From Candidatus Gastranaerophilales bacterium (GTDB lineage: Bacteria; Cyanobacteriota; Vampirovibrionia; Gastranaerophilales; Gastranaerophilaceae), in the NCBI GenBank assembly GCA_944325185.1, contig CALUZA010000059.1, forward strand, positions 6,140 to 70,139: a DNA stretch of 64,000 bases, given 5' to 3'. The position numbers and the translations under genes were made by a program. How positions within the stretch are numbered: position 1 is the first letter of the stretch; each line of letters begins with the position of its first letter. Below the pieces are notes generated by a model. The model saw only the letters and a program-made list of their open reading frames with translations, did not search any database and was not told the DNA's origin. Shown here piece after piece: positions 1-64,000 of this stretch.

Positions 1-2
1 AA

Positions 3-242
3 GAAAATATATTAATTTTTGCAGAAAAATATGAAAATATTTCTTTAGATGATTGCATAAAAACTATTGACTTTAATCAAAAAATAGCTGTAGTTATAGG
101 ACCTGAAGGAGGTTTTTCCGATTGTGAATTTAATTTCTTTAAACAAGAAAATTATAAATTAATAACTCTGGGAAAAATGATATACAAAGCTCCAAATGCA
201 ATAACAGCAGCAATTTCCAATATTATTACAAGAATAGAATAA
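3..242 (+). CDS. rsmE: 16S rRNA methyltransferase RsmE, C-terminal fragment (5' end lies outside the window)
   Basis: Own translation of frame 3 ends ...IAVVIGPEGGFSDCEFNFFKQENYKLITLGKMIYKAPNAITAAISNIITRIE*. The GPEGGF motif plus an LG..I.r...A tail is typical of the RsmE SPOUT family. Stop TAA at 240-242. Confidence 0.7.
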   Translation, partial: ENILIFAEKYENISLDDCIKTIDFNQKIAVVIGPEGGFSDCEFNFFKQENYKLITLGKMIYKAPNAITAAISNIITRIE

Positions 243-244
243 AT

Positions 245-1558
245 ATGTTTGAAGATAAAATTTTAAATTCCATAAAAGAAATTACCAAAAACCAAGAAAT
301 ATACCTTGTTGGCGGATATTTGAGAAATTATTTTTTAAAAAAAGAAATCTCCAAAGATAGGGACTTAGTCTGCATTAAAAATGCTGAAAATATTGCAAAA
401 GAAATATCTCAAAAGCTTAACGGAACATTTATAGAACTGGACAAAGAAAATCAAATATACAGAGTTGTTTTATCCGACAAAGAAAATTATTTCGATATAT
501 CTAATGCGCTTGAAGACAACATACTTAAAGATGCCGAAAGACGAGATTTTACAATCAACTCAATATTTTACAATTTAAATAAAAATGAACTTTTTGACCC
601 TTTCAACGGAATTAAAGATATCGAAAATAAAATCATAAGAACACCAAACCTCAAAAATTTAGATGATGACTCTTTAAGATACTTAAGAATGTATAGATTT
701 ATGTCATATACGGGTTTTGAAATCGAACAAAACCTTGAAAATTATTCAAAAGAAAATTTTAAAAAAGTATTATCAAGTGCAAAAGAAAGAATAAATTACG
801 AAATTTTAAAGATTTTTGAAGGTGATTTTCTGGTTGAAACACTTCTAAAAATGTATGAAAATAATGCCTTAGAGGTTATTTTTCCTTTTATCAAAGAGAT
901 TAAAAAAGTTCCTCCGAACTCTCATCATCATCTTGATTTAGTTCATCACTCAATAGAGACAGTTAATAATATTCAATCAAACAAACCTCTTTTAAAAATT
1001 GCAGCCTTATATCACGACATCGGAAAACCAAGTACTTGGACAATAGAACCACAAGGCAGACACAGATTTATAGGTCATGACATAAAAGGATTTGAACTTG
1101 CAAAGAAAGAGCTTTCACAATTAAAGTTCTCAAACAAACAAATTTCATATATTGCAAAAATGGTTAAATTTCATATATATCCTGCAAGTTTAATAAATTG
1201 TCCGGACAATAAAAAAGCTTATGCAAGATTTATAAGAAAATTAGCAGAAGATACACCGGATATAATTGAACTATCAAAAGCAGACAGGCTCTCTGCAAGA
1301 GGAGTTGATGTAAGCGATGAAATGGTTGAAAAATCAATAAAACACCTTGAAAATTTGCTTAATTATTATAACGAAGTTCAATCAATGGTAAAAGATCCAA
1401 AAAGCCTTTTAAACGGCAAAGAAATAATGGAAATTTTAAACATTCCACCTTCTAAAAAAGTGGGACTAGTTTTACTTGAACTTAAAGAAGCCCAACTAAC
1501 AGGTGAAATAACAACAAAAGAAGAAGCTATTAACTTTGTTCAAAAACAAAGCCGCTAA
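245..1558 (+). CDS. cca: CCA-adding tRNA nucleotidyltransferase / poly(A) polymerase family with HD domain
   Basis: GGYLRNYFL...DRDLV head motif, RRDFTINS, then HD domain (HHHLDLVHHS ... AALYHDIGKP). Confidence 0.8.
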   Translation: MFEDKILNSIKEITKNQEIYLVGGYLRNYFLKKEISKDRDLVCIKNAENIAKEISQKLNGTFIELDKENQIYRVVLSDKENYFDISNALEDNILKDAERRDFTINSIFYNLNKNELFDPFNGIKDIENKIIRTPNLKNLDDDSLRYLRMYRFMSYTGFEIEQNLENYSKENFKKVLSSAKERINYEILKIFEGDFLVETLLKMYENNALEVIFPFIKEIKKVPPNSHHHLDLVHHSIETVNNIQSNKPLLKIAALYHDIGKPSTWTIEPQGRHRFIGHDIKGFELAKKELSQLKFSNKQISYIAKMVKFHIYPASLINCPDNKKAYARFIRKLAEDTPDIIELSKADRLSARGVDVSDEMVEKSIKHLENLLNYYNEVQSMVKDPKSLLNGKEIMEILNIPPSKKVGLVLLELKEAQLTGEITTKEEAINFVQKQSR

Positions 1559-1623
1559 AGAGCTTCTTTAACGGCATAAAAATTAAACAATAGAGGAGAA
1601 TAAGGAAAACTTCTCTTTGACTT

Positions 1624-2001
1624 TTACTCTGCTGCAAATATATGTGCTGCAAGAGCAAGTCTATTGTCTGGTGACATCATTGGAAAATCTTCTTCCAAGA
1701 TACTTGCCGTTGAATTAACTCCGTCTTCAAATTTTACCATCATGGCTTCAATGTCAGCTATTCTATCTTCCGTTAAATAGTCTGCAGGGTTAACCTCTTT
1801 CTTAGACACCATATTAACTTGTGCCAAATTTTGTAAACCCTGAGCGTCCATAGCACCCAATACATTTTCCGGATTAAAAGTGCTAATGTTTTCCTTCCTA
1901 ATTTCTTCCGCTCTGTTTTCTTCAGGTTTTTCCTCTCTTGCTTGTTTTGCATAAGAATTACCTGTTGAAAAATTGCCAAACCTTACTTGATTAATATCCA
2001 T
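1624..2001 (-). CDS. hypothetical protein (125 aa)
   Basis: The tracked ORF is 1624..2061. The internal ATG at 2001 (MDINQ...) is preceded by AGGAG with a 7-nt spacer, so the shorter start is preferred. No family recognised. Confidence 0.45.
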   Translation of the reverse strand: MDINQVRFGNFSTGNSYAKQAREEKPEENRAEEIRKENISTFNPENVLGAMDAQGLQNLAQVNMVSKKEVNPADYLTEDRIADIEAMMVKFEDGVNSTASILEEDFPMMSPDNRLALAAHIFAAE

Positions 2002-2109
2002 TACGAGGCTCCTTATTTCCCATTGTTCTTTATTGTCTACATAATGGATATCGACAATCATTCAACTAAACTTTAGGATTTTAAAAGCCATTTTTACAAT
2101 TTGTTACAT

Positions 2110-2703
2110 TTAATCCTTATTTTTTACTTTTTTAACAACAAAATAAAATTCTTGTCCTTCTTTTATTTCAATTTCTTCGCCATATTCAACCAAGGAAAGA
2201 AAAGAATCATCATAAACTTGTTTTACACCCGATTTTAATCTGTTATCTTCTTTATTTTCTTTAACGCCATCAACAAAAGAAACACCGTATGAAAAACCCT
2301 TTACAAAGAAATTGCCTACCGTGCTTGCTGTTTTCTTTACAATCGTTTTGGGGGGAGTTTTTTTAATTTCTTCTTTTGACAAAATCTTTTCTGCGTATTT
2401 TGCAACCATTATATCTTCAAAATTATGCGTTCCTTTTTTATCAGTATAACTATCCAATACAAAATATATTTTTGCATCTCGCTTTGCTCTTGTCGGGTCA
2501 GTTACTTTTTTCAATGTGCAATTTAAAACATCACCCTTAATCATATAAACATCATCCAAAACACCATCTTCAATAAGCATTACCTGAAAACTTTGTTCCG
2601 GATTTACGGAATTAAAATCTCTCATTGCACTAACATGTAACTTATCTGCCGCAAAAACAGGCGACATTACAAAAAACATCAAAAAATATAATATCTTTTT
2701 CAT
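2110..2703 (-). CDS. secreted hypothetical protein
   Basis: N-terminal signal peptide MKKILYFLMFFVMSPVFA/AD. No recognisable motifs. Confidence 0.6.
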   Translation of the reverse strand: MKKILYFLMFFVMSPVFAADKLHVSAMRDFNSVNPEQSFQVMLIEDGVLDDVYMIKGDVLNCTLKKVTDPTRAKRDAKIYFVLDSYTDKKGTHNFEDIMVAKYAEKILSKEEIKKTPPKTIVKKTASTVGNFFVKGFSYGVSFVDGVKENKEDNRLKSGVKQVYDDSFLSLVEYGEEIEIKEGQEFYFVVKKVKNKD

Positions 2704-2779
2704 ATAACCAACCTACAAATTATCCGTAATAAATTTATAACATATTTATAATTTTATTACATAAATTGTTTTTAAAAAA

Positions 2780-5146
2780 TTATATAAACAGATTAGAATT
2801 GGAGTTTCCTGATTCAGCTATATATTTTGCAACTCCTGCAATTTCAACTCCATCTATTAATTCTTCTTTTGATATCCCCATAATATCCATAGTCATATTA
2901 CAAGCTATAAATTTAACTCCTTGACTTTGAGCCTGTTCAATTAATTCCTTTAAAGATAAAACATTTTTATCTTTCATTACTTTTTTCATCAACAATGAAC
3001 CAAAACCGCCCATATTTAACTTTGAAAGAGTTAATTTATCAGCACCTTTTGGCATCATAAAACCGAACATTTTATCAATAAAAGATTTCTTGTTGATTTT
3101 TACATTATCTTTTCTTAAAACATTTAATCCCCAAAAAGTGAAAAATAATGTGACATCTCGCCCGCTCGCTTTTGCACCGTTTGCAATTATTAAAGAAGCA
3201 AGAACTTTATCTAAATCATTTGAAAAAACGACAATAGTCTGCCCATTGTTTGTTTGTATTTTTTGTTGAGTGCTGCCTTTTTGAATAGTTGCAATTATTT
3301 TTTTATTAACGTTATTCAAGCTTAATAAAGTATTATTTGTAGAACTGCACCAAGCCTCAACATCAGAATAAAAACCTTTATCAGTTGACGATATTTCTAA
3401 AATCTCGCCATCTTTCATATTTAAAATGTTTTCTTTTAATTTCATAATAGGTCCGGGACAAGAAAGCCCACAAGCATCAACTTTTAAAATATTTTCACCA
3501 ATCACGGTGCCTGCTAAAACTTTTTCTTTTTTTACTACTTTACTTTGTTTATCTTTTTGAATTTCTTTATATAAAGTCATACCGCCCATCAAAGAATAAA
3601 CATTATTAAAACCGTTCTGAATTAAAATTCTTGAAGCAAGATAGCTTGTATATCCGGTATTACAAAGCAAAACAACCTTTTTATCTTTAGGAATTTCATT
3701 TATTCTCTGTCTTAATTCTTGAAGAGGAATATTAACCGCTCCTTCAATCGTTTTTATTTGAAAACTGTCAGATATTCTAACATCAATTATGTAGGAGTTT
3801 TCAATATCCTCATAATATGCAGGCTTAAAATATCCCCTTAAAAGGTTGTCAGCGCACATTCCAAGCACATTAACAGAATCTTTTGCAGATGAATAAGGAG
3901 GAGCATAGCATAATTCACTATCAAGTAATTCTTGAATTTTACCATTGTTTCTCATTATAGAAGCAATTACATCAATTCTTTTTTCAACGCCCTCTTGTCC
4001 CGTTGCTTGTGCGCCAAGAATTTTACCTTCATTATTAAAAAGCAACTTATATAAAGTCTGGGTTGAATCCGGATAGTATCCTGCATGCGAGTTGCCAAAA
4101 ACAAAAATCTTCCAATAAGGAATTTGCGCTTTTTTCAAAGCTTTTTCATTATAACCTACACAAGCAACCGTATAATCAAAAACCTTTAAAACCGAAGTTC
4201 CTTGAGATTTTTTATACGTAGAATTAATTTCACAAATATTATCCGCTATAATTCTTCCCTGCCTGTTTGCAGGTCCTGCAAGAGGAATTAAAGTATTTTC
4301 ACCTGTTACAAAACTTTCAACTTCAACACTATCACCACCTGCATATATATCAGGATCAGAAGTTTGCATATTTTTATTAACTTTTATACCTCTATTTACT
4401 TCAAGACCTGACTTTTGAGCAAGTGATATCTCCGGTTTTACCCCAATAGACAATATTGCAATATCATAAGAAATTTTTCTTCCCGATATTAATTCAATTT
4501 CATTTTCAAAAAATCTTTTTACCCCATCCGATAAAATTAACTCGACTCCGTTTGCTCTCATTTCATTTTGTGCAAAACAAGCCATCTCATAATCAACAGG
4601 AGCTAATATTTGACTTGAAAGCTCCACAAGCTTTGTATCTATATTAAGATGCGCAAGATTTTCAGCCATCTCAACACCAATAAAACCGCCACCAACTACT
4701 ACGGCATTTTCTACATTATTTTGAGATATTCTTTCTTTAATTTTATCTGCATCATCTAGAGTCCTAACCGTATAGATATTTTTGTTATCAATACCTTCTA
4801 TTTCAGGCTTTATTGGATTTGCACCCTGAGATAAAACTAATTTATCATAATAAAATTTTTCGTTATTTTTGGTTAAAACATATTTTTCTAATCTATTTAT
4901 TTCTATAACTTCACTATTTAATCTGACATCAATATTAAATAAATTTTTAAATCTTTCAGGACTTGAAACAAGAATTTTTTCTCTATCTGAAATTACATCG
5001 GAACAAAAATATGGTAGCCCGCAATTTGCTATTGAAATTTCTTCTGTTCTTTCAAGAATTGTAATTTCACAATTTTCATTTAGCCTTCTTAATCTTGCTG
5101 CACAACTTGCTCCGCAAGCACCACCGCCAATTATAACTACTTTCAT
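2780..5146 (-). CDS. CoA-disulfide/persulfide reductase family flavoprotein fused to rhodanese, TusA/SirA-like and DsrE-like domains
   Basis: VVIIGGGACGAS FAD motif. Redox Cys in NCGLPY (CoADR/Nox family). Rhodanese active-site loop LLCNTGYTS. TusA motif DACGLSCPGP. C-terminal DsrE/DrsE-like segment (IVVFSNDLDK...FIACNMTMD). SD GAGG lies upstream. Confidence 0.85.
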   Translation of the reverse strand: MKVVIIGGGACGASCAARLRRLNENCEITILERTEEISIANCGLPYFCSDVISDREKILVSSPERFKNLFNIDVRLNSEVIEINRLEKYVLTKNNEKFYYDKLVLSQGANPIKPEIEGIDNKNIYTVRTLDDADKIKERISQNNVENAVVVGGGFIGVEMAENLAHLNIDTKLVELSSQILAPVDYEMACFAQNEMRANGVELILSDGVKRFFENEIELISGRKISYDIAILSIGVKPEISLAQKSGLEVNRGIKVNKNMQTSDPDIYAGGDSVEVESFVTGENTLIPLAGPANRQGRIIADNICEINSTYKKSQGTSVLKVFDYTVACVGYNEKALKKAQIPYWKIFVFGNSHAGYYPDSTQTLYKLLFNNEGKILGAQATGQEGVEKRIDVIASIMRNNGKIQELLDSELCYAPPYSSAKDSVNVLGMCADNLLRGYFKPAYYEDIENSYIIDVRISDSFQIKTIEGAVNIPLQELRQRINEIPKDKKVVLLCNTGYTSYLASRILIQNGFNNVYSLMGGMTLYKEIQKDKQSKVVKKEKVLAGTVIGENILKVDACGLSCPGPIMKLKENILNMKDGEILEISSTDKGFYSDVEAWCSSTNNTLLSLNNVNKKIIATIQKGSTQQKIQTNNGQTIVVFSNDLDKVLASLIIANGAKASGRDVTLFFTFWGLNVLRKDNVKINKKSFIDKMFGFMMPKGADKLTLSKLNMGGFGSLLMKKVMKDKNVLSLKELIEQAQSQGVKFIACNMTMDIMGISKEELIDGVEIAGVAKYIAESGNSNSNLFI

Positions 5147-5164
5147 TTAAACCTCATATCTTAG

Positions 5165-5264
5165 TATATTCGCATATTAATATATTCATATTATCAAAAT
5201 TAATTTTCAAGGTCAACCCTAAAAGAATTTGACAATATTCGCATATTATAATATTCTCATAATA
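5165..5264. promoter_or_regulatory. divergent promoter region with a twice-repeated operator-like element of about 30 bp
   Basis: The 14-mer ATATTCGCATATTA occurs at 5166-5179 and 5235-5248. In both copies a second ATATTC starts 16 bp after the first (5182-5187, 5251-5256). TTGACA at 5229-5234 and TATAAT at 5247-5252 are present, but only 12 nt apart. Confidence 0.4.
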
Positions 5265-5563
5265 TGAAAAATGATATTGATATAGATGAATATTCGGCAA
5301 TATTTAAAGCTTTAGCACACCCAACAAGGCTTACAATTGCATATAATTTAATGCTAAAACCCGAATGCAATGTAAGCAAAATGAGCCAATGCCTAAATAT
5401 TCCGCAGCCGACAATATCACAACATCTATCAATATTAAAGAACTCAAATGTTTTAATTGGCAGTCGCAAAGGAAATCAAATTTGCTATAAAGTTGAAAAT
5501 CCAAAAGTCATTGCCATTTTAAAGCAGCTTTCAAACAAACAAGACCAAAACACAAGACCATAA
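5264..5563 (+). CDS. ArsR/SmtB-family winged-helix transcriptional regulator
   Basis: ALAHPTRLTIAYNL ... VSKMSQCLNIPQPTISQHLSILK ... ICYKV matches the ArsR HTH_5 core. Cys35, Cys43 and Cys74 are present. There is no canonical ELCVCDL metal site and no SD before the ATG. Confidence 0.85.
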   Translation: MKNDIDIDEYSAIFKALAHPTRLTIAYNLMLKPECNVSKMSQCLNIPQPTISQHLSILKNSNVLIGSRKGNQICYKVENPKVIAILKQLSNKQDQNTRP

Positions 5564-5592
5564 ACAACTTTGTTTGACGAACCAAATTTGAT

Positions 5593-6591
5593 ATGTTAGC
5601 TTTCTTATTAGGGGAGTTTATTTTGACAAATATAAGTATTATTTCAGCCTGTAACAATAAATGTAAATATTGTTTTCAACAAGATAACTATCATAATTTA
5701 GGACAAATGTTATCTTATGATGAAATTTTAGACATATTAGATTGGATTTCAGATAGAACTAAATTGGGAATAATGGGGGGAGAACCCACATTACATCCTG
5801 ACATCGTAAAAATATTAGAAAAAGTTTCATCAATGAATTTTGAAAAATCTGTTATTTTCACAAATTTATTGTGCAGTAAAAAATTATTATTTGAAATTGT
5901 AAAGTACACTCCAAAAATTGACTGGCTGATAAACACCACAACAAGAGATGAGCTTGTTGATAAATTTGAAGAAAATGTAGAATATTTAAATAAAATTATT
6001 GATAAAAAGCTTACTTTCGGCATAACTTTAATAAATGATTTAGAATACGACAGAAGAAACATAGATAAAATAATACGCCTTGGCAAAACCTATCCGAATC
6101 TGGTAGGCAATTACAGGGTTTCTATTGCAACACCGTATCATAAAAATATAGTAACCTTAGATTCTTATGATGATGTCGTTTTAAATTTTTGCAAAACTGC
6201 AAACAAAGAAACGCCAAATATTAAATTAAGATTTGACTGTCCTGTTAATAATTGTCAAATTTCACTAAAAACAGTCGCTCAATTAATTGATAATTACAAT
6301 GTTGACAATTTAAAAATGTCACACTGTTATCCGGTTTTGGATGTTATGGCAGATAAAAGTGTTAAATATTGTCTTTCTATGCCTGATGATTTTTTAACAG
6401 TCAAACACTACCGCGATTTTCCCGACAATCAAGCTTGCTTGGAATATTTAAAAGAAAAATTTTTTAACTATATTAAAGAAAACAGCTATCCATGTCTAAA
6501 AAACAAAAACTGTAATAACACATTATGCAACGGGCCATGTGCAGCAATAACAGAATACATAAGAAGACAAGGTTGTTCTATTAATTCATAA
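5593..6591 (+). CDS. radical SAM enzyme with Cys-rich SPASM/twitch-like C-terminal half (paralog 1)
   Basis: CNNKCKYC (CX3CX2C) within the first 30 aa and GGEPTLHPD. Ten C-terminal Cys include C-x14-C (HCYPVLDVMADKSVKYC) and C-x5-C-x4-C-x3-C. A likely alternative start is TTG 5623, preceded by AGGGGAG, giving (M)TNISIIS as in paralog 2. Confidence 0.8.
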   Translation: MLAFLLGEFILTNISIISACNNKCKYCFQQDNYHNLGQMLSYDEILDILDWISDRTKLGIMGGEPTLHPDIVKILEKVSSMNFEKSVIFTNLLCSKKLLFEIVKYTPKIDWLINTTTRDELVDKFEENVEYLNKIIDKKLTFGITLINDLEYDRRNIDKIIRLGKTYPNLVGNYRVSIATPYHKNIVTLDSYDDVVLNFCKTANKETPNIKLRFDCPVNNCQISLKTVAQLIDNYNVDNLKMSHCYPVLDVMADKSVKYCLSMPDDFLTVKHYRDFPDNQACLEYLKEKFFNYIKENSYPCLKNKNCNNTLCNGPCAAITEYIRRQGCSINS

Positions 6592-6604
6592 TGAGGATAA
6601 GATT

Positions 6605-7564
6605 TTGACAAACGTAAGTATAATTTCAAATTGCAACAACAACTGCAAATATTGTTTTCAAAAAAACACGTATCACAAAAAAAATTTAATACTGTCTTAC
6701 GAAGAAATATCAGATATTTTTAAATGGACATCAGACTGCCCAACTATAGGAATAACAGGCGGTGAACCAACGCTGCATCCTGACATTATTAAAATTGCAA
6801 GCCTTGCAAATTCTTCATTTAAAACTAAAATTCTTTTTACAAATATATTATGCGAAAGTGAAATCATAAAAGATACAACAAAATATGCACCCGAATTATT
6901 TTGGTTAATTAATTCAACAGTACCCGAAGAAAAACAAGAATTATTTGAAAAAAATATAGAATACTTAAATTCAAACACAATATATCCATTATCTTTAGGT
7001 ATAACCTTCACAAATAACCCCGAATATGACGATATAAATATAAAATACTTAATTAATTTAGGTAAAAAATATCCCAAAATAGAAGTATTCAGACTGTCAA
7101 TTGCAGCACTTGACGAGAATATGAATGTGAGTTTATCATCGTTTGCAGAGCCAATATTAAAATTTTGCAAACTTGCAAAAGAACACACACCAAATGTCAT
7201 AATAAGGATGGATTGTTTTATAAACAATTGCAACATTCCTCTAACACAAGCTGCAAGCTTAATTGACGAGTTTGAAGTTAAAAATATGTATACAACCTTA
7301 AATTGCAGACCCGTCTTAGATGTTATGGCAGATAAAAGCGTAAAATATTGTTTTATGACACCTGATAATTTCTTATCAACAAATTCATACAAAAACTTTA
7401 AAACTTCAAAAGACTGTTATGAATTTCTTCAAAAAGAATTAGATGATTATATGAAAAAAAATTGGCTACAATGTAAAAATAAAAAAAATTGTGTTAATTC
7501 AGTATGCGACGGACCATGTGTAGCATTGATTAAATTTCTGGAATTAAACAAAAAAGATAGCTAA
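6605..7564 (+). CDS. radical SAM enzyme with Cys-rich SPASM/twitch-like C-terminal half (paralog 2)
   Basis: TTG start 6 nt after GAGGA. CNNNCKYC and GGEPTLHPD. By eye it is colinear with the upstream gene at about 45-50% identity, with all C-terminal Cys conserved and PVLDVMADKSVKYC identical. Confidence 0.8.
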   Translation: MTNVSIISNCNNNCKYCFQKNTYHKKNLILSYEEISDIFKWTSDCPTIGITGGEPTLHPDIIKIASLANSSFKTKILFTNILCESEIIKDTTKYAPELFWLINSTVPEEKQELFEKNIEYLNSNTIYPLSLGITFTNNPEYDDINIKYLINLGKKYPKIEVFRLSIAALDENMNVSLSSFAEPILKFCKLAKEHTPNVIIRMDCFINNCNIPLTQAASLIDEFEVKNMYTTLNCRPVLDVMADKSVKYCFMTPDNFLSTNSYKNFKTSKDCYEFLQKELDDYMKKNWLQCKNKKNCVNSVCDGPCVALIKFLELNKKDS

Positions 7565-7577
7565 ATGCTATCTTTTT
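7555..7577 (+). terminator. rho-independent terminator closing the arsR-rSAM-rSAM operon
   Basis: Stem AGATAGC / GCTATCT with loop TAAAT (contains the stop codon), followed by a T-run. Confidence 0.5.
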
Positions 7578-7594
7578 AATAAATCCCTTTAAAA

Positions 7595-7667
<73 letters not shown>

Positions 7668-7714
7668 ATAACATGTATACTATAAAATAATTTTGTGTTA
7701 AAATCAAGTCAAAT

Positions 7715-7788
7715 GTCCACGTAGTTCAGATGGATAGAACGTCACCCTCCTAAGGTGAATGTCGGAGGTTCGAATCCTCTCGTGGACG
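7715..7788 (+). tRNA. tRNA-Arg (anticodon CCU)
   Basis: 74-nt cloverleaf: acceptor GTCCACG/CGTGGAC, anticodon stem TCACC/GGTGA with loop CTCCTAA, T-loop TTCGAAT. Confidence 0.85.
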
Positions 7789-7865
7789 TTTTTATTTCAA
7801 AATCACTAGCAAATTTCTTTTTTTACGACTTTTTTATATATAGTAAAAATGTCATGTAATATAAA

Positions 7866-8954
7866 ATGAAAATTAATTTAATAGCTCCGAAGTATTATAT
7901 AAAACAAAGAAACAATTCATATCAAACTGCACAAAATAAGAAAATTAATAATTTTATCAGTTTTGAAGGATTTCAATGTGACGAAAAGGCATTTGAAGTA
8001 AAAAATATTAACGACCTACACTGCCCAATATGCGGGCTTCTAATGCTAAATGAAAAACAACAAAGAAGCTACATGAAAGATGTTGCAAATAAAAAAGGTG
8101 AAGCTCTAAAAAAAGCACTTGAAAAATATGAAAACGAAACAGAAGTAGTTAAAAATAAAGAAAACAGCAGAAATCAAACAATATATAGAGGAGTAAAACA
8201 AAAAATAGTTACAACTCTAAAAGAGTTAGCTCTCAGATATCCCGATTTGGATCTTTCCGAATTAGTTAAATTAAAAAGAAAAGAAAGCCTAAATAAATTA
8301 ATAAGAGAACAACTTGCTATTTTTAGTGAAATTGAAAGATTAATTCAAAACAGTAAAATGAATAGAAGAGAAAGACGAAGGATTCTACGTAAACTGGAAA
8401 TGTACAAAAAAATGGCTAAAGACACAACAAATAGTGACTTTAAAAGAAAAGTTTTTATTGAAGACATTCAATCAGAAATATCCAGCTACACAACAAGAAA
8501 AAAAATTAAAACCATTGCGCAAAAATTACCATCCTCAAAAACAAAAGAAGACGCATTTTTTGTTAAATACTCTTCAGAAGGCACAACAAATCAAGATATA
8601 GCATGGTCGCTTATTTCCCAATCAATAGTAACAGCAGAACATTTAATACCAAAATCAAATAGTGGACCAAATTCTACGGAAAATTACATATGCGATTGTA
8701 ATGACTGCAATTCAAAAAGAAGCAATACTCCTTTTTATGTTTGGATGAAAAACAAAGAAGCAAAATTTCAAAAAGGTTTACAACAATACTTATACGATGT
8801 TCAAAATGCGCTTAAAAATAAAATTATAAGTTCAAAATATAAAGATTATATTTCAGATATTATAGACACTATTGCAAAATTAAGCAATGGTGAAATTATA
8901 CTTAAAAAACCAGAACAAAATTCAACAAGAATATCAGATAAAACATATTTCTAG
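7866..8954 (+). CDS. HNH-motif (beta-beta-alpha-Me) nuclease-like protein with a long basic helical N-terminal region
   Basis: C-terminal TAEHLIPKSNSGPNSTENYICDCNDCNSKRSNTPF fits the HNH pattern (E/D)H..P...N..C..CN..(K/R). There is an N-terminal CPIC pair. The middle is Lys/Arg/Glu-rich and helical. Confidence 0.6.
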   Translation: MKINLIAPKYYIKQRNNSYQTAQNKKINNFISFEGFQCDEKAFEVKNINDLHCPICGLLMLNEKQQRSYMKDVANKKGEALKKALEKYENETEVVKNKENSRNQTIYRGVKQKIVTTLKELALRYPDLDLSELVKLKRKESLNKLIREQLAIFSEIERLIQNSKMNRRERRRILRKLEMYKKMAKDTTNSDFKRKVFIEDIQSEISSYTTRKKIKTIAQKLPSSKTKEDAFFVKYSSEGTTNQDIAWSLISQSIVTAEHLIPKSNSGPNSTENYICDCNDCNSKRSNTPFYVWMKNKEAKFQKGLQQYLYDVQNALKNKIISSKYKDYISDIIDTIAKLSNGEIILKKPEQNSTRISDKTYF

Positions 8955-9068
8955 ACTTGCATTTTATTAAGTTATGTAACAAAAGCGATTAAGTTTGAAA
9001 TTACCTTTTTTATATTGTTTTTATATAAATGTGATATAAAAATGATATAAACAAAAAGGAGATAAAAA

Positions 9069-9266
9069 ATGTCAAACTGGCTACCCTTATCAAGAAATAC
9101 AAAACCTGAAACAACAGGAACTATGGGTCTAAAATCATACAGAATGAACACTTTCAAAAATACAACACAAACCACCACCCCTTCAACAGAAACAACAGGC
9201 TCAATAGCATCTTTAACACCTGCATCAACTCCAACTTCTTCAACAGGTTTCTGTGCAGTGGCATAA
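9069..9266 (+). CDS. small Thr/Ser/Pro-rich peptide (65 aa) ending ...SSTGFCAVA
   Basis: Strong SD AAAGGAGA lies 6 nt before the ATG. Two tandem extended -10-like motifs TGATATAAA occur at 9032-9040 and 9043-9051. The peptide has no hydrophobic signal sequence. Confidence 0.45.
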   Translation: MSNWLPLSRNTKPETTGTMGLKSYRMNTFKNTTQTTTPSTETTGSIASLTPASTPTSSTGFCAVA

Positions 9267-9292
9267 AAAATAAAACAATAGAGGACAACGAG

Positions 9293-9433
9293 ATGACAGA
9301 AGGAAAACTAACCAATTTTTTACTTGGTGCGCTAGTGTTAATTTCTTGCACAATGTTAATATGGACAATGAATTATATTTCAACATCAAGACCAACACAG
9401 ACACCAACTGCAATTTCCGCTTTTAATGCATAA
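9293..9433 (+). CDS. small single-TM peptide (46 aa), own ORF call
   Basis: Translation: MTEGKLTNFLLGALVLISCTMLIWTMNYISTSRPTQTPTAISAFNA*. It starts 26 nt after the previous stop, is preceded by AGAGGA, and has a PT-rich tail like its neighbour. It is below the ORF-track length cut-off. Confidence 0.35.
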   Translation: MTEGKLTNFLLGALVLISCTMLIWTMNYISTSRPTQTPTAISAFNA

Positions 9434-9460
9434 AGGCAAGCTACTAGACTAAATGAGGAT

Positions 9461-9494
9461 AAAAAAGACTTGATAAATATTCAAGTCTTTTTTT
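9461..9494. terminator. bidirectional rho-independent terminator
   Basis: Stem AAGACTTGA (9465-9473) / TCAAGTCTT (9481-9489), flanked by an A-run and a T-run. It sits between convergent genes. Confidence 0.6.
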
Positions 9495-10107
9495 ATTTTA
9501 TCTTTCTTGATAACATCATCCCTGCGCCTATTTCTAGTATTTGCGACTGATAATTTGAATTTTCAAATAACGTATTAACATAAGGAAGAGTTTTTTCATA
9601 ATGAGTTAGTATATTATCAGCAAGAATTACGCCCTTTGGTTTTAAAATTCTATCTACAATCTTAAAATAATCAATATATTCCTTTTTGTTTGCATCAATA
9701 AAAACAAAATCAAATTTTTCTCTTTTTGATTTAATTATTTCTTCCTCTAAATCCTGAAGAACAATATAAGCTGAGCCAATTTTTGCCTCAAAAGCTGCAT
9801 CTTTACAGCAAAGTTTAAAATTTTCTCTTGCCACACTTTGTCTTTTTTCCCAAAATTCAATTGTGGTTAATTTTCCTTTTGTTTCTTCAAGTGCTTTTAA
9901 AATCCAAATTCCACTATATCCGTTTGAAGTACCAATTTCTAAAACATTCTTTGAATTATTCATTTTTATCAACATATTCAAGAAATTAGCACTTGCTCTA
10001 TCCAAATTCCAAAACTCGCATCTTGTCTTTTCAAGGGAAGAAAGAACTTCTTCAATATCTTCGCTGAAATAAATCGAATTAACTTTTTTTATATCGCAAA
10101 CATCCAT
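9493..10107 (-). CDS. class I SAM-dependent O-methyltransferase (caffeoyl-CoA OMT-like family)
   Basis: VLEIGTSNGYSGIW SAM-binding motif I and FDFVFIDANKKEY, typical of the Methyltransf_3 family. Confidence 0.8.
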   Translation of the reverse strand: MDVCDIKKVNSIYFSEDIEEVLSSLEKTRCEFWNLDRASANFLNMLIKMNNSKNVLEIGTSNGYSGIWILKALEETKGKLTTIEFWEKRQSVARENFKLCCKDAAFEAKIGSAYIVLQDLEEEIIKSKREKFDFVFIDANKKEYIDYFKIVDRILKPKGVILADNILTHYEKTLPYVNTLFENSNYQSQILEIGAGMMLSRKIK

Positions 10108-10110
10108 AGT

Positions 10111-11565
10111 TTATAATTTTTGAACCTTATCTATAATTATTATATTTGCAACATCTATATAAGATTCTTGTTTTTTAACTATTTGCATTTTATCCAAACT
10201 ATACAGTAAATAGTTTTTAGCATTTATTCCAGTTATCAAAATATTATTTTCATTCGGAATTAATGTAATTTTTGAATAAAATCCGTCTTTTGAAAGCTGT
10301 TCTCTTGATACAACCTTTCCTTCAACAGTATCAAAAATATCCATATAGCCTTCCTTTGAACACAAAATAAATAATTTAGTGCCAAACATTATAGCGTCAG
10401 TTGGTTTTTTATCTAATTCAACCGTATTTAGCAATTTCCCTTGAACTTTGTCGTATACATAAAGTTGATCTTGAGTTCTTGAAATAGCATAAATATTTGC
10501 TACATCAGCAGCTATTTTTGAAACATTATTAACAACCCCCATTGGTTGAACAACAAAATCATCTCCGTTTCTTGTTACATTGAATATTTTTTGAGAAAAT
10601 TCATCATAAAAAGCAATTGAATCATCAATTTCACAATATACTATCTTAGAAGGCTTTTGATCAACTCTAACAACTTTAACCAAGGCCATAGAATCTAAAC
10701 TAATTACATATATAGAATTTGCATTTTGACTTGTTACATAAGCAAGATTTTCCTTTTTGTTGTATGCAACATCGGTTGCATTTGCATCGATAGGTATTGT
10801 TGCAATAACTCTCTCGTCTTTTAAATCAATAATTTCAAGATTTTTACCACTCCAATATAAAACAAGCGCAACTTTTGTCTTTTCCGAAGTTAAAATTTTC
10901 AAAGGCATTGAAGTTAATTTAAGCTCATACAAAGGATTCTGACTTGTATTATCATAAACCTCTAAAAACTTTGAATTTCTCGGATTAATAAATGTTTTTT
11001 TGTTTTTAAAATCTACCGTAGGAACAAATTCATTTCTCTTAACCACAGGGTTATAAGGGCTTTTTGCTTTTTCTTTTTCGGATGGATTTAAAGCAAGCGT
11101 GTTTTCTTCCTTAGAAGGAATTAAAAGATCACCCAGTGTAAGTTTCAAACTTTCCGGAATTTTTAAACCGGCAGGAGTCAACATATCCTGAGGCATTAAT
11201 CCCAGTCTTACTTTTATAGGTAAATCGTCTTTTTTTGTTAAAGTATAGTTCCCATCTTTATCTTTAAAAACCTTCAATAAAGAATATCCGTTGTTCAATA
11301 AAACAACTTCAGGAAGAGCACTTAGTGATTTTTCGGGATAAGAATACTCAATTGAAATCTTATCTACAGTTTTACCCGAAGGAGGATACAAGGGTATATA
11401 CATTACATCATCCGTAATTGTTATTACACTGTCAAATCTTTGTTTTGCAGAGGGGATTTGTGATTTCACAAAATTCCAGACATCATTTGGCAACTTTGAT
11501 GCAAAAACAGGATTTGAAAATGCAAAAACCAAAAATAAATATGCAATGTATCTTTTTATATTCAT
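10111..11565 (-). CDS. secreted beta-propeller repeat protein (YVTN-like)
   Basis: Signal peptide ...FSNPVFA/SK. The C-terminal half has repeated ...AYVTSQNANSIYVISLD...-type blades. Confidence 0.6.
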   Translation of the reverse strand: MNIKRYIAYLFLVFAFSNPVFASKLPNDVWNFVKSQIPSAKQRFDSVITITDDVMYIPLYPPSGKTVDKISIEYSYPEKSLSALPEVVLLNNGYSLLKVFKDKDGNYTLTKKDDLPIKVRLGLMPQDMLTPAGLKIPESLKLTLGDLLIPSKEENTLALNPSEKEKAKSPYNPVVKRNEFVPTVDFKNKKTFINPRNSKFLEVYDNTSQNPLYELKLTSMPLKILTSEKTKVALVLYWSGKNLEIIDLKDERVIATIPIDANATDVAYNKKENLAYVTSQNANSIYVISLDSMALVKVVRVDQKPSKIVYCEIDDSIAFYDEFSQKIFNVTRNGDDFVVQPMGVVNNVSKIAADVANIYAISRTQDQLYVYDKVQGKLLNTVELDKKPTDAIMFGTKLFILCSKEGYMDIFDTVEGKVVSREQLSKDGFYSKITLIPNENNILITGINAKNYLLYSLDKMQIVKKQESYIDVANIIIIDKVQKL

Positions 11566-11585
11566 AATAACCCCTTTGTATTTGG

Positions 11586-12710
11586 CTATTTACCAAGTGC
11601 GGACTTCATTCTATCCAAAAGCCCCGTCTGTTCCTTAGAAATATTATACAATTCTCTGTATAAACTTTCTTCACGACTTGATAATTTCTTCGGAATATTT
11701 ACTTTTATTGTAACGTAATGGTTGCCTTTTTGCGACTCGCTTCCAAGATAAGGAACACCTTGTCCTTTTAGAGTAATTCTATCTCCATTTTGAATACCTG
11801 CAGGAATTTTTGCCAAAACCTCACCATGAATCGTTTTAACTGAAATATCATCACCTAAAACTGCTTGCGGAGTAGTAATTTCTAATTCTGTATATATATC
11901 AAATCCATGTCTTGTAAATTCTTTGGATGATTTTACATATACAACCACATACAAATCCCCCGGGCGACCACCATTCCTTCCCGCGTTTCCTTCATGGGCA
12001 ACGCGCATTTTAGAACCGGATTCAATGCCTTTTGGAATTTTTATAGTCAATTTTTTCTCTTTTGCAATAGTCCCTTCGCCATTACAAACCTTACAAAATG
12101 CTTTAGGATTTTTACCTGTCCCATGGCAATTAGGACAAGTTGTAACGGATGTAAAAGATCCCAATATTGTCTGGGTGCTTTTTTGTATCCTTCCTTGCCC
12201 ATGACACATAGGACAAACAGTATCTTTTGCATTTTTATCTATACCTGTAGAATTACAAGCTTCACACGGTTCAAGATGTTTAATTTTAATTTCTTTTTCT
12301 AATCCAAAACATGCTTCTAAAAAATCTATTTCTATATCAAGTCTTAAGTCTTCACCATCAACCGGAGCATTAGGATTTCTTTCATACCCCCTTGAAAAAC
12401 CGCCAAAACCGCCAAAAAACGAAGAAAATATATCTGATAAATCAATATCATCCATACTAAATGAATGAGGATTAAATCCGGCATTAGAAAGCCCTTCTTC
12501 ACCGTATCTATCGTATATTTGTCTTTTATTATCATCAGATAACGTTTCGTACGCTTTTCCGATTTCCTTGAATTTATCCGCCGCATCTGGCGCTTTATTA
12601 ACATCAGGGTGATATTTTCTTGCTAATGTTCGAAATGCCTTTTTTAAATCATCTTTTGTCGCATTTCTGTCTACACCCAATATTTCATAATAATCCATTG
12701 TACTATTCAT
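11586..12710 (-). CDS. dnaJ: molecular chaperone DnaJ
   Basis: DYYEILGV...[16 protein letters not shown]-domain, a G/F region, and four CxxCxGxG zinc-finger repeats. The tracked ORF extends to 12731. ATG 12710 overlaps the grpE stop, and ATG 12698 is another option. Confidence 0.9.
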
Positions 12711-13293
12711 TTTCCTTCTTCTTTGCAACACCCACCAAGGCAGGTCTTAAAACTTTATCAGCTAATTTGTAACCTTTTTGAGCAACTACAGCAACGTGAT
12801 CTTCCTCATATTCATCTGTTGGAACTTGCGTAATTGCTTCATGCTCATTAGGATTAAATTCTTTTCCCAATGCTTCAATTTCTTCCATTCCCACTTTTTT
12901 TAAAGTATCCAACAGCTGTTTATATGCAACTTCATAGCTTTCTTTTACTGTTGTACAATTATCAATTTCTTTCAAACTATCTTTTGCTCTATCAAAAGTA
13001 TCCAATACTGAAATTATTTTCGTTAAAACATCTGCCGCAGCATATTTTAAAAGCTCTTGGCGTTCATTTGCCATTCTTTTTCTGAAATTATCAAAATCTG
13101 CAGCAAGTCTTAAATATTTGTTATTCAAATCTTCATATTTTTGTTCAAAATCTTCTAACTGAGTTTCTTGTTGCTTTTCTTCAGTAACATCAGATGAATC
13201 TTCTTCGGGAGTTTCATCTTTTTCTTGAGTTTCTTCAACGTTTTCTATATTTTCTTCTTCATCATGGAAAGGATTTTTTTTATTATCTTCCAT
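12703..13293 (-). CDS. grpE: nucleotide exchange factor GrpE
   Basis: Acidic N-terminus and [16 protein letters not shown] motif, with C-terminal beta domain ...NPNEHEAI...V..GY.L..KVLRPA.V.VA. SD AAGGAGG lies upstream. Confidence 0.9.
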
Positions 13294-13328
13294 AATTTCC
13301 TCCTTTTTTGAAAATTTAATCTAGTAAT

Positions 13329-13366
13329 ATTATAGAATATGAATAAACAATGTCGAGTACTCGACA
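13329..13366 (-). promoter_or_regulatory. grpE-dnaJ promoter with an overlapping perfect 16-bp palindromic operator
   Basis: On the minus strand: TCGACA (-35, + coordinates 13351-13356), 16-nt spacer, TATAAT (-10, 13329-13334). The palindrome TGTCGAGTACTCGACA (13351-13366) covers the -35. Confidence 0.45.
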
Positions 13367-13384
13367 GAAGTAATTTCAAAAAAC

Positions 13385-13408
13385 AAAAAGGCGCACATTG
13401 GCGCCTTC
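13385..13408 (-). terminator. rho-independent terminator after sepF
   Basis: Minus strand reads GAAGGCGCCAATGTGCGCCTTTTTGTTTTTTG. This is a GC-rich 7-bp stem followed by a T-run. Confidence 0.6.
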
Positions 13409-13457
13409 ATCAATTATATTAACTCTCTTTTATTCCGTAATGCTATTTATCCTTCAC

Positions 13458-13955
13458 TTAGGCTTTTGTCCACATAGCATCAGAACTTAATTTTGAATTT
13501 ACAAACTCTTGAGAAATATTTATATTAGACGGAGTAAAGATGAATACATTTTCACCGATTTTTCTTTGAGAACCTTCAAGAGCATGTGTGCAACCACATA
13601 AAAAGTCAACTATACGTTGTGATTGTTCTCTATCTAAAAGTTGTAAATTTAAAATAACAGTCTTTCTTTCTTTTAATGCTTCAACAATTGTAATTGATTC
13701 ATTATATGCTTTTGGCTCTATTACAACAACTTCATAAGCACCTGCTTTTGGTTGCGGTAAAACTCTCAGATTTGCTCTGTTTTTTCTGATAGGATTAGTT
13801 TCTGTGAAACTTGGTTGCAATGCTGCATTTCTATCAGTAGGATATTCGGAATCATATCCGTTTTCAATCTCATCTTCATAAGCATCTTCGCCCATAGGAT
13901 TTAAAGAATCCGTTAAAGCTCCGATAATTTCCTTAATTTTTTCTGAAAGTGCCAT
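13458..13955 (-). CDS. sepF: cell division protein SepF
   Basis: C-terminal DUF552 core: VVVIEPKAYNESITIVEALKERKTVILNLQLLDREQSQRIVDFLCGCTHALEGSQRKIGENVFIFTP. Confidence 0.85.
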   Translation of the reverse strand: MALSEKIKEIIGALTDSLNPMGEDAYEDEIENGYDSEYPTDRNAALQPSFTETNPIRKNRANLRVLPQPKAGAYEVVVIEPKAYNESITIVEALKERKTVILNLQLLDREQSQRIVDFLCGCTHALEGSQRKIGENVFIFTPSNINISQEFVNSKLSSDAMWTKA

Positions 13956-13970
13956 CTTTTCTCCTTTTAA

Positions 13971-14609
13971 TTATTCAAATAAAATTCTGCCTAATCTAAT
14001 CATTGTTGCACCGTTTTCAACGGCAATTTTGTAATCATGACTCATTCCCATGGATAATTCTTGCAAATTAAAATGTTCTTTTAATTTATGCATATCCGAA
14101 AAAAGTCTTTGAAGTTCATTAATATCATCCGTCAGAGGTGCTATGTTCATTAAACCTACTAACTCGACATTTTTCATCTGTGAAACTTCTTCGATTAAAT
14201 TTTCAATTTGCTCAGGACAAACCCCAAACTTTTGAGGCTCATAAGCATTATTGACTTGAATTAAAATCTTCTGAACAATGCCTTTTTTATTTGCCTCCAG
14301 ATTGATACACTGTGCGATTTTCAGACTATCCACCGAATGGATATAATCAAAAAAACCGACAACATATTTTACCTTATTCGTTTGTAAATGTCCTATAAAA
14401 TGATATATCGATTGACCTCTGGTTGTATCATCTATATTATTGATTTTTTCGATACTTTCCTGCGCCCTGCTTTCTGCAAAATCTCTTAATCCTGCATTAA
14501 AGGCTTCCATCATCCTATCTATACCATAATATTTCGTGACTGCGATAATCCTAGGATTATACTTTTCTATATCTTTTAAAACTTTGTTCAGATTTTCTCT
14601 TACCGTCAT
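13971..14609 (-). CDS. yggS: YggS-family pyridoxal-phosphate homeostasis protein
   Basis: IIAVTKY (PLP Lys), FAESRAQE, HFIGHLQTNKVKY, SVDS. The tracked ORF runs to TTG 14648. The ATG at 14609 (MTVRENL...) gives the canonical N-terminus, and ATG 14645 is also possible. Confidence 0.8.
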   Translation of the reverse strand: MTVRENLNKVLKDIEKYNPRIIAVTKYYGIDRMMEAFNAGLRDFAESRAQESIEKINNIDDTTRGQSIYHFIGHLQTNKVKYVVGFFDYIHSVDSLKIAQCINLEANKKGIVQKILIQVNNAYEPQKFGVCPEQIENLIEEVSQMKNVELVGLMNIAPLTDDINELQRLFSDMHKLKEHFNLQELSMGMSHDYKIAVENGATMIRLGRILFE

Positions 14610-14868
14610 TTTAAAAGCCTTAATAATACTCCCAATTATTCGCATCAAGGAAGCATTAACGCCCCTTCTTTTTAATTATAAAATATTGTTTTTAACTTGC
14701 AAAAAATTAATTTCAAACGATTTTTAAAGATTTAAAATCATGCCAAAATCATGTCATGGTGCATGTTTCGACATGATTAAATTTCCGTAATATTTCTTAA
14801 TATCAAAAAATTTAAGGTAATATTGGCATGCTTCTATGGTAACATTTTATTAAGAAAAGGAATTTAAA

Positions 14869-15339
14869 ATGGAAAACAATACACCAATAGAATGGAATGA
14901 ATATTTTTTAGAAATAGCTCAAACCGTTGCTAAACGTTCAAATTGTATAAGAGCACAAGTCGGAGCAGTTATTGTAGGTCCCGATAAAAAAATAAAAGCC
15001 ACAGGATATAATGGCGTACCGTCAAAAGTTGTTTCTTGTCTGGAACTTGGCGAATGCTACAGAATAAAAAACAATATCCCCTCAGGAACTCGTTATGAAA
15101 CCTGCAGAAGTATACATGCGGAACAAAATGCAATTATCCAAGCAGGACAGGACAGATGTCAAAAAGGTACAATGTATATTTGGGGCCACAACATGATTTG
15201 CATTTTGTGCAAAAGATTTATTGTTCAATCAGGAATTGAAACGGTATATTTAAGAAAAGACAATTTTTCGCCCATAGAAAAAGTAACCGTAGAAGAACTT
15301 AAACAAGAACTTACAAATGATGCTATGGTTATGCTATAG
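14869..15339 (+). CDS. deoxycytidylate (dCMP) deaminase / ComEB family
   Basis: HAEQNAI zinc/catalytic motif plus the C..C pair (CILCKRF). SD AAAGGA lies upstream. Confidence 0.85.
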   Translation: MENNTPIEWNEYFLEIAQTVAKRSNCIRAQVGAVIVGPDKKIKATGYNGVPSKVVSCLELGECYRIKNNIPSGTRYETCRSIHAEQNAIIQAGQDRCQKGTMYIWGHNMICILCKRFIVQSGIETVYLRKDNFSPIEKVTVEELKQELTNDAMVML

Positions 15340-15393
15340 AGTTATCGACTAATATCTTTTCTAATATAAAAACCAAGTAGGAATTAATATATA

Positions 15394-16167
15394 ATGTATT
15401 TTATGAAAAGCAAAATTATATGTAGTATTGCAATTTTAGGACTATTAAGTTTTGTATTTTGTCAGAATGCAAAAACAGAACCCAATTTTGATTATAAAAT
15501 ATACGCACCTGAAAATATTACAGGAGTGAGCCAAAGTGTTGCAAAAGCACAAAAAGACTCGCAGATTATCTTTATTGTCGACTTTTCAAATTCCATGAAC
15601 GACACAATAGACGGCAAAACCAAAATTGAAATGGCAAGAAATACTCTGGCTGAAATATTGCCCAAAATTCCTGCTAATGTAAAAACAGGACTAAGAGTAT
15701 ATGGACATAAAGCCGGATTTACATACCTTCAGGGCTGTCAGGCCTCAAGTTTAACCGTACCATTAGGCACAAGAAATTATCAAGATATTTTAACCAGCCT
15801 TTATAGAACAAATGCAACAGGCTGGACACCTATTACATATTCTCTAAAACAAGCTATAAACAATGATTTTATAGGCACTACAGGTAAAAAACATATAATT
15901 TTATTAACGGACGGCGGAGAAAATTGCGATGAAAGCCCTTGTACATACGTTATAAACCTCATGAAAACAAGGGATGATGTCAAAATTGATGTCATTGCGT
16001 TTGATATACACGATATCGAAGCAAATAACCAGCTAAGATGTACCGCACTTATGACAAGCGGAAAATTTTTAAGCGCACAAAATGAACAAGATTTATCAAA
16101 TTCACTCTTTGAAACAGTAGGAATTAACAAAGATGTCAGAGGAAGCATTAAAATTCCAAAAGAATAA
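15394..16167 (+). CDS. secreted von Willebrand factor A domain protein
   Basis: Signal peptide, MIDAS DxSxS (IVDFSNSM), and GWTPI and LLTDGGEN motifs. Confidence 0.75.
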   Translation: MYFMKSKIICSIAILGLLSFVFCQNAKTEPNFDYKIYAPENITGVSQSVAKAQKDSQIIFIVDFSNSMNDTIDGKTKIEMARNTLAEILPKIPANVKTGLRVYGHKAGFTYLQGCQASSLTVPLGTRNYQDILTSLYRTNATGWTPITYSLKQAINNDFIGTTGKKHIILLTDGGENCDESPCTYVINLMKTRDDVKIDVIAFDIHDIEANNQLRCTALMTSGKFLSAQNEQDLSNSLFETVGINKDVRGSIKIPKE

Positions 16168-16189
16168 TTTAGCTTAAAATAAAATTTTT

Positions 16190-16204
16190 TGCTAAAATTT
16201 CCTT
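16190..16204 (+). promoter_or_regulatory. extended -10 promoter placed for a leaderless transcript
   Basis: TGCTAAAAT (16190-16198) ends 6 nt before ATG 16205. There is no SD. Confidence 0.35.
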
Positions 16205-16978
16205 ATGACAAAAGAAAATATAAAAATCAGCGCAATAATTAAAACATACAACTCCGAAAAAACTTTGTGCGAAGTACTCGAAGCAATAAAAGATTGGGCA
16301 GAAATCATTATTATAGATTTTCATTCAAATGATGACACTATCGACATTGCAAAAGAGTACAAAGCAAAAATAATTTATGCCGACAGAGGAGATTTTTCAA
16401 CTGCTTTTAATAATGCAGTTGAAGAAGCATCTTGTGAGTGGATTTTTATTCTTGAAGATGACGAAATCATTCCTCAAAAGCTACTTTTTGAACTTGAAGA
16501 ATATATTGAAAAACCAAAGAAAAATAAATTTGCACTAACTTTGAGCAAAAAAATATTTTACTCAAATAAAGAAATCAAAGCAGCAAGAATTAGAGAAGAC
16601 TTATGTTTCTTTAAAAAAGGGGCAGCAATTCCCAAAGAAGATTGTAGCGAAGATTTTAAAGTAATTTCAGGAAAAGTTCACAAACTCAACAAAAACTTTA
16701 AAATAAAAAATGCAAGCAAATTAAAATATTCCAAAAATAGTATTTCAAAAAAATTAAATTGCATACTACAAAAAAATAAAATACTTATAAAAAATAAAAA
16801 TTTAAAACAGCCGTCGCTTTTCATTAAACCTTTATTTACATTTTTGTATTGGTATTTTATAAAAAGAGCTTTTCTGAGCGGAAAAACAGGTTATATTTTT
16901 TCAATAGAAAAAGCTTTAGAAAAATATATTTTAGAATTGTTAATATTCGAAAAAACGGAGAACGACTATGATATTTGA
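16205..16978 (+). CDS. family 2 glycosyltransferase
   Basis: ISAIIKTYNSEKTL...IIIDFHSNDDT...ILEDDE (GT-A fold with DxD-like motif). Confidence 0.75.
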   Translation: MTKENIKISAIIKTYNSEKTLCEVLEAIKDWAEIIIIDFHSNDDTIDIAKEYKAKIIYADRGDFSTAFNNAVEEASCEWIFILEDDEIIPQKLLFELEEYIEKPKKNKFALTLSKKIFYSNKEIKAARIREDLCFFKKGAAIPKEDCSEDFKVISGKVHKLNKNFKIKNASKLKYSKNSISKKLNCILQKNKILIKNKNLKQPSLFIKPLFTFLYWYFIKRAFLSGKTGYIFSIEKALEKYILELLIFEKTENDYDI

Positions 16979-17423
16979 CAGATTAAACAACTCAAAACAA
17001 TACTACAAACTAAATGAAAGACTTGAAAAAGGTTTTGAATTCATCTTAAACAACGATTTAAGCTCCTTAAAAGAAGGCAGATACGAAATCGATGGAAACG
17101 ATATTTACGCAAACGTTCAAACCCTCACAACCAAGGAAAAATCCGAACAAAAATGGGAAGTTCACAGAAAATATATCGACATTCAATATGTTATTAAAGG
17201 CGAAGAATGTATGGGGTATGGCATTTTAGAAGACTTCAAAAACGTAGCCGAAAAATATGATGAAACTAAAGACGTTGAATTCCTAAAAGGGGAAACTTAC
17301 AACTATATAAACGTTAAAGAAGGTGATTTTGTTATATTTTATCCGCAAGACGTTCATGCACCTATGTTAAGTGTTAAAAAACCTGAAAACATAAAAAAAG
17401 TAATTGTAAAAATTGCCCTATAG
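16968..17423 (+). CDS. YhcH/YjgK/YiaL (EbgC-like, DUF386) family protein
   Basis: G.YEIDG.DIYANVQ...T......WE.HRKYIDIQYVI.GEE pattern. Overlaps the upstream GT2 gene by 11 nt. Confidence 0.75.
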   Translation: MIFDRLNNSKQYYKLNERLEKGFEFILNNDLSSLKEGRYEIDGNDIYANVQTLTTKEKSEQKWEVHRKYIDIQYVIKGEECMGYGILEDFKNVAEKYDETKDVEFLKGETYNYINVKEGDFVIFYPQDVHAPMLSVKKPENIKKVIVKIAL

Positions 17424-19985
17424 GTTAGCTTTTACAAAATTTTGAACATAATTTGTTTTATGAAATGGAATTGGATTTTGCCTATCAAACAAAACCTTTT
17501 CCATTTTTTTAGAAGTATTTTCATAATGATAAAATTTATAATTTAATTTATTATCTAAAATTATTCTGACAAATCCATAGTTTCTTGTTGAAATTGTTTT
17601 GATTTTATTTTCATACAACAAATTAATCGTTGAATAGTGCGGATGATTAAATTTATTAACTCCCGTCGAAATTAAAGCATACTCGGGTTTTATTCTTTCA
17701 AGCATCTCTTTATCAATAACATCTTTTGCACCATGATGACCGACTTTTAAAACATCAATCTTTTCAGGCAAATATTTTTCAATAGATTTATATCCCATAA
17801 TGCCAACATCACCCATAAAAAGAAAATTTCTATCTTTATAAGTAACAAGAGTGACTATTGATGTTTCATTATCAAATTTGTCATCATTGCTTATTTTGCT
17901 AATTTTTGGAACAAAAGTTCTTACCTTTAAATTAGGTTCTTCATAGATTATTTTATTATTTTCAGCAATTTTATAATTAAAATTATTATCTTTTATATAA
18001 TTCAAAATTTCTTGAGATAAATTTGATTTTGCCTTATCCTTTTGAATTATTATTTCATCAACCTTATTTGATTTCAGAACGTCAATAACCCCGCCGCAAT
18101 GATCCATATCAAAATGAGTTACAATAAGAATCTTTAATTTGTTAATTCTTTCATTTTTGAAATAACGATTTAATATAATTTCTCCGCTTGATAAACCTTT
18201 ATAAGGTTTTCTTCCAGCATCTATAAGAATATATTTCTTTTTTGGAGTTTTAATCAAAAAACTGTCAGCGTTTTCAACATCAAACATCATGATTTCAAAA
18301 TTATGTTTAAAATTATTAATTTTAATAAAACTAAAAGCGAAAATTAAAACAACGCACAGAAAAACATATAGATTTCTTTTATTTTTAAAATCATATTTTA
18401 AATTTAAAAGAAACAATAATATTAAAATCCAAAAACCAAACATCTGAAAGACATTTAAACCAATAACGCTCAACATTGAATACTTAAATGATGCAAAAAA
18501 TTCGCTTATATTAACAAGCAAAGCCAACATCGGATTTGCAAACATATCAAACAAAAATACTATAGGCTCATTCAAATAAGGCACAAGAGAAATAATTGAA
18601 CTTATAAAACCAACAAAACTCAAAATTCCTATAAAAGGAATTACCGCAATATTGGCTATTACACTGAAAAGTGCAAAATTATTGAAATAATGCATCTGCA
18701 AAGGCATTACCCAAATTTGAGCAAATAAAGGCACAATTATAGCCGAGATAATATTAACAGGACAAAATGCATAAGCCAAATATCTTTTAATAACAGAAGA
18801 ATTTTTAAATTTTTCTTTAAATTTCTTATCTTTTTCAACAATTTTTGAAACAACAACAGGACAAGACACAATAAGACCTATAGTCACAATAAAGGATAAT
18901 TGAAAACCGACATCGAAAAGCATTTTAGGATTAAAAAACAAAATTAAAAATCCAACGAAAAATACAAGCGCAACAGAATTAACATTTCTATCTATCAATT
19001 TTCCGAACAGCACAAACAAAAGCATAAAAGAAGCTCTTAAAATAGAAGGCGGAAAACCTGTCATAAAAGTATACAAAACAACAAATCCCGAACCCAAAAG
19101 AATTGCAAAATTATATGGAACACGCAAAAGCATTGCAATCCACCACCAAATTCCATATATTAAAGCAACATTCAATCCGCTTGCAGCAAGTAAATGCAAT
19201 AAACCTGAATTTTTAAAATCTTCTTTAATCTTTTCATCAGGATTTATAGTTTCATTACCAAATACAATACCGCCCAATATCTCTAATCTCGGAGATTTAA
19301 TATATTTTGAATGTTGAATAATAATTCTATGTCTTATAAGTTCGAATTTCTTTAAAATATAATACCAGCTGTCTGATAAATCTCTTATATTTAAAGAGGG
19401 TTCTTTTATTTTATAAATATTATCAGGCTCAGCATATAAAACATTTGTACAATCACTGTTTAAAAGATATCTTCTATAATCAAATTGATAAGGATTTTTT
19501 GCTTCTTTTGCAGGAACAAGTCTTCCTTTTACTTGAATATAATCACCTATAGTTATATTGTTGTCATCTTTATCGTTTTTGATGTAGCTTATCAAAACTT
19601 TTGAATTTGAATTATCAAATGTTTTTCCTAAAATCTCAATGCTTTTTACATTTAAATAGAACCTTACTCTTTTATATCTGTTTGAAACTTCTTTTGATGT
19701 TGAAACTTGTCCGGATAAAATAACATTATTAGAATTTATATTCTGCAAAGATCTATCAATATCTTCACTATTTCCTGCCCTTATAATGCCGACAAAGAAA
19801 ATCAAATATAAAACTACTATTCTTTTAAAATCAAAATCAGTAAATATAGTAATTAAAATTAAAACCAAAAGCGCAATAACTGCAAAAAGCAAACTATGTC
19901 CAAAAAATGCCGCAGTTAATCCCGATATATAAAATACCGAAAATAAAATTGTAAACAATTTTGTATATGAAAATTTTTCTTCCAT
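17418..19985 (-). CDS. comEC: DNA internalization competence protein ComEC/Rec2
   Basis: N-terminal OB/DUF4131 region, a polytopic competence domain (LLHLLAASGLNV), and a C-terminal metallo-beta-lactamase motif HFDMDHCGG. Confidence 0.85.
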   Translation of the reverse strand: MEEKFSYTKLFTILFSVFYISGLTAAFFGHSLLFAVIALLVLILITIFTDFDFKRIVVLYLIFFVGIIRAGNSEDIDRSLQNINSNNVILSGQVSTSKEVSNRYKRVRFYLNVKSIEILGKTFDNSNSKVLISYIKNDKDDNNITIGDYIQVKGRLVPAKEAKNPYQFDYRRYLLNSDCTNVLYAEPDNIYKIKEPSLNIRDLSDSWYYILKKFELIRHRIIIQHSKYIKSPRLEILGGIVFGNETINPDEKIKEDFKNSGLLHLLAASGLNVALIYGIWWWIAMLLRVPYNFAILLGSGFVVLYTFMTGFPPSILRASFMLLFVLFGKLIDRNVNSVALVFFVGFLILFFNPKMLFDVGFQLSFIVTIGLIVSCPVVVSKIVEKDKKFKEKFKNSSVIKRYLAYAFCPVNIISAIIVPLFAQIWVMPLQMHYFNNFALFSVIANIAVIPFIGILSFVGFISSIISLVPYLNEPIVFLFDMFANPMLALLVNISEFFASFKYSMLSVIGLNVFQMFGFWILILLFLLNLKYDFKNKRNLYVFLCVVLIFAFSFIKINNFKHNFEIMMFDVENADSFLIKTPKKKYILIDAGRKPYKGLSSGEIILNRYFKNERINKLKILIVTHFDMDHCGGVIDVLKSNKVDEIIIQKDKAKSNLSQEILNYIKDNNFNYKIAENNKIIYEEPNLKVRTFVPKISKISNDDKFDNETSIVTLVTYKDRNFLFMGDVGIMGYKSIEKYLPEKIDVLKVGHHGAKDVIDKEMLERIKPEYALISTGVNKFNHPHYSTINLLYENKIKTISTRNYGFVRIILDNKLNYKFYHYENTSKKMEKVLFDRQNPIPFHKTNYVQNFVKANL

Positions 19986-19987
19986 TT

Positions 19988-20950
19988 TCAGTCAAAAAGA
20001 GCATTGATGAAATCATTTTTATTGAATTCGCTTATGTCATCTATGCTTTCACCTGTTCCGATTAATTTTGTCGGCAGCTTCAAATTCTTTGCTATTGAAA
20101 AAATAATTCCGCCCTTAGAACAACCATCAAGTTTTGTTATTGCAATAGAAGTTATATCCACAGCTTCATTAAAAACAAGCGCTTGATTTAAACCATTTTG
20201 CCCCTGTGAACCATCTAAAACCAATATTGTTTCAAGATTAGAATCTTCAAGCTTTTTCAAAATTACATTTTTAATTTTCTTTAATTCTTCAATTAAATTA
20301 AATTTATTTTGCAAACGACCTGCGCTATCTATTATCACAACGTTATAATTTTCTTTTCTTGCTAAATCTATCGCCCTGAATGCCAATGATGCACTATCTG
20401 CCTTGTCTTCTCTTAAAATGTCCACACCAGCCCTTTTGGACCAGATATCAAGCTGTTCTTCGGCTGCCGCTCTAAAAGTGTCTCCTGCAACCATTAGAAC
20501 CTTATTTCCTTCTTTTTTAAATTTATTTGCAAGTTTTCCTATTAATGTGGTTTTTCCTGCTCCGTTGACACCAACCACAAAATAAATATTTAATTTATTT
20601 TTATCAAACTTTAATTTTTCTTCTTTATCCGTATTTAAAATATCGGTAAACTCTTTTCTTAAAAAATCTTTTAATTGCGATGATTTAATTTTTTCATCTT
20701 TAATTTTGTTTACTATTTCAACAGCTAAATCAACTCCTAAATCAGCCTTAATCAAAAGCGTTTCAATATCTTCAAGCTCAAATTCATCTACAACCTTATC
20801 CCCTGAAGTTGAATTTACTATGCTATTTACCAGTGAATTTGCAGTCTTTGATAAAACATTTTTCAAAACCCCAAAACTTGAAAGATTTTGAGAATTTTCT
20901 TTTTTTTCTTCACTTTTATTTTTAAAAAAATTAAACATATTTTTCAACAA
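19988..20950 (-). CDS. ftsY: signal recognition particle receptor FtsY
   Basis: GVNGAGKTTLIGKLA, DTFRAAA, DSAGRL and TKLDG GTPase motifs. An alternative start is ATG 20938 (MFNFFKNK). Confidence 0.9.
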   Translation of the reverse strand: MLKNMFNFFKNKSEEKKENSQNLSSFGVLKNVLSKTANSLVNSIVNSTSGDKVVDEFELEDIETLLIKADLGVDLAVEIVNKIKDEKIKSSQLKDFLRKEFTDILNTDKEEKLKFDKNKLNIYFVVGVNGAGKTTLIGKLANKFKKEGNKVLMVAGDTFRAAAEEQLDIWSKRAGVDILREDKADSASLAFRAIDLARKENYNVVIIDSAGRLQNKFNLIEELKKIKNVILKKLEDSNLETILVLDGSQGQNGLNQALVFNEAVDITSIAITKLDGCSKGGIIFSIAKNLKLPTKLIGTGESIDDISEFNKNDFINALFD

Positions 20951-21584
20951 CTCTAGCTAAAATGCCGTTAATAAAAGATGGAGAATCATCGGTAGAATAT
21001 TTCTTTGCTAATTCCAAAGCCTCATCTATTACAACTTTATGAGGAGCATCTTTAATAAATGCTAATTCAACAATTGCAATTCTTAAAATATCTTTATCGA
21101 TTTTAAATAGTCTGTCAATATCCCAACCAAAAGCAAACTCGCTAATCATCTTATCAATTTCTTCTCTGTTTGCTTGATATTCTGAACAAATTTTTATAAT
21201 GTAGCTACGCACATCTTCTTTGTTTGCCAGAGTGCACAATTCCGCAACATCTAAAGCAGACAATGTTTTTTCCGCAGCATTTAACAAGACGTCAATTTTT
21301 CCTTCCAAATCAGAGGTTAACGGAATTTGTACAGGAATATTTTCACAGTCTATAGGTCTTGAAAGATTATCTTCATGGTTATTTTCAAATTCAATAATTT
21401 GATTTTTGATATTTGTAAGCTCCGAAACACTCATTGAAACTTCATCATAAGAATTTGAAATCAAAGTCCTTACTGATTTTAAAACAATTTGTGTAAAATC
21501 TTCATTTTTATATTTTTCTAAATTTTTATCTAATTGTGAAAATAATATTAAAGCCAATTCTCTGCTTGCGCGTCTTGCCTGCAT
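20931..21584 (-). CDS. nusB: transcription antitermination factor NusB (long form)
   Basis: ARRASRELALILFSQ N-terminal signature and C-terminal ...VVIDEALELAKKYS...SFINGILARV. Confidence 0.85.
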   Translation of the reverse strand: MQARRASRELALILFSQLDKNLEKYKNEDFTQIVLKSVRTLISNSYDEVSMSVSELTNIKNQIIEFENNHEDNLSRPIDCENIPVQIPLTSDLEGKIDVLLNAAEKTLSALDVAELCTLANKEDVRSYIIKICSEYQANREEIDKMISEFAFGWDIDRLFKIDKDILRIAIVELAFIKDAPHKVVIDEALELAKKYSTDDSPSFINGILARVVEKYV

Positions 21585-21638
21585 TTTTAATTCCTTCTTT
21601 TAATGTTCAAAATTATTATATTTTAAAAATATCTCATT

Positions 21639-22712
21639 TCATAGAGTTTTTTTAATAAACTCAAAATATTTCGTTATAATTTTTTCTTTTTCATAATTTT
21701 TTATTAGTTTTGTATTTTTCTTGTTAATTTCTTTTAAGTTACATTCTTTTATTTTGTTTAGTACCTCAGCAATTGAATCAACATTAACTTCAGTTAAAAA
21801 ACCATTTTCTCCGTTTTCTATTATGCCATCCATTCCGGTGTTTTTACTCGCAATAACAACTAAACCACAAGATAAAGCTTCAAAATACGAAACTCCAAAA
21901 GTTTCATTTTTCGAAGGTAAAATAAAAACATCATTTTCATTCAATTTTTTATATACTTCATCATGATTTACATAGCCATTAATTTTAACCTTGCCTTCAA
22001 GATTATATTTTGATATCAGCTTCAAAAGCCTCTTTTTTTCTGGTCCTTCGCCATATATATTATATTCAAAGTCATAATCAACTCTATTTAAAGCTTTTAT
22101 TACCAAATCTAAATTTTTTCTTTTAATAAATTTAGACAAAGTTATAAACTTAATTTTATCGCTATTAAAAATCTTTTTTTCTTTTATGTTTTTCTTGTCT
22201 ACAAAAGAAGGTAAAATAAAATCGCAATTAAGCTTTTTAAACAAAGTAAAATTTCTGGCCCCGACAAACGAAGATTCCATAAGCGCACGAGACAATCTTT
22301 TTCTAAAATAAAAAGCATACCTAAAATCCGACAAAACTTTATAATCACTTTGATGAACAATTGAAATATGGGGCAAATTAAGAACTCTATTTATCAAATT
22401 AGCATACATATGCCCTGACGGCATATGGGAAATTATAATATCAAAATTTAAAAATTTTCGTATAAACTTTTTATTTTCAAAAATAAAAGGTAAAATAAAA
22501 TTTCTATTATATATTTTTATATTATTTTTAACGTATTCTCCGCTCTTTACAATCTTATGCCTTCTTAAAATCGTATTAAAAATAAAATTTGGCCGAATTA
22601 CCTCAACTTTTTCAACCTTCTCATTTAAAGCAAAAGCAAAATCCTCAACTACAGAAGGAATTGTCCTATCTGTTGTTAGAGGATATAAATCGCTTATAAT
22701 TAAAATTTTCAT
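21639..22712 (-). CDS. family 4 (GT-B) glycosyltransferase
   Basis: C-terminal LPSKNETFGVSYFEALSCGLVVIAS...GENGFL (Glycos_transf_1, E-x7-E region). Confidence 0.8.
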   Translation of the reverse strand: MKILIISDLYPLTTDRTIPSVVEDFAFALNEKVEKVEVIRPNFIFNTILRRHKIVKSGEYVKNNIKIYNRNFILPFIFENKKFIRKFLNFDIIISHMPSGHMYANLINRVLNLPHISIVHQSDYKVLSDFRYAFYFRKRLSRALMESSFVGARNFTLFKKLNCDFILPSFVDKKNIKEKKIFNSDKIKFITLSKFIKRKNLDLVIKALNRVDYDFEYNIYGEGPEKKRLLKLISKYNLEGKVKINGYVNHDEVYKKLNENDVFILPSKNETFGVSYFEALSCGLVVIASKNTGMDGIIENGENGFLTEVNVDSIAEVLNKIKECNLKEINKKNTKLIKNYEKEKIITKYFEFIKKTL

Positions 22713-24770
22713 CTAAAGTTTTTCAAAATCACAAACAACCGTATATTTCGATTTTAACAGATTTAACAATTTAAGACGGTTATTTTTAACTTTTTCATCT
22801 TTATCCATAACAAGAACTTTTTCAAAAAAGTCCGAAGTCGGCTTAATTAAAACTTTTAAAGATTTTATATATTCTTCAAGATTTGTGTTTTCATTTTGAT
22901 GACAAATAATTGCTTCATAAAGATTTTTTTCTTCATCCAAAACAAACAATGATTTATCAACATCATTTTCCTTGAAGTCTTTTAAAATTCTTACTACGCG
23001 ATTTGCGTTTTCTTTTATTTTAAGAAAATCTTCATCATTTTGATACTTTTTCAAAATTTCAGCTTTTTTAATAAAACCAACTAAATCTTTAAAAGGATTT
23101 GCACCCTGCAAAGAAACGAAAATCTTTTGATCAAATTCCTTCTCATACATAACTGCAAGTCTTTGCATAAAGAATTCCGTTAATTCATCCTTAATACAAG
23201 TTTCAAGAGGAATTGAAAATTCTTCCGACAAAAGCTTTAAAGAATAATCCATTATAATATCAAGGTCAACTTTAATATCCTTTTCTATAATTGTGCGCAA
23301 TATGCCAATTACGGCACGTCTTGCTCCAAGAGGATCATTTGAACCTGTAGGACGCTTTTTCTTTTTATCGCCCTGAGTCGAGATAAACAAAGCACAAATT
23401 GTATCGATTTTATCCGCTATTGAAGTTATTTGCCCTTCAATATTTGAAGGAAGAGAAGAATTTGCGCCAAGAGGAAAATAATGTTCGCAAACACCTTTTG
23501 CTACATTAGCCTTTTCCCCGTCTTTAAGAGCATAATTTTCACCTATAAAACCTTGCAATTCAGTAAATTCAAAAACAAGACTTGTAGATAAATCACACTT
23601 TGAAAGCTTTGCACATCTTAAAATATCTTCTTTTTCAACTATATTTAATTGATCACAAATTTTATCCGACAATTTTATCATTCTTTGGGCTTTATCAAAT
23701 AAAGTTCCTAAGCCCTTTTGAAAAGTCATACCTTTTAATTTGTCATATTTATCTATCAATTTAGTTTTAGTGTCTTCATTATAGAAAAATATACCATCCT
23801 CAAGACGAGCAGCTATTACTCTTTGATTTCCGGCTTTAATATTTGCAAACTCATCTCCGACATAATTTGCCATAGTAATAAATTTATTAGATAGTTTACC
23901 TTCTTTTGTCCAAAGAGGAAAATATCTTTGATGACTTGACATAACAGTTGTTGTAACTATTGCAGGAATTTGCAAATATTTTTCATCAAATTCACACATA
24001 ACAGGAACAGGCCATTCTGTTATAAAAGTAACCTCTTCCAATAGTTCCTGCATATCATCAAAATTAATTTCAAGATTTGACTCATTTGCGCATTTTGTTG
24101 CACTTTCTATAATCAATCTTTTTCTTTCATTCTGATCTACTATTACATTTGCTTTTCTCATTAATTCAACATAATTTTGAGGCTTGTCAATTATCACCTC
24201 GCGATTTAAAGAAAAGCGATGTCCTTGAGTTTTATTAACAGCTTTTTTATCTAAAACCTTCAAATCAACAACTTCTTCGCCCAAAAGCGCAACAACATTT
24301 TCTATAGGACGAGAAAATTTTTCGTCGAAATCTTTCCAGCGCATAAAATGTGAACCTTGAAGTTTTAAAACTAAGCTTTCTATATTATTTTTTAAAATAT
24401 CGGAAGCTAAATTTCCCTTAATTTCAATTTTTGCCCATATATAATTATCTTTTTCGTACAAAGCCGATATGTCCACACCGTTTTTCTTGGCAAAACCAAT
24501 TGCGGCAGGAGAATATTCGCCATTTTCATTTTTTGCTATATTTAAAATCGGACCTCTAACATCTTTTTCAATATTTTCTTGACATACGGCAAGCTCATCA
24601 ACCAATACGGCAAGACGCCTAGGGGTCGCATAAACCTTTATGTCATCATATTCGAGCGCATTTTCTTTAAAAAGTTTCTCGAACGAGCTTTTTAATTGTC
24701 CTATTGCCGAAGGAATAAATTTATAGGGAAGCTCTTGAACCTGTATTTCCAATAAAAAATCTTTCTTCAT
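22713..24770 (-). CDS. glyS: glycine--tRNA ligase beta subunit
   Basis: MKKDFLLEIQVQELP..., TPRRLAV, FMRW and GANP...D... blocks, at the typical 685-aa length. Confidence 0.9.
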   Translation of the reverse strand: MKKDFLLEIQVQELPYKFIPSAIGQLKSSFEKLFKENALEYDDIKVYATPRRLAVLVDELAVCQENIEKDVRGPILNIAKNENGEYSPAAIGFAKKNGVDISALYEKDNYIWAKIEIKGNLASDILKNNIESLVLKLQGSHFMRWKDFDEKFSRPIENVVALLGEEVVDLKVLDKKAVNKTQGHRFSLNREVIIDKPQNYVELMRKANVIVDQNERKRLIIESATKCANESNLEINFDDMQELLEEVTFITEWPVPVMCEFDEKYLQIPAIVTTTVMSSHQRYFPLWTKEGKLSNKFITMANYVGDEFANIKAGNQRVIAARLEDGIFFYNEDTKTKLIDKYDKLKGMTFQKGLGTLFDKAQRMIKLSDKICDQLNIVEKEDILRCAKLSKCDLSTSLVFEFTELQGFIGENYALKDGEKANVAKGVCEHYFPLGANSSLPSNIEGQITSIADKIDTICALFISTQGDKKKKRPTGSNDPLGARRAVIGILRTIIEKDIKVDLDIIMDYSLKLLSEEFSIPLETCIKDELTEFFMQRLAVMYEKEFDQKIFVSLQGANPFKDLVGFIKKAEILKKYQNDEDFLKIKENANRVVRILKDFKENDVDKSLFVLDEEKNLYEAIICHQNENTNLEEYIKSLKVLIKPTSDFFEKVLVMDKDEKVKNNRLKLLNLLKSKYTVVCDFEKL

Positions 24771-24929
24771 AATCTAAATTGTATTATAAAAAATTCAAAA
24801 CGGAATACAATTTTAAAGTTTTTTATTAAGAAAATGCAACAAAACACAAAAAAACATCATCTTTTTTTTGAAAAAAAATTTTGTATGTGTCAAATTATTA
24901 ATAAGAGTTATTGGTTTAATTTAGAATAA

Positions 24930-26552
24930 ATGTTGGACGTAGATATTATAGAAATAAATGACGAACAAGCGCATAATGCCAAGCTTTTAGCAAGCGCTCT
25001 TTCTACCCCTCAAATAAGAAAAAGGGGCATAATAGACATGCTTGGAATATCTTGTGCCGTCAATTATCTGCATGCCAGAAAATTCAGAATAGACACAAAA
25101 AGAAGCGTATATAAAATTCCTCTTTTATTTGAAGAATTTAAACTAAGCGATATATATTACGGCAATTACAGAATTGATGTAATAACATTATATAAAGAAA
25201 AAACCGTTAAAATACCAAAAATCCATGTAGATATGGATATTATGCCTCATTTTTACTTCATAGTCCAAATCGGCTCAAAAATTAAAGAAGCAAAAATGAT
25301 AGGCTTTATTGATGCAAAAAGTATTCCTGCATGCTCCCATGATTCAAAATTTTATTATCCTACTTTGGATATGATTTTTGATATTAAAAAATTTGCCAAT
25401 TTAACCAAACACTCTATAGCAACAAAAACTCTTTTAGGCAAACACGTTGATTGCATGGGATTATTCTTAAAATTTATTGATAACGATTTATCATCAGTAT
25501 ATAAAAGACAATTAATTCAACACCTTATGAATTGCGACTCTTGCAGAGCGCGCTTTATTGACACAATAGAATTTGAAAAACTTGCAAACAATATACGTTA
25601 TTATCCAAATGTAATCAGAAGAAGCGAAGTCAAAACTCCTACAGTAGCCATTGCAACAGGTTTTGAAAGAGAAAATAAATTTGCATCATTTGAAGAAAAT
25701 TTAGAAAATTTACCACTCCAAGAACCTATTCAAAGTAGCGTACAACTAATGGAAAATGAAAACTTTATTAATATCGAAAAAAACAATTATGATGACGGAA
25801 ATCAAAACGATGATAAACCAAAAACAGTCCAAATGTTTGATTTAATTGATAAAAACGATAAAAAACAAGCAAGCAAAAAAGTAATTGATGCCATATTTGA
25901 TGAAATTCCAAAAGTTGAACTTCCGCCAATTAAAACAATTGTAAGCGCAAAACACAAACGCATGTTAATGATTACCATTGTAATATTCTTAATATTGGGA
26001 AGTTTTGCCCTAATTTCAATAAAAGGAACCTCTGATATTATTGAAGAGAATAAAGAAATGGCTTCTTTTGAAGAACCATTTGAAGATATCGATGAAAATT
26101 ACACAGAAAGCTACGACTATCCGACAGGTCAAGCAAAATTAATACCGAAAGAAAAAAATATTGAAGACTTTTCAATACAACAACCTGCGCCTTCAAAACC
26201 AACTTACGCTCCAAATATAACAAGAATAGCTTGGGAAGCACCGGAAAGCGTTACAAAAAAAGACTCATACAGGAAATATCTTCAATTGGCAGGCAAAAAC
26301 ATTAAGCTAAACCTTCAAAACGAACTATTACTCGTAAACGATATTCCGATGAATAAAACGGTTAAAGCGGATATTAAAATTACTTCCGATGGCAATGTTG
26401 ATTCAATTAATATTACAACATCTTCGGGCTCTACATTAATTGATGCCGCAGTTAAAAGAGTTATAACCGACACAATTACATATATGAAACCGCCAAGCCA
26501 TGGCTTAATTTCAAAATCAGTTGATATAACGTTAACTGCCGAAATGAATTAA
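24930..26552 (+). CDS. single-pass membrane protein with H-x3-C-x2-C motif and TonB-C-like C-terminal domain
   Basis: HLMNCDSC fits the zf-HC2 pattern. The TM helix is MLMITIVIFLILGSFALISI. The C-terminus DIKITSDGNVDSINITTSSGSTLIDAAVKRVI resembles the TonB_C fold signature. Confidence 0.6.
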   Translation: MLDVDIIEINDEQAHNAKLLASALSTPQIRKRGIIDMLGISCAVNYLHARKFRIDTKRSVYKIPLLFEEFKLSDIYYGNYRIDVITLYKEKTVKIPKIHVDMDIMPHFYFIVQIGSKIKEAKMIGFIDAKSIPACSHDSKFYYPTLDMIFDIKKFANLTKHSIATKTLLGKHVDCMGLFLKFIDNDLSSVYKRQLIQHLMNCDSCRARFIDTIEFEKLANNIRYYPNVIRRSEVKTPTVAIATGFERENKFASFEENLENLPLQEPIQSSVQLMENENFINIEKNNYDDGNQNDDKPKTVQMFDLIDKNDKKQASKKVIDAIFDEIPKVELPPIKTIVSAKHKRMLMITIVIFLILGSFALISIKGTSDIIEENKEMASFEEPFEDIDENYTESYDYPTGQAKLIPKEKNIEDFSIQQPAPSKPTYAPNITRIAWEAPESVTKKDSYRKYLQLAGKNIKLNLQNELLLVNDIPMNKTVKADIKITSDGNVDSINITTSSGSTLIDAAVKRVITDTITYMKPPSHGLISKSVDITLTAEMN

Positions 26553-26616
26553 TTTTCTGATACTTGCAAAACCTGCATAAAAAAAGTATAATGCCTGTAA
26601 CGAAAGCGGGGTAAAA

Positions 26617-27795
26617 ATGAAAGTAAACGAAAATTATAAAAAACTTGCAGAAAGCTATCTTTTTTCAACTATAGCTAAAAAAGTAAATGAATTCTCCAAA
26701 AATAACCCCGATAAAAAAATCATACGTCTTGGAATTGGAGATGTTACTAAACCATTATGCAAAAGCGTTATAAATGCTATGCAAAATGCCGTTAGCGAAA
26801 TGGGCACAATTGAAGGTTTTAGGGGGTATGGTCCTGAGCAAGGATATGATTTTCTAAAAGAAAAAATACAAAAATACTACCAAAAAAGAAACGTTAATCT
26901 TGAACTTGATGAAATTTTTATTTCTGACGGAGCAAAATCTGATCTGGGAAATATTTTGGATTTATTTTCCAAAGAAAACACTGTTTTAATTCCTGACCCT
27001 GTGTATCCTGTTTATGTTGACACGAACACAATGCAAGACAGAAAAATAATATTCTTGGAAGCAAATCAAGAAAATAACTTTCTGCCAATGCCAAAAGACG
27101 AAATAAAAGCTGATATAGTATATCTCTGCTCGCCAAACAACCCCACAGGCGCGGTATATAATAAAGCCCAGCTTGAAAAATGGGTAAATTGGGCAAAAAA
27201 TAATAATGCAATAATTTTATTCGATGCAGCTTATGAATGTTTTATATCAGACGATAATCTTCCAAAAAGCATTTTCGAAATTGAAGGAGCTAAAAATTGT
27301 GCTATTGAATTTTGCTCTTTCTCTAAAACCGCCGGTTTTACAGGAACACGTTGCGGTTATACAGTTGTTTCAAAAGAACTTGTATTTGATGGAATGAGTC
27401 TAAACAAAATGTGGTTACGTCGCCAAACAACAAAATTTAACGGCGTCCCATACATTGTACAAAGAGGTGCAGAGGCTGTCTTTACAGAACAAGGACAAAA
27501 AGAAATATATGAAAATATTAATTACTATAAGCAAAACGCTAAAATAATAGCTGATACACTTAAAAAACATAATATATGGTTTACAGGGGGAGTACATTCT
27601 CCGTATATTTGGTTGAAATGCCCAAATAATATGACGAGTTGGGAATTTTTTGATTTTCTTCTTGAAAAAGCAGGAATAGTAGGGACTCCTGGAGCAGGTT
27701 TTGGAAAAAACGGCGAAGGCTTCTTTAGATTAACTTCATTCAATACAAATGAAAATACAAAAGAAGCAATGGAAAGATTTGATAAAATTTTATAA
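26617..27795 (+). CDS. dapL: LL-diaminopimelate aminotransferase
   Basis: N-terminal NENYKKLAESYLFSTI, SPNNPTG, and PLP lysine in SFSKTAGFTGTRCGY. Confidence 0.85.
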   Translation: MKVNENYKKLAESYLFSTIAKKVNEFSKNNPDKKIIRLGIGDVTKPLCKSVINAMQNAVSEMGTIEGFRGYGPEQGYDFLKEKIQKYYQKRNVNLELDEIFISDGAKSDLGNILDLFSKENTVLIPDPVYPVYVDTNTMQDRKIIFLEANQENNFLPMPKDEIKADIVYLCSPNNPTGAVYNKAQLEKWVNWAKNNNAIILFDAAYECFISDDNLPKSIFEIEGAKNCAIEFCSFSKTAGFTGTRCGYTVVSKELVFDGMSLNKMWLRRQTTKFNGVPYIVQRGAEAVFTEQGQKEIYENINYYKQNAKIIADTLKKHNIWFTGGVHSPYIWLKCPNNMTSWEFFDFLLEKAGIVGTPGAGFGKNGEGFFRLTSFNTNENTKEAMERFDKIL

Positions 27796-27850
27796 AAATA
27801 TTGCAAATATTTTTTGTTTATAATTAAATAAGATTATCAACAAAAAGTCT

Positions 27851-27923
27851 GCGGAAGTAACTCAATTGGTAGAGTACCTGCCTTCCAAGCAGGATGTTGC
27901 GAGTTCGAGCCTCGTCTTCCGCT
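27851..27923 (+). tRNA. tRNA-Gly (anticodon UCC)
   Basis: 73-nt cloverleaf: acceptor GCGGAAG/CTTCCGC, anticodon stem CCTGC/GCAGG with loop CTTCCAA, T-loop TTCGAGC, discriminator U. Confidence 0.85.
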
Positions 27924-27927
27924 ATTT

Positions 27928-27957
27928 AAAAAGGAGATATTTAGTATCTCCTTTTTA
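27928..27957 (+). terminator. rho-independent terminator after tRNA-Gly
   Basis: Stem AAGGAGATA (27931-27939) / TATCTCCTT (27945-27953) followed by a T-run. Confidence 0.6.
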
Positions 27958-28217
27958 ATTTGATTACAACCTGTTATTTAAAAACGCTTATTAAAATTTA
28001 CAACTTTATCACATTTAAAAACAATAAAATAGTATATTTACACCAATTGACACATAAAACTGAAATGTTATAATCCCCATATAAATTTATAATGAGTCAT
28101 TTTAAACAAACTTATTAAGAAATGTAAAAATTTATAGTGTTTACTTTTTACACAAGCAATTAATATTATTTTTGATATTTTTATAGGCATTAACCCGTAT
28201 ATTATAGGAGACTTCAA

Positions 28218-30857
28218 ATGAATATCGGTAAAATTTCAAATATTAGCATGCAAGGATTTATCAACAAAAAAAATAAAGTTTCAAATCCCTATTACAAAAA
28301 ACAAGAAACAGCAGATACTGCTGAATTTCAAAAGAAAAAAAGAGGAAAAGCAAGAAGCAAAATGGCAGCTTATCTGACTTCAGGTATAATTGCCTTGTCT
28401 TCTTTATTTAACCCCGCAAAAGCCTCAGCTTCATCTTTTAGAAAAAATATTGATGATTATTCAAATCTTAATGCTAATGCAATAACAGAACTTGATAACG
28501 ATAACAGATTTCAACTCGCCCAAACTCTTGATGCTCCTTCTATAACATTCGATTTAACTGGCAACTGGGAAGCATTTTTACATAAACCCAAAACGCAATT
28601 AGCATATTTAACAGATAATGTTGAAGAAGAAGAAAAAGAATTTTCAGAAATAGACGACTTAGCTTCAGAATTATATCCCGCAGGCAACAATGATGAATAT
28701 TTTAAAAATTTAGTTGCTCTTTCCCATGCTAAGGCCAATCCTTGGATGGCAGAAAAAGTAACCAACGGACAAATTGACTACACACAAGGAGATGTATCAA
28801 ATATTGACCCTGAGTTATTAAGAGCAACAGATTACTCAAAAGGTGACGAAAAACTACCCGTATTTGTACCTGAATTCAATTCAACAAAAGAAACAATGGA
28901 AGATAACGACTCTTTAATGGTTTCAAGTTACGAATTAAAACCAAACGGTGCAGATAGATACGGCAAAACTACAATAACCATAACAGATAAAGAACTAAAC
29001 AGAGCAAGAAGTGATCAAGAAAAACTGGATATCATCAACAAGAAACTCATGAAAACATACAATATACAAACAAGAGATTCTTATGCAGGTGATGTAATTT
29101 GGCACGGAATAGGATTGGAACACGAAAACAATTTGCTATTCAGTTTTTCAAGTGAATCAACTTTAGAAGAAAAAGTTCTTACATACTTAAAATACTACGA
29201 AACACCACTGGAAATTGTATGTCCAACAATTCCTGTAAGCTTTATTACAAGAACTTCAGACGGTAAATTCTTCAATCCTTATGAATTCCTTGCAAATGAA
29301 AGAGATGAAGCTCCTGCAATAAGCTATATAGCATCAGATAGAACAGTAGCAAATTTAAAAGATTTAAACGGCGCTCTTACAACTCCTCTAGATATACTTG
29401 ATTTATATGGATTAACAGATGATGTAAGTTTAAAAGAAGCTTACGCAAAAGAACCTGGAAAATATAGAGGCCTACTTCAATCAGGTTTTAGACAAATTAT
29501 AGATAATAACAATGAATTACTTGCAATATATGGAAATAGAGTGATAAGCGAAAGTGATTTATATGAGCCCATTGGAATAAAATTAAGTGATCCCGAAAAT
29601 GCTAAAATAAATCTACAACCATTAGCATATATTCACACTGAAGAAGAATTAGGTGACTATAATTACTGGGAAAAACCATTCTGGCCGTTCCCTACGCCAA
29701 CGGCAACGCCTACAGCAACGCCTACAGCAACCCCGACGGCTACACCAACAGCGGTACCAACAGCAACACCTACAGCAACCCCGACGGCAACCCCAACGGC
29801 AACCCCAACGGCAACCCCAACGGCAACCCCAACGGCAACGCCTACAGCTACACCTACAGCAACCCCAACGGCTACTCCGACGGCAACCCCAACGGCAACC
29901 CCAACGGCAACGCCTACAGCTACACCTACGGCTACTCCAACAGCAACCCCAACTGCTACTCCAACAGCAACCCCAACTGCTACTCCAACGGCAACACCGA
30001 CGGCAACACCGACGGCAACCCCAACGGCAACGCCTACAGCTACACCTACGGCTACGCCAACGGCAACGCCTACAGCAACCCCGACGGCAACACCTACAGC
30101 AACCCCGACGGCTACACCAACAGCGGTACCAACAGCAACCCCAACAATTTGCCCATCATTACCACCTGTTGACCCAACAGAAACTCCAAATAATACAGAG
30201 CCGCCATTTGCGACTCCAACTCCAACTGCTACACCAACAGCAGTACCGACCGCAACTCCGACGGCGACTCCAACAGCGGTACCGACAGCAACACCAACAG
30301 CGGTACCGACAGCAACACCAACAGCGGTACCGACAGCAACACCAACAGCGGTACCAACTCCAACTCCAACAGCGGTACCAACAGCTACACCAACAGCGGT
30401 GCCAACTCCAACTCCAACACCATGTGCAACGGAACCACCTGTTGACCCAACGGAAACTCCAAATAATACAGAACATCCGTATGCTACTCCAACATATAAT
30501 CCGGAACCAACTCCAACAAAAGTACCTGATCCGGAACCAACTCCAACAAAAGCACCTGATCCGGAACCAACTCCAACAGCCTGTCCAGAAGTAACTACAG
30601 GAGGTCCTTCAAACACCTTTGATCCGGATGCAGGAGACGGTGACGCTAATTTCGAATCATATAATCCAGAACCCGAGCAACCTCAAACACCGGTAATAAC
30701 TCCAGCGCCCGAGCAACCTCAAACACCGGTAACAACTCAAGCGCCCGAGCAACCTCAAACACCGGTAACAACTCAAGCGCCTGAAACAACAGAAACATAC
30801 GTGCCTGAAATAAACGAAAATGAACTTATATTAGAAGATGACGGCGCAGGTTTTTAA
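28218..30857 (+). CDS. surface/secreted protein with an unknown N-terminal domain of about 490 aa and a very long Pro-Thr-Ala repeat region
   Basis: SD TAGGAGA lies upstream. A basic N-terminus is followed by a hydrophobic segment ([22 protein letters not shown]). The ORF stays open through about 1.1 kb of GC-rich repeats in an AT-rich genome, and a terminator follows. Confidence 0.75.
29691..30146 (+). repeat. in-frame 12-bp tandem repeat, 38 units encoding (P)TPTA/TPTAV
   Basis: 456 nt of ACN-CCN-ACN-GCN units with many synonymous variants (e.g. acgcctacagca, accccaacggca, accccgacggca). Longer internal blocks recur, indicating higher-order repeats. Confidence 0.9.
30213..30422 (+). repeat. 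second in-frame TPTA(V) tandem repeat block (70 aa)
   Basis: [26 protein letters not shown]... The block is separated from the first by a Cys-containing spacer, [21 protein letters not shown]. That spacer recurs as [21 protein letters not shown] at 30423-30497. Confidence 0.9.
30498..30587 (+). repeat. 3 x 30-bp tandem repeat ((N/D)PEPTPTK(V/A)P)
   Basis: The unit gatccggaaccaactccaacaaaagcacct is repeated three times with few changes. Confidence 0.85.
30672..30779 (+). repeat. 3 x 36-bp tandem repeat (PEQPQTPV(I/T)T(P/Q)A)
   Basis: The unit cccgagcaacctcaaacaccggtaacaactcaagcg occurs three times. Copies 2 and 3 are identical. Confidence 0.9.
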
Positions 30858-30876
30858 ATACAAAATACATAAAAAA

Positions 30877-30898
30877 CAGCCCATACGGGCTGTTTTTT
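30877..30898. terminator. bidirectional rho-independent terminator
   Basis: CAGCCC-ATAC-GGGCTG flanked by A6 and T6, between convergent genes. Confidence 0.7.
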
Positions 30899-30908
30899 AT
30901 AGCTTGAA

Positions 30909-31175
30909 TTATTTTTCACAACATTTAAAAGCAAAAGTTTCTATATACTTTGATGGAATATTAATCCATTTATATTCTTTAATATAATCTTCATTACGAC
31001 AGGTAACAATTGCGTCCTTTAAAGTAATTATACCTTCATAACATTTATTTTCATGAAATTTACTATCACATTTATGCAATTGTCCTTCAATTCTTTTATT
31101 TCTTAAAAAACATAATAAAATATCAGATTCGGTATGTTTTGACAATTCATAAATTGCATCATAAGTTTTACACAT
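30909..31175 (-). CDS. hypothetical Cys-rich small protein (88 aa)
   Basis: An ORF with 8 Cys. The segment ILLCFLRNKRIEGQLHKCD...GIITLKDAIV is faintly Sm-like. No confident family. Confidence 0.4.
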   Translation of the reverse strand: MCKTYDAIYELSKHTESDILLCFLRNKRIEGQLHKCDSKFHENKCYEGIITLKDAIVTCRNEDYIKEYKWINIPSKYIETFAFKCCEK

Positions 31176-31249
31176 AAAAAACCTCCATTAATATTACAGT
31201 TTTTATGTTAAACGCTTTTATAGCAAATTACATTATCCGACAAGAAATA

Positions 31250-32515
31250 TTAATGAGCAATTCTAATCAATGAAAGCTTTTGAGCAGCTTCAATATAACT
31301 TTCTATCTCGATTTCATTGTTTAGTTCACTAACAGCAACAAGAACTCTTTTATCGTCAATTGTTGAACCTGCTAAAATATTTTTTTCTTTCATAAACTCT
31401 AAAAATTTATTACTATTACCAACATTTACAACAAATTCATCAAAGAATTCTTTATTCTCAACTTCAAAACCAAGTTCTATTAATTTATTCGCTAAATTAT
31501 GAGCATTATCAAAAGAAGCTTTTGCAATTTTTACAAGCCCACTTTTGCCCATTTTTCTTGCATATAAATTAGCGCAAAATGCAACTAATGCCTGATTTGA
31601 GCAGATATTTGATGTTGCTTTTTCTCTTCTTATATGTTGTTCCCTTGCTTGTAAAGTTAAACAATAAGCAATTTTACCATTTTTATCAACAGATTTTCCT
31701 GCTATCCTTCCGGGAAGTTGACGTTTATATTCATCCTTACAAGCAATAAAACCTGCATAAGCCCCGCCAAAATTCAATCCTATACCGAAAGATTGAACAT
31801 CTCCAACTGTTATATCAACTTTTGGAGGCTCGTATAAAACACAAGACATTAAATCTACACAAGCTATAATAAGTTCTTTTGAATTTTTATTCGGTGCAGA
31901 CTTTAATTCACCAAACCTATTTGGACTTTGATATAATTTAGCGCAAAGCTCATTATCGGAACAATCTTCGCCTACAACAAGCTCTATTCCATTCGCCCAA
32001 AGATAAGTCTTTATAACCTCAAGGTAGTTTAAGTTTATATCAGAACTTACAAAAGCTTTTCTTTTTTTTGTTAAGCGAGATGCCATTAAAATAGCTTCCG
32101 CACAAGCGCTTGCACCATCGTACACCGAAGCATTTGAAACATCCTGATTAACCAAAGTACATATTACAGACTGAAATTCATACATAGCTCTTAAAGAACC
32201 CTGAGAAATTTCCGCCTGATATGGAGTATAACAAGAAAGAAATTCAAATCTTGAAGCAATATCCGAAATAACCGATGGTATATATCTCTTTTTTGCTCCA
32301 CCACCCAAAAAACACAAATAATCAACATTATTCGCCTTCGAGATATTCTTTATATTTCTCTGTGCCTCAATTTCATCAAATCCGTCAGACAAATCCAAAG
32401 ATTTCATTCTTGCTTCAAATGGAATTGAATCATACAATTCCTCTACAGATTTGACTCCAATAACCTCGAGCATCTGTGCTCTATCTTTATCAGTTAAAGC
32501 TTCTTCGTTATACAT
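31250..32515 (-). CDS. gcvPA: glycine dehydrogenase (aminomethyl-transferring) subunit 1
   Basis: N-terminal ...DRAQMLEVIGVKSVEELYDSIP, then YTPYQAEISQGSLRAMYEFQ, typical of the P-protein alpha subunit. Confidence 0.85.
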   Translation of the reverse strand: MYNEEALTDKDRAQMLEVIGVKSVEELYDSIPFEARMKSLDLSDGFDEIEAQRNIKNISKANNVDYLCFLGGGAKKRYIPSVISDIASRFEFLSCYTPYQAEISQGSLRAMYEFQSVICTLVNQDVSNASVYDGASACAEAILMASRLTKKRKAFVSSDINLNYLEVIKTYLWANGIELVVGEDCSDNELCAKLYQSPNRFGELKSAPNKNSKELIIACVDLMSCVLYEPPKVDITVGDVQSFGIGLNFGGAYAGFIACKDEYKRQLPGRIAGKSVDKNGKIAYCLTLQAREQHIRREKATSNICSNQALVAFCANLYARKMGKSGLVKIAKASFDNAHNLANKLIELGFEVENKEFFDEFVVNVGNSNKFLEFMKEKNILAGSTIDDKRVLVAVSELNNEIEIESYIEAAQKLSLIRIAH

Positions 32516-32527
32516 TTATTCCTTCTT

Positions 32528-32905
32528 CTATTGAACTTCGTCTTTATAATCATCATATTCCATTAAGCCGTTTGCATCTTCTTGATAATTAGAAGGCTTA
32601 ATTTTAACAAGCCAAGCAGAATAAGAATCTTCATTAATTAATTCAGGCGAATTAATTAATTGCTCATTTACTTCTAAAATTTCTCCTGAGACAGGCATGT
32701 AAATTTCACTTGCAGCTTTAACAGATTCTATAGTTGCAAAAACTTCGTCTTTTCCAAAAACAGAACCAACCTCAGGTAGTTCAATAAAAACAACATCCCC
32801 TAATTGCTCAACCGCCCAATCAGTTAAGCCGATAAGCGCTTCACCATTTTCTTCAAGGACCCATTCATGTGTTTTAGAACATAATATTCCGTCGGGTATA
32901 TTCAT
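32528..32905 (-). CDS. gcvH: glycine cleavage system protein H
   Basis: HEWV...IGLTDWAVEQLGDVVFIELPEVG...ESVKAASEIYMPVSGE (lipoyl-Lys in ESVKA). Confidence 0.9.
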   Translation of the reverse strand: MNIPDGILCSKTHEWVLEENGEALIGLTDWAVEQLGDVVFIELPEVGSVFGKDEVFATIESVKAASEIYMPVSGEILEVNEQLINSPELINEDSYSAWLVKIKPSNYQEDANGLMEYDDYKDEVQ

Positions 32906-32918
32906 CTATTCTTATCTC

Positions 32919-34091
32919 CTATTTTTCATAATTCTTTTTCACAAAAGGTTTTTTGGTTATTCTAGCATTATATAATTTATTTCTTACCATAACTTGTATT
33001 ATTATGCCAAGACTTTCTTGATTATTGTTAAGTCTTGTAACCAAGTTTGAATCCAAATTTTCAAATTCAATCATACAAAAACCTATATTTTTCCCCAATG
33101 TAGGGCTTGGAGCTCCCGATGTAACATATCCTGCTTTTTTCCCTTCTATATATACATCGTAACCATTTCTTGCTATTTGTCTATCTTCCATTACAAAAGC
33201 AAAAAGCTTTTTTCTTAAAGGTTTTTGCTTTAATTTTTGAGCCAAAATTAACGTTTTTCCATTGTAATCTTCCTTTTTTTCTTTAGGAACAAAAAATCCC
33301 AAAGAAGACTCAATTGGAGTAGTGTTTTCATCCAGCTCATGTCCATACAAAGGTAATCCTGCTTCGAGTCTTAATGTATCCCTTGCGCCCAAACCAACAG
33401 GAACAACCGAAAACTCATCTTTAAATGACAAAATCATATTCCAGAGTTCTTTTGCATATTTATTTTCAAAAACAATTTCAAAACCATCCTCACCTGTATA
33501 TCCTGTTCTTGTTAATAAAACAGGTATTTTATTTAATTCTGTTTTTTGAATTGTAAAAAATTTCGGTTGCAATTCAAATTCAACACCCATTTTTTGAATT
33601 ATATATTTAGCATTTGGTCCCTGCAATGCTAACATAGAAAAATCATCGCTTTTATTAACTATTTCAACATTAAAATTCTTAGCCTCTTCTTTCATAAAAG
33701 GAATATCAAAATCGATTCTCGAAGCATTTATCACAATAAAATAATCTGCCTCTATATCTATATTTTTAACATTATAGATAATCAAATCATCAATTAATCC
33801 GCCATCTTTGTTTGGAAGCTGACAATAAATTGCGCATCCTTCCTTTAGAGTTGAAATATCCTGCGGTACGATTTTTTGCAAATATTCTAAACTTTCTTTT
33901 CCTCTAACATATACTTCACCCATATGAGAAACATCAAAAAGTCCGGCAAAATTTCTTGTTGCATTATGCTCTTTTATAATTCCTTCATATTGTACAGGCA
34001 TCATCCAACCACCAAAAGGTACCATTTTTGCACCCAATTTCAAATGTTCATCATAAAGAAATGTCTTTTTATCCTGTATGTCCGCTTCCAT
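32919..34091 (-). CDS. gcvT: glycine cleavage system aminomethyltransferase T
   Basis: LYDEHLKLGAKMVPFGGWMMPVQY...GLFDVSHMGE...TRTGYTGEDGFEI...GLGARDTLRLEAG. Confidence 0.9.
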   Translation of the reverse strand: MEADIQDKKTFLYDEHLKLGAKMVPFGGWMMPVQYEGIIKEHNATRNFAGLFDVSHMGEVYVRGKESLEYLQKIVPQDISTLKEGCAIYCQLPNKDGGLIDDLIIYNVKNIDIEADYFIVINASRIDFDIPFMKEEAKNFNVEIVNKSDDFSMLALQGPNAKYIIQKMGVEFELQPKFFTIQKTELNKIPVLLTRTGYTGEDGFEIVFENKYAKELWNMILSFKDEFSVVPVGLGARDTLRLEAGLPLYGHELDENTTPIESSLGFFVPKEKKEDYNGKTLILAQKLKQKPLRKKLFAFVMEDRQIARNGYDVYIEGKKAGYVTSGAPSPTLGKNIGFCMIEFENLDSNLVTRLNNNQESLGIIIQVMVRNKLYNARITKKPFVKKNYEK

Positions 34092-34100
34092 TTTTACCCC

Positions 34101-35270
34101 TTATCTAACATAAATTCTGGGCAAACGCATTTTTAACCTGCAAGTTAATTCATAATTTATGGTATCTAATTTTTCTGCCCAAGTATCTATCGTATCTTTT
34201 TTATTATTTTCACCTATAAGTTCAATTATATCACCTTTTGAACAATCAACTCCCGTTACATCAAACATCATTTGATCCATGGTTATTCTTCCGATTTGAA
34301 AAATTTGTTTTCCATTCAAATATGCGCTAATATTACCCGAAAGCTTTCTTGCAACACCGTCTGCATACCCAAGCGGAATTGTTGCAACTTTTTTATTTTC
34401 ATCTGCCACATAAATATGACCATAGCTAATCCCCTCGCCTTTTTTTAAGGTATGGATATTTGTAACCCTTGCTTTTAAACCCATAACAGGAAGCATAGTT
34501 TTTATTTTTTCATTTTCCTCAGAATCAGAAGAATACGGGCTCAAACCCCACATAATTATCCCCATTCTCACCATATCAAAGGAATAACAGGGATATGAAA
34601 AAATTGCAGGAGAATTAAGACAATGAATTTTAACGCCTTTTTGTTTAAATTCCTCTTTAAAAGGTTGAACGATTTTCTCAAAAATGTTTATTTGTTTTTT
34701 AAAAAGTTCTTTATTTTCAACATCCGCAAAATGAGTAAAAATCCCTTTTAAATCTAAGAAATCAGAATTTAAAACCTTTTTTATAAAACCATTTGCACTC
34801 TCAGGTTCAAGACCAATTCTATTCATTCCCGTATCAAGTTTAATATGAACTTTTAATTTTTTATTTAGCCTTTTATATAGCTGTAAGGCAACATCTAAGT
34901 GTTCATCATTAAAAATTGAAACAGAAATATCATATTTAATAGCATTCTCCAAAGCCCAAAGAGGACTTGCACCCAAAACAAGAATCGGGGCTTCAATTTT
35001 ATTCTCTCTTAGTTCAATACCTTCATCTACACTTGCAACTCCAAACTCTTTTACCCCGCAAGCAAGCAAGGTAGGAGCGCACATCAATGAACCATGACCA
35101 TATCCGTCAGCCTTGATGACAGCAAAAATATCCGGAGGGTTATTTTTATTAGGACAATTTTCAAACAAATATTTTTTAATTTCTAAAACATTATGCTCAA
35201 GATTATTTAAATTAATCTCAACCCATGCATCTCTATTTTTATTTACGTATGTACCTCTATAATTCTGCAT
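34101..35270 (-). CDS. alr: alanine racemase
   Basis: AVIKADGYGHG (PLP Lys). C-terminal ...SYG...IPLGYADG...I.GRITMDQMM.D. Confidence 0.9.
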   Translation of the reverse strand: MQNYRGTYVNKNRDAWVEINLNNLEHNVLEIKKYLFENCPNKNNPPDIFAVIKADGYGHGSLMCAPTLLACGVKEFGVASVDEGIELRENKIEAPILVLGASPLWALENAIKYDISVSIFNDEHLDVALQLYKRLNKKLKVHIKLDTGMNRIGLEPESANGFIKKVLNSDFLDLKGIFTHFADVENKELFKKQINIFEKIVQPFKEEFKQKGVKIHCLNSPAIFSYPCYSFDMVRMGIIMWGLSPYSSDSEENEKIKTMLPVMGLKARVTNIHTLKKGEGISYGHIYVADENKKVATIPLGYADGVARKLSGNISAYLNGKQIFQIGRITMDQMMFDVTGVDCSKGDIIELIGENNKKDTIDTWAEKLDTINYELTCRLKMRLPRIYVR

Positions 35271-36115
35271 TAATTCTGCCTTTTGTTTTGCAACATATAC
35301 AATTCATAAGTATTTTCCATTAAGCAAGCAATAGTCATAGGTCCTACTCCGCCCGGAACCGGAGTGATATAACTTGCAACATCTTTAACTTTCTCAAAAT
35401 CAACATCTCCAATCAATCTTCCGTCAAACTGTCTTGTTATTCCAACATCGATAACAACCGCTCCCTTTTTAACCATATCAGCTGTTATTAACTTTGGATG
35501 CCCTGTTGCGCTAACAATTATATCCGCCTTTTTTGTATAATCTTTTAATTTCTTTGTTTTTGAGTGAGCTAAAGTAACTGTGGCATTTTCATTTGTCAAA
35601 AGTGATGCTACAGGTTTCCCCACAATATTTGAACGACCAATTACCAAAGCATTTTTTCCTTCAATTTCTATATTGTAGGCTTTTAATAATTTTATTATTC
35701 CTTTTGGAGTGCAGCAAACAGCATAAGGTTTAAGCCCCGAATATAATCTTCCGATATTTACGGGGTGAAATCCGTCTACGTCCTTTTTAGGATTAATAAT
35801 TTCTAAAATTTCTCTTTCATCAAGATGTTCAAATAGAGGCAATTGAACCAATATTCCGTTAATATCCGGGTTTTCATTTAATTCATGGATTAGACTGATT
35901 AATTTACCTTGAGTAATCGACTTATCAAATCTGTACACACTTGATTTTAAACCTAATGCAATAGAATGTTTCTCTTTTGAAGCAACGTATACCTTGCTTG
36001 AAGCATCATCATTAGCTAAAATTACTGCAAGTCCAGGTTTTTTATTTAATTTGTCTATTTTTTCTTTTATTTCTTCCAACAAAGAAAAAGCAACTTTTTT
36101 TCCATCAATTATCAA
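35270..36115 (-). CDS. folD: bifunctional methylenetetrahydrofolate dehydrogenase/cyclohydrolase
   Basis: ASSKVYV.SK, GILVQLPL, DVDGFHP, VIGRSNIVGKP and PVPGGVGPMT motifs. Confidence 0.9.
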   Translation of the reverse strand: MIIDGKKVAFSLLEEIKEKIDKLNKKPGLAVILANDDASSKVYVASKEKHSIALGLKSSVYRFDKSITQGKLISLIHELNENPDINGILVQLPLFEHLDEREILEIINPKKDVDGFHPVNIGRLYSGLKPYAVCCTPKGIIKLLKAYNIEIEGKNALVIGRSNIVGKPVASLLTNENATVTLAHSKTKKLKDYTKKADIIVSATGHPKLITADMVKKGAVVIDVGITRQFDGRLIGDVDFEKVKDVASYITPVPGGVGPMTIACLMENTYELYMLQNKRQN

Positions 36116-36132
36116 TCAAAATTCCCCTATTT

Positions 36133-36894
36133 TTATTCAACTTGTGGCAAATTTAACCTTGGATACATTGCCTCAAATGATTCTGTTATCCTGTTGATAT
36201 CTACTCTTTGTAAATCGTCCAAACTTTTTTCAACACAGGCAATAATATTTAATTCAAGGCTTTTTGCAATATCATTTATTTCTTTTAATTTTTCTTTCTC
36301 TACTTTATTTACAACAACCCCTAATTGTCCATTAATTGCATATTTACTGGATGATTCAGCAATTTTAGAAGCCAAGGAAAGTGCATTTTTTGAGCACAAC
36401 GAAACAATTATTGTTTCATCAATGGGATAATCTACAAGTAAATTCAAATATTTTAAATCATATTCACAATCAAAAATAACAAAATCATACCTTTCAACCA
36501 ACTTTAACAAAGAATCACGCATAAGACGAGTTGAAGGGCAAATACAATCCTTGGGAGTTACAAACCATGATGCAATTAAATCTATATTTTCATCAACACT
36601 AATAATTATATCTTCAAGAGCCCATTCTATAAACTCTTGTTTGCTCATATTTTCAGGAATTCCGGTTCTATATTCATGTTTTCCCGATTTTATACCATAT
36701 ATCGTATTTCTTGTTTTTATTCCAAAACTATCAGACAATTCCAAAGATAAATCATTATCCACAAGCAAAATTGAAGAATTTGGAAATTTATTTCTCAATA
36801 AACGCACAAAAGCTCTTGTAAATGTAGTTTTGCCGCTCCCTGATTTTCCTATAAAAGCAATTGTTGATGTCATAAAATTCCTTATTTGCTGCAT
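36133..36894 (-). CDS. P-loop NTPase of the MinD/ParA/CooC (SIMIBI) type
   Basis: Deviant Walker A IAFIGKSGSGKTTF, followed by LLVDNDLS. Function unknown. It is the first gene of the co-directional folD-alr-gcvTH-PA string. Confidence 0.65.
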   Translation of the reverse strand: MQQIRNFMTSTIAFIGKSGSGKTTFTRAFVRLLRNKFPNSSILLVDNDLSLELSDSFGIKTRNTIYGIKSGKHEYRTGIPENMSKQEFIEWALEDIIISVDENIDLIASWFVTPKDCICPSTRLMRDSLLKLVERYDFVIFDCEYDLKYLNLLVDYPIDETIIVSLCSKNALSLASKIAESSSKYAINGQLGVVVNKVEKEKLKEINDIAKSLELNIIACVEKSLDDLQRVDINRITESFEAMYPRLNLPQVE

Positions 36895-37034
36895 CTAAAA
36901 TAATTTTACAACAAAAAACAAACTTGGTTAATTCTAATTGAATAAATAATTAGTCCTAAAAATACGTATATTTGAATTATTGTTTTTCATTATAGCAATA
37001 AGTAAAATAATAATGTAAATAAATAGGTAATATT

Positions 37035-38273
37035 ATGTATCACAATCAAGTTTTAACAATGATTTTAGCAGGCGGACAAGGAAAAAGACTCTATCCTTTA
37101 ACAAAAGACAGGGCAAAACCTGCAGTGCCATTTGGCGGAAGATACAGAATTATCGATTTTGTTTTAAATAACTTTGTAAATTCGGGCTTTTATAAAATAA
37201 AAGTTTTAACACAATACAAGTCAGACTCTTTAAATAAACATATTTCAAGAGGCTGGAGTTTATGTCCTTCAATTGATCAATATGTTGATCTTGTTCCTGC
37301 ACAAATGAGAACAGATGGAAACTGGTATAAAGGAACAGCGGACGCCATCTATCAAAACAAAAACCAAATTACAGACGAAAATTTTAGTCATGTTTGCGTT
37401 TTTGGCGGTGATCATATATATAAAATGGATGTTCGACAAATGCTGAAATACCACATCGAAAAGGATGCGGATTTAACAATTTCAGCAATCGCAATCCCCA
37501 TAGAACTTGCAAGTGAATATGGAATAATTGAAGTTGATGAAAATTGGAGATTACAAAATTTTATAGAAAAACCCAAAACAACTCCAAAACACATACCAAA
37601 CGACCCGACAAAATGTCTTGCTTCAATGGGAAATTATATATTTAATCCAAACAAACTTCTGGAAGAGCTTGAATTTGATGCACACGACGAAAACTCAAGT
37701 CATGATTTTGGAAAAAATATAATTCCAAACATGCTAAAAAACGGTTCAAAAGTCTATATATACAACTTTAGCTCTAATACATTTCAAGGCATGTTGCCCG
37801 CAGAACAAGGATATTGGAGAGATGTCGGAAATGTAGACAGCTATTTTATGGCGAACATGGATTTATTGGCATATTCTCCGGAATTAAATTTATACTCTGA
37901 AGAATGGCCACTTAGAACATACAACTATAATTTTCCGCCCGCAAAATTCATCTGGGATGAAGATGAACGTGTAGGGGTTGCAAAAAACTCACTTGTTTCA
38001 GAAGGCTGCATAATTTCAGGCGGAACAATTTCAGGATGCGTCTTGTCTCCTAAAGTAAGAATTAACAGCTACTCAAGCGTGGTCGATTCAATCTTAATGG
38101 AAAATGTTACAATAGGCAGACACTCTCAAATTAATCGTGCAATTATAGATAAAAATGTTGAAATTCCCCCCTACACAGAAATCGGCTATAACAAAGAGGA
38201 AGATTTAAAAAGAGGCTTTTACGTATCTCAAAGCGGGATAACCGTAGTTCCAAAAGGTGCAATTATAAACTAA
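37035..38273 (+). CDS. glgC: glucose-1-phosphate adenylyltransferase
   Basis: ILAGGQGKRLYPLTKDRAKPAVPFGGRYRIIDFVLNNFVNSG, WYKGTADAI, and a C-terminal left-handed beta-helix region. Confidence 0.9.
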   Translation: MYHNQVLTMILAGGQGKRLYPLTKDRAKPAVPFGGRYRIIDFVLNNFVNSGFYKIKVLTQYKSDSLNKHISRGWSLCPSIDQYVDLVPAQMRTDGNWYKGTADAIYQNKNQITDENFSHVCVFGGDHIYKMDVRQMLKYHIEKDADLTISAIAIPIELASEYGIIEVDENWRLQNFIEKPKTTPKHIPNDPTKCLASMGNYIFNPNKLLEELEFDAHDENSSHDFGKNIIPNMLKNGSKVYIYNFSSNTFQGMLPAEQGYWRDVGNVDSYFMANMDLLAYSPELNLYSEEWPLRTYNYNFPPAKFIWDEDERVGVAKNSLVSEGCIISGGTISGCVLSPKVRINSYSSVVDSILMENVTIGRHSQINRAIIDKNVEIPPYTEIGYNKEEDLKRGFYVSQSGITVVPKGAIIN

Positions 38274-39055
38274 ACCAAATAAACATCATCTTTTATATCA
38301 AAAAATGTCTTTGCACTTTTTTTGAATTCATCAGGATTTTTTGATACAAAAAACTTAATTTCACCTTTATCTTTGTAAAAATCCTGACTCAATTTTGCTT
38401 CATTTTTAACAATTTCAGCTAAACATCCCGCAGGATTAAAATATTCAACATCGGGATTAATTTTTCTAAACATATCAAGCAAATAAGGATAGTGCGTACA
38501 GCCTAATATAACCCTTTTTGCATTATTTGTTTTAACCATATCCAATTTAGATTTAACTAAATCAATGGCATTTTTATCTTCGTAAAGTCTATTCTCAACT
38601 ATTTCAACAAACCCCGTGCAATCAATACCCAAAATATCAATTTTTGAATTATATTTTTTTATCTCAGCTTCATATTTTTTAGAATTAATCGTTGCTTTTG
38701 TTGCCAAAACTGCAATCAAATCTCCATTTTTAAGATTTTTCGACGCATCCTGTGCTACAGTTTGAATTAAAGGAAAAATTTTCAAAACATCATTAAATTC
38801 AACTTTTAATTTGTCATAAGCAACAGCAGAAGTTGTATTACAAGCAAAAACAACATTTTTTACATTTTTATAAACAAAAAATTCCAATATTTTTTTTGTA
38901 TAGAAATATATTTCGTCGGGAGTTTTTGTCCCATAAGGCATATTTTTTGTATCACCATAATATAAAAAATTACCTTCTGGCATAACCTTTACAAGTTCGG
39001 ATAATACACTCAGACCGCCAACTCCGCTATCAAGTACCCCAATATATTCCTTCAT
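38270..39055 (-). CDS. murI: glutamate racemase
   Basis: GVLDSGVGGLSV, ACNTTSA and GCTHYP catalytic Cys motifs. Confidence 0.9.
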   Translation of the reverse strand: MKEYIGVLDSGVGGLSVLSELVKVMPEGNFLYYGDTKNMPYGTKTPDEIYFYTKKILEFFVYKNVKNVVFACNTTSAVAYDKLKVEFNDVLKIFPLIQTVAQDASKNLKNGDLIAVLATKATINSKKYEAEIKKYNSKIDILGIDCTGFVEIVENRLYEDKNAIDLVKSKLDMVKTNNAKRVILGCTHYPYLLDMFRKINPDVEYFNPAGCLAEIVKNEAKLSQDFYKDKGEIKFFVSKNPDEFKKSAKTFFDIKDDVYLV

Positions 39056-39056
39056 T

Positions 39057-41042
39057 TTATTTTAAATACTCCAATATACCCTTTACAATTGCATCTGCAA
39101 TTTGTTCTTGTCTGTCTTTCGTGAGTAATTTAGCTCTTTCTTCAAGATTTGAAATAAATCCCATTTCAATCAATACGCTCGGAGCTTCAGTATGATTTAT
39201 AACATAAAAACATGATTTAATCACACCTCTGTCTTTTGTTTCCCATTTTTTAAGATTTTTTTCGCTTGCAAAATTAGAATGAATTTTTTGAGCAAGTTCA
39301 TAACTGTCATCTTTATAATAATGCGTTTCAACCCCGTAAGAGTCTTCTTTTACGGTTGAGTTTGTGTGAATGCTAACATATATATCAGGAGCAAGTTCAT
39401 TAGAATAATTAACTCTATCTTCAAGGGTCATGGTTGTGTCTTTTGTCCTTGTCATATAGACATAAATATTCTTTTTTTCCAATTTTTCTTGTACAAGTTT
39501 TGCAACGGCAAGGTTTAAAGTTTTTTCATAATATCCGCCGCCAATTGCACCACTATCCGCGCCACCATGACCCGGATCAAGCACAACTTTTTTCATTGAA
39601 CTTATTGTGGGCGGTTCTTTTTTCTTTTTGGGTTTTTCTACTTTTGGCTTTTCATCTTCTTTTGGAATGTATACAACATTTATATTTCCCGATTTATATT
39701 CTTCTTTAGTCTCTTTATTTGTATTAGTTGAAGCAATAACTACCTCATTTTTAACAGCAGGAACATTTGCGGGTTTTTCTTTGAAACAAAGTTTTATAGA
39801 TTTCGAATTGCTTTCAATATTTGCATAGGCAAAATTTAAATCTTTCATTGGAATTATAAAACGAGTTTTATCTTGAGAAATTTTAAGCGCAGACACTTTT
39901 ATATTACTTGTTTTAAGCATTTGCTCAAAAAGCAAAGCATTATAATCTCCAAGATTATTTACATCCAAATAGAAATTATCGTTCAATTCAAAAACATCAT
40001 ACGTAACTGATTGATTAAAGACAATATCAAAAATACTATACCCGCTTGAATTCTTAGTCATCTTATAAGAATTAACTTTTGCAGTATTTGTTGAAAAAAT
40101 AGTATTAATCACATAAGTTCTATGTGAAACAAAAAGACTTTGTCCATCCGGAGATACGACAAATCTAAAGTCTCTTGTATTATCGCTTTCAAGTGTTAGT
40201 TTAACTTTTCTTGTATTTAATTTGCTTATTGTTAATGATGCTTTTATTTTATTTGAACTTGGAATATTATATGTTTTATTTTCAAGTTTTTTTGCAAGAG
40301 TTGCACTATCCAAAATAACCGTTGCTTCAGTATTTTCAGGATTATACGAAGCTCTTTGCATTGAAATTTGACCCAATCCCCTTAAAATCAAACCATCTGA
40401 ATTTTGACTTACCTGACTTAAATAATATTTTGTTTGAAGTCTTGGATTTATTTCAATTACATCATTTGAATTATTATATGTTAGAGTTGCGGAAGTGTTT
40501 TGCAATAATGCAGACTGTGCAGAATCTCCGCTTGGAGTATAAAATTTATATTGAATAGAATTATCTATAATTGAAGAATTATATTTAACAACAATATCTG
40601 TCCCATTTGTATATGTTTTAAACTTTGATAAATCGGATTGTTTATTAACCGTAAAAACAATTCTAACAACATTAGGATTAACCGAAAATTGACTCAGTGC
40701 AACATTTTGAATAATTGAATTTTGAAGTTTATAATTCCTGCTTGAACCTATAAGAGTTGCATTAGGAACATCTATAACATATCTAAAAGGAGAACTTATT
40801 GTAAAAGTTGTTATATTATTTATTAAATTAATTGAATTATTCGAATTTGGCGTAGGAACATAAACAGCACTTTGGGCGCTTTTAAAATTTCCCGCTCCTC
40901 TTATATAAATCAACCTATCAGAATTATCAATAACTATATCTTTAATTTTAAAATTTTCAGCACCATAGGCACTGCAAAGTATACCCTGCAGCGCCATCAT
41001 TAGTGAAAATACTATGATTGCTGTAAACTTAAATAATTTCAA
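39057..41042 (-). CDS. N-acetylmuramoyl-L-alanine amidase (AmiC-like) with N-terminal AMIN-type domains
   Basis: Signal peptide and long beta-rich N-terminal repeats. C-terminal Amidase_3 core: VVLDPGHGGADSGAIG...SIHTNS...VLIEMGFISN. Confidence 0.85.
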   Translation of the reverse strand: MKLFKFTAIIVFSLMMALQGILCSAYGAENFKIKDIVIDNSDRLIYIRGAGNFKSAQSAVYVPTPNSNNSINLINNITTFTISSPFRYVIDVPNATLIGSSRNYKLQNSIIQNVALSQFSVNPNVVRIVFTVNKQSDLSKFKTYTNGTDIVVKYNSSIIDNSIQYKFYTPSGDSAQSALLQNTSATLTYNNSNDVIEINPRLQTKYYLSQVSQNSDGLILRGLGQISMQRASYNPENTEATVILDSATLAKKLENKTYNIPSSNKIKASLTISKLNTRKVKLTLESDNTRDFRFVVSPDGQSLFVSHRTYVINTIFSTNTAKVNSYKMTKNSSGYSIFDIVFNQSVTYDVFELNDNFYLDVNNLGDYNALLFEQMLKTSNIKVSALKISQDKTRFIIPMKDLNFAYANIESNSKSIKLCFKEKPANVPAVKNEVVIASTNTNKETKEEYKSGNINVVYIPKEDEKPKVEKPKKKKEPPTISSMKKVVLDPGHGGADSGAIGGGYYEKTLNLAVAKLVQEKLEKKNIYVYMTRTKDTTMTLEDRVNYSNELAPDIYVSIHTNSTVKEDSYGVETHYYKDDSYELAQKIHSNFASEKNLKKWETKDRGVIKSCFYVINHTEAPSVLIEMGFISNLEERAKLLTKDRQEQIADAIVKGILEYLK

Positions 41043-41135
41043 TGGTTTTCCTTTACTTTAATTTTAACATCAACTTTTTAATATTAACTAATACGGATTA
41101 TTGAATTTTTAAATCAATTAATATAGTATTTACTT

Positions 41136-42005
41136 ATGGATTTGAAAAAGAATATCGGAGCTTATTTATTTTTAGTGCCTGCATTTGTGGTACTTTTGAT
41201 TTTTTTCTTTATTCCATTTTTTCAAACAATATGGTTAAGTTTTTTTGACTATTCAAAAGACATCTATTCGCCAAATTTTGTTTTTCTAGATAACTATTTT
41301 GAACTTATCAAATCTCCGTTATTTTTAAAAACAATATTAAATACTTTTTATTTTTTAATTCTTTGCGTACCATTTCTGGTAATTTTTCCGTTATTTTTAG
41401 CAATTTTAATTAATCAAAACATAAAATGTAAAAACATATATAAAATTATAATTTATCTGCCTGTTATTATATCAATAGTAGTGGTAGCAATAGCCTTCAA
41501 GTGGCTATATAGCCCGAGTGGTTTATTAAATTTCTTTATTGAAAAATTCGGATTTTCCGCTATCGGCTGGCTTTCAGACCCTAAAGTATCTATGATTTCC
41601 GTTGCCCTGGTTACAATTTTCAAAGGGGTCGGATACTACATGATGATATATTTAAGCGCATTAATGAGTGTCCCAAAAGAACTCTATGAAGCAGCAGAGG
41701 TGGATGGCGCAGTTGGCTTTAAAAAACATATGTTGGTTACAATACCCCACATTATGCCGATGATTGCACTTGTGAGCACAATAAGCTCAATTTCAGCACT
41801 AAAAGTTTTTGTTGAAATATATGTTATGACAAGAGGCGGCCCATTAGATTCAACAAAAACAATAGTTTATTACATTTATGAAAAAGCGTTTGAAAATCTG
41901 GATTTAGGGCTTGCAAGCGCAGGTGCCGTCATTTTGCTTTTCGTCGTTATGGGCTTTTCTGTTTTAAATATTTTTGTTTTTGAAAAGGATAAATACAAAG
42001 TATGA
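41136..42005 (+). CDS. carbohydrate ABC transporter permease (MalF/UgpA-like)
   Basis: Six TM segments and the EAA loop ELYEAAEVDGAVGFKKHMLVTIP. Confidence 0.85.
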   Translation: MDLKKNIGAYLFLVPAFVVLLIFFFIPFFQTIWLSFFDYSKDIYSPNFVFLDNYFELIKSPLFLKTILNTFYFLILCVPFLVIFPLFLAILINQNIKCKNIYKIIIYLPVIISIVVVAIAFKWLYSPSGLLNFFIEKFGFSAIGWLSDPKVSMISVALVTIFKGVGYYMMIYLSALMSVPKELYEAAEVDGAVGFKKHMLVTIPHIMPMIALVSTISSISALKVFVEIYVMTRGGPLDSTKTIVYYIYEKAFENLDLGLASAGAVILLFVVMGFSVLNIFVFEKDKYKV

Positions 42006-42844
42006 AAATAAGAATAAAAAATATTTTAATTCATATAATATTAATTTTGGTTTGCATACTTTCTTTAATACCTTTTTTGTGGCTACTTTCAACTGCGCTA
42101 AAGGGAAGAAGTGAAAATATTTTCGCCTATCCCCCCGTTTTTATCCCTAAAGACTTTACTCTTGAAAATTTTAAAGAAGTTTTAAGGCTTGTTCCAATTG
42201 TAAAATATGTTATAAACAGCTTTATTGTTGCCGCTTCAACAGTTGTTTTAAATGTAATTCTATCGGCCTTAGCTGCCTATCCTCTTGCAAGAATGGAATT
42301 TAAAGGAAAAAAAATTGCTTTTTTTGCAATTCTTGCAACAATAATGGTACCGTTTCAAACAATAATGTTACCTATTTACATAATAACTTTAAAACTGCAT
42401 TTAATTGACAGCTACTCAACTCTTGCAGGATATTTAGGATTAATTATGCCTTTTGCCGTTAATGCTTTTGGTATATTCCTTTTACGACAAGCTTTCTTGA
42501 CTATTCCAAAGGAAATTGAAGAAAGTGCGGTCATAGACGGATGTAATTCGTTTCAAATATTTTTCAAATTGCTTCTCCCAATGATTAAACCATCAGTCGC
42601 ACTTCTTGCAATTTTTACTTTCATTGGTTCATGGGGAGAGTTTTTATGGCCAAGTATTGTTCTAACAAATGAAAAATTATTTACCCTTCCTGTCGGAATA
42701 AATAATCTTTCAAGCGCATTTAGCGCAGATTACAGACTTGTTGCAGCAGGATCAATTGTAAGCATTATTCCAATTATTATCTTTTTCCTTGCTCTTCAAA
42801 AATATTTCATATCAGGCTCAACAGATGGCGCAGTTAAAGGATAG
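42002..42844 (+). CDS. carbohydrate ABC transporter permease (MalG/UgpE-like)
   Basis: EAA loop EIEESAVIDGCNSFQIFFKLLLP. Shows 4-nt ATGA start/stop overlap with the upstream permease. Confidence 0.85.
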   Translation: MKIRIKNILIHIILILVCILSLIPFLWLLSTALKGRSENIFAYPPVFIPKDFTLENFKEVLRLVPIVKYVINSFIVAASTVVLNVILSALAAYPLARMEFKGKKIAFFAILATIMVPFQTIMLPIYIITLKLHLIDSYSTLAGYLGLIMPFAVNAFGIFLLRQAFLTIPKEIEESAVIDGCNSFQIFFKLLLPMIKPSVALLAIFTFIGSWGEFLWPSIVLTNEKLFTLPVGINNLSSAFSADYRLVAAGSIVSIIPIIIFFLALQKYFISGSTDGAVKG

Positions 42845-43765
42845 TTAATTATATCCAAAATCTTTAATTGCATTTTTATCTTTTAGCCAATTTTTCTGAA
42901 CCTTAACAAAAAGCTCCAAATAAACTTTCTTTTCAAGCATTTTTTCCAACTCAAGTCTTGAAGCTTTTCCGATATTTTTAAGCATGACACCATTTTTTCC
43001 AATTAAAATGCCTTTTTGACTTTCGTTGTTAACAATTATTTTTGCAGAAATCTTGTCAATATTTTCTTCTTCTTTATAATTTTCAACAACAACTGCAACA
43101 CTATGAGGAACTTCATCTTTTGTGTTTAGTATAATTTTTTCTCGAATTACTTCACCTGCAATTTCTCTCATATTTGAATCGCAAATCATATCTTCATCAT
43201 AAAATTTTTCACCATAAGGCATATATTCTTTTATTTTTTTAATTAAATCATCGACATTTCTGCCTGTCTTTGCGCTAATTTTGATTGAATCAACATTAGA
43301 ATTGAACATTTTTTTATAAGAAAAAAGATTTAATTCACGTTTGTTTAAATCTTTTATTAAATCAACTTTATTTAAAACCAATAATATTGGGGTTTTTGTG
43401 TCTTTTAAATAATTTTCATATATCCAATTATCACCCAAACCTGCAACTTCTGTTGCATCAACTAAAAATAAAATTAAATCCGCATCATCAAGAGCGCTTT
43501 TAGATTGTTCCGACAAATATTTACCAAGCTCATTTAAAGGTTTATGAACTCCGGGAGTATCAATTAAAATAATTTGAGAGTTTTCATCTGTGTATATTCC
43601 TTTAAGATTTTTTCTTGTTGTTTGTCTTAAAGGAGTTGCTATTGCAACCTTTTGACCAAGTATCTTATTTAAAAGTGTTGATTTTCCGACATTTGGCCTC
43701 GCAACAAGAACTGCAATTCCGGATTTAAAATTGTTATTTTCCTTTTTTTCAATTATTTTTTCCAT
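42845..43765 (-). CDS. era: GTPase Era
   Basis: ARPNVGKSTLLN (G1), DTPG (G3), NKVD (G4), and a C-terminal KH domain (GKNGVMLKNIG). Confidence 0.9.
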   Translation of the reverse strand: MEKIIEKKENNNFKSGIAVLVARPNVGKSTLLNKILGQKVAIATPLRQTTRKNLKGIYTDENSQIILIDTPGVHKPLNELGKYLSEQSKSALDDADLILFLVDATEVAGLGDNWIYENYLKDTKTPILLVLNKVDLIKDLNKRELNLFSYKKMFNSNVDSIKISAKTGRNVDDLIKKIKEYMPYGEKFYDEDMICDSNMREIAGEVIREKIILNTKDEVPHSVAVVVENYKEEENIDKISAKIIVNNESQKGILIGKNGVMLKNIGKASRLELEKMLEKKVYLELFVKVQKNWLKDKNAIKDFGYN

Positions 43766-43849
43766 TAGCCATCTTACTTCTTTTGCAATAATGCATATTT
43801 ATACTATAATATTAATAATTATAAATTAAAAACAAAAGGATAGTAAAAA

Positions 43850-45613
43850 GTGAACAGAGTTTTATTTAAAACAACAATATTAACACTTGCAATGTTTCTT
43901 ATTTCCACTGCAGCACAAGCGCTTGACAGTGAATATAAAAATTCCTTAACAAAAGTTGAACTTACAAAAACAAACGAAAATTCATACAATGTTAATTTGT
44001 ACACATCAAAAAAATTCTCTGAACCCGTAAAAATAATCAAAAAAAGCGATTTAAGCTACTATATTTTACTTCCTGAAACAAAAAACTCTTCCTCTCAAAC
44101 TGCTTTTAATTCAACAGATATAAGAAATGTAAATACCAAATCTTATCAATATGCAGGTGCAGACGTTAATAACGGCTACACTAAAATTGATATTAACACA
44201 ACAAAACCAATTAATTTTAACTTATCAATTAAAGATGCTTCTAAAACGGTAACCTCGCCGTCATCATCAATTGCATCAAACACCCCAAAAGCTGCCGCTA
44301 AAACCAACATAGAACCGGAAACTCCAAAAGTTCAAAAAAAAAATTTGGATTTTCAAAAAGCAAAAAATCTAAAAAAACAAATAATATTAGCTAAGCAGAC
44401 AAAAAAAGAAACGAACTCTGCTACTGTTAAAAAGCAGACAACAGTTACTAAAAAAACTGCAACATCAGCAACCAAAAAAACTGATTTAAACTCCGCTAAA
44501 AAGGAAGCGGTAACTTCAAAAACAATTGAAAACAAAACAATAGCACCACCTCTTGAGGTTGATAAAGCACCGGAATTTGAAACAACCGAAAATAATCAAA
44601 TCACATCCGAAGAAATCAAAACCCAAGAAGAAACACTTTCAGAAACATCAAAAGATGAAGATTTTGCAACAGAAGAAAACCTATCAAATCAAAAAGCTAA
44701 CAAAAACTATTTTTTGTTAGCTAAAAATAAATTAACCGCGCTAAAACATAAAATAGTAAACATAAAAAAAATAATATCCCTAAAACTTAATGAATACGGG
44801 TTAAATATTCGTGATTTAATTTTAATGGCATTTGCAGGAATAATAAGCTTTGTTGTAATGCTTTTAATTTTAACAAGAAAAACACCTCAAGCCAGACTAA
44901 AAAACAAAGCCGATTTATTTGATAAAAACGAAAAACCAAAATTAACACCCAAAAAACAAACCGAAGAAACAAAAAAACAACCAAACAACGGTCAATACTT
45001 TATTTTTGATAAAAATGTCAGACAAACAGGTTTTTGCGACCCTGCAACTTCTGCTATCAAAAAAAATTACGAACTTTCAAGCTATGAACCTGATTTAAGA
45101 AACAATTACAAAAGAGCCGAAATTTCACCATACGGAGACATTAAAGAAAATTCAAAAAACCACGATGAAAGCGAATATGATATAATTCAAAAAATATTAA
45201 AAGAAGATAGCGTCATTGAAATTGCTCAAGATGAGATTATAGAAACAAAAAAACAAACAGAAGAAATTAAAGAAAACAAAATGGCTACATCGCCAATTTC
45301 AAAAGAAGAAGTTAAACCCCAAATTAAACCTCAACAAACACAAGAACCTACTGTGCTATCAAGCGTCGAAATCGCTCCGGAAAGAGGTTTTATGTGCGTA
45401 ACATATAACGACAATATAAGCCTTATGGGCTACATTTTTGATGATGTATTTGCGCTCCACAACTTCAAAGCACCAAAGCTTGAAAACTATGATATTAAAT
45501 TCAGATTAACCGAAAAAGATGATAAATCAGCTTCCTTCATTGTAAAAGTGGACAAAACAAAAATGCTAATCAAAGTCACAAAATCATATATGAAACAGGA
45601 AGTTGTAATGTAA
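43850..45613 (+). CDS. hypothetical Lys/Thr-rich membrane protein with signal peptide and an internal TM helix
   Basis: GTG start after AAAGGA. Signal peptide ...ISTAAQA, a low-complexity K/T/E-rich middle, and TM helix LILMAFAGIISFVVMLLILT. Confidence 0.6.
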   Translation: MNRVLFKTTILTLAMFLISTAAQALDSEYKNSLTKVELTKTNENSYNVNLYTSKKFSEPVKIIKKSDLSYYILLPETKNSSSQTAFNSTDIRNVNTKSYQYAGADVNNGYTKIDINTTKPINFNLSIKDASKTVTSPSSSIASNTPKAAAKTNIEPETPKVQKKNLDFQKAKNLKKQIILAKQTKKETNSATVKKQTTVTKKTATSATKKTDLNSAKKEAVTSKTIENKTIAPPLEVDKAPEFETTENNQITSEEIKTQEETLSETSKDEDFATEENLSNQKANKNYFLLAKNKLTALKHKIVNIKKIISLKLNEYGLNIRDLILMAFAGIISFVVMLLILTRKTPQARLKNKADLFDKNEKPKLTPKKQTEETKKQPNNGQYFIFDKNVRQTGFCDPATSAIKKNYELSSYEPDLRNNYKRAEISPYGDIKENSKNHDESEYDIIQKILKEDSVIEIAQDEIIETKKQTEEIKENKMATSPISKEEVKPQIKPQQTQEPTVLSSVEIAPERGFMCVTYNDNISLMGYIFDDVFALHNFKAPKLENYDIKFRLTEKDDKSASFIVKVDKTKMLIKVTKSYMKQEVVM

Positions 45614-45762
45614 TGAAAGACATGCGCCCCAAATCAACAAAAAAGAAGAAAAAACCTAAATATAAAGATTTAAATACAAAAAACTGGGGTATAAATTACA
45701 ACAAAAATGAATACCAAGAAATCGTTTTATCAAACTCTAATCATCCAGAAATAATCAAATAA
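45613..45762 (+). CDS. possible small basic protein (49 aa), own ORF call
   Basis: The ATG overlaps the upstream stop (TAATG). Translation: MKDMRPKSTKKKKKPKYKDLNTKNWGINYNKNEYQEIVLSNSNHPEIIK*. The only support is translational coupling geometry. Confidence 0.25.
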   Translation: MKDMRPKSTKKKKKPKYKDLNTKNWGINYNKNEYQEIVLSNSNHPEIIK

Positions 45763-45768
45763 TCTTAA

Positions 45769-46332
45769 TTATTTTTGTTCAGAACTCATTTGTTGTATTG
45801 AGTCGTTTGATTTCATCTCTTGAAGTCTTTGTTGACCATTCATTACAACCTGATATAGTCTATTTAAGTCTTGCTCTAAATTGTTCAATAAAGCTTGAGC
45901 ATATTCTTGGGATTCTTCCTTCATTCTAATTGAATCATTTTTTGCACTCAATCTAAGCTCTTGCGCTTCATTAAAAGCTGCCATCTTAATTTGTTGGCAT
46001 TCTTCAAATACCGTTTGTCTAAATTTTTCTGCGTGCTCTTCCATCGCTTTATTAAGACTGGATTCATTTAAAAGCTTATATCTCTCATTTTCAGCATCTT
46101 GAATAATTCTTTCAGCTTTTAACTTTGCATCTTGTATAATTTCATCTTTCTTTTTTAAGATAATTCTAGCATCTTGAATTTCATCAGAGATTGCATTTGG
46201 AAAAGCATTAACGATTTTATACAATTCTTTTGTATTAACTATCATACGACCGGGAAAAATTGGAATACCGTCATCGCACAATGTACTTAAATCATCTATT
46301 AAATCAAACATTTTATTTACTGATTCAGTCAT
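45769..46332 (-). CDS. coiled-coil protein of the family often annotated 'ATPase' (ATP-synthase-b/V-ATPase-H-like)
   Basis: FDLIDDLSTL...IPIFPGRMIVNTKELYKIV...PNAISDEIQDARIILKKKDEIIQDAKLKAERIIQDAE. Translationally coupled to coaD. Confidence 0.6.
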   Translation of the reverse strand: MTESVNKMFDLIDDLSTLCDDGIPIFPGRMIVNTKELYKIVNAFPNAISDEIQDARIILKKKDEIIQDAKLKAERIIQDAENERYKLLNESSLNKAMEEHAEKFRQTVFEECQQIKMAAFNEAQELRLSAKNDSIRMKEESQEYAQALLNNLEQDLNRLYQVVMNGQQRLQEMKSNDSIQQMSSEQK

Positions 46333-46333
46333 T

Positions 46334-46843
46334 TTATCTTAATACCTTTCTTAAATCATCTTGTAAATATTCTACCACATTTTTAGGAACAAATTTAGAA
46401 ATATCTGTATTATATTTTGATAATTCCTTTACTATGCTGGAAGAAATAAAATTATGCTCCGGACGCGTTGATAAAAATACAGTGTCAATATCCGGCGCAA
46501 TAACCTGATTTGTTTGGCATAGCTGTATTTCATATTCAAAATCAGTTATAGTTCTTAATCCTCTTATTAAAAAATTAGCACCGATTTGTCTTGCATATTC
46601 AACAGTCAAGCCGTCAAAACTTGCAACCGAAACATTATCCATATCTTTAACTGCCTCTTGTATTAATTCAACTCTTTTTGAAGCTGATAAAAATTGTTTC
46701 TTCTCCGGATTATTCAAAACCGCAATAACGACAAAATCAAACATTCTGCGGGCTCTTTCAAGCACATCAATATGTCCGTTTGTGATTGGATCAAAACTTC
46801 CCGGATAAAGTGCTATTTTTTTGTCTGAAATAGGATTAACCAT
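46334..46843 (-). CDS. coaD: phosphopantetheine adenylyltransferase
   Basis: ALYPGSFDPITNGHIDVLERA (T/HxGH nucleotidyltransferase motif) and ISSSIVKE. Confidence 0.9.
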   Translation of the reverse strand: MVNPISDKKIALYPGSFDPITNGHIDVLERARRMFDFVVIAVLNNPEKKQFLSASKRVELIQEAVKDMDNVSVASFDGLTVEYARQIGANFLIRGLRTITDFEYEIQLCQTNQVIAPDIDTVFLSTRPEHNFISSSIVKELSKYNTDISKFVPKNVVEYLQDDLRKVLR

Positions 46844-46931
46844 AATTCATATTATAGTATTAAAAAATAATTATATTCAACCTGAAAGAATTATTTTTTA
46901 AATTTTTAATAAATTCTTTACATAAATCACT

Positions 46932-47498
46932 CTATTCAACATCAGGATGAAAATTTTCAATTAATTCAATTAATTTATCCTGCCATCCCGTATCTTTTTT
47001 CAAAAATATATCCGCTCCGCCATTTAAACATTTTACCCTGTTTTCTGCCTTATTTGAAGCAGTAATAACTACAATTTTTGTATCTAAATTATTTTTTGTA
47101 ATTATCTTTTTGGTTTCATTTAATAATGTGTAGCCCTCTTGTTCGGTTGAAACAAATAAATCCATAATAACAAAAGCATAATTTGAACGAACAAAAGTAT
47201 TTAAACCGCTAAAAATATCCTTTGCAACCTGAACATTATATCCTAAGTTTCTAAGCAAAATTTTAAGTTGATACGTAACAACACCTATATCATCAATAAC
47301 AAGAATATTATTTGAAGATGGAGTAAAGCTTTCATGACTTTCTCCAAGAGAAGCTCCTGAAGTATTATCTGAATTTTTGAGTTTATAGACCATATCTAAA
47401 AGATTTTCATCTGTAATTTCACTTGGAACATCAACTTTAGCGATCCTGAAAAGTTCTTTTAAGATTTCCGCATTTACTTCTACTTTTTTTTCACTCAT
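46932..47498 (-). CDS. CheY-like single-domain response regulator with an N-terminal extension of about 60 aa
   Basis: Receiver motifs: VIDD, phospho-acceptor VIMDLF, VVITAS, FLKKD. Sits directly downstream of fliM-fliN. Confidence 0.8.
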   Translation of the reverse strand: MSEKKVEVNAEILKELFRIAKVDVPSEITDENLLDMVYKLKNSDNTSGASLGESHESFTPSSNNILVIDDIGVVTYQLKILLRNLGYNVQVAKDIFSGLNTFVRSNYAFVIMDLFVSTEQEGYTLLNETKKIITKNNLDTKIVVITASNKAENRVKCLNGGADIFLKKDTGWQDKLIELIENFHPDVE

Positions 47499-47516
47499 AA
47501 CTTATCCAAACCAAAA

Positions 47517-47828
47517 CTATTCTTTTTCAGCAATATCTGTAATTCTTAAACCAAAATTATCCTCAATAATAACAACCTCGCCTCGAGCAACCTCTCGACC
47601 GTTTGCAAGCAACTTAATAGGTTCAACCGTTTTATTATCAAGCTCTATTATGGAACCTTTTGTTAAATCCAAAACCTTTTTTAAAGTTATATCAGTTTCA
47701 CCCAATATAGCAGAAAGCTCAAGCTCAACATCCAATAAAAGATTGTATGTCTTTGACTTTTCTACCTTGACAGGTTTTTCAACGCTCTCAAGCTTAGTTA
47801 TATCAAGATTTTTAGGCTCTGTTGACAA
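47517..47828 (-). CDS. fliN: flagellar motor switch protein FliN
   Basis: SpoA/FliN core: LLLDVELELSAILGETDITLKKVLDLTKGSIIELD...LLANGREVARGEVV. Confidence 0.85.
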   Translation of the reverse strand: MSTEPKNLDITKLESVEKPVKVEKSKTYNLLLDVELELSAILGETDITLKKVLDLTKGSIIELDNKTVEPIKLLANGREVARGEVVIIEDNFGLRITDIAEKE

Positions 47829-47831
47829 ACG

Positions 47832-48806
47832 CTACTCCTTTTCATGGTATTGATCCATAATCTTAACACACAATTTATTTTGTACCACTCCGGGAACGAC
47901 AAAAAATTTTTCCTTTTTATTTATACAAGCAACAAGTTCTTTATCAAGTTTTTGATCCAATTTTATTACATCATCGACTTTCAAATCTAAAACTTCATTA
48001 ATTTCAATATTCGCTTTGCCCAAAATTACCTGCATTTCAAGCTCTGCTGTTTTTATTTTTTCAAGTGTTTCATTTTTACCAATTTCATTTGCAGCAACAC
48101 TTGCGTGTTGATAAATATATTGCGGAGTTAATTTTGGCAAAACCGTTTCTAATACAGGATAAGGGAAGCATATATTCATTAAACCAAAATTCTTTTGTCC
48201 CAATCTAACTTCAAAAGAAATCAATGTAACAATTTCACCACTCGTGGTTATAGGAACGGAATGATAGCCGTTAGCAAGAGTAACGAATTCGGATTTAACA
48301 GGTAAAATTGTACCCCAGGCTTCTTCCAATATCTTAATAATTTTTTCAACAAATTTAGTAGTCAAAAGCTCTTCAATTTGAGTTAATTCACGCCCATGGT
48401 CATTCATAACCCCTGAGCCACCAAGCATTCTATCTAATACTACAGCCAAAACCTCGGGACTCATACCCATTGAAATTTCGCCCGAAAGAGGATTAAGCTT
48501 AAATATCATATTTTGAACATGAGAAGGCATAGAACAAATATATTCTTCATAAGTAAGTTGATCAACGGAAATAACGTCAATTTCAACTTCCATTCTTAAA
48601 TATCCTGTTAAAACAGTAGCAAGATGACGCACAAAATCCCTGTGTATATCTTGCAAAGCCTTCAAGTGTTCTTTTGAAAATTTATCCGGACGTCTAAAAT
48701 TATAAAGTTTGCAACCTCTCTTAAACTCATCCGACATTGAAACTTCAAGATTAAACTTACTTTCTTCTCTAATATTATCTTCTATGTTAAAATCCTGATT
48801 TTCCAT
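47832..48806 (-). CDS. fliM: flagellar motor switch protein FliM
   Basis: LYNFRRPDKFSKEHLKALQDIHRDF, a middle CheC-like domain, and a C-terminal SpoA domain (LEMQVILGKANIEINEVLDLKVDDVIKLD). Confidence 0.85.
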   Translation of the reverse strand: MENQDFNIEDNIREESKFNLEVSMSDEFKRGCKLYNFRRPDKFSKEHLKALQDIHRDFVRHLATVLTGYLRMEVEIDVISVDQLTYEEYICSMPSHVQNMIFKLNPLSGEISMGMSPEVLAVVLDRMLGGSGVMNDHGRELTQIEELLTTKFVEKIIKILEEAWGTILPVKSEFVTLANGYHSVPITTSGEIVTLISFEVRLGQKNFGLMNICFPYPVLETVLPKLTPQYIYQHASVAANEIGKNETLEKIKTAELEMQVILGKANIEINEVLDLKVDDVIKLDQKLDKELVACINKKEKFFVVPGVVQNKLCVKIMDQYHEKE

Positions 48807-48890
48807 CTTAAATAAACATGCTTTCCTAAATAAAATAATACTATCCGTTTTATTCTTTGTCTATCATATTGAAAGTGGATAAAATTTTTT

Positions 48891-48905
48891 TGTTATAATT
48901 TTTAT
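48891..48905 (+). promoter_or_regulatory. extended -10 promoter placed for a leaderless transcript
   Basis: TGTTATAAT (48891-48899) ends 6 nt before ATG 48906. There is no SD. Confidence 0.4.
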
Positions 48906-50696
48906 ATGGAAAAACTGGAACTTTTAGCCCCTGCAAAAGACTACAATTGCGCAATAAGCGCAATAAATTCGGGTGCAGATGCAATTTATGTCGGTGCTTT
49001 TGATTTTGGCGCAAGAAAAAACGCCTCGAATTCTCTTGAAACTATTGAAAAAATAATAAATTATGCTCACATTTTTAATGTAAAAGTATATGTAACCCTA
49101 AATACAATTTTAAACGATGATGAATTAAACGAATGCAAAAATTTAATTAAAAAATTATATGAAATTAAAACAGATGCAATTATTATTCAAGATTTTGGAA
49201 TTTTAACCTTGGCGCTTGAAAATGAAATACCCCCAATTACCCTGCATGCAAGCACACAATGCAACAATAAAACTCTTGAAAAAATAAAATTTTTAGAAGA
49301 AACAGGTTTTAAAAGAGCAATTCTTGCAAGAGAATTACCGCTAAATAAAATTGAAGAAATCAGAAAAAATACAAACATAGAACTTGAACATTTTATTCAT
49401 GGAGCACTATGCGTTTGCTATTCAGGACAATGCTATATGTCCGAATATATAGGCAAAAGAAGCGCAAACAAAGGTAACTGCGCTCAAGCTTGTAGAAAAA
49501 AATATTCCCTCTTAACAAAAAACGGCAAATATATTACAAAAAACAAATATTTACTTTCCCTAAAAGACAACAATCTTTCAAATCATATAGATAAACTTAT
49601 AAAAGCAGGGGTTACATCTTTCAAAATAGAAGGAAGATTAAAAGACGAAAACTACATAAAAAACGTTGTTCTATACTATAATAATCTGCTTGAAAAATAC
49701 CCGAGAACAAGCCACGGTAAAATTATAAAAGATTTCACTCCTAATCTTGCAAAATCTTTCAATAGAGGTTTTTGTGATGATTATTTGTTTAACAAAAAAG
49801 ACAATATCTATAATTTTATTACTCCAAAATCAATCGGGGAGTTCATAGGGACAATAAGTGGAGTCTTTGAAAATGGTATAACCGTTAAAACAGATAAAGA
49901 AATCTCGCCTCAAGACGGCTTATTTATAATTACGGATAATGATTCTAACGGTTTTTTGGTCAACAAAACAGAAAAAATAAAAAATGGAATAAAAATTTTT
50001 CCGAATAAAAAATTAGATAAAAGTTTTTTAAAACCGGAAACTAAAATTTATAGAAATTTGGATGTTAAATTTAATAAATTGCTTGAAAATTCAAAGACCG
50101 TAAGAAAAATTGAAGTTGATTTTACAATATATGAAAGCAAAATTGAAGTTAAGGACATAAACAATAACAAAATTAAGTTAGAATTTAATTTCAAAGAATT
50201 TGCAAACAATCAAGAAAAAATGAAAGAAAATTTTATAAAATCATTAACAAAAACATCTGAAAGCCCTTATCTGACAAGAAAAATTGAATTTAATACAGAA
50301 AAACTGCCCTTTTTACCAATTAGCGAAATCAATGAACTAAGACGAGAAATTTTAAATCAACTAAGTGAAAAAATATTAAAAAACTATAAAACAAAAAAAC
50401 AAAAACCGCTAAACATATCCCAATTTCCTCAAGAACAGGGGGATTATAAGTTAAATGTACACAATAGAAAAGCAGAAGAGTTTTATGAACTTTCAGGATG
50501 TAAAATTATAGAAAAAAGTTTTGAAAGCCAAGATAATCGCAAAAATAAAGAACTTATGATAACAAAACACTGTCTTAAAAGAGCATTTCTTGGCTGCAAT
50601 AATAACGAAGAACTTTATCTTGAAGATGAAAAAAATGTCAAATATCCTCTTGTTTTTGATTGCAAAAATTGCGAAATGAAAATCCTTGCCCCTTAA
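48906..50696 (+). CDS. U32-family peptidase-like protein
   Basis: ELLAPA...SGADAIYVG, E.FIHGALCVCYSGQCYMS, and a CAQACR Cys cluster typical of the U32 family. Confidence 0.85.
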   Translation: MEKLELLAPAKDYNCAISAINSGADAIYVGAFDFGARKNASNSLETIEKIINYAHIFNVKVYVTLNTILNDDELNECKNLIKKLYEIKTDAIIIQDFGILTLALENEIPPITLHASTQCNNKTLEKIKFLEETGFKRAILARELPLNKIEEIRKNTNIELEHFIHGALCVCYSGQCYMSEYIGKRSANKGNCAQACRKKYSLLTKNGKYITKNKYLLSLKDNNLSNHIDKLIKAGVTSFKIEGRLKDENYIKNVVLYYNNLLEKYPRTSHGKIIKDFTPNLAKSFNRGFCDDYLFNKKDNIYNFITPKSIGEFIGTISGVFENGITVKTDKEISPQDGLFIITDNDSNGFLVNKTEKIKNGIKIFPNKKLDKSFLKPETKIYRNLDVKFNKLLENSKTVRKIEVDFTIYESKIEVKDINNNKIKLEFNFKEFANNQEKMKENFIKSLTKTSESPYLTRKIEFNTEKLPFLPISEINELRREILNQLSEKILKNYKTKKQKPLNISQFPQEQGDYKLNVHNRKAEEFYELSGCKIIEKSFESQDNRKNKELMITKHCLKRAFLGCNNNEELYLEDEKNVKYPLVFDCKNCEMKILAP

Positions 50697-51934
50697 TTAT
50701 AATCTTTGATTTTAAAAGCATAATACATTTCAAAAATACTTAAAATCAAAAATAATGCAAAAACGAGCAAATATGATTTATTTGAATAAATCATAATTCC
50801 ATTAACATTCTCAGGCTTAAAAACATTCATCAACATGCCTGAAATCATACCCAAAATTCCGACCATCATAAAAAAACCAAAATTCTGTATACTTACTGCA
50901 GTAGCAGACACTTCATAACGATTAAAAAGATGCAAAGTTGTAATCAAAAGCGGCGAAATGCTTCCTATGAACGAAGGTATACAGAAGATAAATGCTATTA
51001 ATTTTGTCTGAATATCAAAAGCAAGCAATACAGAAATAGACAGAACAGAAACAAAAGAAAGAACGGAAACAGTCTTAAAAATTACTGACCTTCTATTGTG
51101 CATGCATTTTGAAATAATAGCCGTAATTGTACCTGCAAAAGCAGAAATAACAGCCATACAAGATAATATCAATGCAGCTTTATTAACTCCTATATTACAG
51201 AAATCCTGCAAAAACTTTTTACCTATAACTGTTTGCAAAACATAATAAAGTCCATAATTTATGCTTCCAAATAAAAATACATTTATATTTTTCTTATTTG
51301 ATAATACTTCCCTAAAAGGGGCTAATGACAAATGTGTATCAGTTTCTATATGCACCGGTTTAAAGAAAAACAATACTGCCAAATAAACTAATGCCAAAAA
51401 TAATGTAAAATACCCGACTAAATAAAGAGAATTTCTCCACCCAATCTCATTTACGCACATCACAAAAGGTGCATTTGCAATAATACCGCCGCTGTAGCCG
51501 ATAAATAATATATAAGATACAGCAAGAGAAAAATTCCTGTCTTTTGCGTATTTTTTAACTTCGCGAATAACACTTAAATAAAATGTTGCTGCACCAAAGC
51601 CCACAAAAGCCCTTGAAAGATACAATCCTAATACTGTATTTGAGTGTGGAAAAATAATTGCGCCAATAGCAAACATAATGCTTCCGATTGCTATAACTCT
51701 AAAACCGCCTATTTTATCCACCATCAAACCAACAACAAGCTGTGTTATTGCATATACATAACAAAAAATTGCCCCAAGCAAAGTAATTTTTGATGCGCAA
51801 GCAGAAAAATCACTCTGCAACAAATCAAATATCGCACCCGGAATTGCAACTCTTTGAACATTAGCTAAAAAATAAAATACTGTTGCAATGAAAATCAAAA
51901 TAAATCTGTAATAATGTTTTTGATGTAACGTCAT
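50693..51934 (-). CDS. MFS transporter
   Basis: About 12 predicted TM helices, with a loop 2-3 motif (GLMVDKIGGFRV). Confidence 0.8.
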   Translation of the reverse strand: MTLHQKHYYRFILIFIATVFYFLANVQRVAIPGAIFDLLQSDFSACASKITLLGAIFCYVYAITQLVVGLMVDKIGGFRVIAIGSIMFAIGAIIFPHSNTVLGLYLSRAFVGFGAATFYLSVIREVKKYAKDRNFSLAVSYILFIGYSGGIIANAPFVMCVNEIGWRNSLYLVGYFTLFLALVYLAVLFFFKPVHIETDTHLSLAPFREVLSNKKNINVFLFGSINYGLYYVLQTVIGKKFLQDFCNIGVNKAALILSCMAVISAFAGTITAIISKCMHNRRSVIFKTVSVLSFVSVLSISVLLAFDIQTKLIAFIFCIPSFIGSISPLLITTLHLFNRYEVSATAVSIQNFGFFMMVGILGMISGMLMNVFKPENVNGIMIYSNKSYLLVFALFLILSIFEMYYAFKIKDYN

Positions 51935-51946
51935 AAAAATACCAAA

Positions 51947-52285
51947 TTACTTTTTAAATATAAAAAATACTGCAAGAACTATAAAAATAAATCCGATTAA
52001 ATAATTCCAGCGAAACTGTTCTTTTAAATAAAGAACGCTAAACAAAGAAAATATTATTAAAGTTATAACTTCTTGTATTGTCTTTAATTGAACAACATTA
52101 TAAACCTCATGTCCAAAGCGATTTGCAGGAACCTGAAAACAATATTCAAAAAAGGCAATCAGCCAAGAAACCAATATAACAAGCCACAAAGCCGAATTTT
52201 TATGTCTTAAATGCCCATACCAAGCAAAAGTCATAAAAACATTTGAAATTGTTAATAAAATAATTGGCGTAAAGTACTTAATCAT
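51947..52285 (-). CDS. DMT-superfamily small membrane protein (DUF486)
   Basis: NVFMTFAWYGHLR signature. Four TM helices, 112 aa. Confidence 0.75.
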   Translation of the reverse strand: MIKYFTPIILLTISNVFMTFAWYGHLRHKNSALWLVILVSWLIAFFEYCFQVPANRFGHEVYNVVQLKTIQEVITLIIFSLFSVLYLKEQFRWNYLIGFIFIVLAVFFIFKK

Positions 52286-52433
52286 ATCCTAATTTTAGTA
52301 TAAAAATAAAAGAGATTTAAAAAGTTATTTTTGTTAAAAATTATTAATTTAATCATTTTTGAATAATTTAAATTTGTCCTTATGAAAAAGGTATGCGTAT
52401 AATTATATTAATTAGCTAAAGAGTTGGAGGATT

Positions 52434-53078
52434 ATGAAAAAATCTCTTATATATACAATTATTTTATCTTTTTTATTTGGAAGCAGTGTTTATGCAATTC
52501 AAGAACCCAATATCGGACAATCAACAAATTCAGACATCATAAAACAATACAAAGATGTTACGGAAGACGAAAACGTCATTCAGGCAGTCGAAATGCTAAA
52601 AAATACCACAGGTAAATATTCACGCGAAGCAATTTTGGGCAAAAACTTATCCAAAAGACCAATTAAAATAGAATTTGCAAACCTTGCAACAATAAACCCT
52701 ATGTATGCCAATTTCGATGCCTTGGGATGGAAAAAGAAAAAGAATTTATGTATTTACATAAATGAAAAACACAAAGATGCTCCTATTGAAGCATTGAGCG
52801 CAATTTTAGCACATGAAGCAATACATCAGGATGAATACAATTCCTTAAACGAAGAAACATACGCATGGACTTTGGAAGCTGCTGTTTGGACTCAATTGAC
52901 AGAAGACAATCCCGAGCTAGAAAAAATCTCACATCCTTTGGTTGAACGTGAGAATGTAATCAAAAAGTTGTTCGTTAGAGGTAACTACACGAGCAAATAC
53001 ATCCATAAATTTGTAGTAACAAATAAAGGATACCAAAATTTGCCCGAGCGTTCCTATGGTTTTGAAGAATTATTATAA
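52434..53078 (+). CDS. secreted hypothetical protein with HExxH motif
   Basis: SD GGAGGA. Signal peptide ...GSSVYA/IQ. ILAHEAIHQDE is a possible zinc-metalloprotease motif, but no third ligand is identified. Confidence 0.55.
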   Translation: MKKSLIYTIILSFLFGSSVYAIQEPNIGQSTNSDIIKQYKDVTEDENVIQAVEMLKNTTGKYSREAILGKNLSKRPIKIEFANLATINPMYANFDALGWKKKKNLCIYINEKHKDAPIEALSAILAHEAIHQDEYNSLNEETYAWTLEAAVWTQLTEDNPELEKISHPLVERENVIKKLFVRGNYTSKYIHKFVVTNKGYQNLPERSYGFEELL

Positions 53079-53079
53079 T

Positions 53080-53235
53080 TTATTTTCCGTATGAATTAAC
53101 CCAACGAGAAGCAAGATGAGCAAAATAAGCTGCCCTAAATTCTTCCGAGGACATATTTTCCACAACGGCAGGGACTATCACAAGAAATGTGTACACAATC
53201 ATTCCAAAAAATACAAGACTGAATAATTCTAACAT
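53080..53235 (-). CDS. possible small membrane protein (51 aa), own ORF call
   Basis: Translation: MLELFSLVFFGMIVYTFLVIVPAVVENMSSEEFRAAYFAHLASRWVNSYGK*. It is preceded by GAGGT with a 7-nt spacer and has one TM helix. Confidence 0.3.
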   Translation of the reverse strand: MLELFSLVFFGMIVYTFLVIVPAVVENMSSEEFRAAYFAHLASRWVNSYGK

Positions 53236-53481
53236 TATATAACCTCGCTTTCGCTTGTCATCATATTTAATTTAGACGGTCAAAACTGAGTGAAACTTTA
53301 TACCATGTGAACTTTTTTTAATAAAAATTTACATTTTATTTGACGAATTATAATCAATTTTGTTGCTTGTATTTATGTACACACACCTAAAACACGCCAA
53401 TATTATAATACAAAAAAGGTTAATATTCAAGTTTATAAGTTAAATATTTTATATTAAAATACAAATAAAGACGGTGGGAAT

Positions 53482-54357
53482 ATGAAAAAAATTATACTAA
53501 TATTAACTATATTTTTTATCTCAATCAACCCCTTATTTGCAAAGGATTTTCTCCAATATTGTTCACTAAATAACGCTCAAAAAACAGTATTTGGAAATAT
53601 TTCAAGTTTGTTCGGAGTTAATTTTTTGAGCAGAAACATTATTGAACATGAAATTTCAAAAAATCTAAAAAAAGAAACAAACTCAAAATTTAAAGTAGAT
53701 ATTGATAATTTCTACGGAGTAAATGTCCTTCAGGGCGATTTTAAATCTCTAAAAGCTCAAAGCAACGATTTTAATTACAAAGGTTTCTACACCTCTAACC
53801 TAAACGTTGAAACCTTATGCCCTTATAATTCGGTTGTTTTAGATAACAATCAATTATATTTTAAAGAAAACATGGTATTAAAATATTCAACCGATATAAC
53901 ACAACAAGATCTCGATAAAACTTTTAACTCTGCCGAATACAAAAAAATTATAGATAAAATGAACAATGATAAAATTTTATCTTCTATATTAAAAATTCAA
54001 AATTCAAAAGCTGAAATAAAAGATGATAAATTAATTTTTAAATATGAGGTTATGCCAACAATAAGTAATAATTTAAGCTATTTAATCCCCTTTACACTAA
54101 AACCGGCCAAAATATCATTTAGTACAAATTTAAGAGCTTCCAACGGCAAGCTTGAGCTTTGCGATTTTGAACTAAATTCCAAAAAATACTACTACAGCTA
54201 CTTTTTGCCAATAATCAATCTATTAAATCCTCTTGATTATGCTATTTCACTTGATAAAAACAATAAAGGGGAAAACGAAATCCAAACAGTAAAAATTGCT
54301 GATTCTAAAATAAAAATTGACGGTATAGTTTTAATAAAGAAAAATTATGAAAAATAA
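53482..54357 (+). CDS. secreted hypothetical protein
   Basis: SD GGTGGGA. Signal peptide MKKIILILTIFFISINPLFA/KD. No known motifs. Confidence 0.6.
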   Translation: MKKIILILTIFFISINPLFAKDFLQYCSLNNAQKTVFGNISSLFGVNFLSRNIIEHEISKNLKKETNSKFKVDIDNFYGVNVLQGDFKSLKAQSNDFNYKGFYTSNLNVETLCPYNSVVLDNNQLYFKENMVLKYSTDITQQDLDKTFNSAEYKKIIDKMNNDKILSSILKIQNSKAEIKDDKLIFKYEVMPTISNNLSYLIPFTLKPAKISFSTNLRASNGKLELCDFELNSKKYYYSYFLPIINLLNPLDYAISLDKNNKGENEIQTVKIADSKIKIDGIVLIKKNYEK

Positions 54358-54383
54358 TAGGAGGCTTGATTAGCCTCCTATTT
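54358..54383. terminator. bidirectional rho-independent terminator
   Basis: TAGGAGGCT (54358-54366) / AGCCTCCTA (54372-54380) followed by TTT, between convergent genes. Confidence 0.6.
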
Positions 54384-54386
54384 AAT

Positions 54387-54995
54387 TTATTTACAACAAT
54401 CAGTGCAAGGGAATTTATATACAGCACCATATTTAATTAATTTTTTCATTTTTCTTTTTTCGGTTCTTTGGAATTTTCTAAAATCAGAATACTGATTTTT
54501 GCATAATTGTTCTTTTACTTCATCTCTGAAATCTTTACATTTCTCTTTCGCTTCTTTTCTCATTTCTTTAAGAACTTTTGCTTGGTCTTTCCAGCAATCA
54601 TTATTGCATTCAATCATATTTAAAAGCTTGTCTTTTTCCATTCTATATTTTGCATGGTGAGCTTCCATGTCTGATTTGAAATTTTTATATATATTATCAA
54701 TACAAGCTTCTTGTTTTTTTGTTAAACACAAATCTTTTTTCATTTTTTTATATTGTTTATCAAAGAAACATTGATTATAAACACAATACTCATCATCATC
54801 TACAGAGCATTTGTCGCAAGTTGTTTTTTCTTCACAAGGATTTGTTTTTTCTTCGCATGGATTAGCTTTTTCACAAGCACAATCAGGGGTTTTTGCGCAA
54901 TTTGTTTTTGCTTGTTTATTCATATCACAAGTTGCAGCCAATGAAACAGAACTAAAAACAGTCAATGCCAAAAAAGAGAACAATAATTTTTTCAT
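54387..54995 (-). CDS. secreted Cys-rich protein with an LTxxQ (Spy/CpxP/ZraP-like) helical region
   Basis: Signal peptide ...VSLA/AT. Tandem NPCEEKT x2, an LTKKQ motif, and a basic helical C-terminus ending CTDCCK. Confidence 0.55.
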   Translation of the reverse strand: MKKLLFSFLALTVFSSVSLAATCDMNKQAKTNCAKTPDCACEKANPCEEKTNPCEEKTTCDKCSVDDDEYCVYNQCFFDKQYKKMKKDLCLTKKQEACIDNIYKNFKSDMEAHHAKYRMEKDKLLNMIECNNDCWKDQAKVLKEMRKEAKEKCKDFRDEVKEQLCKNQYSDFRKFQRTEKRKMKKLIKYGAVYKFPCTDCCK

Positions 54996-55181
54996 TTTTT
55001 AACCTTTCAAAATCGTATATTTCAAAAATATCAGAGCACAAAAAAATCTTAAATCGACCATTGGATAATGCCTTGGAGAATAATATTAATTTTTTTAAAA
55101 AAATGTTTGACGTAAAATTTTGTTCTTGGTATATTGATAAAGCAGTCGTTCGAAGACTGTTGAAAATTTATTATAGAATTT

Positions 55182-55254
55182 GCGTCTGTAGCTCAGCAGG
55201 TAGAGCACTCCCCTTTTAAGGGATAGGTCGCGCGTTCGAATCGCGCCAGACGCA
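55182..55254 (+). tRNA. tRNA-Lys (anticodon UUU)
   Basis: 73-nt cloverleaf: acceptor GCGTCTG/CAGACGC, D-arm GCTC-AGCAGGTA-GAGC, anticodon loop CTTTTAA (the first stem pair is a C-U mismatch), T-arm GCGCG-TTCGAAT-CGCGC. Confidence 0.8.
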
Positions 55255-55270
55255 AATTTTATTTTAAAAA

Positions 55271-55315
55271 ATAGGTCGCGCGTTTGAATCACGCAGTACC
55301 GCAAATTTTATTTTA
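55271..55315 (+). repeat. degenerate duplicate of the tRNA-Lys 3' half plus its downstream flank
   Basis: ataggtcgcgcgtttgaatcacgcagtaccgcaaattttatttta compares with 55223-55266 ataggtcgcgcgttcgaatcgcgccagacgcaaattttatttta. The period is 48 bp. Confidence 0.7.
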
Positions 55316-55379
55316 GGGATGGATAGCTTATCTAAATTAACATATCACAGATATTTTTAATTAATATCGCAATTGCTAA

Positions 55380-56831
55380 CTATATTTTTCCAATAACAGT
55401 AAGCTTATAGTCGCTTGCAATTTCTTCAAAACAAATAACAGGAACATCCATAAAAAGTTGAGAAACGAGAATAAAAATAATCTGCCTAAACTGCTGAGGC
55501 ACGACCAAAACAGCGTTTTTGTCTATTATATCTTTTCTCATTTCCTTTAAAATCTTTTTAAATTTGCTAAATTTAGATAAATCAATTTTTACACTGGTTT
55601 CTTCTTTATTTGTTTGCATTTCCAAAAGTTCAATTGTTTCATCATCAATTTCATATGCAAAAATCTCTTTTTCTTTTGTTGCAACACTTTCTGAAATCTG
55701 TCTTGAAAGCGCCATTCTCAATTTATCCAACAAATCTGCCTTTGAAGGATCATCAGAAAAATCATTCAATTTTTCAAAAATATATGTAATATCTTTTATA
55801 CTTACTCTTTCCCTGATTAATTGAGTTAAAATATACTTTAGTTCGGAAATACTTATGTATTCTCCTAAAATCGTCTCGGTTAAGAACGAGTTTTGATTTG
55901 TTACAAAATCGACGTAACGATTTAAATCATTATAATCAAATATTTCATCAACATGTACAATAGCAAAATAACTTAAATAGTTTGCAATATACTCACTCGG
56001 CTCAATTCCATCAAGCCAATAATTTTCACATTCATCCTTTGAAATCCATATAAGCTTTCTTTTTGTAAGAGGGTCTTTTGTTTTGTATGAATTTTTAGGT
56101 GCTTTTTCAATATTCAACTCGTCTTCAAAGAAAGCAAGATAATTAGGATAAGCTTTTGCATACATAACGCTCACGCCATGAATGTTTATAGAAAATTCAT
56201 ATTCATCCAGAGAAGTGTTTTCAATAAATTGTACTTTTGGAATTATATAACCCAATTCTTTCGCTAATTCCTGACGAATTTTAACAGTTTGAGAAAGAAG
56301 ATTTTTTTCTTCCTGCGGATTGCAAAGTGAATAATTTTCCTGTGAAAGACTTATTGAAAGTTTTTCCTCACCCAAAAATTTAGTCATTTTAGAAGGAGAT
56401 AATACCTCCTTTAAATCCCTTTTTAAATCATTTAATTCATCAATATCTTTTCTTATTTCTTCATTTAAAAGCTCACGCTCAGAATCTTTTGAGCTTTCAA
56501 GGAATTTTTTAACTCTTTCAATTTTTTCTTTTTTATCTCTAATTTTCTTTTGAAGATTTAGGCACAATTCATAAGGTTCTTCTTTGGAATATAGCATTTT
56601 TTCAACCTGAGAACGAAAATTTACAAGTTCATCATCGATTTCATCTGATAAATTCTCGCTTTCCTTAACAAAAATACAATTATATACAATTTTTGAATTT
56701 TGCTCCGCTTCGTAAATTGAATATAATTCCCATCCTGCTCCGGACATCGCATTCAAAGTATTTTCAAGCATCAAAGCATCATCTGTAGGAATTTGTTTTA
56801 TAGAAAATTCTTGCCTAAATTGTTTATTCAT
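55380..56831 (-). CDS. soluble FlhA/FHIPEP cytoplasmic-domain paralog with N-terminal DUF4177-like domain and coiled coil
   Basis: IRQELAKELGYIIPKVQFIENTSLDEYEFSINIHGV, LIRERVSIKDITYIFEKL, and VLVVPQQFRQIIFILVSQLFMDVPVICFEEI parallel the FlhA C-terminal domain blocks. No TM segments. The N-terminus contains GWELYSI. Confidence 0.75.
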   Translation of the reverse strand: MNKQFRQEFSIKQIPTDDALMLENTLNAMSGAGWELYSIYEAEQNSKIVYNCIFVKESENLSDEIDDELVNFRSQVEKMLYSKEEPYELCLNLQKKIRDKKEKIERVKKFLESSKDSERELLNEEIRKDIDELNDLKRDLKEVLSPSKMTKFLGEEKLSISLSQENYSLCNPQEEKNLLSQTVKIRQELAKELGYIIPKVQFIENTSLDEYEFSINIHGVSVMYAKAYPNYLAFFEDELNIEKAPKNSYKTKDPLTKRKLIWISKDECENYWLDGIEPSEYIANYLSYFAIVHVDEIFDYNDLNRYVDFVTNQNSFLTETILGEYISISELKYILTQLIRERVSIKDITYIFEKLNDFSDDPSKADLLDKLRMALSRQISESVATKEKEIFAYEIDDETIELLEMQTNKEETSVKIDLSKFSKFKKILKEMRKDIIDKNAVLVVPQQFRQIIFILVSQLFMDVPVICFEEIASDYKLTVIGKI

Positions 56832-56901
56832 AAAATCATTTTAACACAAAATTATTTACAATCTTACCCACACAATAAAAATAAAGTATACTGTTAGAGT
56901 C

Positions 56902-57510
56902 ATGTTTTTTCGAAAATTAAAAATAATTTTTAATCATTTGGATTTTAAAATCCAAAAAACTGATTTTTTTGCTTTTATCGCAATAATATTGTGCACAATG
57001 TACATAAAAATTTTTAATATAACAGAAATCCCAGAAAACAGCTTCCTTGAAAATATATCCTTAATTCCACTTGCAATAGGAGTATTTCTTTGCTTTAGAA
57101 CAAAAAAATACAAAGTATTTTTTAATATAATAGCTTTCATTTTTATTTTAATGATTTTAAGAGAACTCAGCTACGGCAGGGTGATTTTTTGCCAGATACC
57201 CAACCAACCAAACGAATTTTACCAATGGTCGCACTATAAATACGGATTTTTAGCCAATATAATTATTGGAGCATATATTTTCGGCATTTTTCTATATGGC
57301 ATTTTAAATAAAGTTTTTCTGGATATTATTAAAATTCTAAATAAAGTTTCCACACCATTTTGGAGCTTTTTATGTTCTTTTATTTGCATATTTATACAAA
57401 TATATTCCGAAAAAAGCCACAATACCTGCTTGGAAGAAACAATAGAACTCGGATTGTATTTGCTTATGATTTCAATTTGTATAACATATATTAAAAAACT
57501 AAACACCTAA
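56902..57510 (+). CDS. hypothetical polytopic membrane protein
   Basis: Five or six hydrophobic helices. No motifs. Confidence 0.55.
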   Translation: MFFRKLKIIFNHLDFKIQKTDFFAFIAIILCTMYIKIFNITEIPENSFLENISLIPLAIGVFLCFRTKKYKVFFNIIAFIFILMILRELSYGRVIFCQIPNQPNEFYQWSHYKYGFLANIIIGAYIFGIFLYGILNKVFLDIIKILNKVSTPFWSFLCSFICIFIQIYSEKSHNTCLEETIELGLYLLMISICITYIKKLNT

Positions 57511-57515
57511 AAAAA

Positions 57516-57540
57516 GGCTCTTGTTCTCTCCACAAGAGCC
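57516..57540. terminator. GC-rich hairpin whose U-run falls on the minus strand
   Basis: GGCTCTTGT / ACAAGAGCC with a 7-nt loop. A6 precedes it on the + strand, which is a T-run on the minus strand. No T-run follows on the + strand. Confidence 0.4.
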
Positions 57541-57693
57541 TAAGTAGCAAATACGGCATTTAATTACTAAGACGAAAAATATCGCATTTTGTTCCATATA
57601 TAAGCAAAATTGCAAATATTAATTTTTGTAAAATTTTTACCCTTTTCTGCAATTAAAAAACTTTCAAACACTTTATAAATATAAGATTGATAA

Positions 57694-57918
57694 ATGATTG
57701 AGAGAAAAGTTATGACAGAATTAGAACTCAACGCTTTATTTAACATTTCCCCAGAAAAAGTTAAAAATGTTTATGCTACAGACACTATTAAAAGTGTTCA
57801 AGAAATTCAAAGAATCGTAAAGATTTTTTCAATTGCAAAAGAACAAAGAAAAACATCAAAATGTATCTCAGCACGAGGCCTTGCAGCTTTTAGAGCAATT
57901 ATGGTAAGCAACAACTAG
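57694..57918 (+). CDS. hypothetical small protein (74 aa; alternative start 57712)
   Basis: ORF only. Weak SD GAGAGAAAAG lies before the second ATG. The 3' end overlaps the convergent gene by 4 nt. Confidence 0.3.
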   Translation: MIERKVMTELELNALFNISPEKVKNVYATDTIKSVQEIQRIVKIFSIAKEQRKTSKCISARGLAAFRAIMVSNN

Positions 57919-59267
57919 GCGCTTTTTGCTTTCTTTTTTAAGATAATAATAAATTTATCGATTAACTCGGAAAGCATTAAAGAAACACGTCTATAGTCTA
58001 AAATTGTGAAATCTATTGTCTCGGTTTCAAAAAGACGTTTTTGATCGTTATCCATAATTGTTAAACGAACAAGTGCGTGCTCAATTCCATCATATTCAAT
58101 TGCCATTGAAGCACAAACCTCGCCTGATGAAACACTAAACAATGATTTAACTCCAGTATATGAATTAATTGCAAAATCTTGTCTTTTAATTCTTAAAATA
58201 TTTTCATATTTTTTAAACACCGGAGTAATCACTACTTTTAGTTTTCTTTGATATGCCTGATTGAAAAGCTTTATACTATTCTTATCAAATGCCGATTTAA
58301 CCTCATTATTAACAGGATTTTCTATAGGTTCATTTTCCGCTAATAAATTATTTGAATTTAAAAGCTCACGTTTTGCTTCAAAATTCATCGTAGGTTTACT
58401 TTCACCGGCGTAAAAATCAGAGGCAACTATTAAAGAATTTGTATTTTCGGAAGCTTTTTCAAGAGCAGCTTCAAGCGCTTCTTTAATATCATCAAATTTT
58501 TGCTCCAAAACTTCAACAACTCCGGCATTAGCTCCGGAATCTATTCCAAGATTATTGTTTATTCTCTCGAAAACACTATAAGCACCATTTAATTTTGTTT
58601 TATGCAAATAAACATAAAACTTATCAACATCCTTTATAATAACTGAATCATTTAAACGAATTGATTTTTTAATTATTTCAATAAAATCTTTAGGGTTTTT
58701 ATATTCCGGATATTTTTTATCCGGCGCAACAAGTAAAATACAAGCTCTTTGTTGATATTTTCTGGTTTGAGAAATTTCATTTTTCAAAAAATCATCGCAA
58801 TACTTTTGCGTATATACACCTGTATCAGGCTGAACAACCCCAAGAGCAGTCAAAAATTCCATTCTGGATTCAATATTTAAATTAAGCTCATTTTTCTGCA
58901 AACACCAAATCACACGTATTAAAAGCTCATAATCAATAATTGGCATAAACAAAACATCGCTTATTCCACTGTCGAATGCTTCGATTATTGTCTCTCTTGA
59001 GCAATTTTCATTAATCAAAAGTATGGGTAAATTCTTGTACAACTCTTGTTTTTTAATTTTTTTAATAAGATTTACTGCTTGGATATTATTATTATCACAA
59101 TGCAAAATTACAACATTCGGACTAAATCCATCAAACATGTTCTGAGCTTCTTCAATTGAACAGGACTTAATTTTATCAAGATTTCTCAACAAAACCAATT
59201 TTTGAGAAATCTGAGCGACAAGCTCCTGTCTGTCACTTACAACCACAACTGTATTAGCATCAGCCAT
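57915..59267 (-). CDS. atypical receiver (pseudo-receiver) domain protein with an uncharacterised C-terminal region
   Basis: The N-terminal 120 aa follow the CheY fold pattern (VVVVSD...VVILHCD...ILLINE...VLFMP). The conserved Thr/Ser and Lys positions are replaced by N and M. The remainder is unassigned. Confidence 0.6.
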   Translation of the reverse strand: MADANTVVVVSDRQELVAQISQKLVLLRNLDKIKSCSIEEAQNMFDGFSPNVVILHCDNNNIQAVNLIKKIKKQELYKNLPILLINENCSRETIIEAFDSGISDVLFMPIIDYELLIRVIWCLQKNELNLNIESRMEFLTALGVVQPDTGVYTQKYCDDFLKNEISQTRKYQQRACILLVAPDKKYPEYKNPKDFIEIIKKSIRLNDSVIIKDVDKFYVYLHKTKLNGAYSVFERINNNLGIDSGANAGVVEVLEQKFDDIKEALEAALEKASENTNSLIVASDFYAGESKPTMNFEAKRELLNSNNLLAENEPIENPVNNEVKSAFDKNSIKLFNQAYQRKLKVVITPVFKKYENILRIKRQDFAINSYTGVKSLFSVSSGEVCASMAIEYDGIEHALVRLTIMDNDQKRLFETETIDFTILDYRRVSLMLSELIDKFIIILKKKAKSA

Positions 59268-59366
59268 TGATAAACATTACTCCAATATAATTCTACTTAA
59301 TTACTACAATACTACAAAAACAACTTTTTTGTAAAAAATTTTACAAATGACAATATAAATTAATTC

Positions 59367-59382
59367 TGCTAAAATTAATTTT
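59367..59382 (+). promoter_or_regulatory. extended -10 promoter placed for a leaderless transcript
   Basis: TGCTAAAAT (59367-59375) ends 7 nt before ATG 59383. There is no SD. Confidence 0.35.
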
Positions 59383-60783
59383 ATGAAAGATTTTTTAAAA
59401 GATAATAAAGTAATTTTAACAATAATATTACTTATAGGATTAGGATTAAGATTGTGGAATTTAAACAAGCCCGAAGGGCTGTGGAATGATGAATATATTG
59501 CTTATTCAATTTCTATGTTAAAATTTCCATTTGATTTCTTTGAGGGAATAAAAACAAACTGCCACGCGCCATTACATTATTTTTACTTAAAATTATGGAT
59601 GGCAATTTTCAAAAATTCCGATTATATGCTGCGTTTATCTTCTCTTGTGCCAAATTTACTTGGTTGTTTAGTGATGTATTTTGTTGGCAAAAACTACCAA
59701 ACAAAAGGATCTTCAATTCAAATCGGCCTTGCTTGTGCACTTATAAGCGCGATTAGTTCTTTTTTAATATATTTTTCGCAAGAAGTAAGAATTTATTCAA
59801 TGATTTTCTTGCTTTCATCTTTAATTCTTTTATTTTCAATAAAAATGCATTATGCTCCAAGCAAAAAAAATTGCTGGTGGCTGACATTTTTTTCAATACT
59901 ATTGATTTTAGAACATACAATAGGATTCGTTTTTGTATTATTTAATATTTTTGGACTTTTAGCTTTCAGACAAAGGGCAAAAAAGAAAAAAGACGCAGAC
60001 GATTTTTATATTCCGATTTTATCGGGTTTAATTTTATGTTTGCCTTTAATCCCATTTTTATTTAGAATTTTTGCTCACCCAACATATTTTTCTCAATGGT
60101 GGGCGCCATTTAGCTGGTCAAAAATATTTTTCTATTTTACGGACTTATTTTCACCCGTCCTAAAAAACATCACAAATTCACCTATGAGTTTTTATCATCA
60201 AATCATAAGAAACGATGTTATAAATGTTGGCTTTATATTATTTGCAATTATTCCTGCAGCTATTGCGCTATTTTTAATAATAAAATCAAACATAGATTCA
60301 AAAAGACTCAATAAATACTTACTCGCAGTATTTACGGCAACCTTTTTAACCGTTCTTATAGCATCAATTGCAGGAAAAATAATATTCCTAACCAAATATT
60401 TAACGGAACTTTATCCGATTTTAATCTTAATGGCAGCAATAGGCTGGATAGAAATTAATTCTAAAAATTCAAAAATTACCCTTGCAACAGTCTATGTTTT
60501 TATGAGCCTATTTTTCATAATAGTATCACATACCTCGGCAATAAGGCTCGTAAGAGAAGAAGGGCAAAGACTTCCGATTGTTGCTATGCAAGAAATGGGT
60601 ATTCAAAAAAATGACAAAATACTTTATCTCTATTACCCTAAAAGCCATTTTTCAAAATATTACAATGAAAACGACTATATAGTATCTTCAATTAATAAAT
60701 ACAATTTCCCTTACGTGCTGGAAAAAGGCGATACATATGACGCTTTTAAAAACGGTCACGAACTTTATCAAGTTTTTTTTTAG
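59383..60783 (+). CDS. ArnT/PMT-like (GT39/GT83-type) polytopic membrane glycosyltransferase, apparently truncated at a T9 tract
   Basis: LRLWNLNKPEGLWNDEY first-loop motif and about 11 TM helices. The stop TAG is formed by the last T of a 9-T homopolymer (60773-60781). Confidence 0.7.
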   Translation: MKDFLKDNKVILTIILLIGLGLRLWNLNKPEGLWNDEYIAYSISMLKFPFDFFEGIKTNCHAPLHYFYLKLWMAIFKNSDYMLRLSSLVPNLLGCLVMYFVGKNYQTKGSSIQIGLACALISAISSFLIYFSQEVRIYSMIFLLSSLILLFSIKMHYAPSKKNCWWLTFFSILLILEHTIGFVFVLFNIFGLLAFRQRAKKKKDADDFYIPILSGLILCLPLIPFLFRIFAHPTYFSQWWAPFSWSKIFFYFTDLFSPVLKNITNSPMSFYHQIIRNDVINVGFILFAIIPAAIALFLIIKSNIDSKRLNKYLLAVFTATFLTVLIASIAGKIIFLTKYLTELYPILILMAAIGWIEINSKNSKITLATVYVFMSLFFIIVSHTSAIRLVREEGQRLPIVAMQEMGIQKNDKILYLYYPKSHFSKYYNENDYIVSSINKYNFPYVLEKGDTYDAFKNGHELYQVFF

Positions 60784-60812
60784 AAAACAATAAAAAGGAA
60801 ATTGAAAAGCGC

Positions 60813-61067
60813 TTGAATGAAGTTGTTTTCAATAAAATGCACAAAGGTGAAAGATTTTTTATTGTAGATCTAACGAGCGTTAGCTTATTTGATACAAACA
60901 GTTTAAAAAACATTGCACAAAATAAAATCAGGTATAAACAAATTCCCTTTTTATACCTGATTTCAAGCTATATAAGAAATTCAACAATATCAATCGCTTC
61001 AAATCGCTTAAATTTTGTTACGAAAAAACAAGCATATTCTTGGATGATTTATGAATTCCAATACTAA
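60813..61067 (+). CDS. probable C-terminal fragment of the upstream glycosyltransferase (frame-shifted)
   Basis: Its frame is open from 60750 and would be joined to the 59383 ORF by a +1 T (T9 to T10). It has only a TTG start and no SD. Confidence 0.4.
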
Positions 61068-61672
61068 TCTTTTGTAATTATTTTATCTATAAGACCGTAC
61101 TTTAAGGCTTCTTCAGCACTCATAAAATTATCACGTTCCGTATCTTTTTTAATTGTTTCAAGCTTTTGACCTGTATGTTCAGCTAAAAGTTCATTTAACA
61201 TGGATTTCATTCTTAAAATTTCTTTTGCTTCAATTTCAATATCTGTTGCTTGACCCTTTGCACCGCCTAAGGGTTGATGAATCATAATTCTTGAATTAGG
61301 AAGCGCTAAACGTTTTCCTTTTGTGCCGCCGGAAAGTAAAAAAGCACCCATAGAAGCAGCGTCCCCAAGACAAATTGTTGAAACATCGGCTTTTATCAAT
61401 TTCATAGTGTCGTAAATTGCCATTCCGGCCGTGATAACCCCTCCGGGAGAATTAATATATAACATAATATCTTTTTCCGGATTTTCGCTATCTAAAAGTA
61501 AAAGCTGCGCAACAATTGAATTTGCAACATCATCATCAATTTCAGAACCTAAAAATATAATTCTTTCTCTTAAAAGCCTTGAGAATATATCAAAAGACCT
61601 TTCACCACGACTGGAAGCTTCAATTACAGTCGGAACATAATCCAAAATTTTGTATTCGTTAATACCGTACAT
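61064..61672 (-). CDS. clpP: ATP-dependent Clp protease proteolytic subunit
   Basis: ERIIFLG..IDD..AN.I.AQLL.L, INSPGG, catalytic [11 protein letters not shown] (Ser), MIHQP (His). Confidence 0.95.
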
Positions 61673-61862
61673 ACTTTTTTCCTTTTTTTCTAATTATAAT
61701 ATAAATTTAATTTTAATTTTCATTTAATTTCAGTATTTTATTAAGCTATTTTACATTTCAATTAAACAAAAGAGGGAATTTATTTTTTTATTGTAAAATA
61801 TAATAGGATGCATTACCTGTTTTCGGGGTATCCCCCGTTTTAGTCTGTAAGAAGGAAGAAAT

Positions 61863-63239
61863 ATGTACAACGTAGCAATAATTGGCGGCGGGCCGGCAGG
61901 AATTTTCACCGCTCTTGAAATTACTAAATTAAAACCAAACTGGAAAGTTCTATTAATCGAAAAAGGCAGAAAAATAGAAAAAAGAGTATGCCCTATTAGA
62001 GAAGGGCAAAAAAAATGCCTGTCTTGCAAAACTTGCGGACTTCTTTGCGGATGGGGCGGAGCAGGAGCTTTTTCAGATGGTAAATTAACACTTACCCCTG
62101 AAGTTGGCGGACACCTTGTTGATTATATGCCATACAATGAAGTTGAAAATTTAATTGAATACTGCGATAATATATACCTTGATCATGGCGCAACCAAAAC
62201 AGTTTTTGGAACAAACAGAGCTGATTTTGCAGACATAGAACACGCTGCAACACTTGCAGAATTAAAACTGGTACATTCTCCCGTTCGCCACTTAGGAACA
62301 GAAAAATCTCTTGCTGTATTAAAATCAATGCAAGATTACCTTGAATCAAGAATAGATATAATTAATAATGAACAAGTTGAAGAATTAATCATAAAAGATA
62401 ATGTCATCAAAGGCTTTACAACTCGTGAAGGTAAAGAATATTTAGCAGAATACGTGGTTGTTGCTCCGGGCAGAGAAGGCGCAGATTGGTTAAGCAAACA
62501 ATTTATAAAACATAAGATTGAAATGGTTAATAACGCAGTAGACGTGGGGGTTCGTGTTGAGCTTCCTGCTGCCGTTATGGAGCCTATAACATCAAGATTA
62601 TACGAGTCAAAATTAATCTATCATGCTCCAACATTTGGGGATGAAGTAAGAACTTTCTGCATGAATCCGAATGGAGAAGTTGTAAACGAAAACTACAACG
62701 GAATTTCAACCGTAAACGGACACTCTTACGCAGACAAAAAAACTCCAAATACAAACTTCGCACTTCTTGTATCCAAAAAATTCACAGAACCTTTCCATGA
62801 ACCAATTAAATACGGTCAACACATAGCTTCACTTGCTAATATGTTATCAGGCGGAATTTTAGTACAAAGATTTGGCGATTTATTGGATGGCAGACGCTCA
62901 ACTCCTCAAAGAATAAAAGAGTCCATAATACAACCTACTCTAGAGTGTGCTACTCCGGGAGATTTGAGCTTAGTGCTTCCTTACAGACAACTTTTAAGTA
63001 TCATAGAGATGTTATATGCGCTTGATAAAATCGCTCCGGGTGTTGCTTCAAGATACACTTTATTATATGGTATCGAAGTTAAATTCTACTCGGCAAGAGT
63101 TCTTGTTTCAAACGAACTTGAAACTCTTGGAATTAAAAACTTATTTGCAATCGGAGATGGCGCAGGAGTTACAAGAGGCTTAATGCAAGCAAGTGCTTCA
63201 GGCGTTCACGTTGCAAGAACAATTGCTTCAAGAAATTAA
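61863..63239 (+). CDS. FAD-dependent oxidoreductase (COG2509-like uncharacterised dehydrogenase family)
   Basis: VAIIGGGPAGIF dinucleotide-binding motif, a CxxC...C cluster (CLSCKTCGLLCGWGGAG), and C-terminal GDGAG. SD GAAGGAAG. Confidence 0.75.
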   Translation: MYNVAIIGGGPAGIFTALEITKLKPNWKVLLIEKGRKIEKRVCPIREGQKKCLSCKTCGLLCGWGGAGAFSDGKLTLTPEVGGHLVDYMPYNEVENLIEYCDNIYLDHGATKTVFGTNRADFADIEHAATLAELKLVHSPVRHLGTEKSLAVLKSMQDYLESRIDIINNEQVEELIIKDNVIKGFTTREGKEYLAEYVVVAPGREGADWLSKQFIKHKIEMVNNAVDVGVRVELPAAVMEPITSRLYESKLIYHAPTFGDEVRTFCMNPNGEVVNENYNGISTVNGHSYADKKTPNTNFALLVSKKFTEPFHEPIKYGQHIASLANMLSGGILVQRFGDLLDGRRSTPQRIKESIIQPTLECATPGDLSLVLPYRQLLSIIEMLYALDKIAPGVASRYTLLYGIEVKFYSARVLVSNELETLGIKNLFAIGDGAGVTRGLMQASASGVHVARTIASRN

Positions 63240-63255
63240 AATGATAAAACAAATA

Positions 63256-63296
63256 AAAGACCTTAAAGCATTTTTTACTTTAAGGTCTTTTATTTT
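63256..63296 (+). terminator. rho-independent terminator
   Basis: 13-bp stem AAAGACCTTAAAG / CTTTAAGGTCTTT followed by a T-rich tail. Confidence 0.65.
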
Positions 63297-63434
63297 AATT
63301 AGAATTTTATAAATCTAAATTATTGCTAAAAAAAATATTTCATTGTAACATTAATTAATGGTTGCAATAATGCATAAACGCAACAATACAGCTATTTAAC
63401 AACTTAAAATATACTAAAATTTTTAACATAAATT

Positions 63435-64000
63435 ATGACAAAAAATATCATTGCTTTTTGGGGTTATCCCGAAAAAGAACTTATTAAAAAGACTAAAATC
63501 GAATATCCTAAAGCACAATGGGTTGATTTAGATATTAATATAAATGCGCCGGATTTAAAATTTTTACCCGAAAACTATTGCATTATAATAAAAAACATGT
63601 ACAATAACGCCCTATTTTTAAAAGATAAAATCATTAAAATCCTTGCCCCTATAGGAAAAGACAAGTGCGATAGCGCATATTTTGCAAGCGAAATATTAAA
63701 AGAAGCAGGTTTTGAGGTCATTCAAACAACTTTTGAACAACAATGCAAAAATCTAAATGAAATCAACATTCCAATCTCAAAAAGTTCCTTACCCTTAAAA
63801 GAAAAAATTGAATTAATTACAAAAAACATTATTGAACAAAAAGATTATTCTCATCTTAAACCGACAAAACCAAAATTTGGATTCTGGGGAGTTCCTCCAA
63901 ATGACCTTTCTATACTTGAATTATTCCCAAATGAAACAGAAGTTTTTGGCTGGTGCAGAGCTGTAGAAGCAGGTTACCCCGGCGATTTTCAAATTGAAAC
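63435..64000 (+). CDS. hypothetical protein, N-terminal part (3' end lies outside the window)
   Basis: The open frame from ATG 63435 runs to the window edge (MTKNIIAFWGYPEKELIKK...GFWGVPPNDLSILE...). It is not in the ORF track because no stop is reached. No confident family. Confidence 0.45.
   Translation, partial: MTKNIIAFWGYPEKELIKKTKIEYPKAQWVDLDININAPDLKFLPENYCIIIKNMYNNALFLKDKIIKILAPIGKDKCDSAYFASEILKEAGFEVIQTTFEQQCKNLNEINIPISKSSLPLKEKIELITKNIIEQKDYSHLKPTKPKFGFWGVPPNDLSILELFPNETEVFGWCRAVEAGYPGDFQIE

What the first reader, a model, noticed from the sequence alone, without database searches (positions are those of the whole stretch)
2780..7577. ArsR-type regulator heading an operon of two tandem radical-SAM/SPASM-like paralogs, divergent from a CoADR-rhodanese-TusA-DsrE fusion
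**Seen in the sequence.** Three genes run from 5264 to 7564: an ArsR-family HTH protein and two radical SAM enzymes of about 320 aa. The gaps between them are 29 nt and 13 nt, and a terminator hairpin lies at 7555-7577.
- The two enzymes are colinear paralogs. CX3CX2C lies within the first 20-30 residues, so there is no room for an N-terminal RRE/PqqD-like peptide-recognition domain.
- Both carry GGEPTLHPD and ten conserved C-terminal cysteines (C-x14-C, C-x5-C-x4-C-x3-C), as expected for auxiliary Fe-S clusters.
- Across a 117-bp control region carrying two copies of a 30-bp repeat lies a 788-aa flavoprotein. It combines a CoA-disulfide/persulfide reductase, a rhodanese, a TusA domain and a DsrE domain, which together form a complete sulfane-sulfur relay.

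**Established knowledge.** ArsR-family members such as BigR and SqrR sense persulfides and control CoADR/rhodanese-type genes. SPASM and twitch radical SAM enzymes catalyse C-S and C-C bond formation or formylglycine formation.

**Inference.** This may be a persulfide-regulated module in which two auxiliary-cluster radical SAM enzymes act on a substrate that is not encoded in the operon. I do not recognise this combination as a described system. No sulfatase, precursor peptide or kinase gene lies inside the operon, so anSME, classic RiPP and viperin assignments do not fit cleanly.
Basis: partly seen in the sequence, partly recalled or inferred. Interest (0 to 1): 0.7.

Follow-up and report, generated by a model that had tools for sequence, protein, structure and literature searches.

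The report
Sulfur-stress switch beside unrelated radical-SAM pair
A conserved sulfur-stress module (an ArsR-type repressor and a four-domain persulfide reductase) lies next to two uncharacterised radical SAM enzymes, but other genomes show this pairing occurs only in this species, so it is not a new persulfide-controlled pathway.

Summary
The sequence-level observation holds. The genes, gaps, cysteine motifs, operator repeats, four-domain reductase and terminator are all present where stated.

The proposed functional unit does not hold up.
- ArsR orthologs (72-84% identity) are common in Gastranaerophilaceae (Melainabacteria). In five other loci ArsR always sits divergent from the same CoADR-rhodanese-TusA-DsrE fusion, with conserved operator repeats. 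The gene downstream of arsR differs each time and is never a radical SAM gene.
- The two radical SAM proteins belong to a very rare family of about 19 clusters among 5.8 billion proteins. It is seen only in low-GC, Melainabacteria-like contigs.
- This family occurs as 1-3 tandem copies in eight other, mutually unrelated contexts. None of these contains an ArsR or reductase gene.
- Similarity to orthologous loci stops at the ortholog's arsR stop codon, so the pair occupies a variable slot.

The enzymes lack a peptide-recognition (RRE) domain. They have a divergent SPASM-like domain with seven invariant cysteines, and their nearest fold is SuiB. They match no curated family (anSME, viperin, MoaA, HxsBC).

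In this species they are probably co-transcribed with arsR. I read that as incidental. Their substrate remains unknown.

The parts
2780..5146 (-). 788-aa fused persulfide-reductase-type flavoprotein. Domains: CoADR core (res 1-432, Cys42), rhodanese (451-527, Cys495), TusA (555-623, Cys563 in a CPxP motif), DsrE2-like (636-787, Cys749).
   Evidence: Pfam hits all lie above their gathering scores. The PDB sequence search gives B. anthracis CoADR-RHD 3ICR at 519 bits over residues 2-529, Shewanella Npsr 3NTA at 473 bits, E. faecalis CoAPR 8A56 at 416 bits, and DsrE 3PNX for the C-terminus. The same fusion (788-792 aa) is divergent from ArsR in all 5 ortholog loci.
5147..5263 (.). 117-bp divergent control region with two operator-like repeats, at 5166-5194 and 5235-5263 (core ATATTCGCATATTA). 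The second repeat overlaps the arsR promoter-like TTGACA-17-TATTCT at 5229-5257.
   Evidence: The repeats were found. The exact 14-mer occurs only here in the 64 kb window. Both repeat blocks are conserved in the orthologous intergenic regions of L092, L094 and L097 (alignment A3).
5264..5563 (+). ArsR/SmtB-family winged-helix repressor, 99 aa. Cys35 is invariant and Cys74 nearly invariant among orthologs. It has a 7-residue C-terminal extension relative to the orthologs.
   Evidence: HTH_5 and NCBIfam NF033788 score 79.4 bits against a cutoff of 55. The ortholog alignment is A4. The closest solved structures are PagR, BigR and YgaV. DNA similarity to ortholog loci ends at the ortholog stop codon.
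5593..6591 (+). rSAM-A: radical SAM enzyme with a divergent SPASM-like C-terminal cysteine domain and no RRE. The probable true start is TTG 5623.
   Evidence: Radical_SAM scores 49 bits over the N-terminal ~100 residues only, and there is no SPASM hit. The AF2 model has pLDDT 88.6. The best Foldseek match is SuiB 5V1S, E 2.9e-9, TMq 0.59. The family profile aligns to SuiB across the SPASM cysteines. It groups with L001 copies 1 and 2 in the NJ tree.
6605..7564 (+). rSAM-B: paralog of rSAM-A (46% identity), with a TTG start preceded by GAGGA.
   Evidence: It groups with L001 copy 3 in the NJ tree, so the A/B split predates the divergence of the two genomes.
7551..7577 (.). Intrinsic-terminator-like hairpin (11-bp stem) that overlaps the rSAM-B stop codon. 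It is shared with the convergent tRNA-Lys gene.
   Evidence: Found in the scan. It folds at -12.9 kcal/mol, z -7.85. tRNA-Lys(CTT) lies at 7594-7668 on the minus strand. No comparable hairpin lies between arsR and rSAM-A (z -0.49).

Best explanation
Two separate units lie side by side.

**Unit 1: a conserved sulfane-sulfur module of Gastranaerophilaceae**
- An ArsR-family repressor binds two conserved ATATTCG(C/T)ATATTA-type operators in the 117-bp divergent region.
- There it represses its own gene and a fused NAD(P)H persulfide reductase (CoADR-RHD type) extended by TusA and DsrE2 sulfur-carrier domains.
- Derepression probably follows thiol modification of the conserved Cys35 and Cys74. This step is inferred and not tested.

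**Unit 2: a pair of anciently duplicated radical SAM enzymes**
- They belong to a very rare family seen only on low-GC, Melainabacteria-like contigs.
- Each has a CX3CX2C cluster at the extreme N-terminus, a GGE SAM-binding motif and a divergent SPASM-like domain. Its seven invariant cysteines should hold two auxiliary [4Fe-4S] clusters.
- The expected mechanism (inferred) is reductive cleavage of SAM, followed by hydrogen abstraction by the 5'-deoxyadenosyl radical from a substrate held between the barrel and the auxiliary-cluster domain.
- The most likely substrate is a peptide or protein encoded elsewhere in the genome. The paralogs would then act on different sites or in different steps.

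**Relationship between the two units**
- In this species the pair has landed in the variable slot immediately 3' of arsR.
- With no terminator in the 29-59 nt gap, it is probably transcribed by read-through from the arsR promoter. Any persulfide control of the pair is therefore a local accident rather than a designed pathway.
For: **The ArsR-reductase pairing is conserved**
- It was seen in 5 of 5 other loci, with variable genes downstream of arsR.
- The operators are conserved.
- Similarity to the window stops at the ortholog stop codon.
- ArsR orthologs are abundant: P0199 alone is indexed in 4241 blocks of the collection.

**The rSAM family is rare and moves independently**
- It has only about 19 strong 90%-identity clusters among 5.8 billion proteins. 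It has six 50%-identity representatives better than 1e-80.
- Its other contexts (L001, L002, L003, L006, L007, L009, L012, L098) share no ArsR or reductase gene and no common neighbour.
- Copy number varies from 1 to 3, with independent amplifications and one pseudo-rSAM copy.
- The closest named genome hit is a Candidatus Melainabacteria MAG.

**The fold and cysteine pattern are SPASM-like**
- The AF2 model is confident, and its top Foldseek matches are SuiB, SkfB, BlsE, TigE and AbmM.
- The profile alignment to SuiB spans the hairpin Cys pair and the C-terminal Cys cluster.
- Distant relatives (22-28% identity) sit in RiPP-like clusters with a stand-alone PqqD, an HprK-like kinase, a SPASM rSAM, an ABC exporter and NTP_transf_5.

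**Co-transcription is plausible**
- There is no terminator between arsR and rSAM-A, and a strong one follows rSAM-B.
- An independent assembly shows the same arrangement.
Against: - No precursor peptide, RRE protein, protease or dedicated transporter is conserved next to the Melainabacteria copies, so the peptide-substrate inference rests on fold and on distant relatives.
- Those distant relatives are heterogeneous. Their contexts include ACP/acyltransferase/AMP-ligase, NRPS with a glycosyltransferase, a glycyl-radical enzyme, ATP-grasp ligases and GT9 fusions.
- The Pfam SPASM model does not match.
- Co-transcription and ArsR binding were not tested.
- Only fragments of the other genomes were seen, so a distant but conserved co-occurrence with the reductase module cannot be excluded.
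- The number of independent rSAM contexts is small.
Confidence: 0.6

Rival explanations
1. One reading: ArsR, the reductase and the two rSAM enzymes form one persulfide-regulated pathway. The rSAM enzymes would use or respond to sulfane sulfur supplied by the rhodanese-TusA-DsrE relay, for example by inserting sulfur or forming thioethers on a substrate encoded elsewhere.
For: - The genes have the same orientation with short gaps, and no terminator lies between arsR and rSAM-A.
- The arrangement is reproduced in an independent assembly of the same species.
- SPASM-type enzymes do form C-S bonds (established knowledge).
- The operator overlaps the only obvious promoter upstream.
Against: - No linkage is seen in any other genome in either direction: 5 ArsR-ortholog loci and 8 rSAM-family contexts.
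- L001 carries orthologs of both A and B without ArsR or the reductase.
- The breakpoint lies exactly at the 3' end of arsR.
- The rSAM family is orders of magnitude rarer than the ArsR-reductase module.
Confidence: 0.1
2. The rSAM pair modifies a small molecule, such as a sugar nucleotide, a lipid or an acyl-carrier-bound intermediate, rather than a peptide. This would resemble twitch or auxiliary-cluster enzymes like BlsE, AbmM and BtrN.
For: - Foldseek matches BlsE (E 1.3e-7), AbmM and BtrN in addition to the RiPP maturases.
- Some family-core representatives are fused to a GT9 heptosyltransferase domain.
- An AMP-binding ligase follows the rSAM genes in L007 and L012. AMP-ligase or NRPS, ACP and acyltransferase genes neighbour the closest non-Melainabacteria relatives, L013 and L016.
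- No RRE or precursor peptide lies nearby.
Against: - The best fold and profile matches are peptide maturases: SuiB, SkfB, and PapB/ScfB-like full-length weak alignments in relatives.
- AMP-ligase linkage is absent from most Melainabacteria contexts, including this window.
- The fusions and neighbours are in proteins only 22-28% identical.
Confidence: 0.2
3. The proteins belong to an already characterised orphan rSAM class: anaerobic sulfatase maturase, glycyl-radical-enzyme activase, prokaryotic viperin or MoaA.
For: - CX3CX2C at the extreme N-terminus with no RRE is typical of anSME and GRE activases (established knowledge).
- The top NCBIfam and PADLOC names are viperin and MoaA.
- One distant relative (L015) lies 16 nt after a PFL-like glycyl-radical enzyme.
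Against: - Every such hit covers only about the first 100 residues and scores far below its cutoff: viperin 46 against 180, MoaA 41 against 284, HxsC 31 against 268. pVip covers 92 of 257 model positions.
- anSME 4K36 scores only 18 bits, over the N-terminus only.
- A motif scan finds no sulfatase or glycyl-radical signature in the 64 kb window.
Confidence: 0.04

Closest known systems
RS-SPASM / twitch peptide maturases (SuiB, SkfB, PapB/ScfB-like)
   Same: - They share a partial TIM-barrel rSAM core followed by a Cys-rich auxiliary-cluster domain.
- The family profile aligns to SuiB through the beta-hairpin Cys pair and the terminal Cys cluster.
- SuiB is the best Foldseek match, E 2.9e-9, TMq 0.59.
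- Distant relatives occur with a stand-alone PqqD protein in RiPP-like clusters.
   Different: - There is no N-terminal RRE/PqqD domain.
- The Cys spacing is C-x14-C ... C-x5-C-x4-C-x3-C rather than CX9-15GX4C ... CX2CX5CX3C.
- The Pfam SPASM model does not match at any threshold.
- No precursor, protease or transporter is conserved nearby.
- The family occurs as bare tandem arrays of 1-3 paralogs.
CoADR-RHD / Npsr / CoA persulfide reductase (B. anthracis 3ICR, Shewanella loihica 3NTA, E. faecalis CoAPR 8A56)
   Same: - Residues 1-530 match these enzymes at 416-519 bits, with the CoADR active-site Cys42 and the rhodanese Cys495.
- In E. faecalis, both the RSS sensor CstR and CoAPR show elevated persulfidation when sulfide is added (PMC9405070).
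   Different: - The window protein carries additional C-terminal TusA and DsrE2-like domains.
- Its adjacent regulator is an ArsR-family protein rather than a CsoR-family protein like CstR.
- It scores below the TIGR03385 equivalog cutoff, 459 against 579.
ArsR-type sulfane-sulfur sensors (BigR, SqrR; also sHdrR/SoxR, YgaV)
   Same: - It is a small winged-helix ArsR/SmtB repressor encoded next to sulfurtransferase or persulfide-handling genes and binding repeats in the promoter region.
- BigR and YgaV are among the closest solved structures.
- ArsR-type sulfane-sulfur-responsive repressors are documented (PMC9774590, PMC12423496).
   Different: - The BigR equivalog score is 55.8 against a cutoff of 155.
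- The BigR Cys42 / SqrR Cys41 position is not a cysteine here.
- The protein ends at residue 92-99, before the position of the alpha5 Cys (BigR Cys108 / SqrR Cys107).
- The conserved cysteines are instead Cys35, at the position of the first Cys of the metal-sensor CVC motif, and Cys74.
Paired and pseudo radical SAM systems described by genome-context models (HxsB/HxsC; pseudo-rSAM TIGR04150, TIGR04347)
   Same: Adjacent paralogous rSAM genes occur. One array (L006) includes a copy that has lost CX3CX2C but keeps the C-terminal cysteines.
   Different: - HMM scores are far below cutoff: HxsC 31 against 268, HxsB 23 against 370.
- No His-Xaa-Ser peptide or other marker genes are present.

Membership tests
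Radical SAM superfamily (PF04055) | CX3CX2C cluster motif, a GGE-type SAM-binding motif, and a Pfam score above the gathering threshold | tested here: met
   The motif cysteines are C20/24/27 in A and C10/14/17 in B. GGEPTLHPD is present in both. PF04055 scores 49.2 and 46.2 bits against a cutoff of 29.5.
SPASM domain (PF13186 / TIGR04085) | A match to the SPASM HMM | tested here: not met
   There is no PF13186 hit at E<=0.01 on the full proteins. There is none at E<=10 on the isolated C-terminal domains of four family members. TIGR04085 is absent from the listed NCBIfam hits.
SPASM domain (PF13186 / TIGR04085) | The seven-cysteine motif CX9-15GX4C - gap - CX2CX5CX3C - gap - C, binding two auxiliary clusters | tested here: inconclusive
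   There are seven invariant C-terminal cysteines plus a drifting eighth. The spacing is C-x14-C and C-x5-C-x4-C-x3-C, which differs from the canonical pattern. The profile aligns these cysteines to the SuiB SPASM cysteines, and the fold matches SuiB at TMq 0.59. Cluster content cannot be tested here.
Anaerobic sulfatase maturase (anSME, TIGR03942) | A full-length match to the anSME model or structure, and a sulfatase substrate gene | tested here: not met
   anSME 4K36/4K37 match only the N-terminus at about 18 bits. The family is not among the listed NCBIfam hits. No sulfatase signature was found in the window (regex only).
Prokaryotic viperin (NF038283; PADLOC pVip) | A full-length score above cutoff | tested here: not met
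   Scores are 46.2 and 39.3 bits against a cutoff of 180, covering model positions 4-109 of 281. pVip covers positions 3-92 of 257.
HxsB/HxsC paired rSAM system | A score above cutoff to TIGR03977 or TIGR03978 | tested here: not met
   HxsC scores 31.5 and 29 bits against a cutoff of 267.9. HxsB scores 23.4 and 24.6 bits against a cutoff of 370.
RiPP rSAM maturase (class-defining context) | An RRE/PqqD domain (fused or adjacent) and a precursor peptide gene in the cluster | tested here: not met
   There is no N-terminal domain, since CX3CX2C starts at residue 10-20. No PqqD hit and no conserved small ORF were found in 8 Melainabacteria-type contexts. Only distant Bacteroidales relatives have an adjacent PqqD.
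ArsR/SmtB family | A winged-helix HTH_5 domain and a score above the NF033788 cutoff | tested here: met
   NF033788 scores 79.4 bits against a cutoff of 55. PF01022 scores 38.8 bits against a cutoff of 22.
BigR/SqrR persulfide-sensing ArsR subgroup | The equivalog score, and the sensing Cys pair (alpha2 Cys41/42 and alpha5 Cys107/108) | tested here: not met
   NF040642 scores 55.8 bits against a cutoff of 155. The BigR cysteine in LVCTL aligns to a non-Cys position. The orthologs end at residue 92-99 with no alpha5 Cys. The Cys numbering comes from PMC9774590.
CoADR-RHD / persulfide reductase | A CoADR flavoprotein core with its active-site Cys, fused to a rhodanese domain with a catalytic Cys | tested here: met
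   3ICR scores 519 bits over residues 2-529 and 8A56 scores 416 bits. Cys42 lies in IANCGLPY and Cys495 in LLCNTG. The TIGR03385 equivalog cutoff is not reached, 459 against 579.

The most novel reading that the evidence does not exclude
The RRE-less, tandemly amplifying rSAM family seen only in Melainabacteria-like contigs has a non-canonical seven-Cys auxiliary domain and occasional pseudo-rSAM copies. It could be a new functional class whose substrate is encoded elsewhere. In this species its capture behind a sulfane-sulfur-responsive arsR promoter could be adaptive. For example, expression of oxygen- and sulfide-sensitive Fe-S enzymes, or of a thioether-forming step, would be coupled to persulfide availability.
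Probability: 0.12. Interest if true: 0.6.

Novelty: new member of a known kind. Interest (0 to 1): 0.3.

Why it matters
- It separates a real regulatory module from a neighbour that only looks like part of it. The real module is an ArsR repressor with a four-domain persulfide reductase, widespread in gut Gastranaerophilaceae.
- That prevents a false "persulfide-regulated radical SAM pathway" annotation from spreading.
- The ArsR lacks the BigR/SqrR cysteine pair yet is invariably coupled to a persulfide reductase. It is a candidate for a different thiol-sensing geometry in the ArsR family.
- The rSAM family is a small, uncharacterised clade whose repeated tandem amplification suggests diversifying function. 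It is one of very many orphan rSAM families, and nothing here yet points to new chemistry.

Tried and rejected
- **Curated family assignment.** Pfam, NCBIfam and PADLOC gave only N-terminal sub-threshold hits.
- **Direct profile comparison with a canonical SPASM neighbour.** hhalign was uninformative, at probability 7.8%.
- **Precursor peptides.** Small-ORF scans of the intergenic regions around all Melainabacteria-type copies found nothing conserved.
- **A conserved neighbour.** All-vs-all clustering of flanking ORFs over 37 loci found only local synteny (HD-domain, AMP-ligase and DAHP-synthase genes in a few loci) and no universal partner.
- **A U32-peptidase-like partner.** The link between L098 and L016 is only E 7e-4, with no Pfam, NCBIfam or PDB support.
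- **tRNA-gene adjacency as a hint to tRNA modification.** Different tRNAs are involved (Lys/Arg, Gln, Cys) and several loci have none, so this was treated as coincidence.
- **Foreign origin by composition.** GC is uniform at about 0.28-0.31 across 1-11 kb.
- **Literature.** I found no paper on this rSAM family or on the four-domain fusion. PDB entry 8QKF, a close ArsR structure, has no paper in the library.

Full report
**1. What is in the sequence**

- On the minus strand, 2780-5146 encodes a 788-aa protein. It has a pyridine-nucleotide-disulfide oxidoreductase core with a dimerisation domain, followed by Rhodanese, TusA and DrsE_2 domains.
- Motif searches locate the expected catalytic-type cysteines at Cys42 (IANCGLPY), Cys495 (LLCNTG), Cys563 (CPGP) and Cys749.
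- Residues 1-530 match B. anthracis CoADR-RHD (3ICR, 519 bits), Shewanella Npsr (3NTA) and E. faecalis CoA persulfide reductase (8A56, 416 bits). The C-terminus matches a DsrE structure.
- Across a 117-bp region lies a 99-aa ArsR/SmtB protein at 5264-5563.
- Two radical SAM genes follow, rSAM-A at 5593-6591 and rSAM-B at 6605-7564. They are 46% identical and colinear.
- The repeat pair at 5166-5194 and 5235-5263 is real. Its exact 14-mer core occurs nowhere else in the 64 kb window.
- The hairpin at 7551-7577 is strong (-12.9 kcal/mol, z -7.85). The arsR/rSAM-A spacer has no significant structure.
- Family alignment suggests that rSAM-A really starts at TTG 5623, behind AGGGGAG.
- An independent metagenome assembly carries the identical gene order.

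**2. The ArsR belongs with the reductase**

- Searching the ArsR returns over a hundred clusters at 72-84% identity. One is named Candidatus Gastranaerophilaceae and is indexed in 4241 blocks of the collection.
- In five distinct loci (L092-L097) the ortholog is always divergent from a 788-792-aa CoADR-rhodanese-TusA-DsrE fusion.
- The gene after arsR is different in each locus and is never a radical SAM gene. It is a 279-aa unknown protein, an acyltransferase, small ORFs, an opposite-strand ABC ATPase or an opposite-strand enolase.
- Both operator blocks are conserved in these intergenic regions. One of them overlaps the TTGACA -35-like hexamer upstream of arsR.
- DNA similarity between the window and the ortholog loci ends exactly at the ortholog's stop codon, and the window ArsR has seven extra residues.
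- The conserved unit is therefore ArsR, the operators and the reductase. The rSAM pair occupies a variable slot.

**3. The ArsR is not BigR/SqrR-like in its sensing residues**

- It scores 55.8 bits against the BigR equivalog cutoff of 155.
- In profile alignments the BigR cysteine (LVCTL) faces a non-cysteine position. The proteins also end before the position of the alpha5 cysteine. The residue numbers for BigR Cys42/Cys108 and SqrR Cys41/Cys107 come from PMC9774590.
- The conserved cysteines are Cys35, at the position of the first Cys of the metal-sensor CVC motif, and Cys74.
- Sulfane-sulfur sensing is thus an inference from the invariant genomic partner. It is not shown.

**4. The radical SAM family**

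- Only 19 strong clusters exist among 5.8 billion proteins. In the 50%-identity library six representatives score better than 1e-80, after which scores fall.
- All the contexts recovered are low-GC (0.28-0.38) contigs, and the best named genome hit is a Candidatus Melainabacteria MAG.
- The contexts are as follows:

| Locus | rSAM copies | Neighbours |
|---|---|---|
| L001 | 3 tandem | follow a 472-aa unknown protein |
| L002 | 1 | between an M48 peptidase and a Zn-ribbon protein |
| L003 | 1 | between an ABC permease and a MacAB/OEP-type pump |
| L006 | 2, plus a degenerate third | follow a sigma-70 gene |
| L007 | 3 | between an HD-domain gene and an AMP-ligase |
| L012 | 1 | same place as in L007 |
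| L009 | 1 | before def-fmt |
| L098 | 3 | follow two unknown proteins |

- None of these contexts has ArsR or the reductase, and no neighbour is universal.
- A neighbour-joining tree places window A with L001 copies 1 and 2, and window B with L001 copy 3. The A/B split is therefore older than these two genomes. The L007 and L098 triplets are independent amplifications.
- The third copy in L006 has lost CX3CX2C and GGE but keeps the C-terminal cysteines.

**5. Fold and family placement**

- Invariant residues across 22 members include CX3CX2C, GGEPTLHP and seven C-terminal cysteines: C216, C221, C260, C301, C307, C312 and C316.
- Pfam recognises only the first ~100 residues as Radical_SAM. There is no SPASM match even at E<=10.
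- Every NCBIfam and PADLOC hit covers only the N-terminus and is far below its cutoff. These include viperin, MoaA, W-cofactor maturase, NrdG, Tes, HxsC and PapB.
- The AlphaFold model is confident (pLDDT 88.6). Its best PDB neighbours are SuiB (E 2.9e-9, TMq 0.59), SkfB, BlsE, TigE and AbmM.
- The family profile aligns to SuiB over residues 9-305, including the hairpin Cys pair and the terminal Cys cluster.
- I therefore call it a divergent SPASM-like auxiliary-cluster domain on an RRE-less rSAM core.

**6. Wider relatives**

- A profile search finds 179 representatives better than 1e-30. Nearly all are about 320 aa and align over their full length, and none of the ten tested reaches a curated cutoff.
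- Their contexts are heterogeneous:
  - Bacteroidales clusters with two tandem copies, then PqqD, an HprK-like kinase, further rSAM/SPASM genes, an ABC exporter and NTP_transf_5, which is RiPP-like.
  - ACP, acyltransferase and AMP-ligase genes (L016), and an NRPS with a glycosyltransferase (L013).
  - A glycyl-radical enzyme immediately upstream (L015).
  - ATP-grasp ligases (L100).
  - GT9 fusions.
- This supports a generic role as an accessory tailoring enzyme. It does not allow function to be transferred to the window proteins.

**7. Conclusion**

The ArsR-reductase sulfur module is real, and the rSAMs are uncharacterised and fit none of the named classes.
- The most likely picture is two units. 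One is a conserved ArsR/persulfide-reductase switch. The other is a mobile or variable pair of SPASM-like rSAM paralogs, read through from the arsR promoter in this species only.
- The peptide-versus-small-molecule question for the rSAM substrate remains open. I favour a peptide or protein substrate at modest confidence.
- The novelty is that of a new member, an orphan subfamily, of a known kind. Interest is low to moderate.

Noticed in passing
window 7866-8954 (+): A 362-aa protein with a C-terminal HNH nuclease domain (Pfam 23.6 bits). It has weak similarity to the HNH region of IscB and Cas9d (26 and 24 bits, far below cutoff). It lies just after the tRNA pair.
   Followed up: no
window 7594-7668 (-) and 7714-7789 (+); L007 4711-4784; L012 7894-7967; L001 7466-7539: tRNA genes lie directly next to the rSAM arrays in four loci: Lys-CTT and Arg-CCT here, Gln-TTG in L007 and L012, and Cys-GCA in L001. 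The identities differ and several loci have none, so this is probably coincidence.
   Followed up: partly
L006 5715-6671: The third tandem family copy lacks the CX3CX2C and GGE motifs but retains the C-terminal cysteine pattern. It is a pseudo-rSAM with an apparently intact auxiliary-cluster domain.
   Followed up: partly
L015 5682-8963 (Victivallales MAG): A distant family relative (120 bits to the family HMM) starts 16 nt after a PFL-like glycyl-radical enzyme gene. It may be an unusual activase with a C-terminal Cys-rich domain.
   Followed up: no
P0088, P0135 (representative library): The ~320-aa family core is fused to a C-terminal GT9 heptosyltransferase domain in two distant representatives.
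   Followed up: no
window 11586-13293 (-) and L006 9-1492 (+): grpE-dnaJ lie within about 2-5 kb of the rSAM array in both the window and L006. This may be a remnant of an ancestral location.
   Followed up: no
L092-L097 ~2914-3485 versus window 2110-2703: In all five ArsR-ortholog loci the reductase gene is followed by a PTPS (QueD-like) gene. In the window that position holds a 197-aa protein with a hydrophobic, signal-peptide-like N-terminus and no Pfam domain.
   Followed up: no
L021 91-8401, L019, L022, L014 (Bacteroidales MAGs): These MAGs share a conserved cluster in this order: a 170-aa unknown protein, two tandem family rSAMs, PqqD, an HprK-related kinase, a ~460-aa rSAM, an rSAM/SPASM, an ABC exporter and NTP_transf_5. 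It looks like an undescribed or poorly described RiPP-type system.
   Followed up: partly
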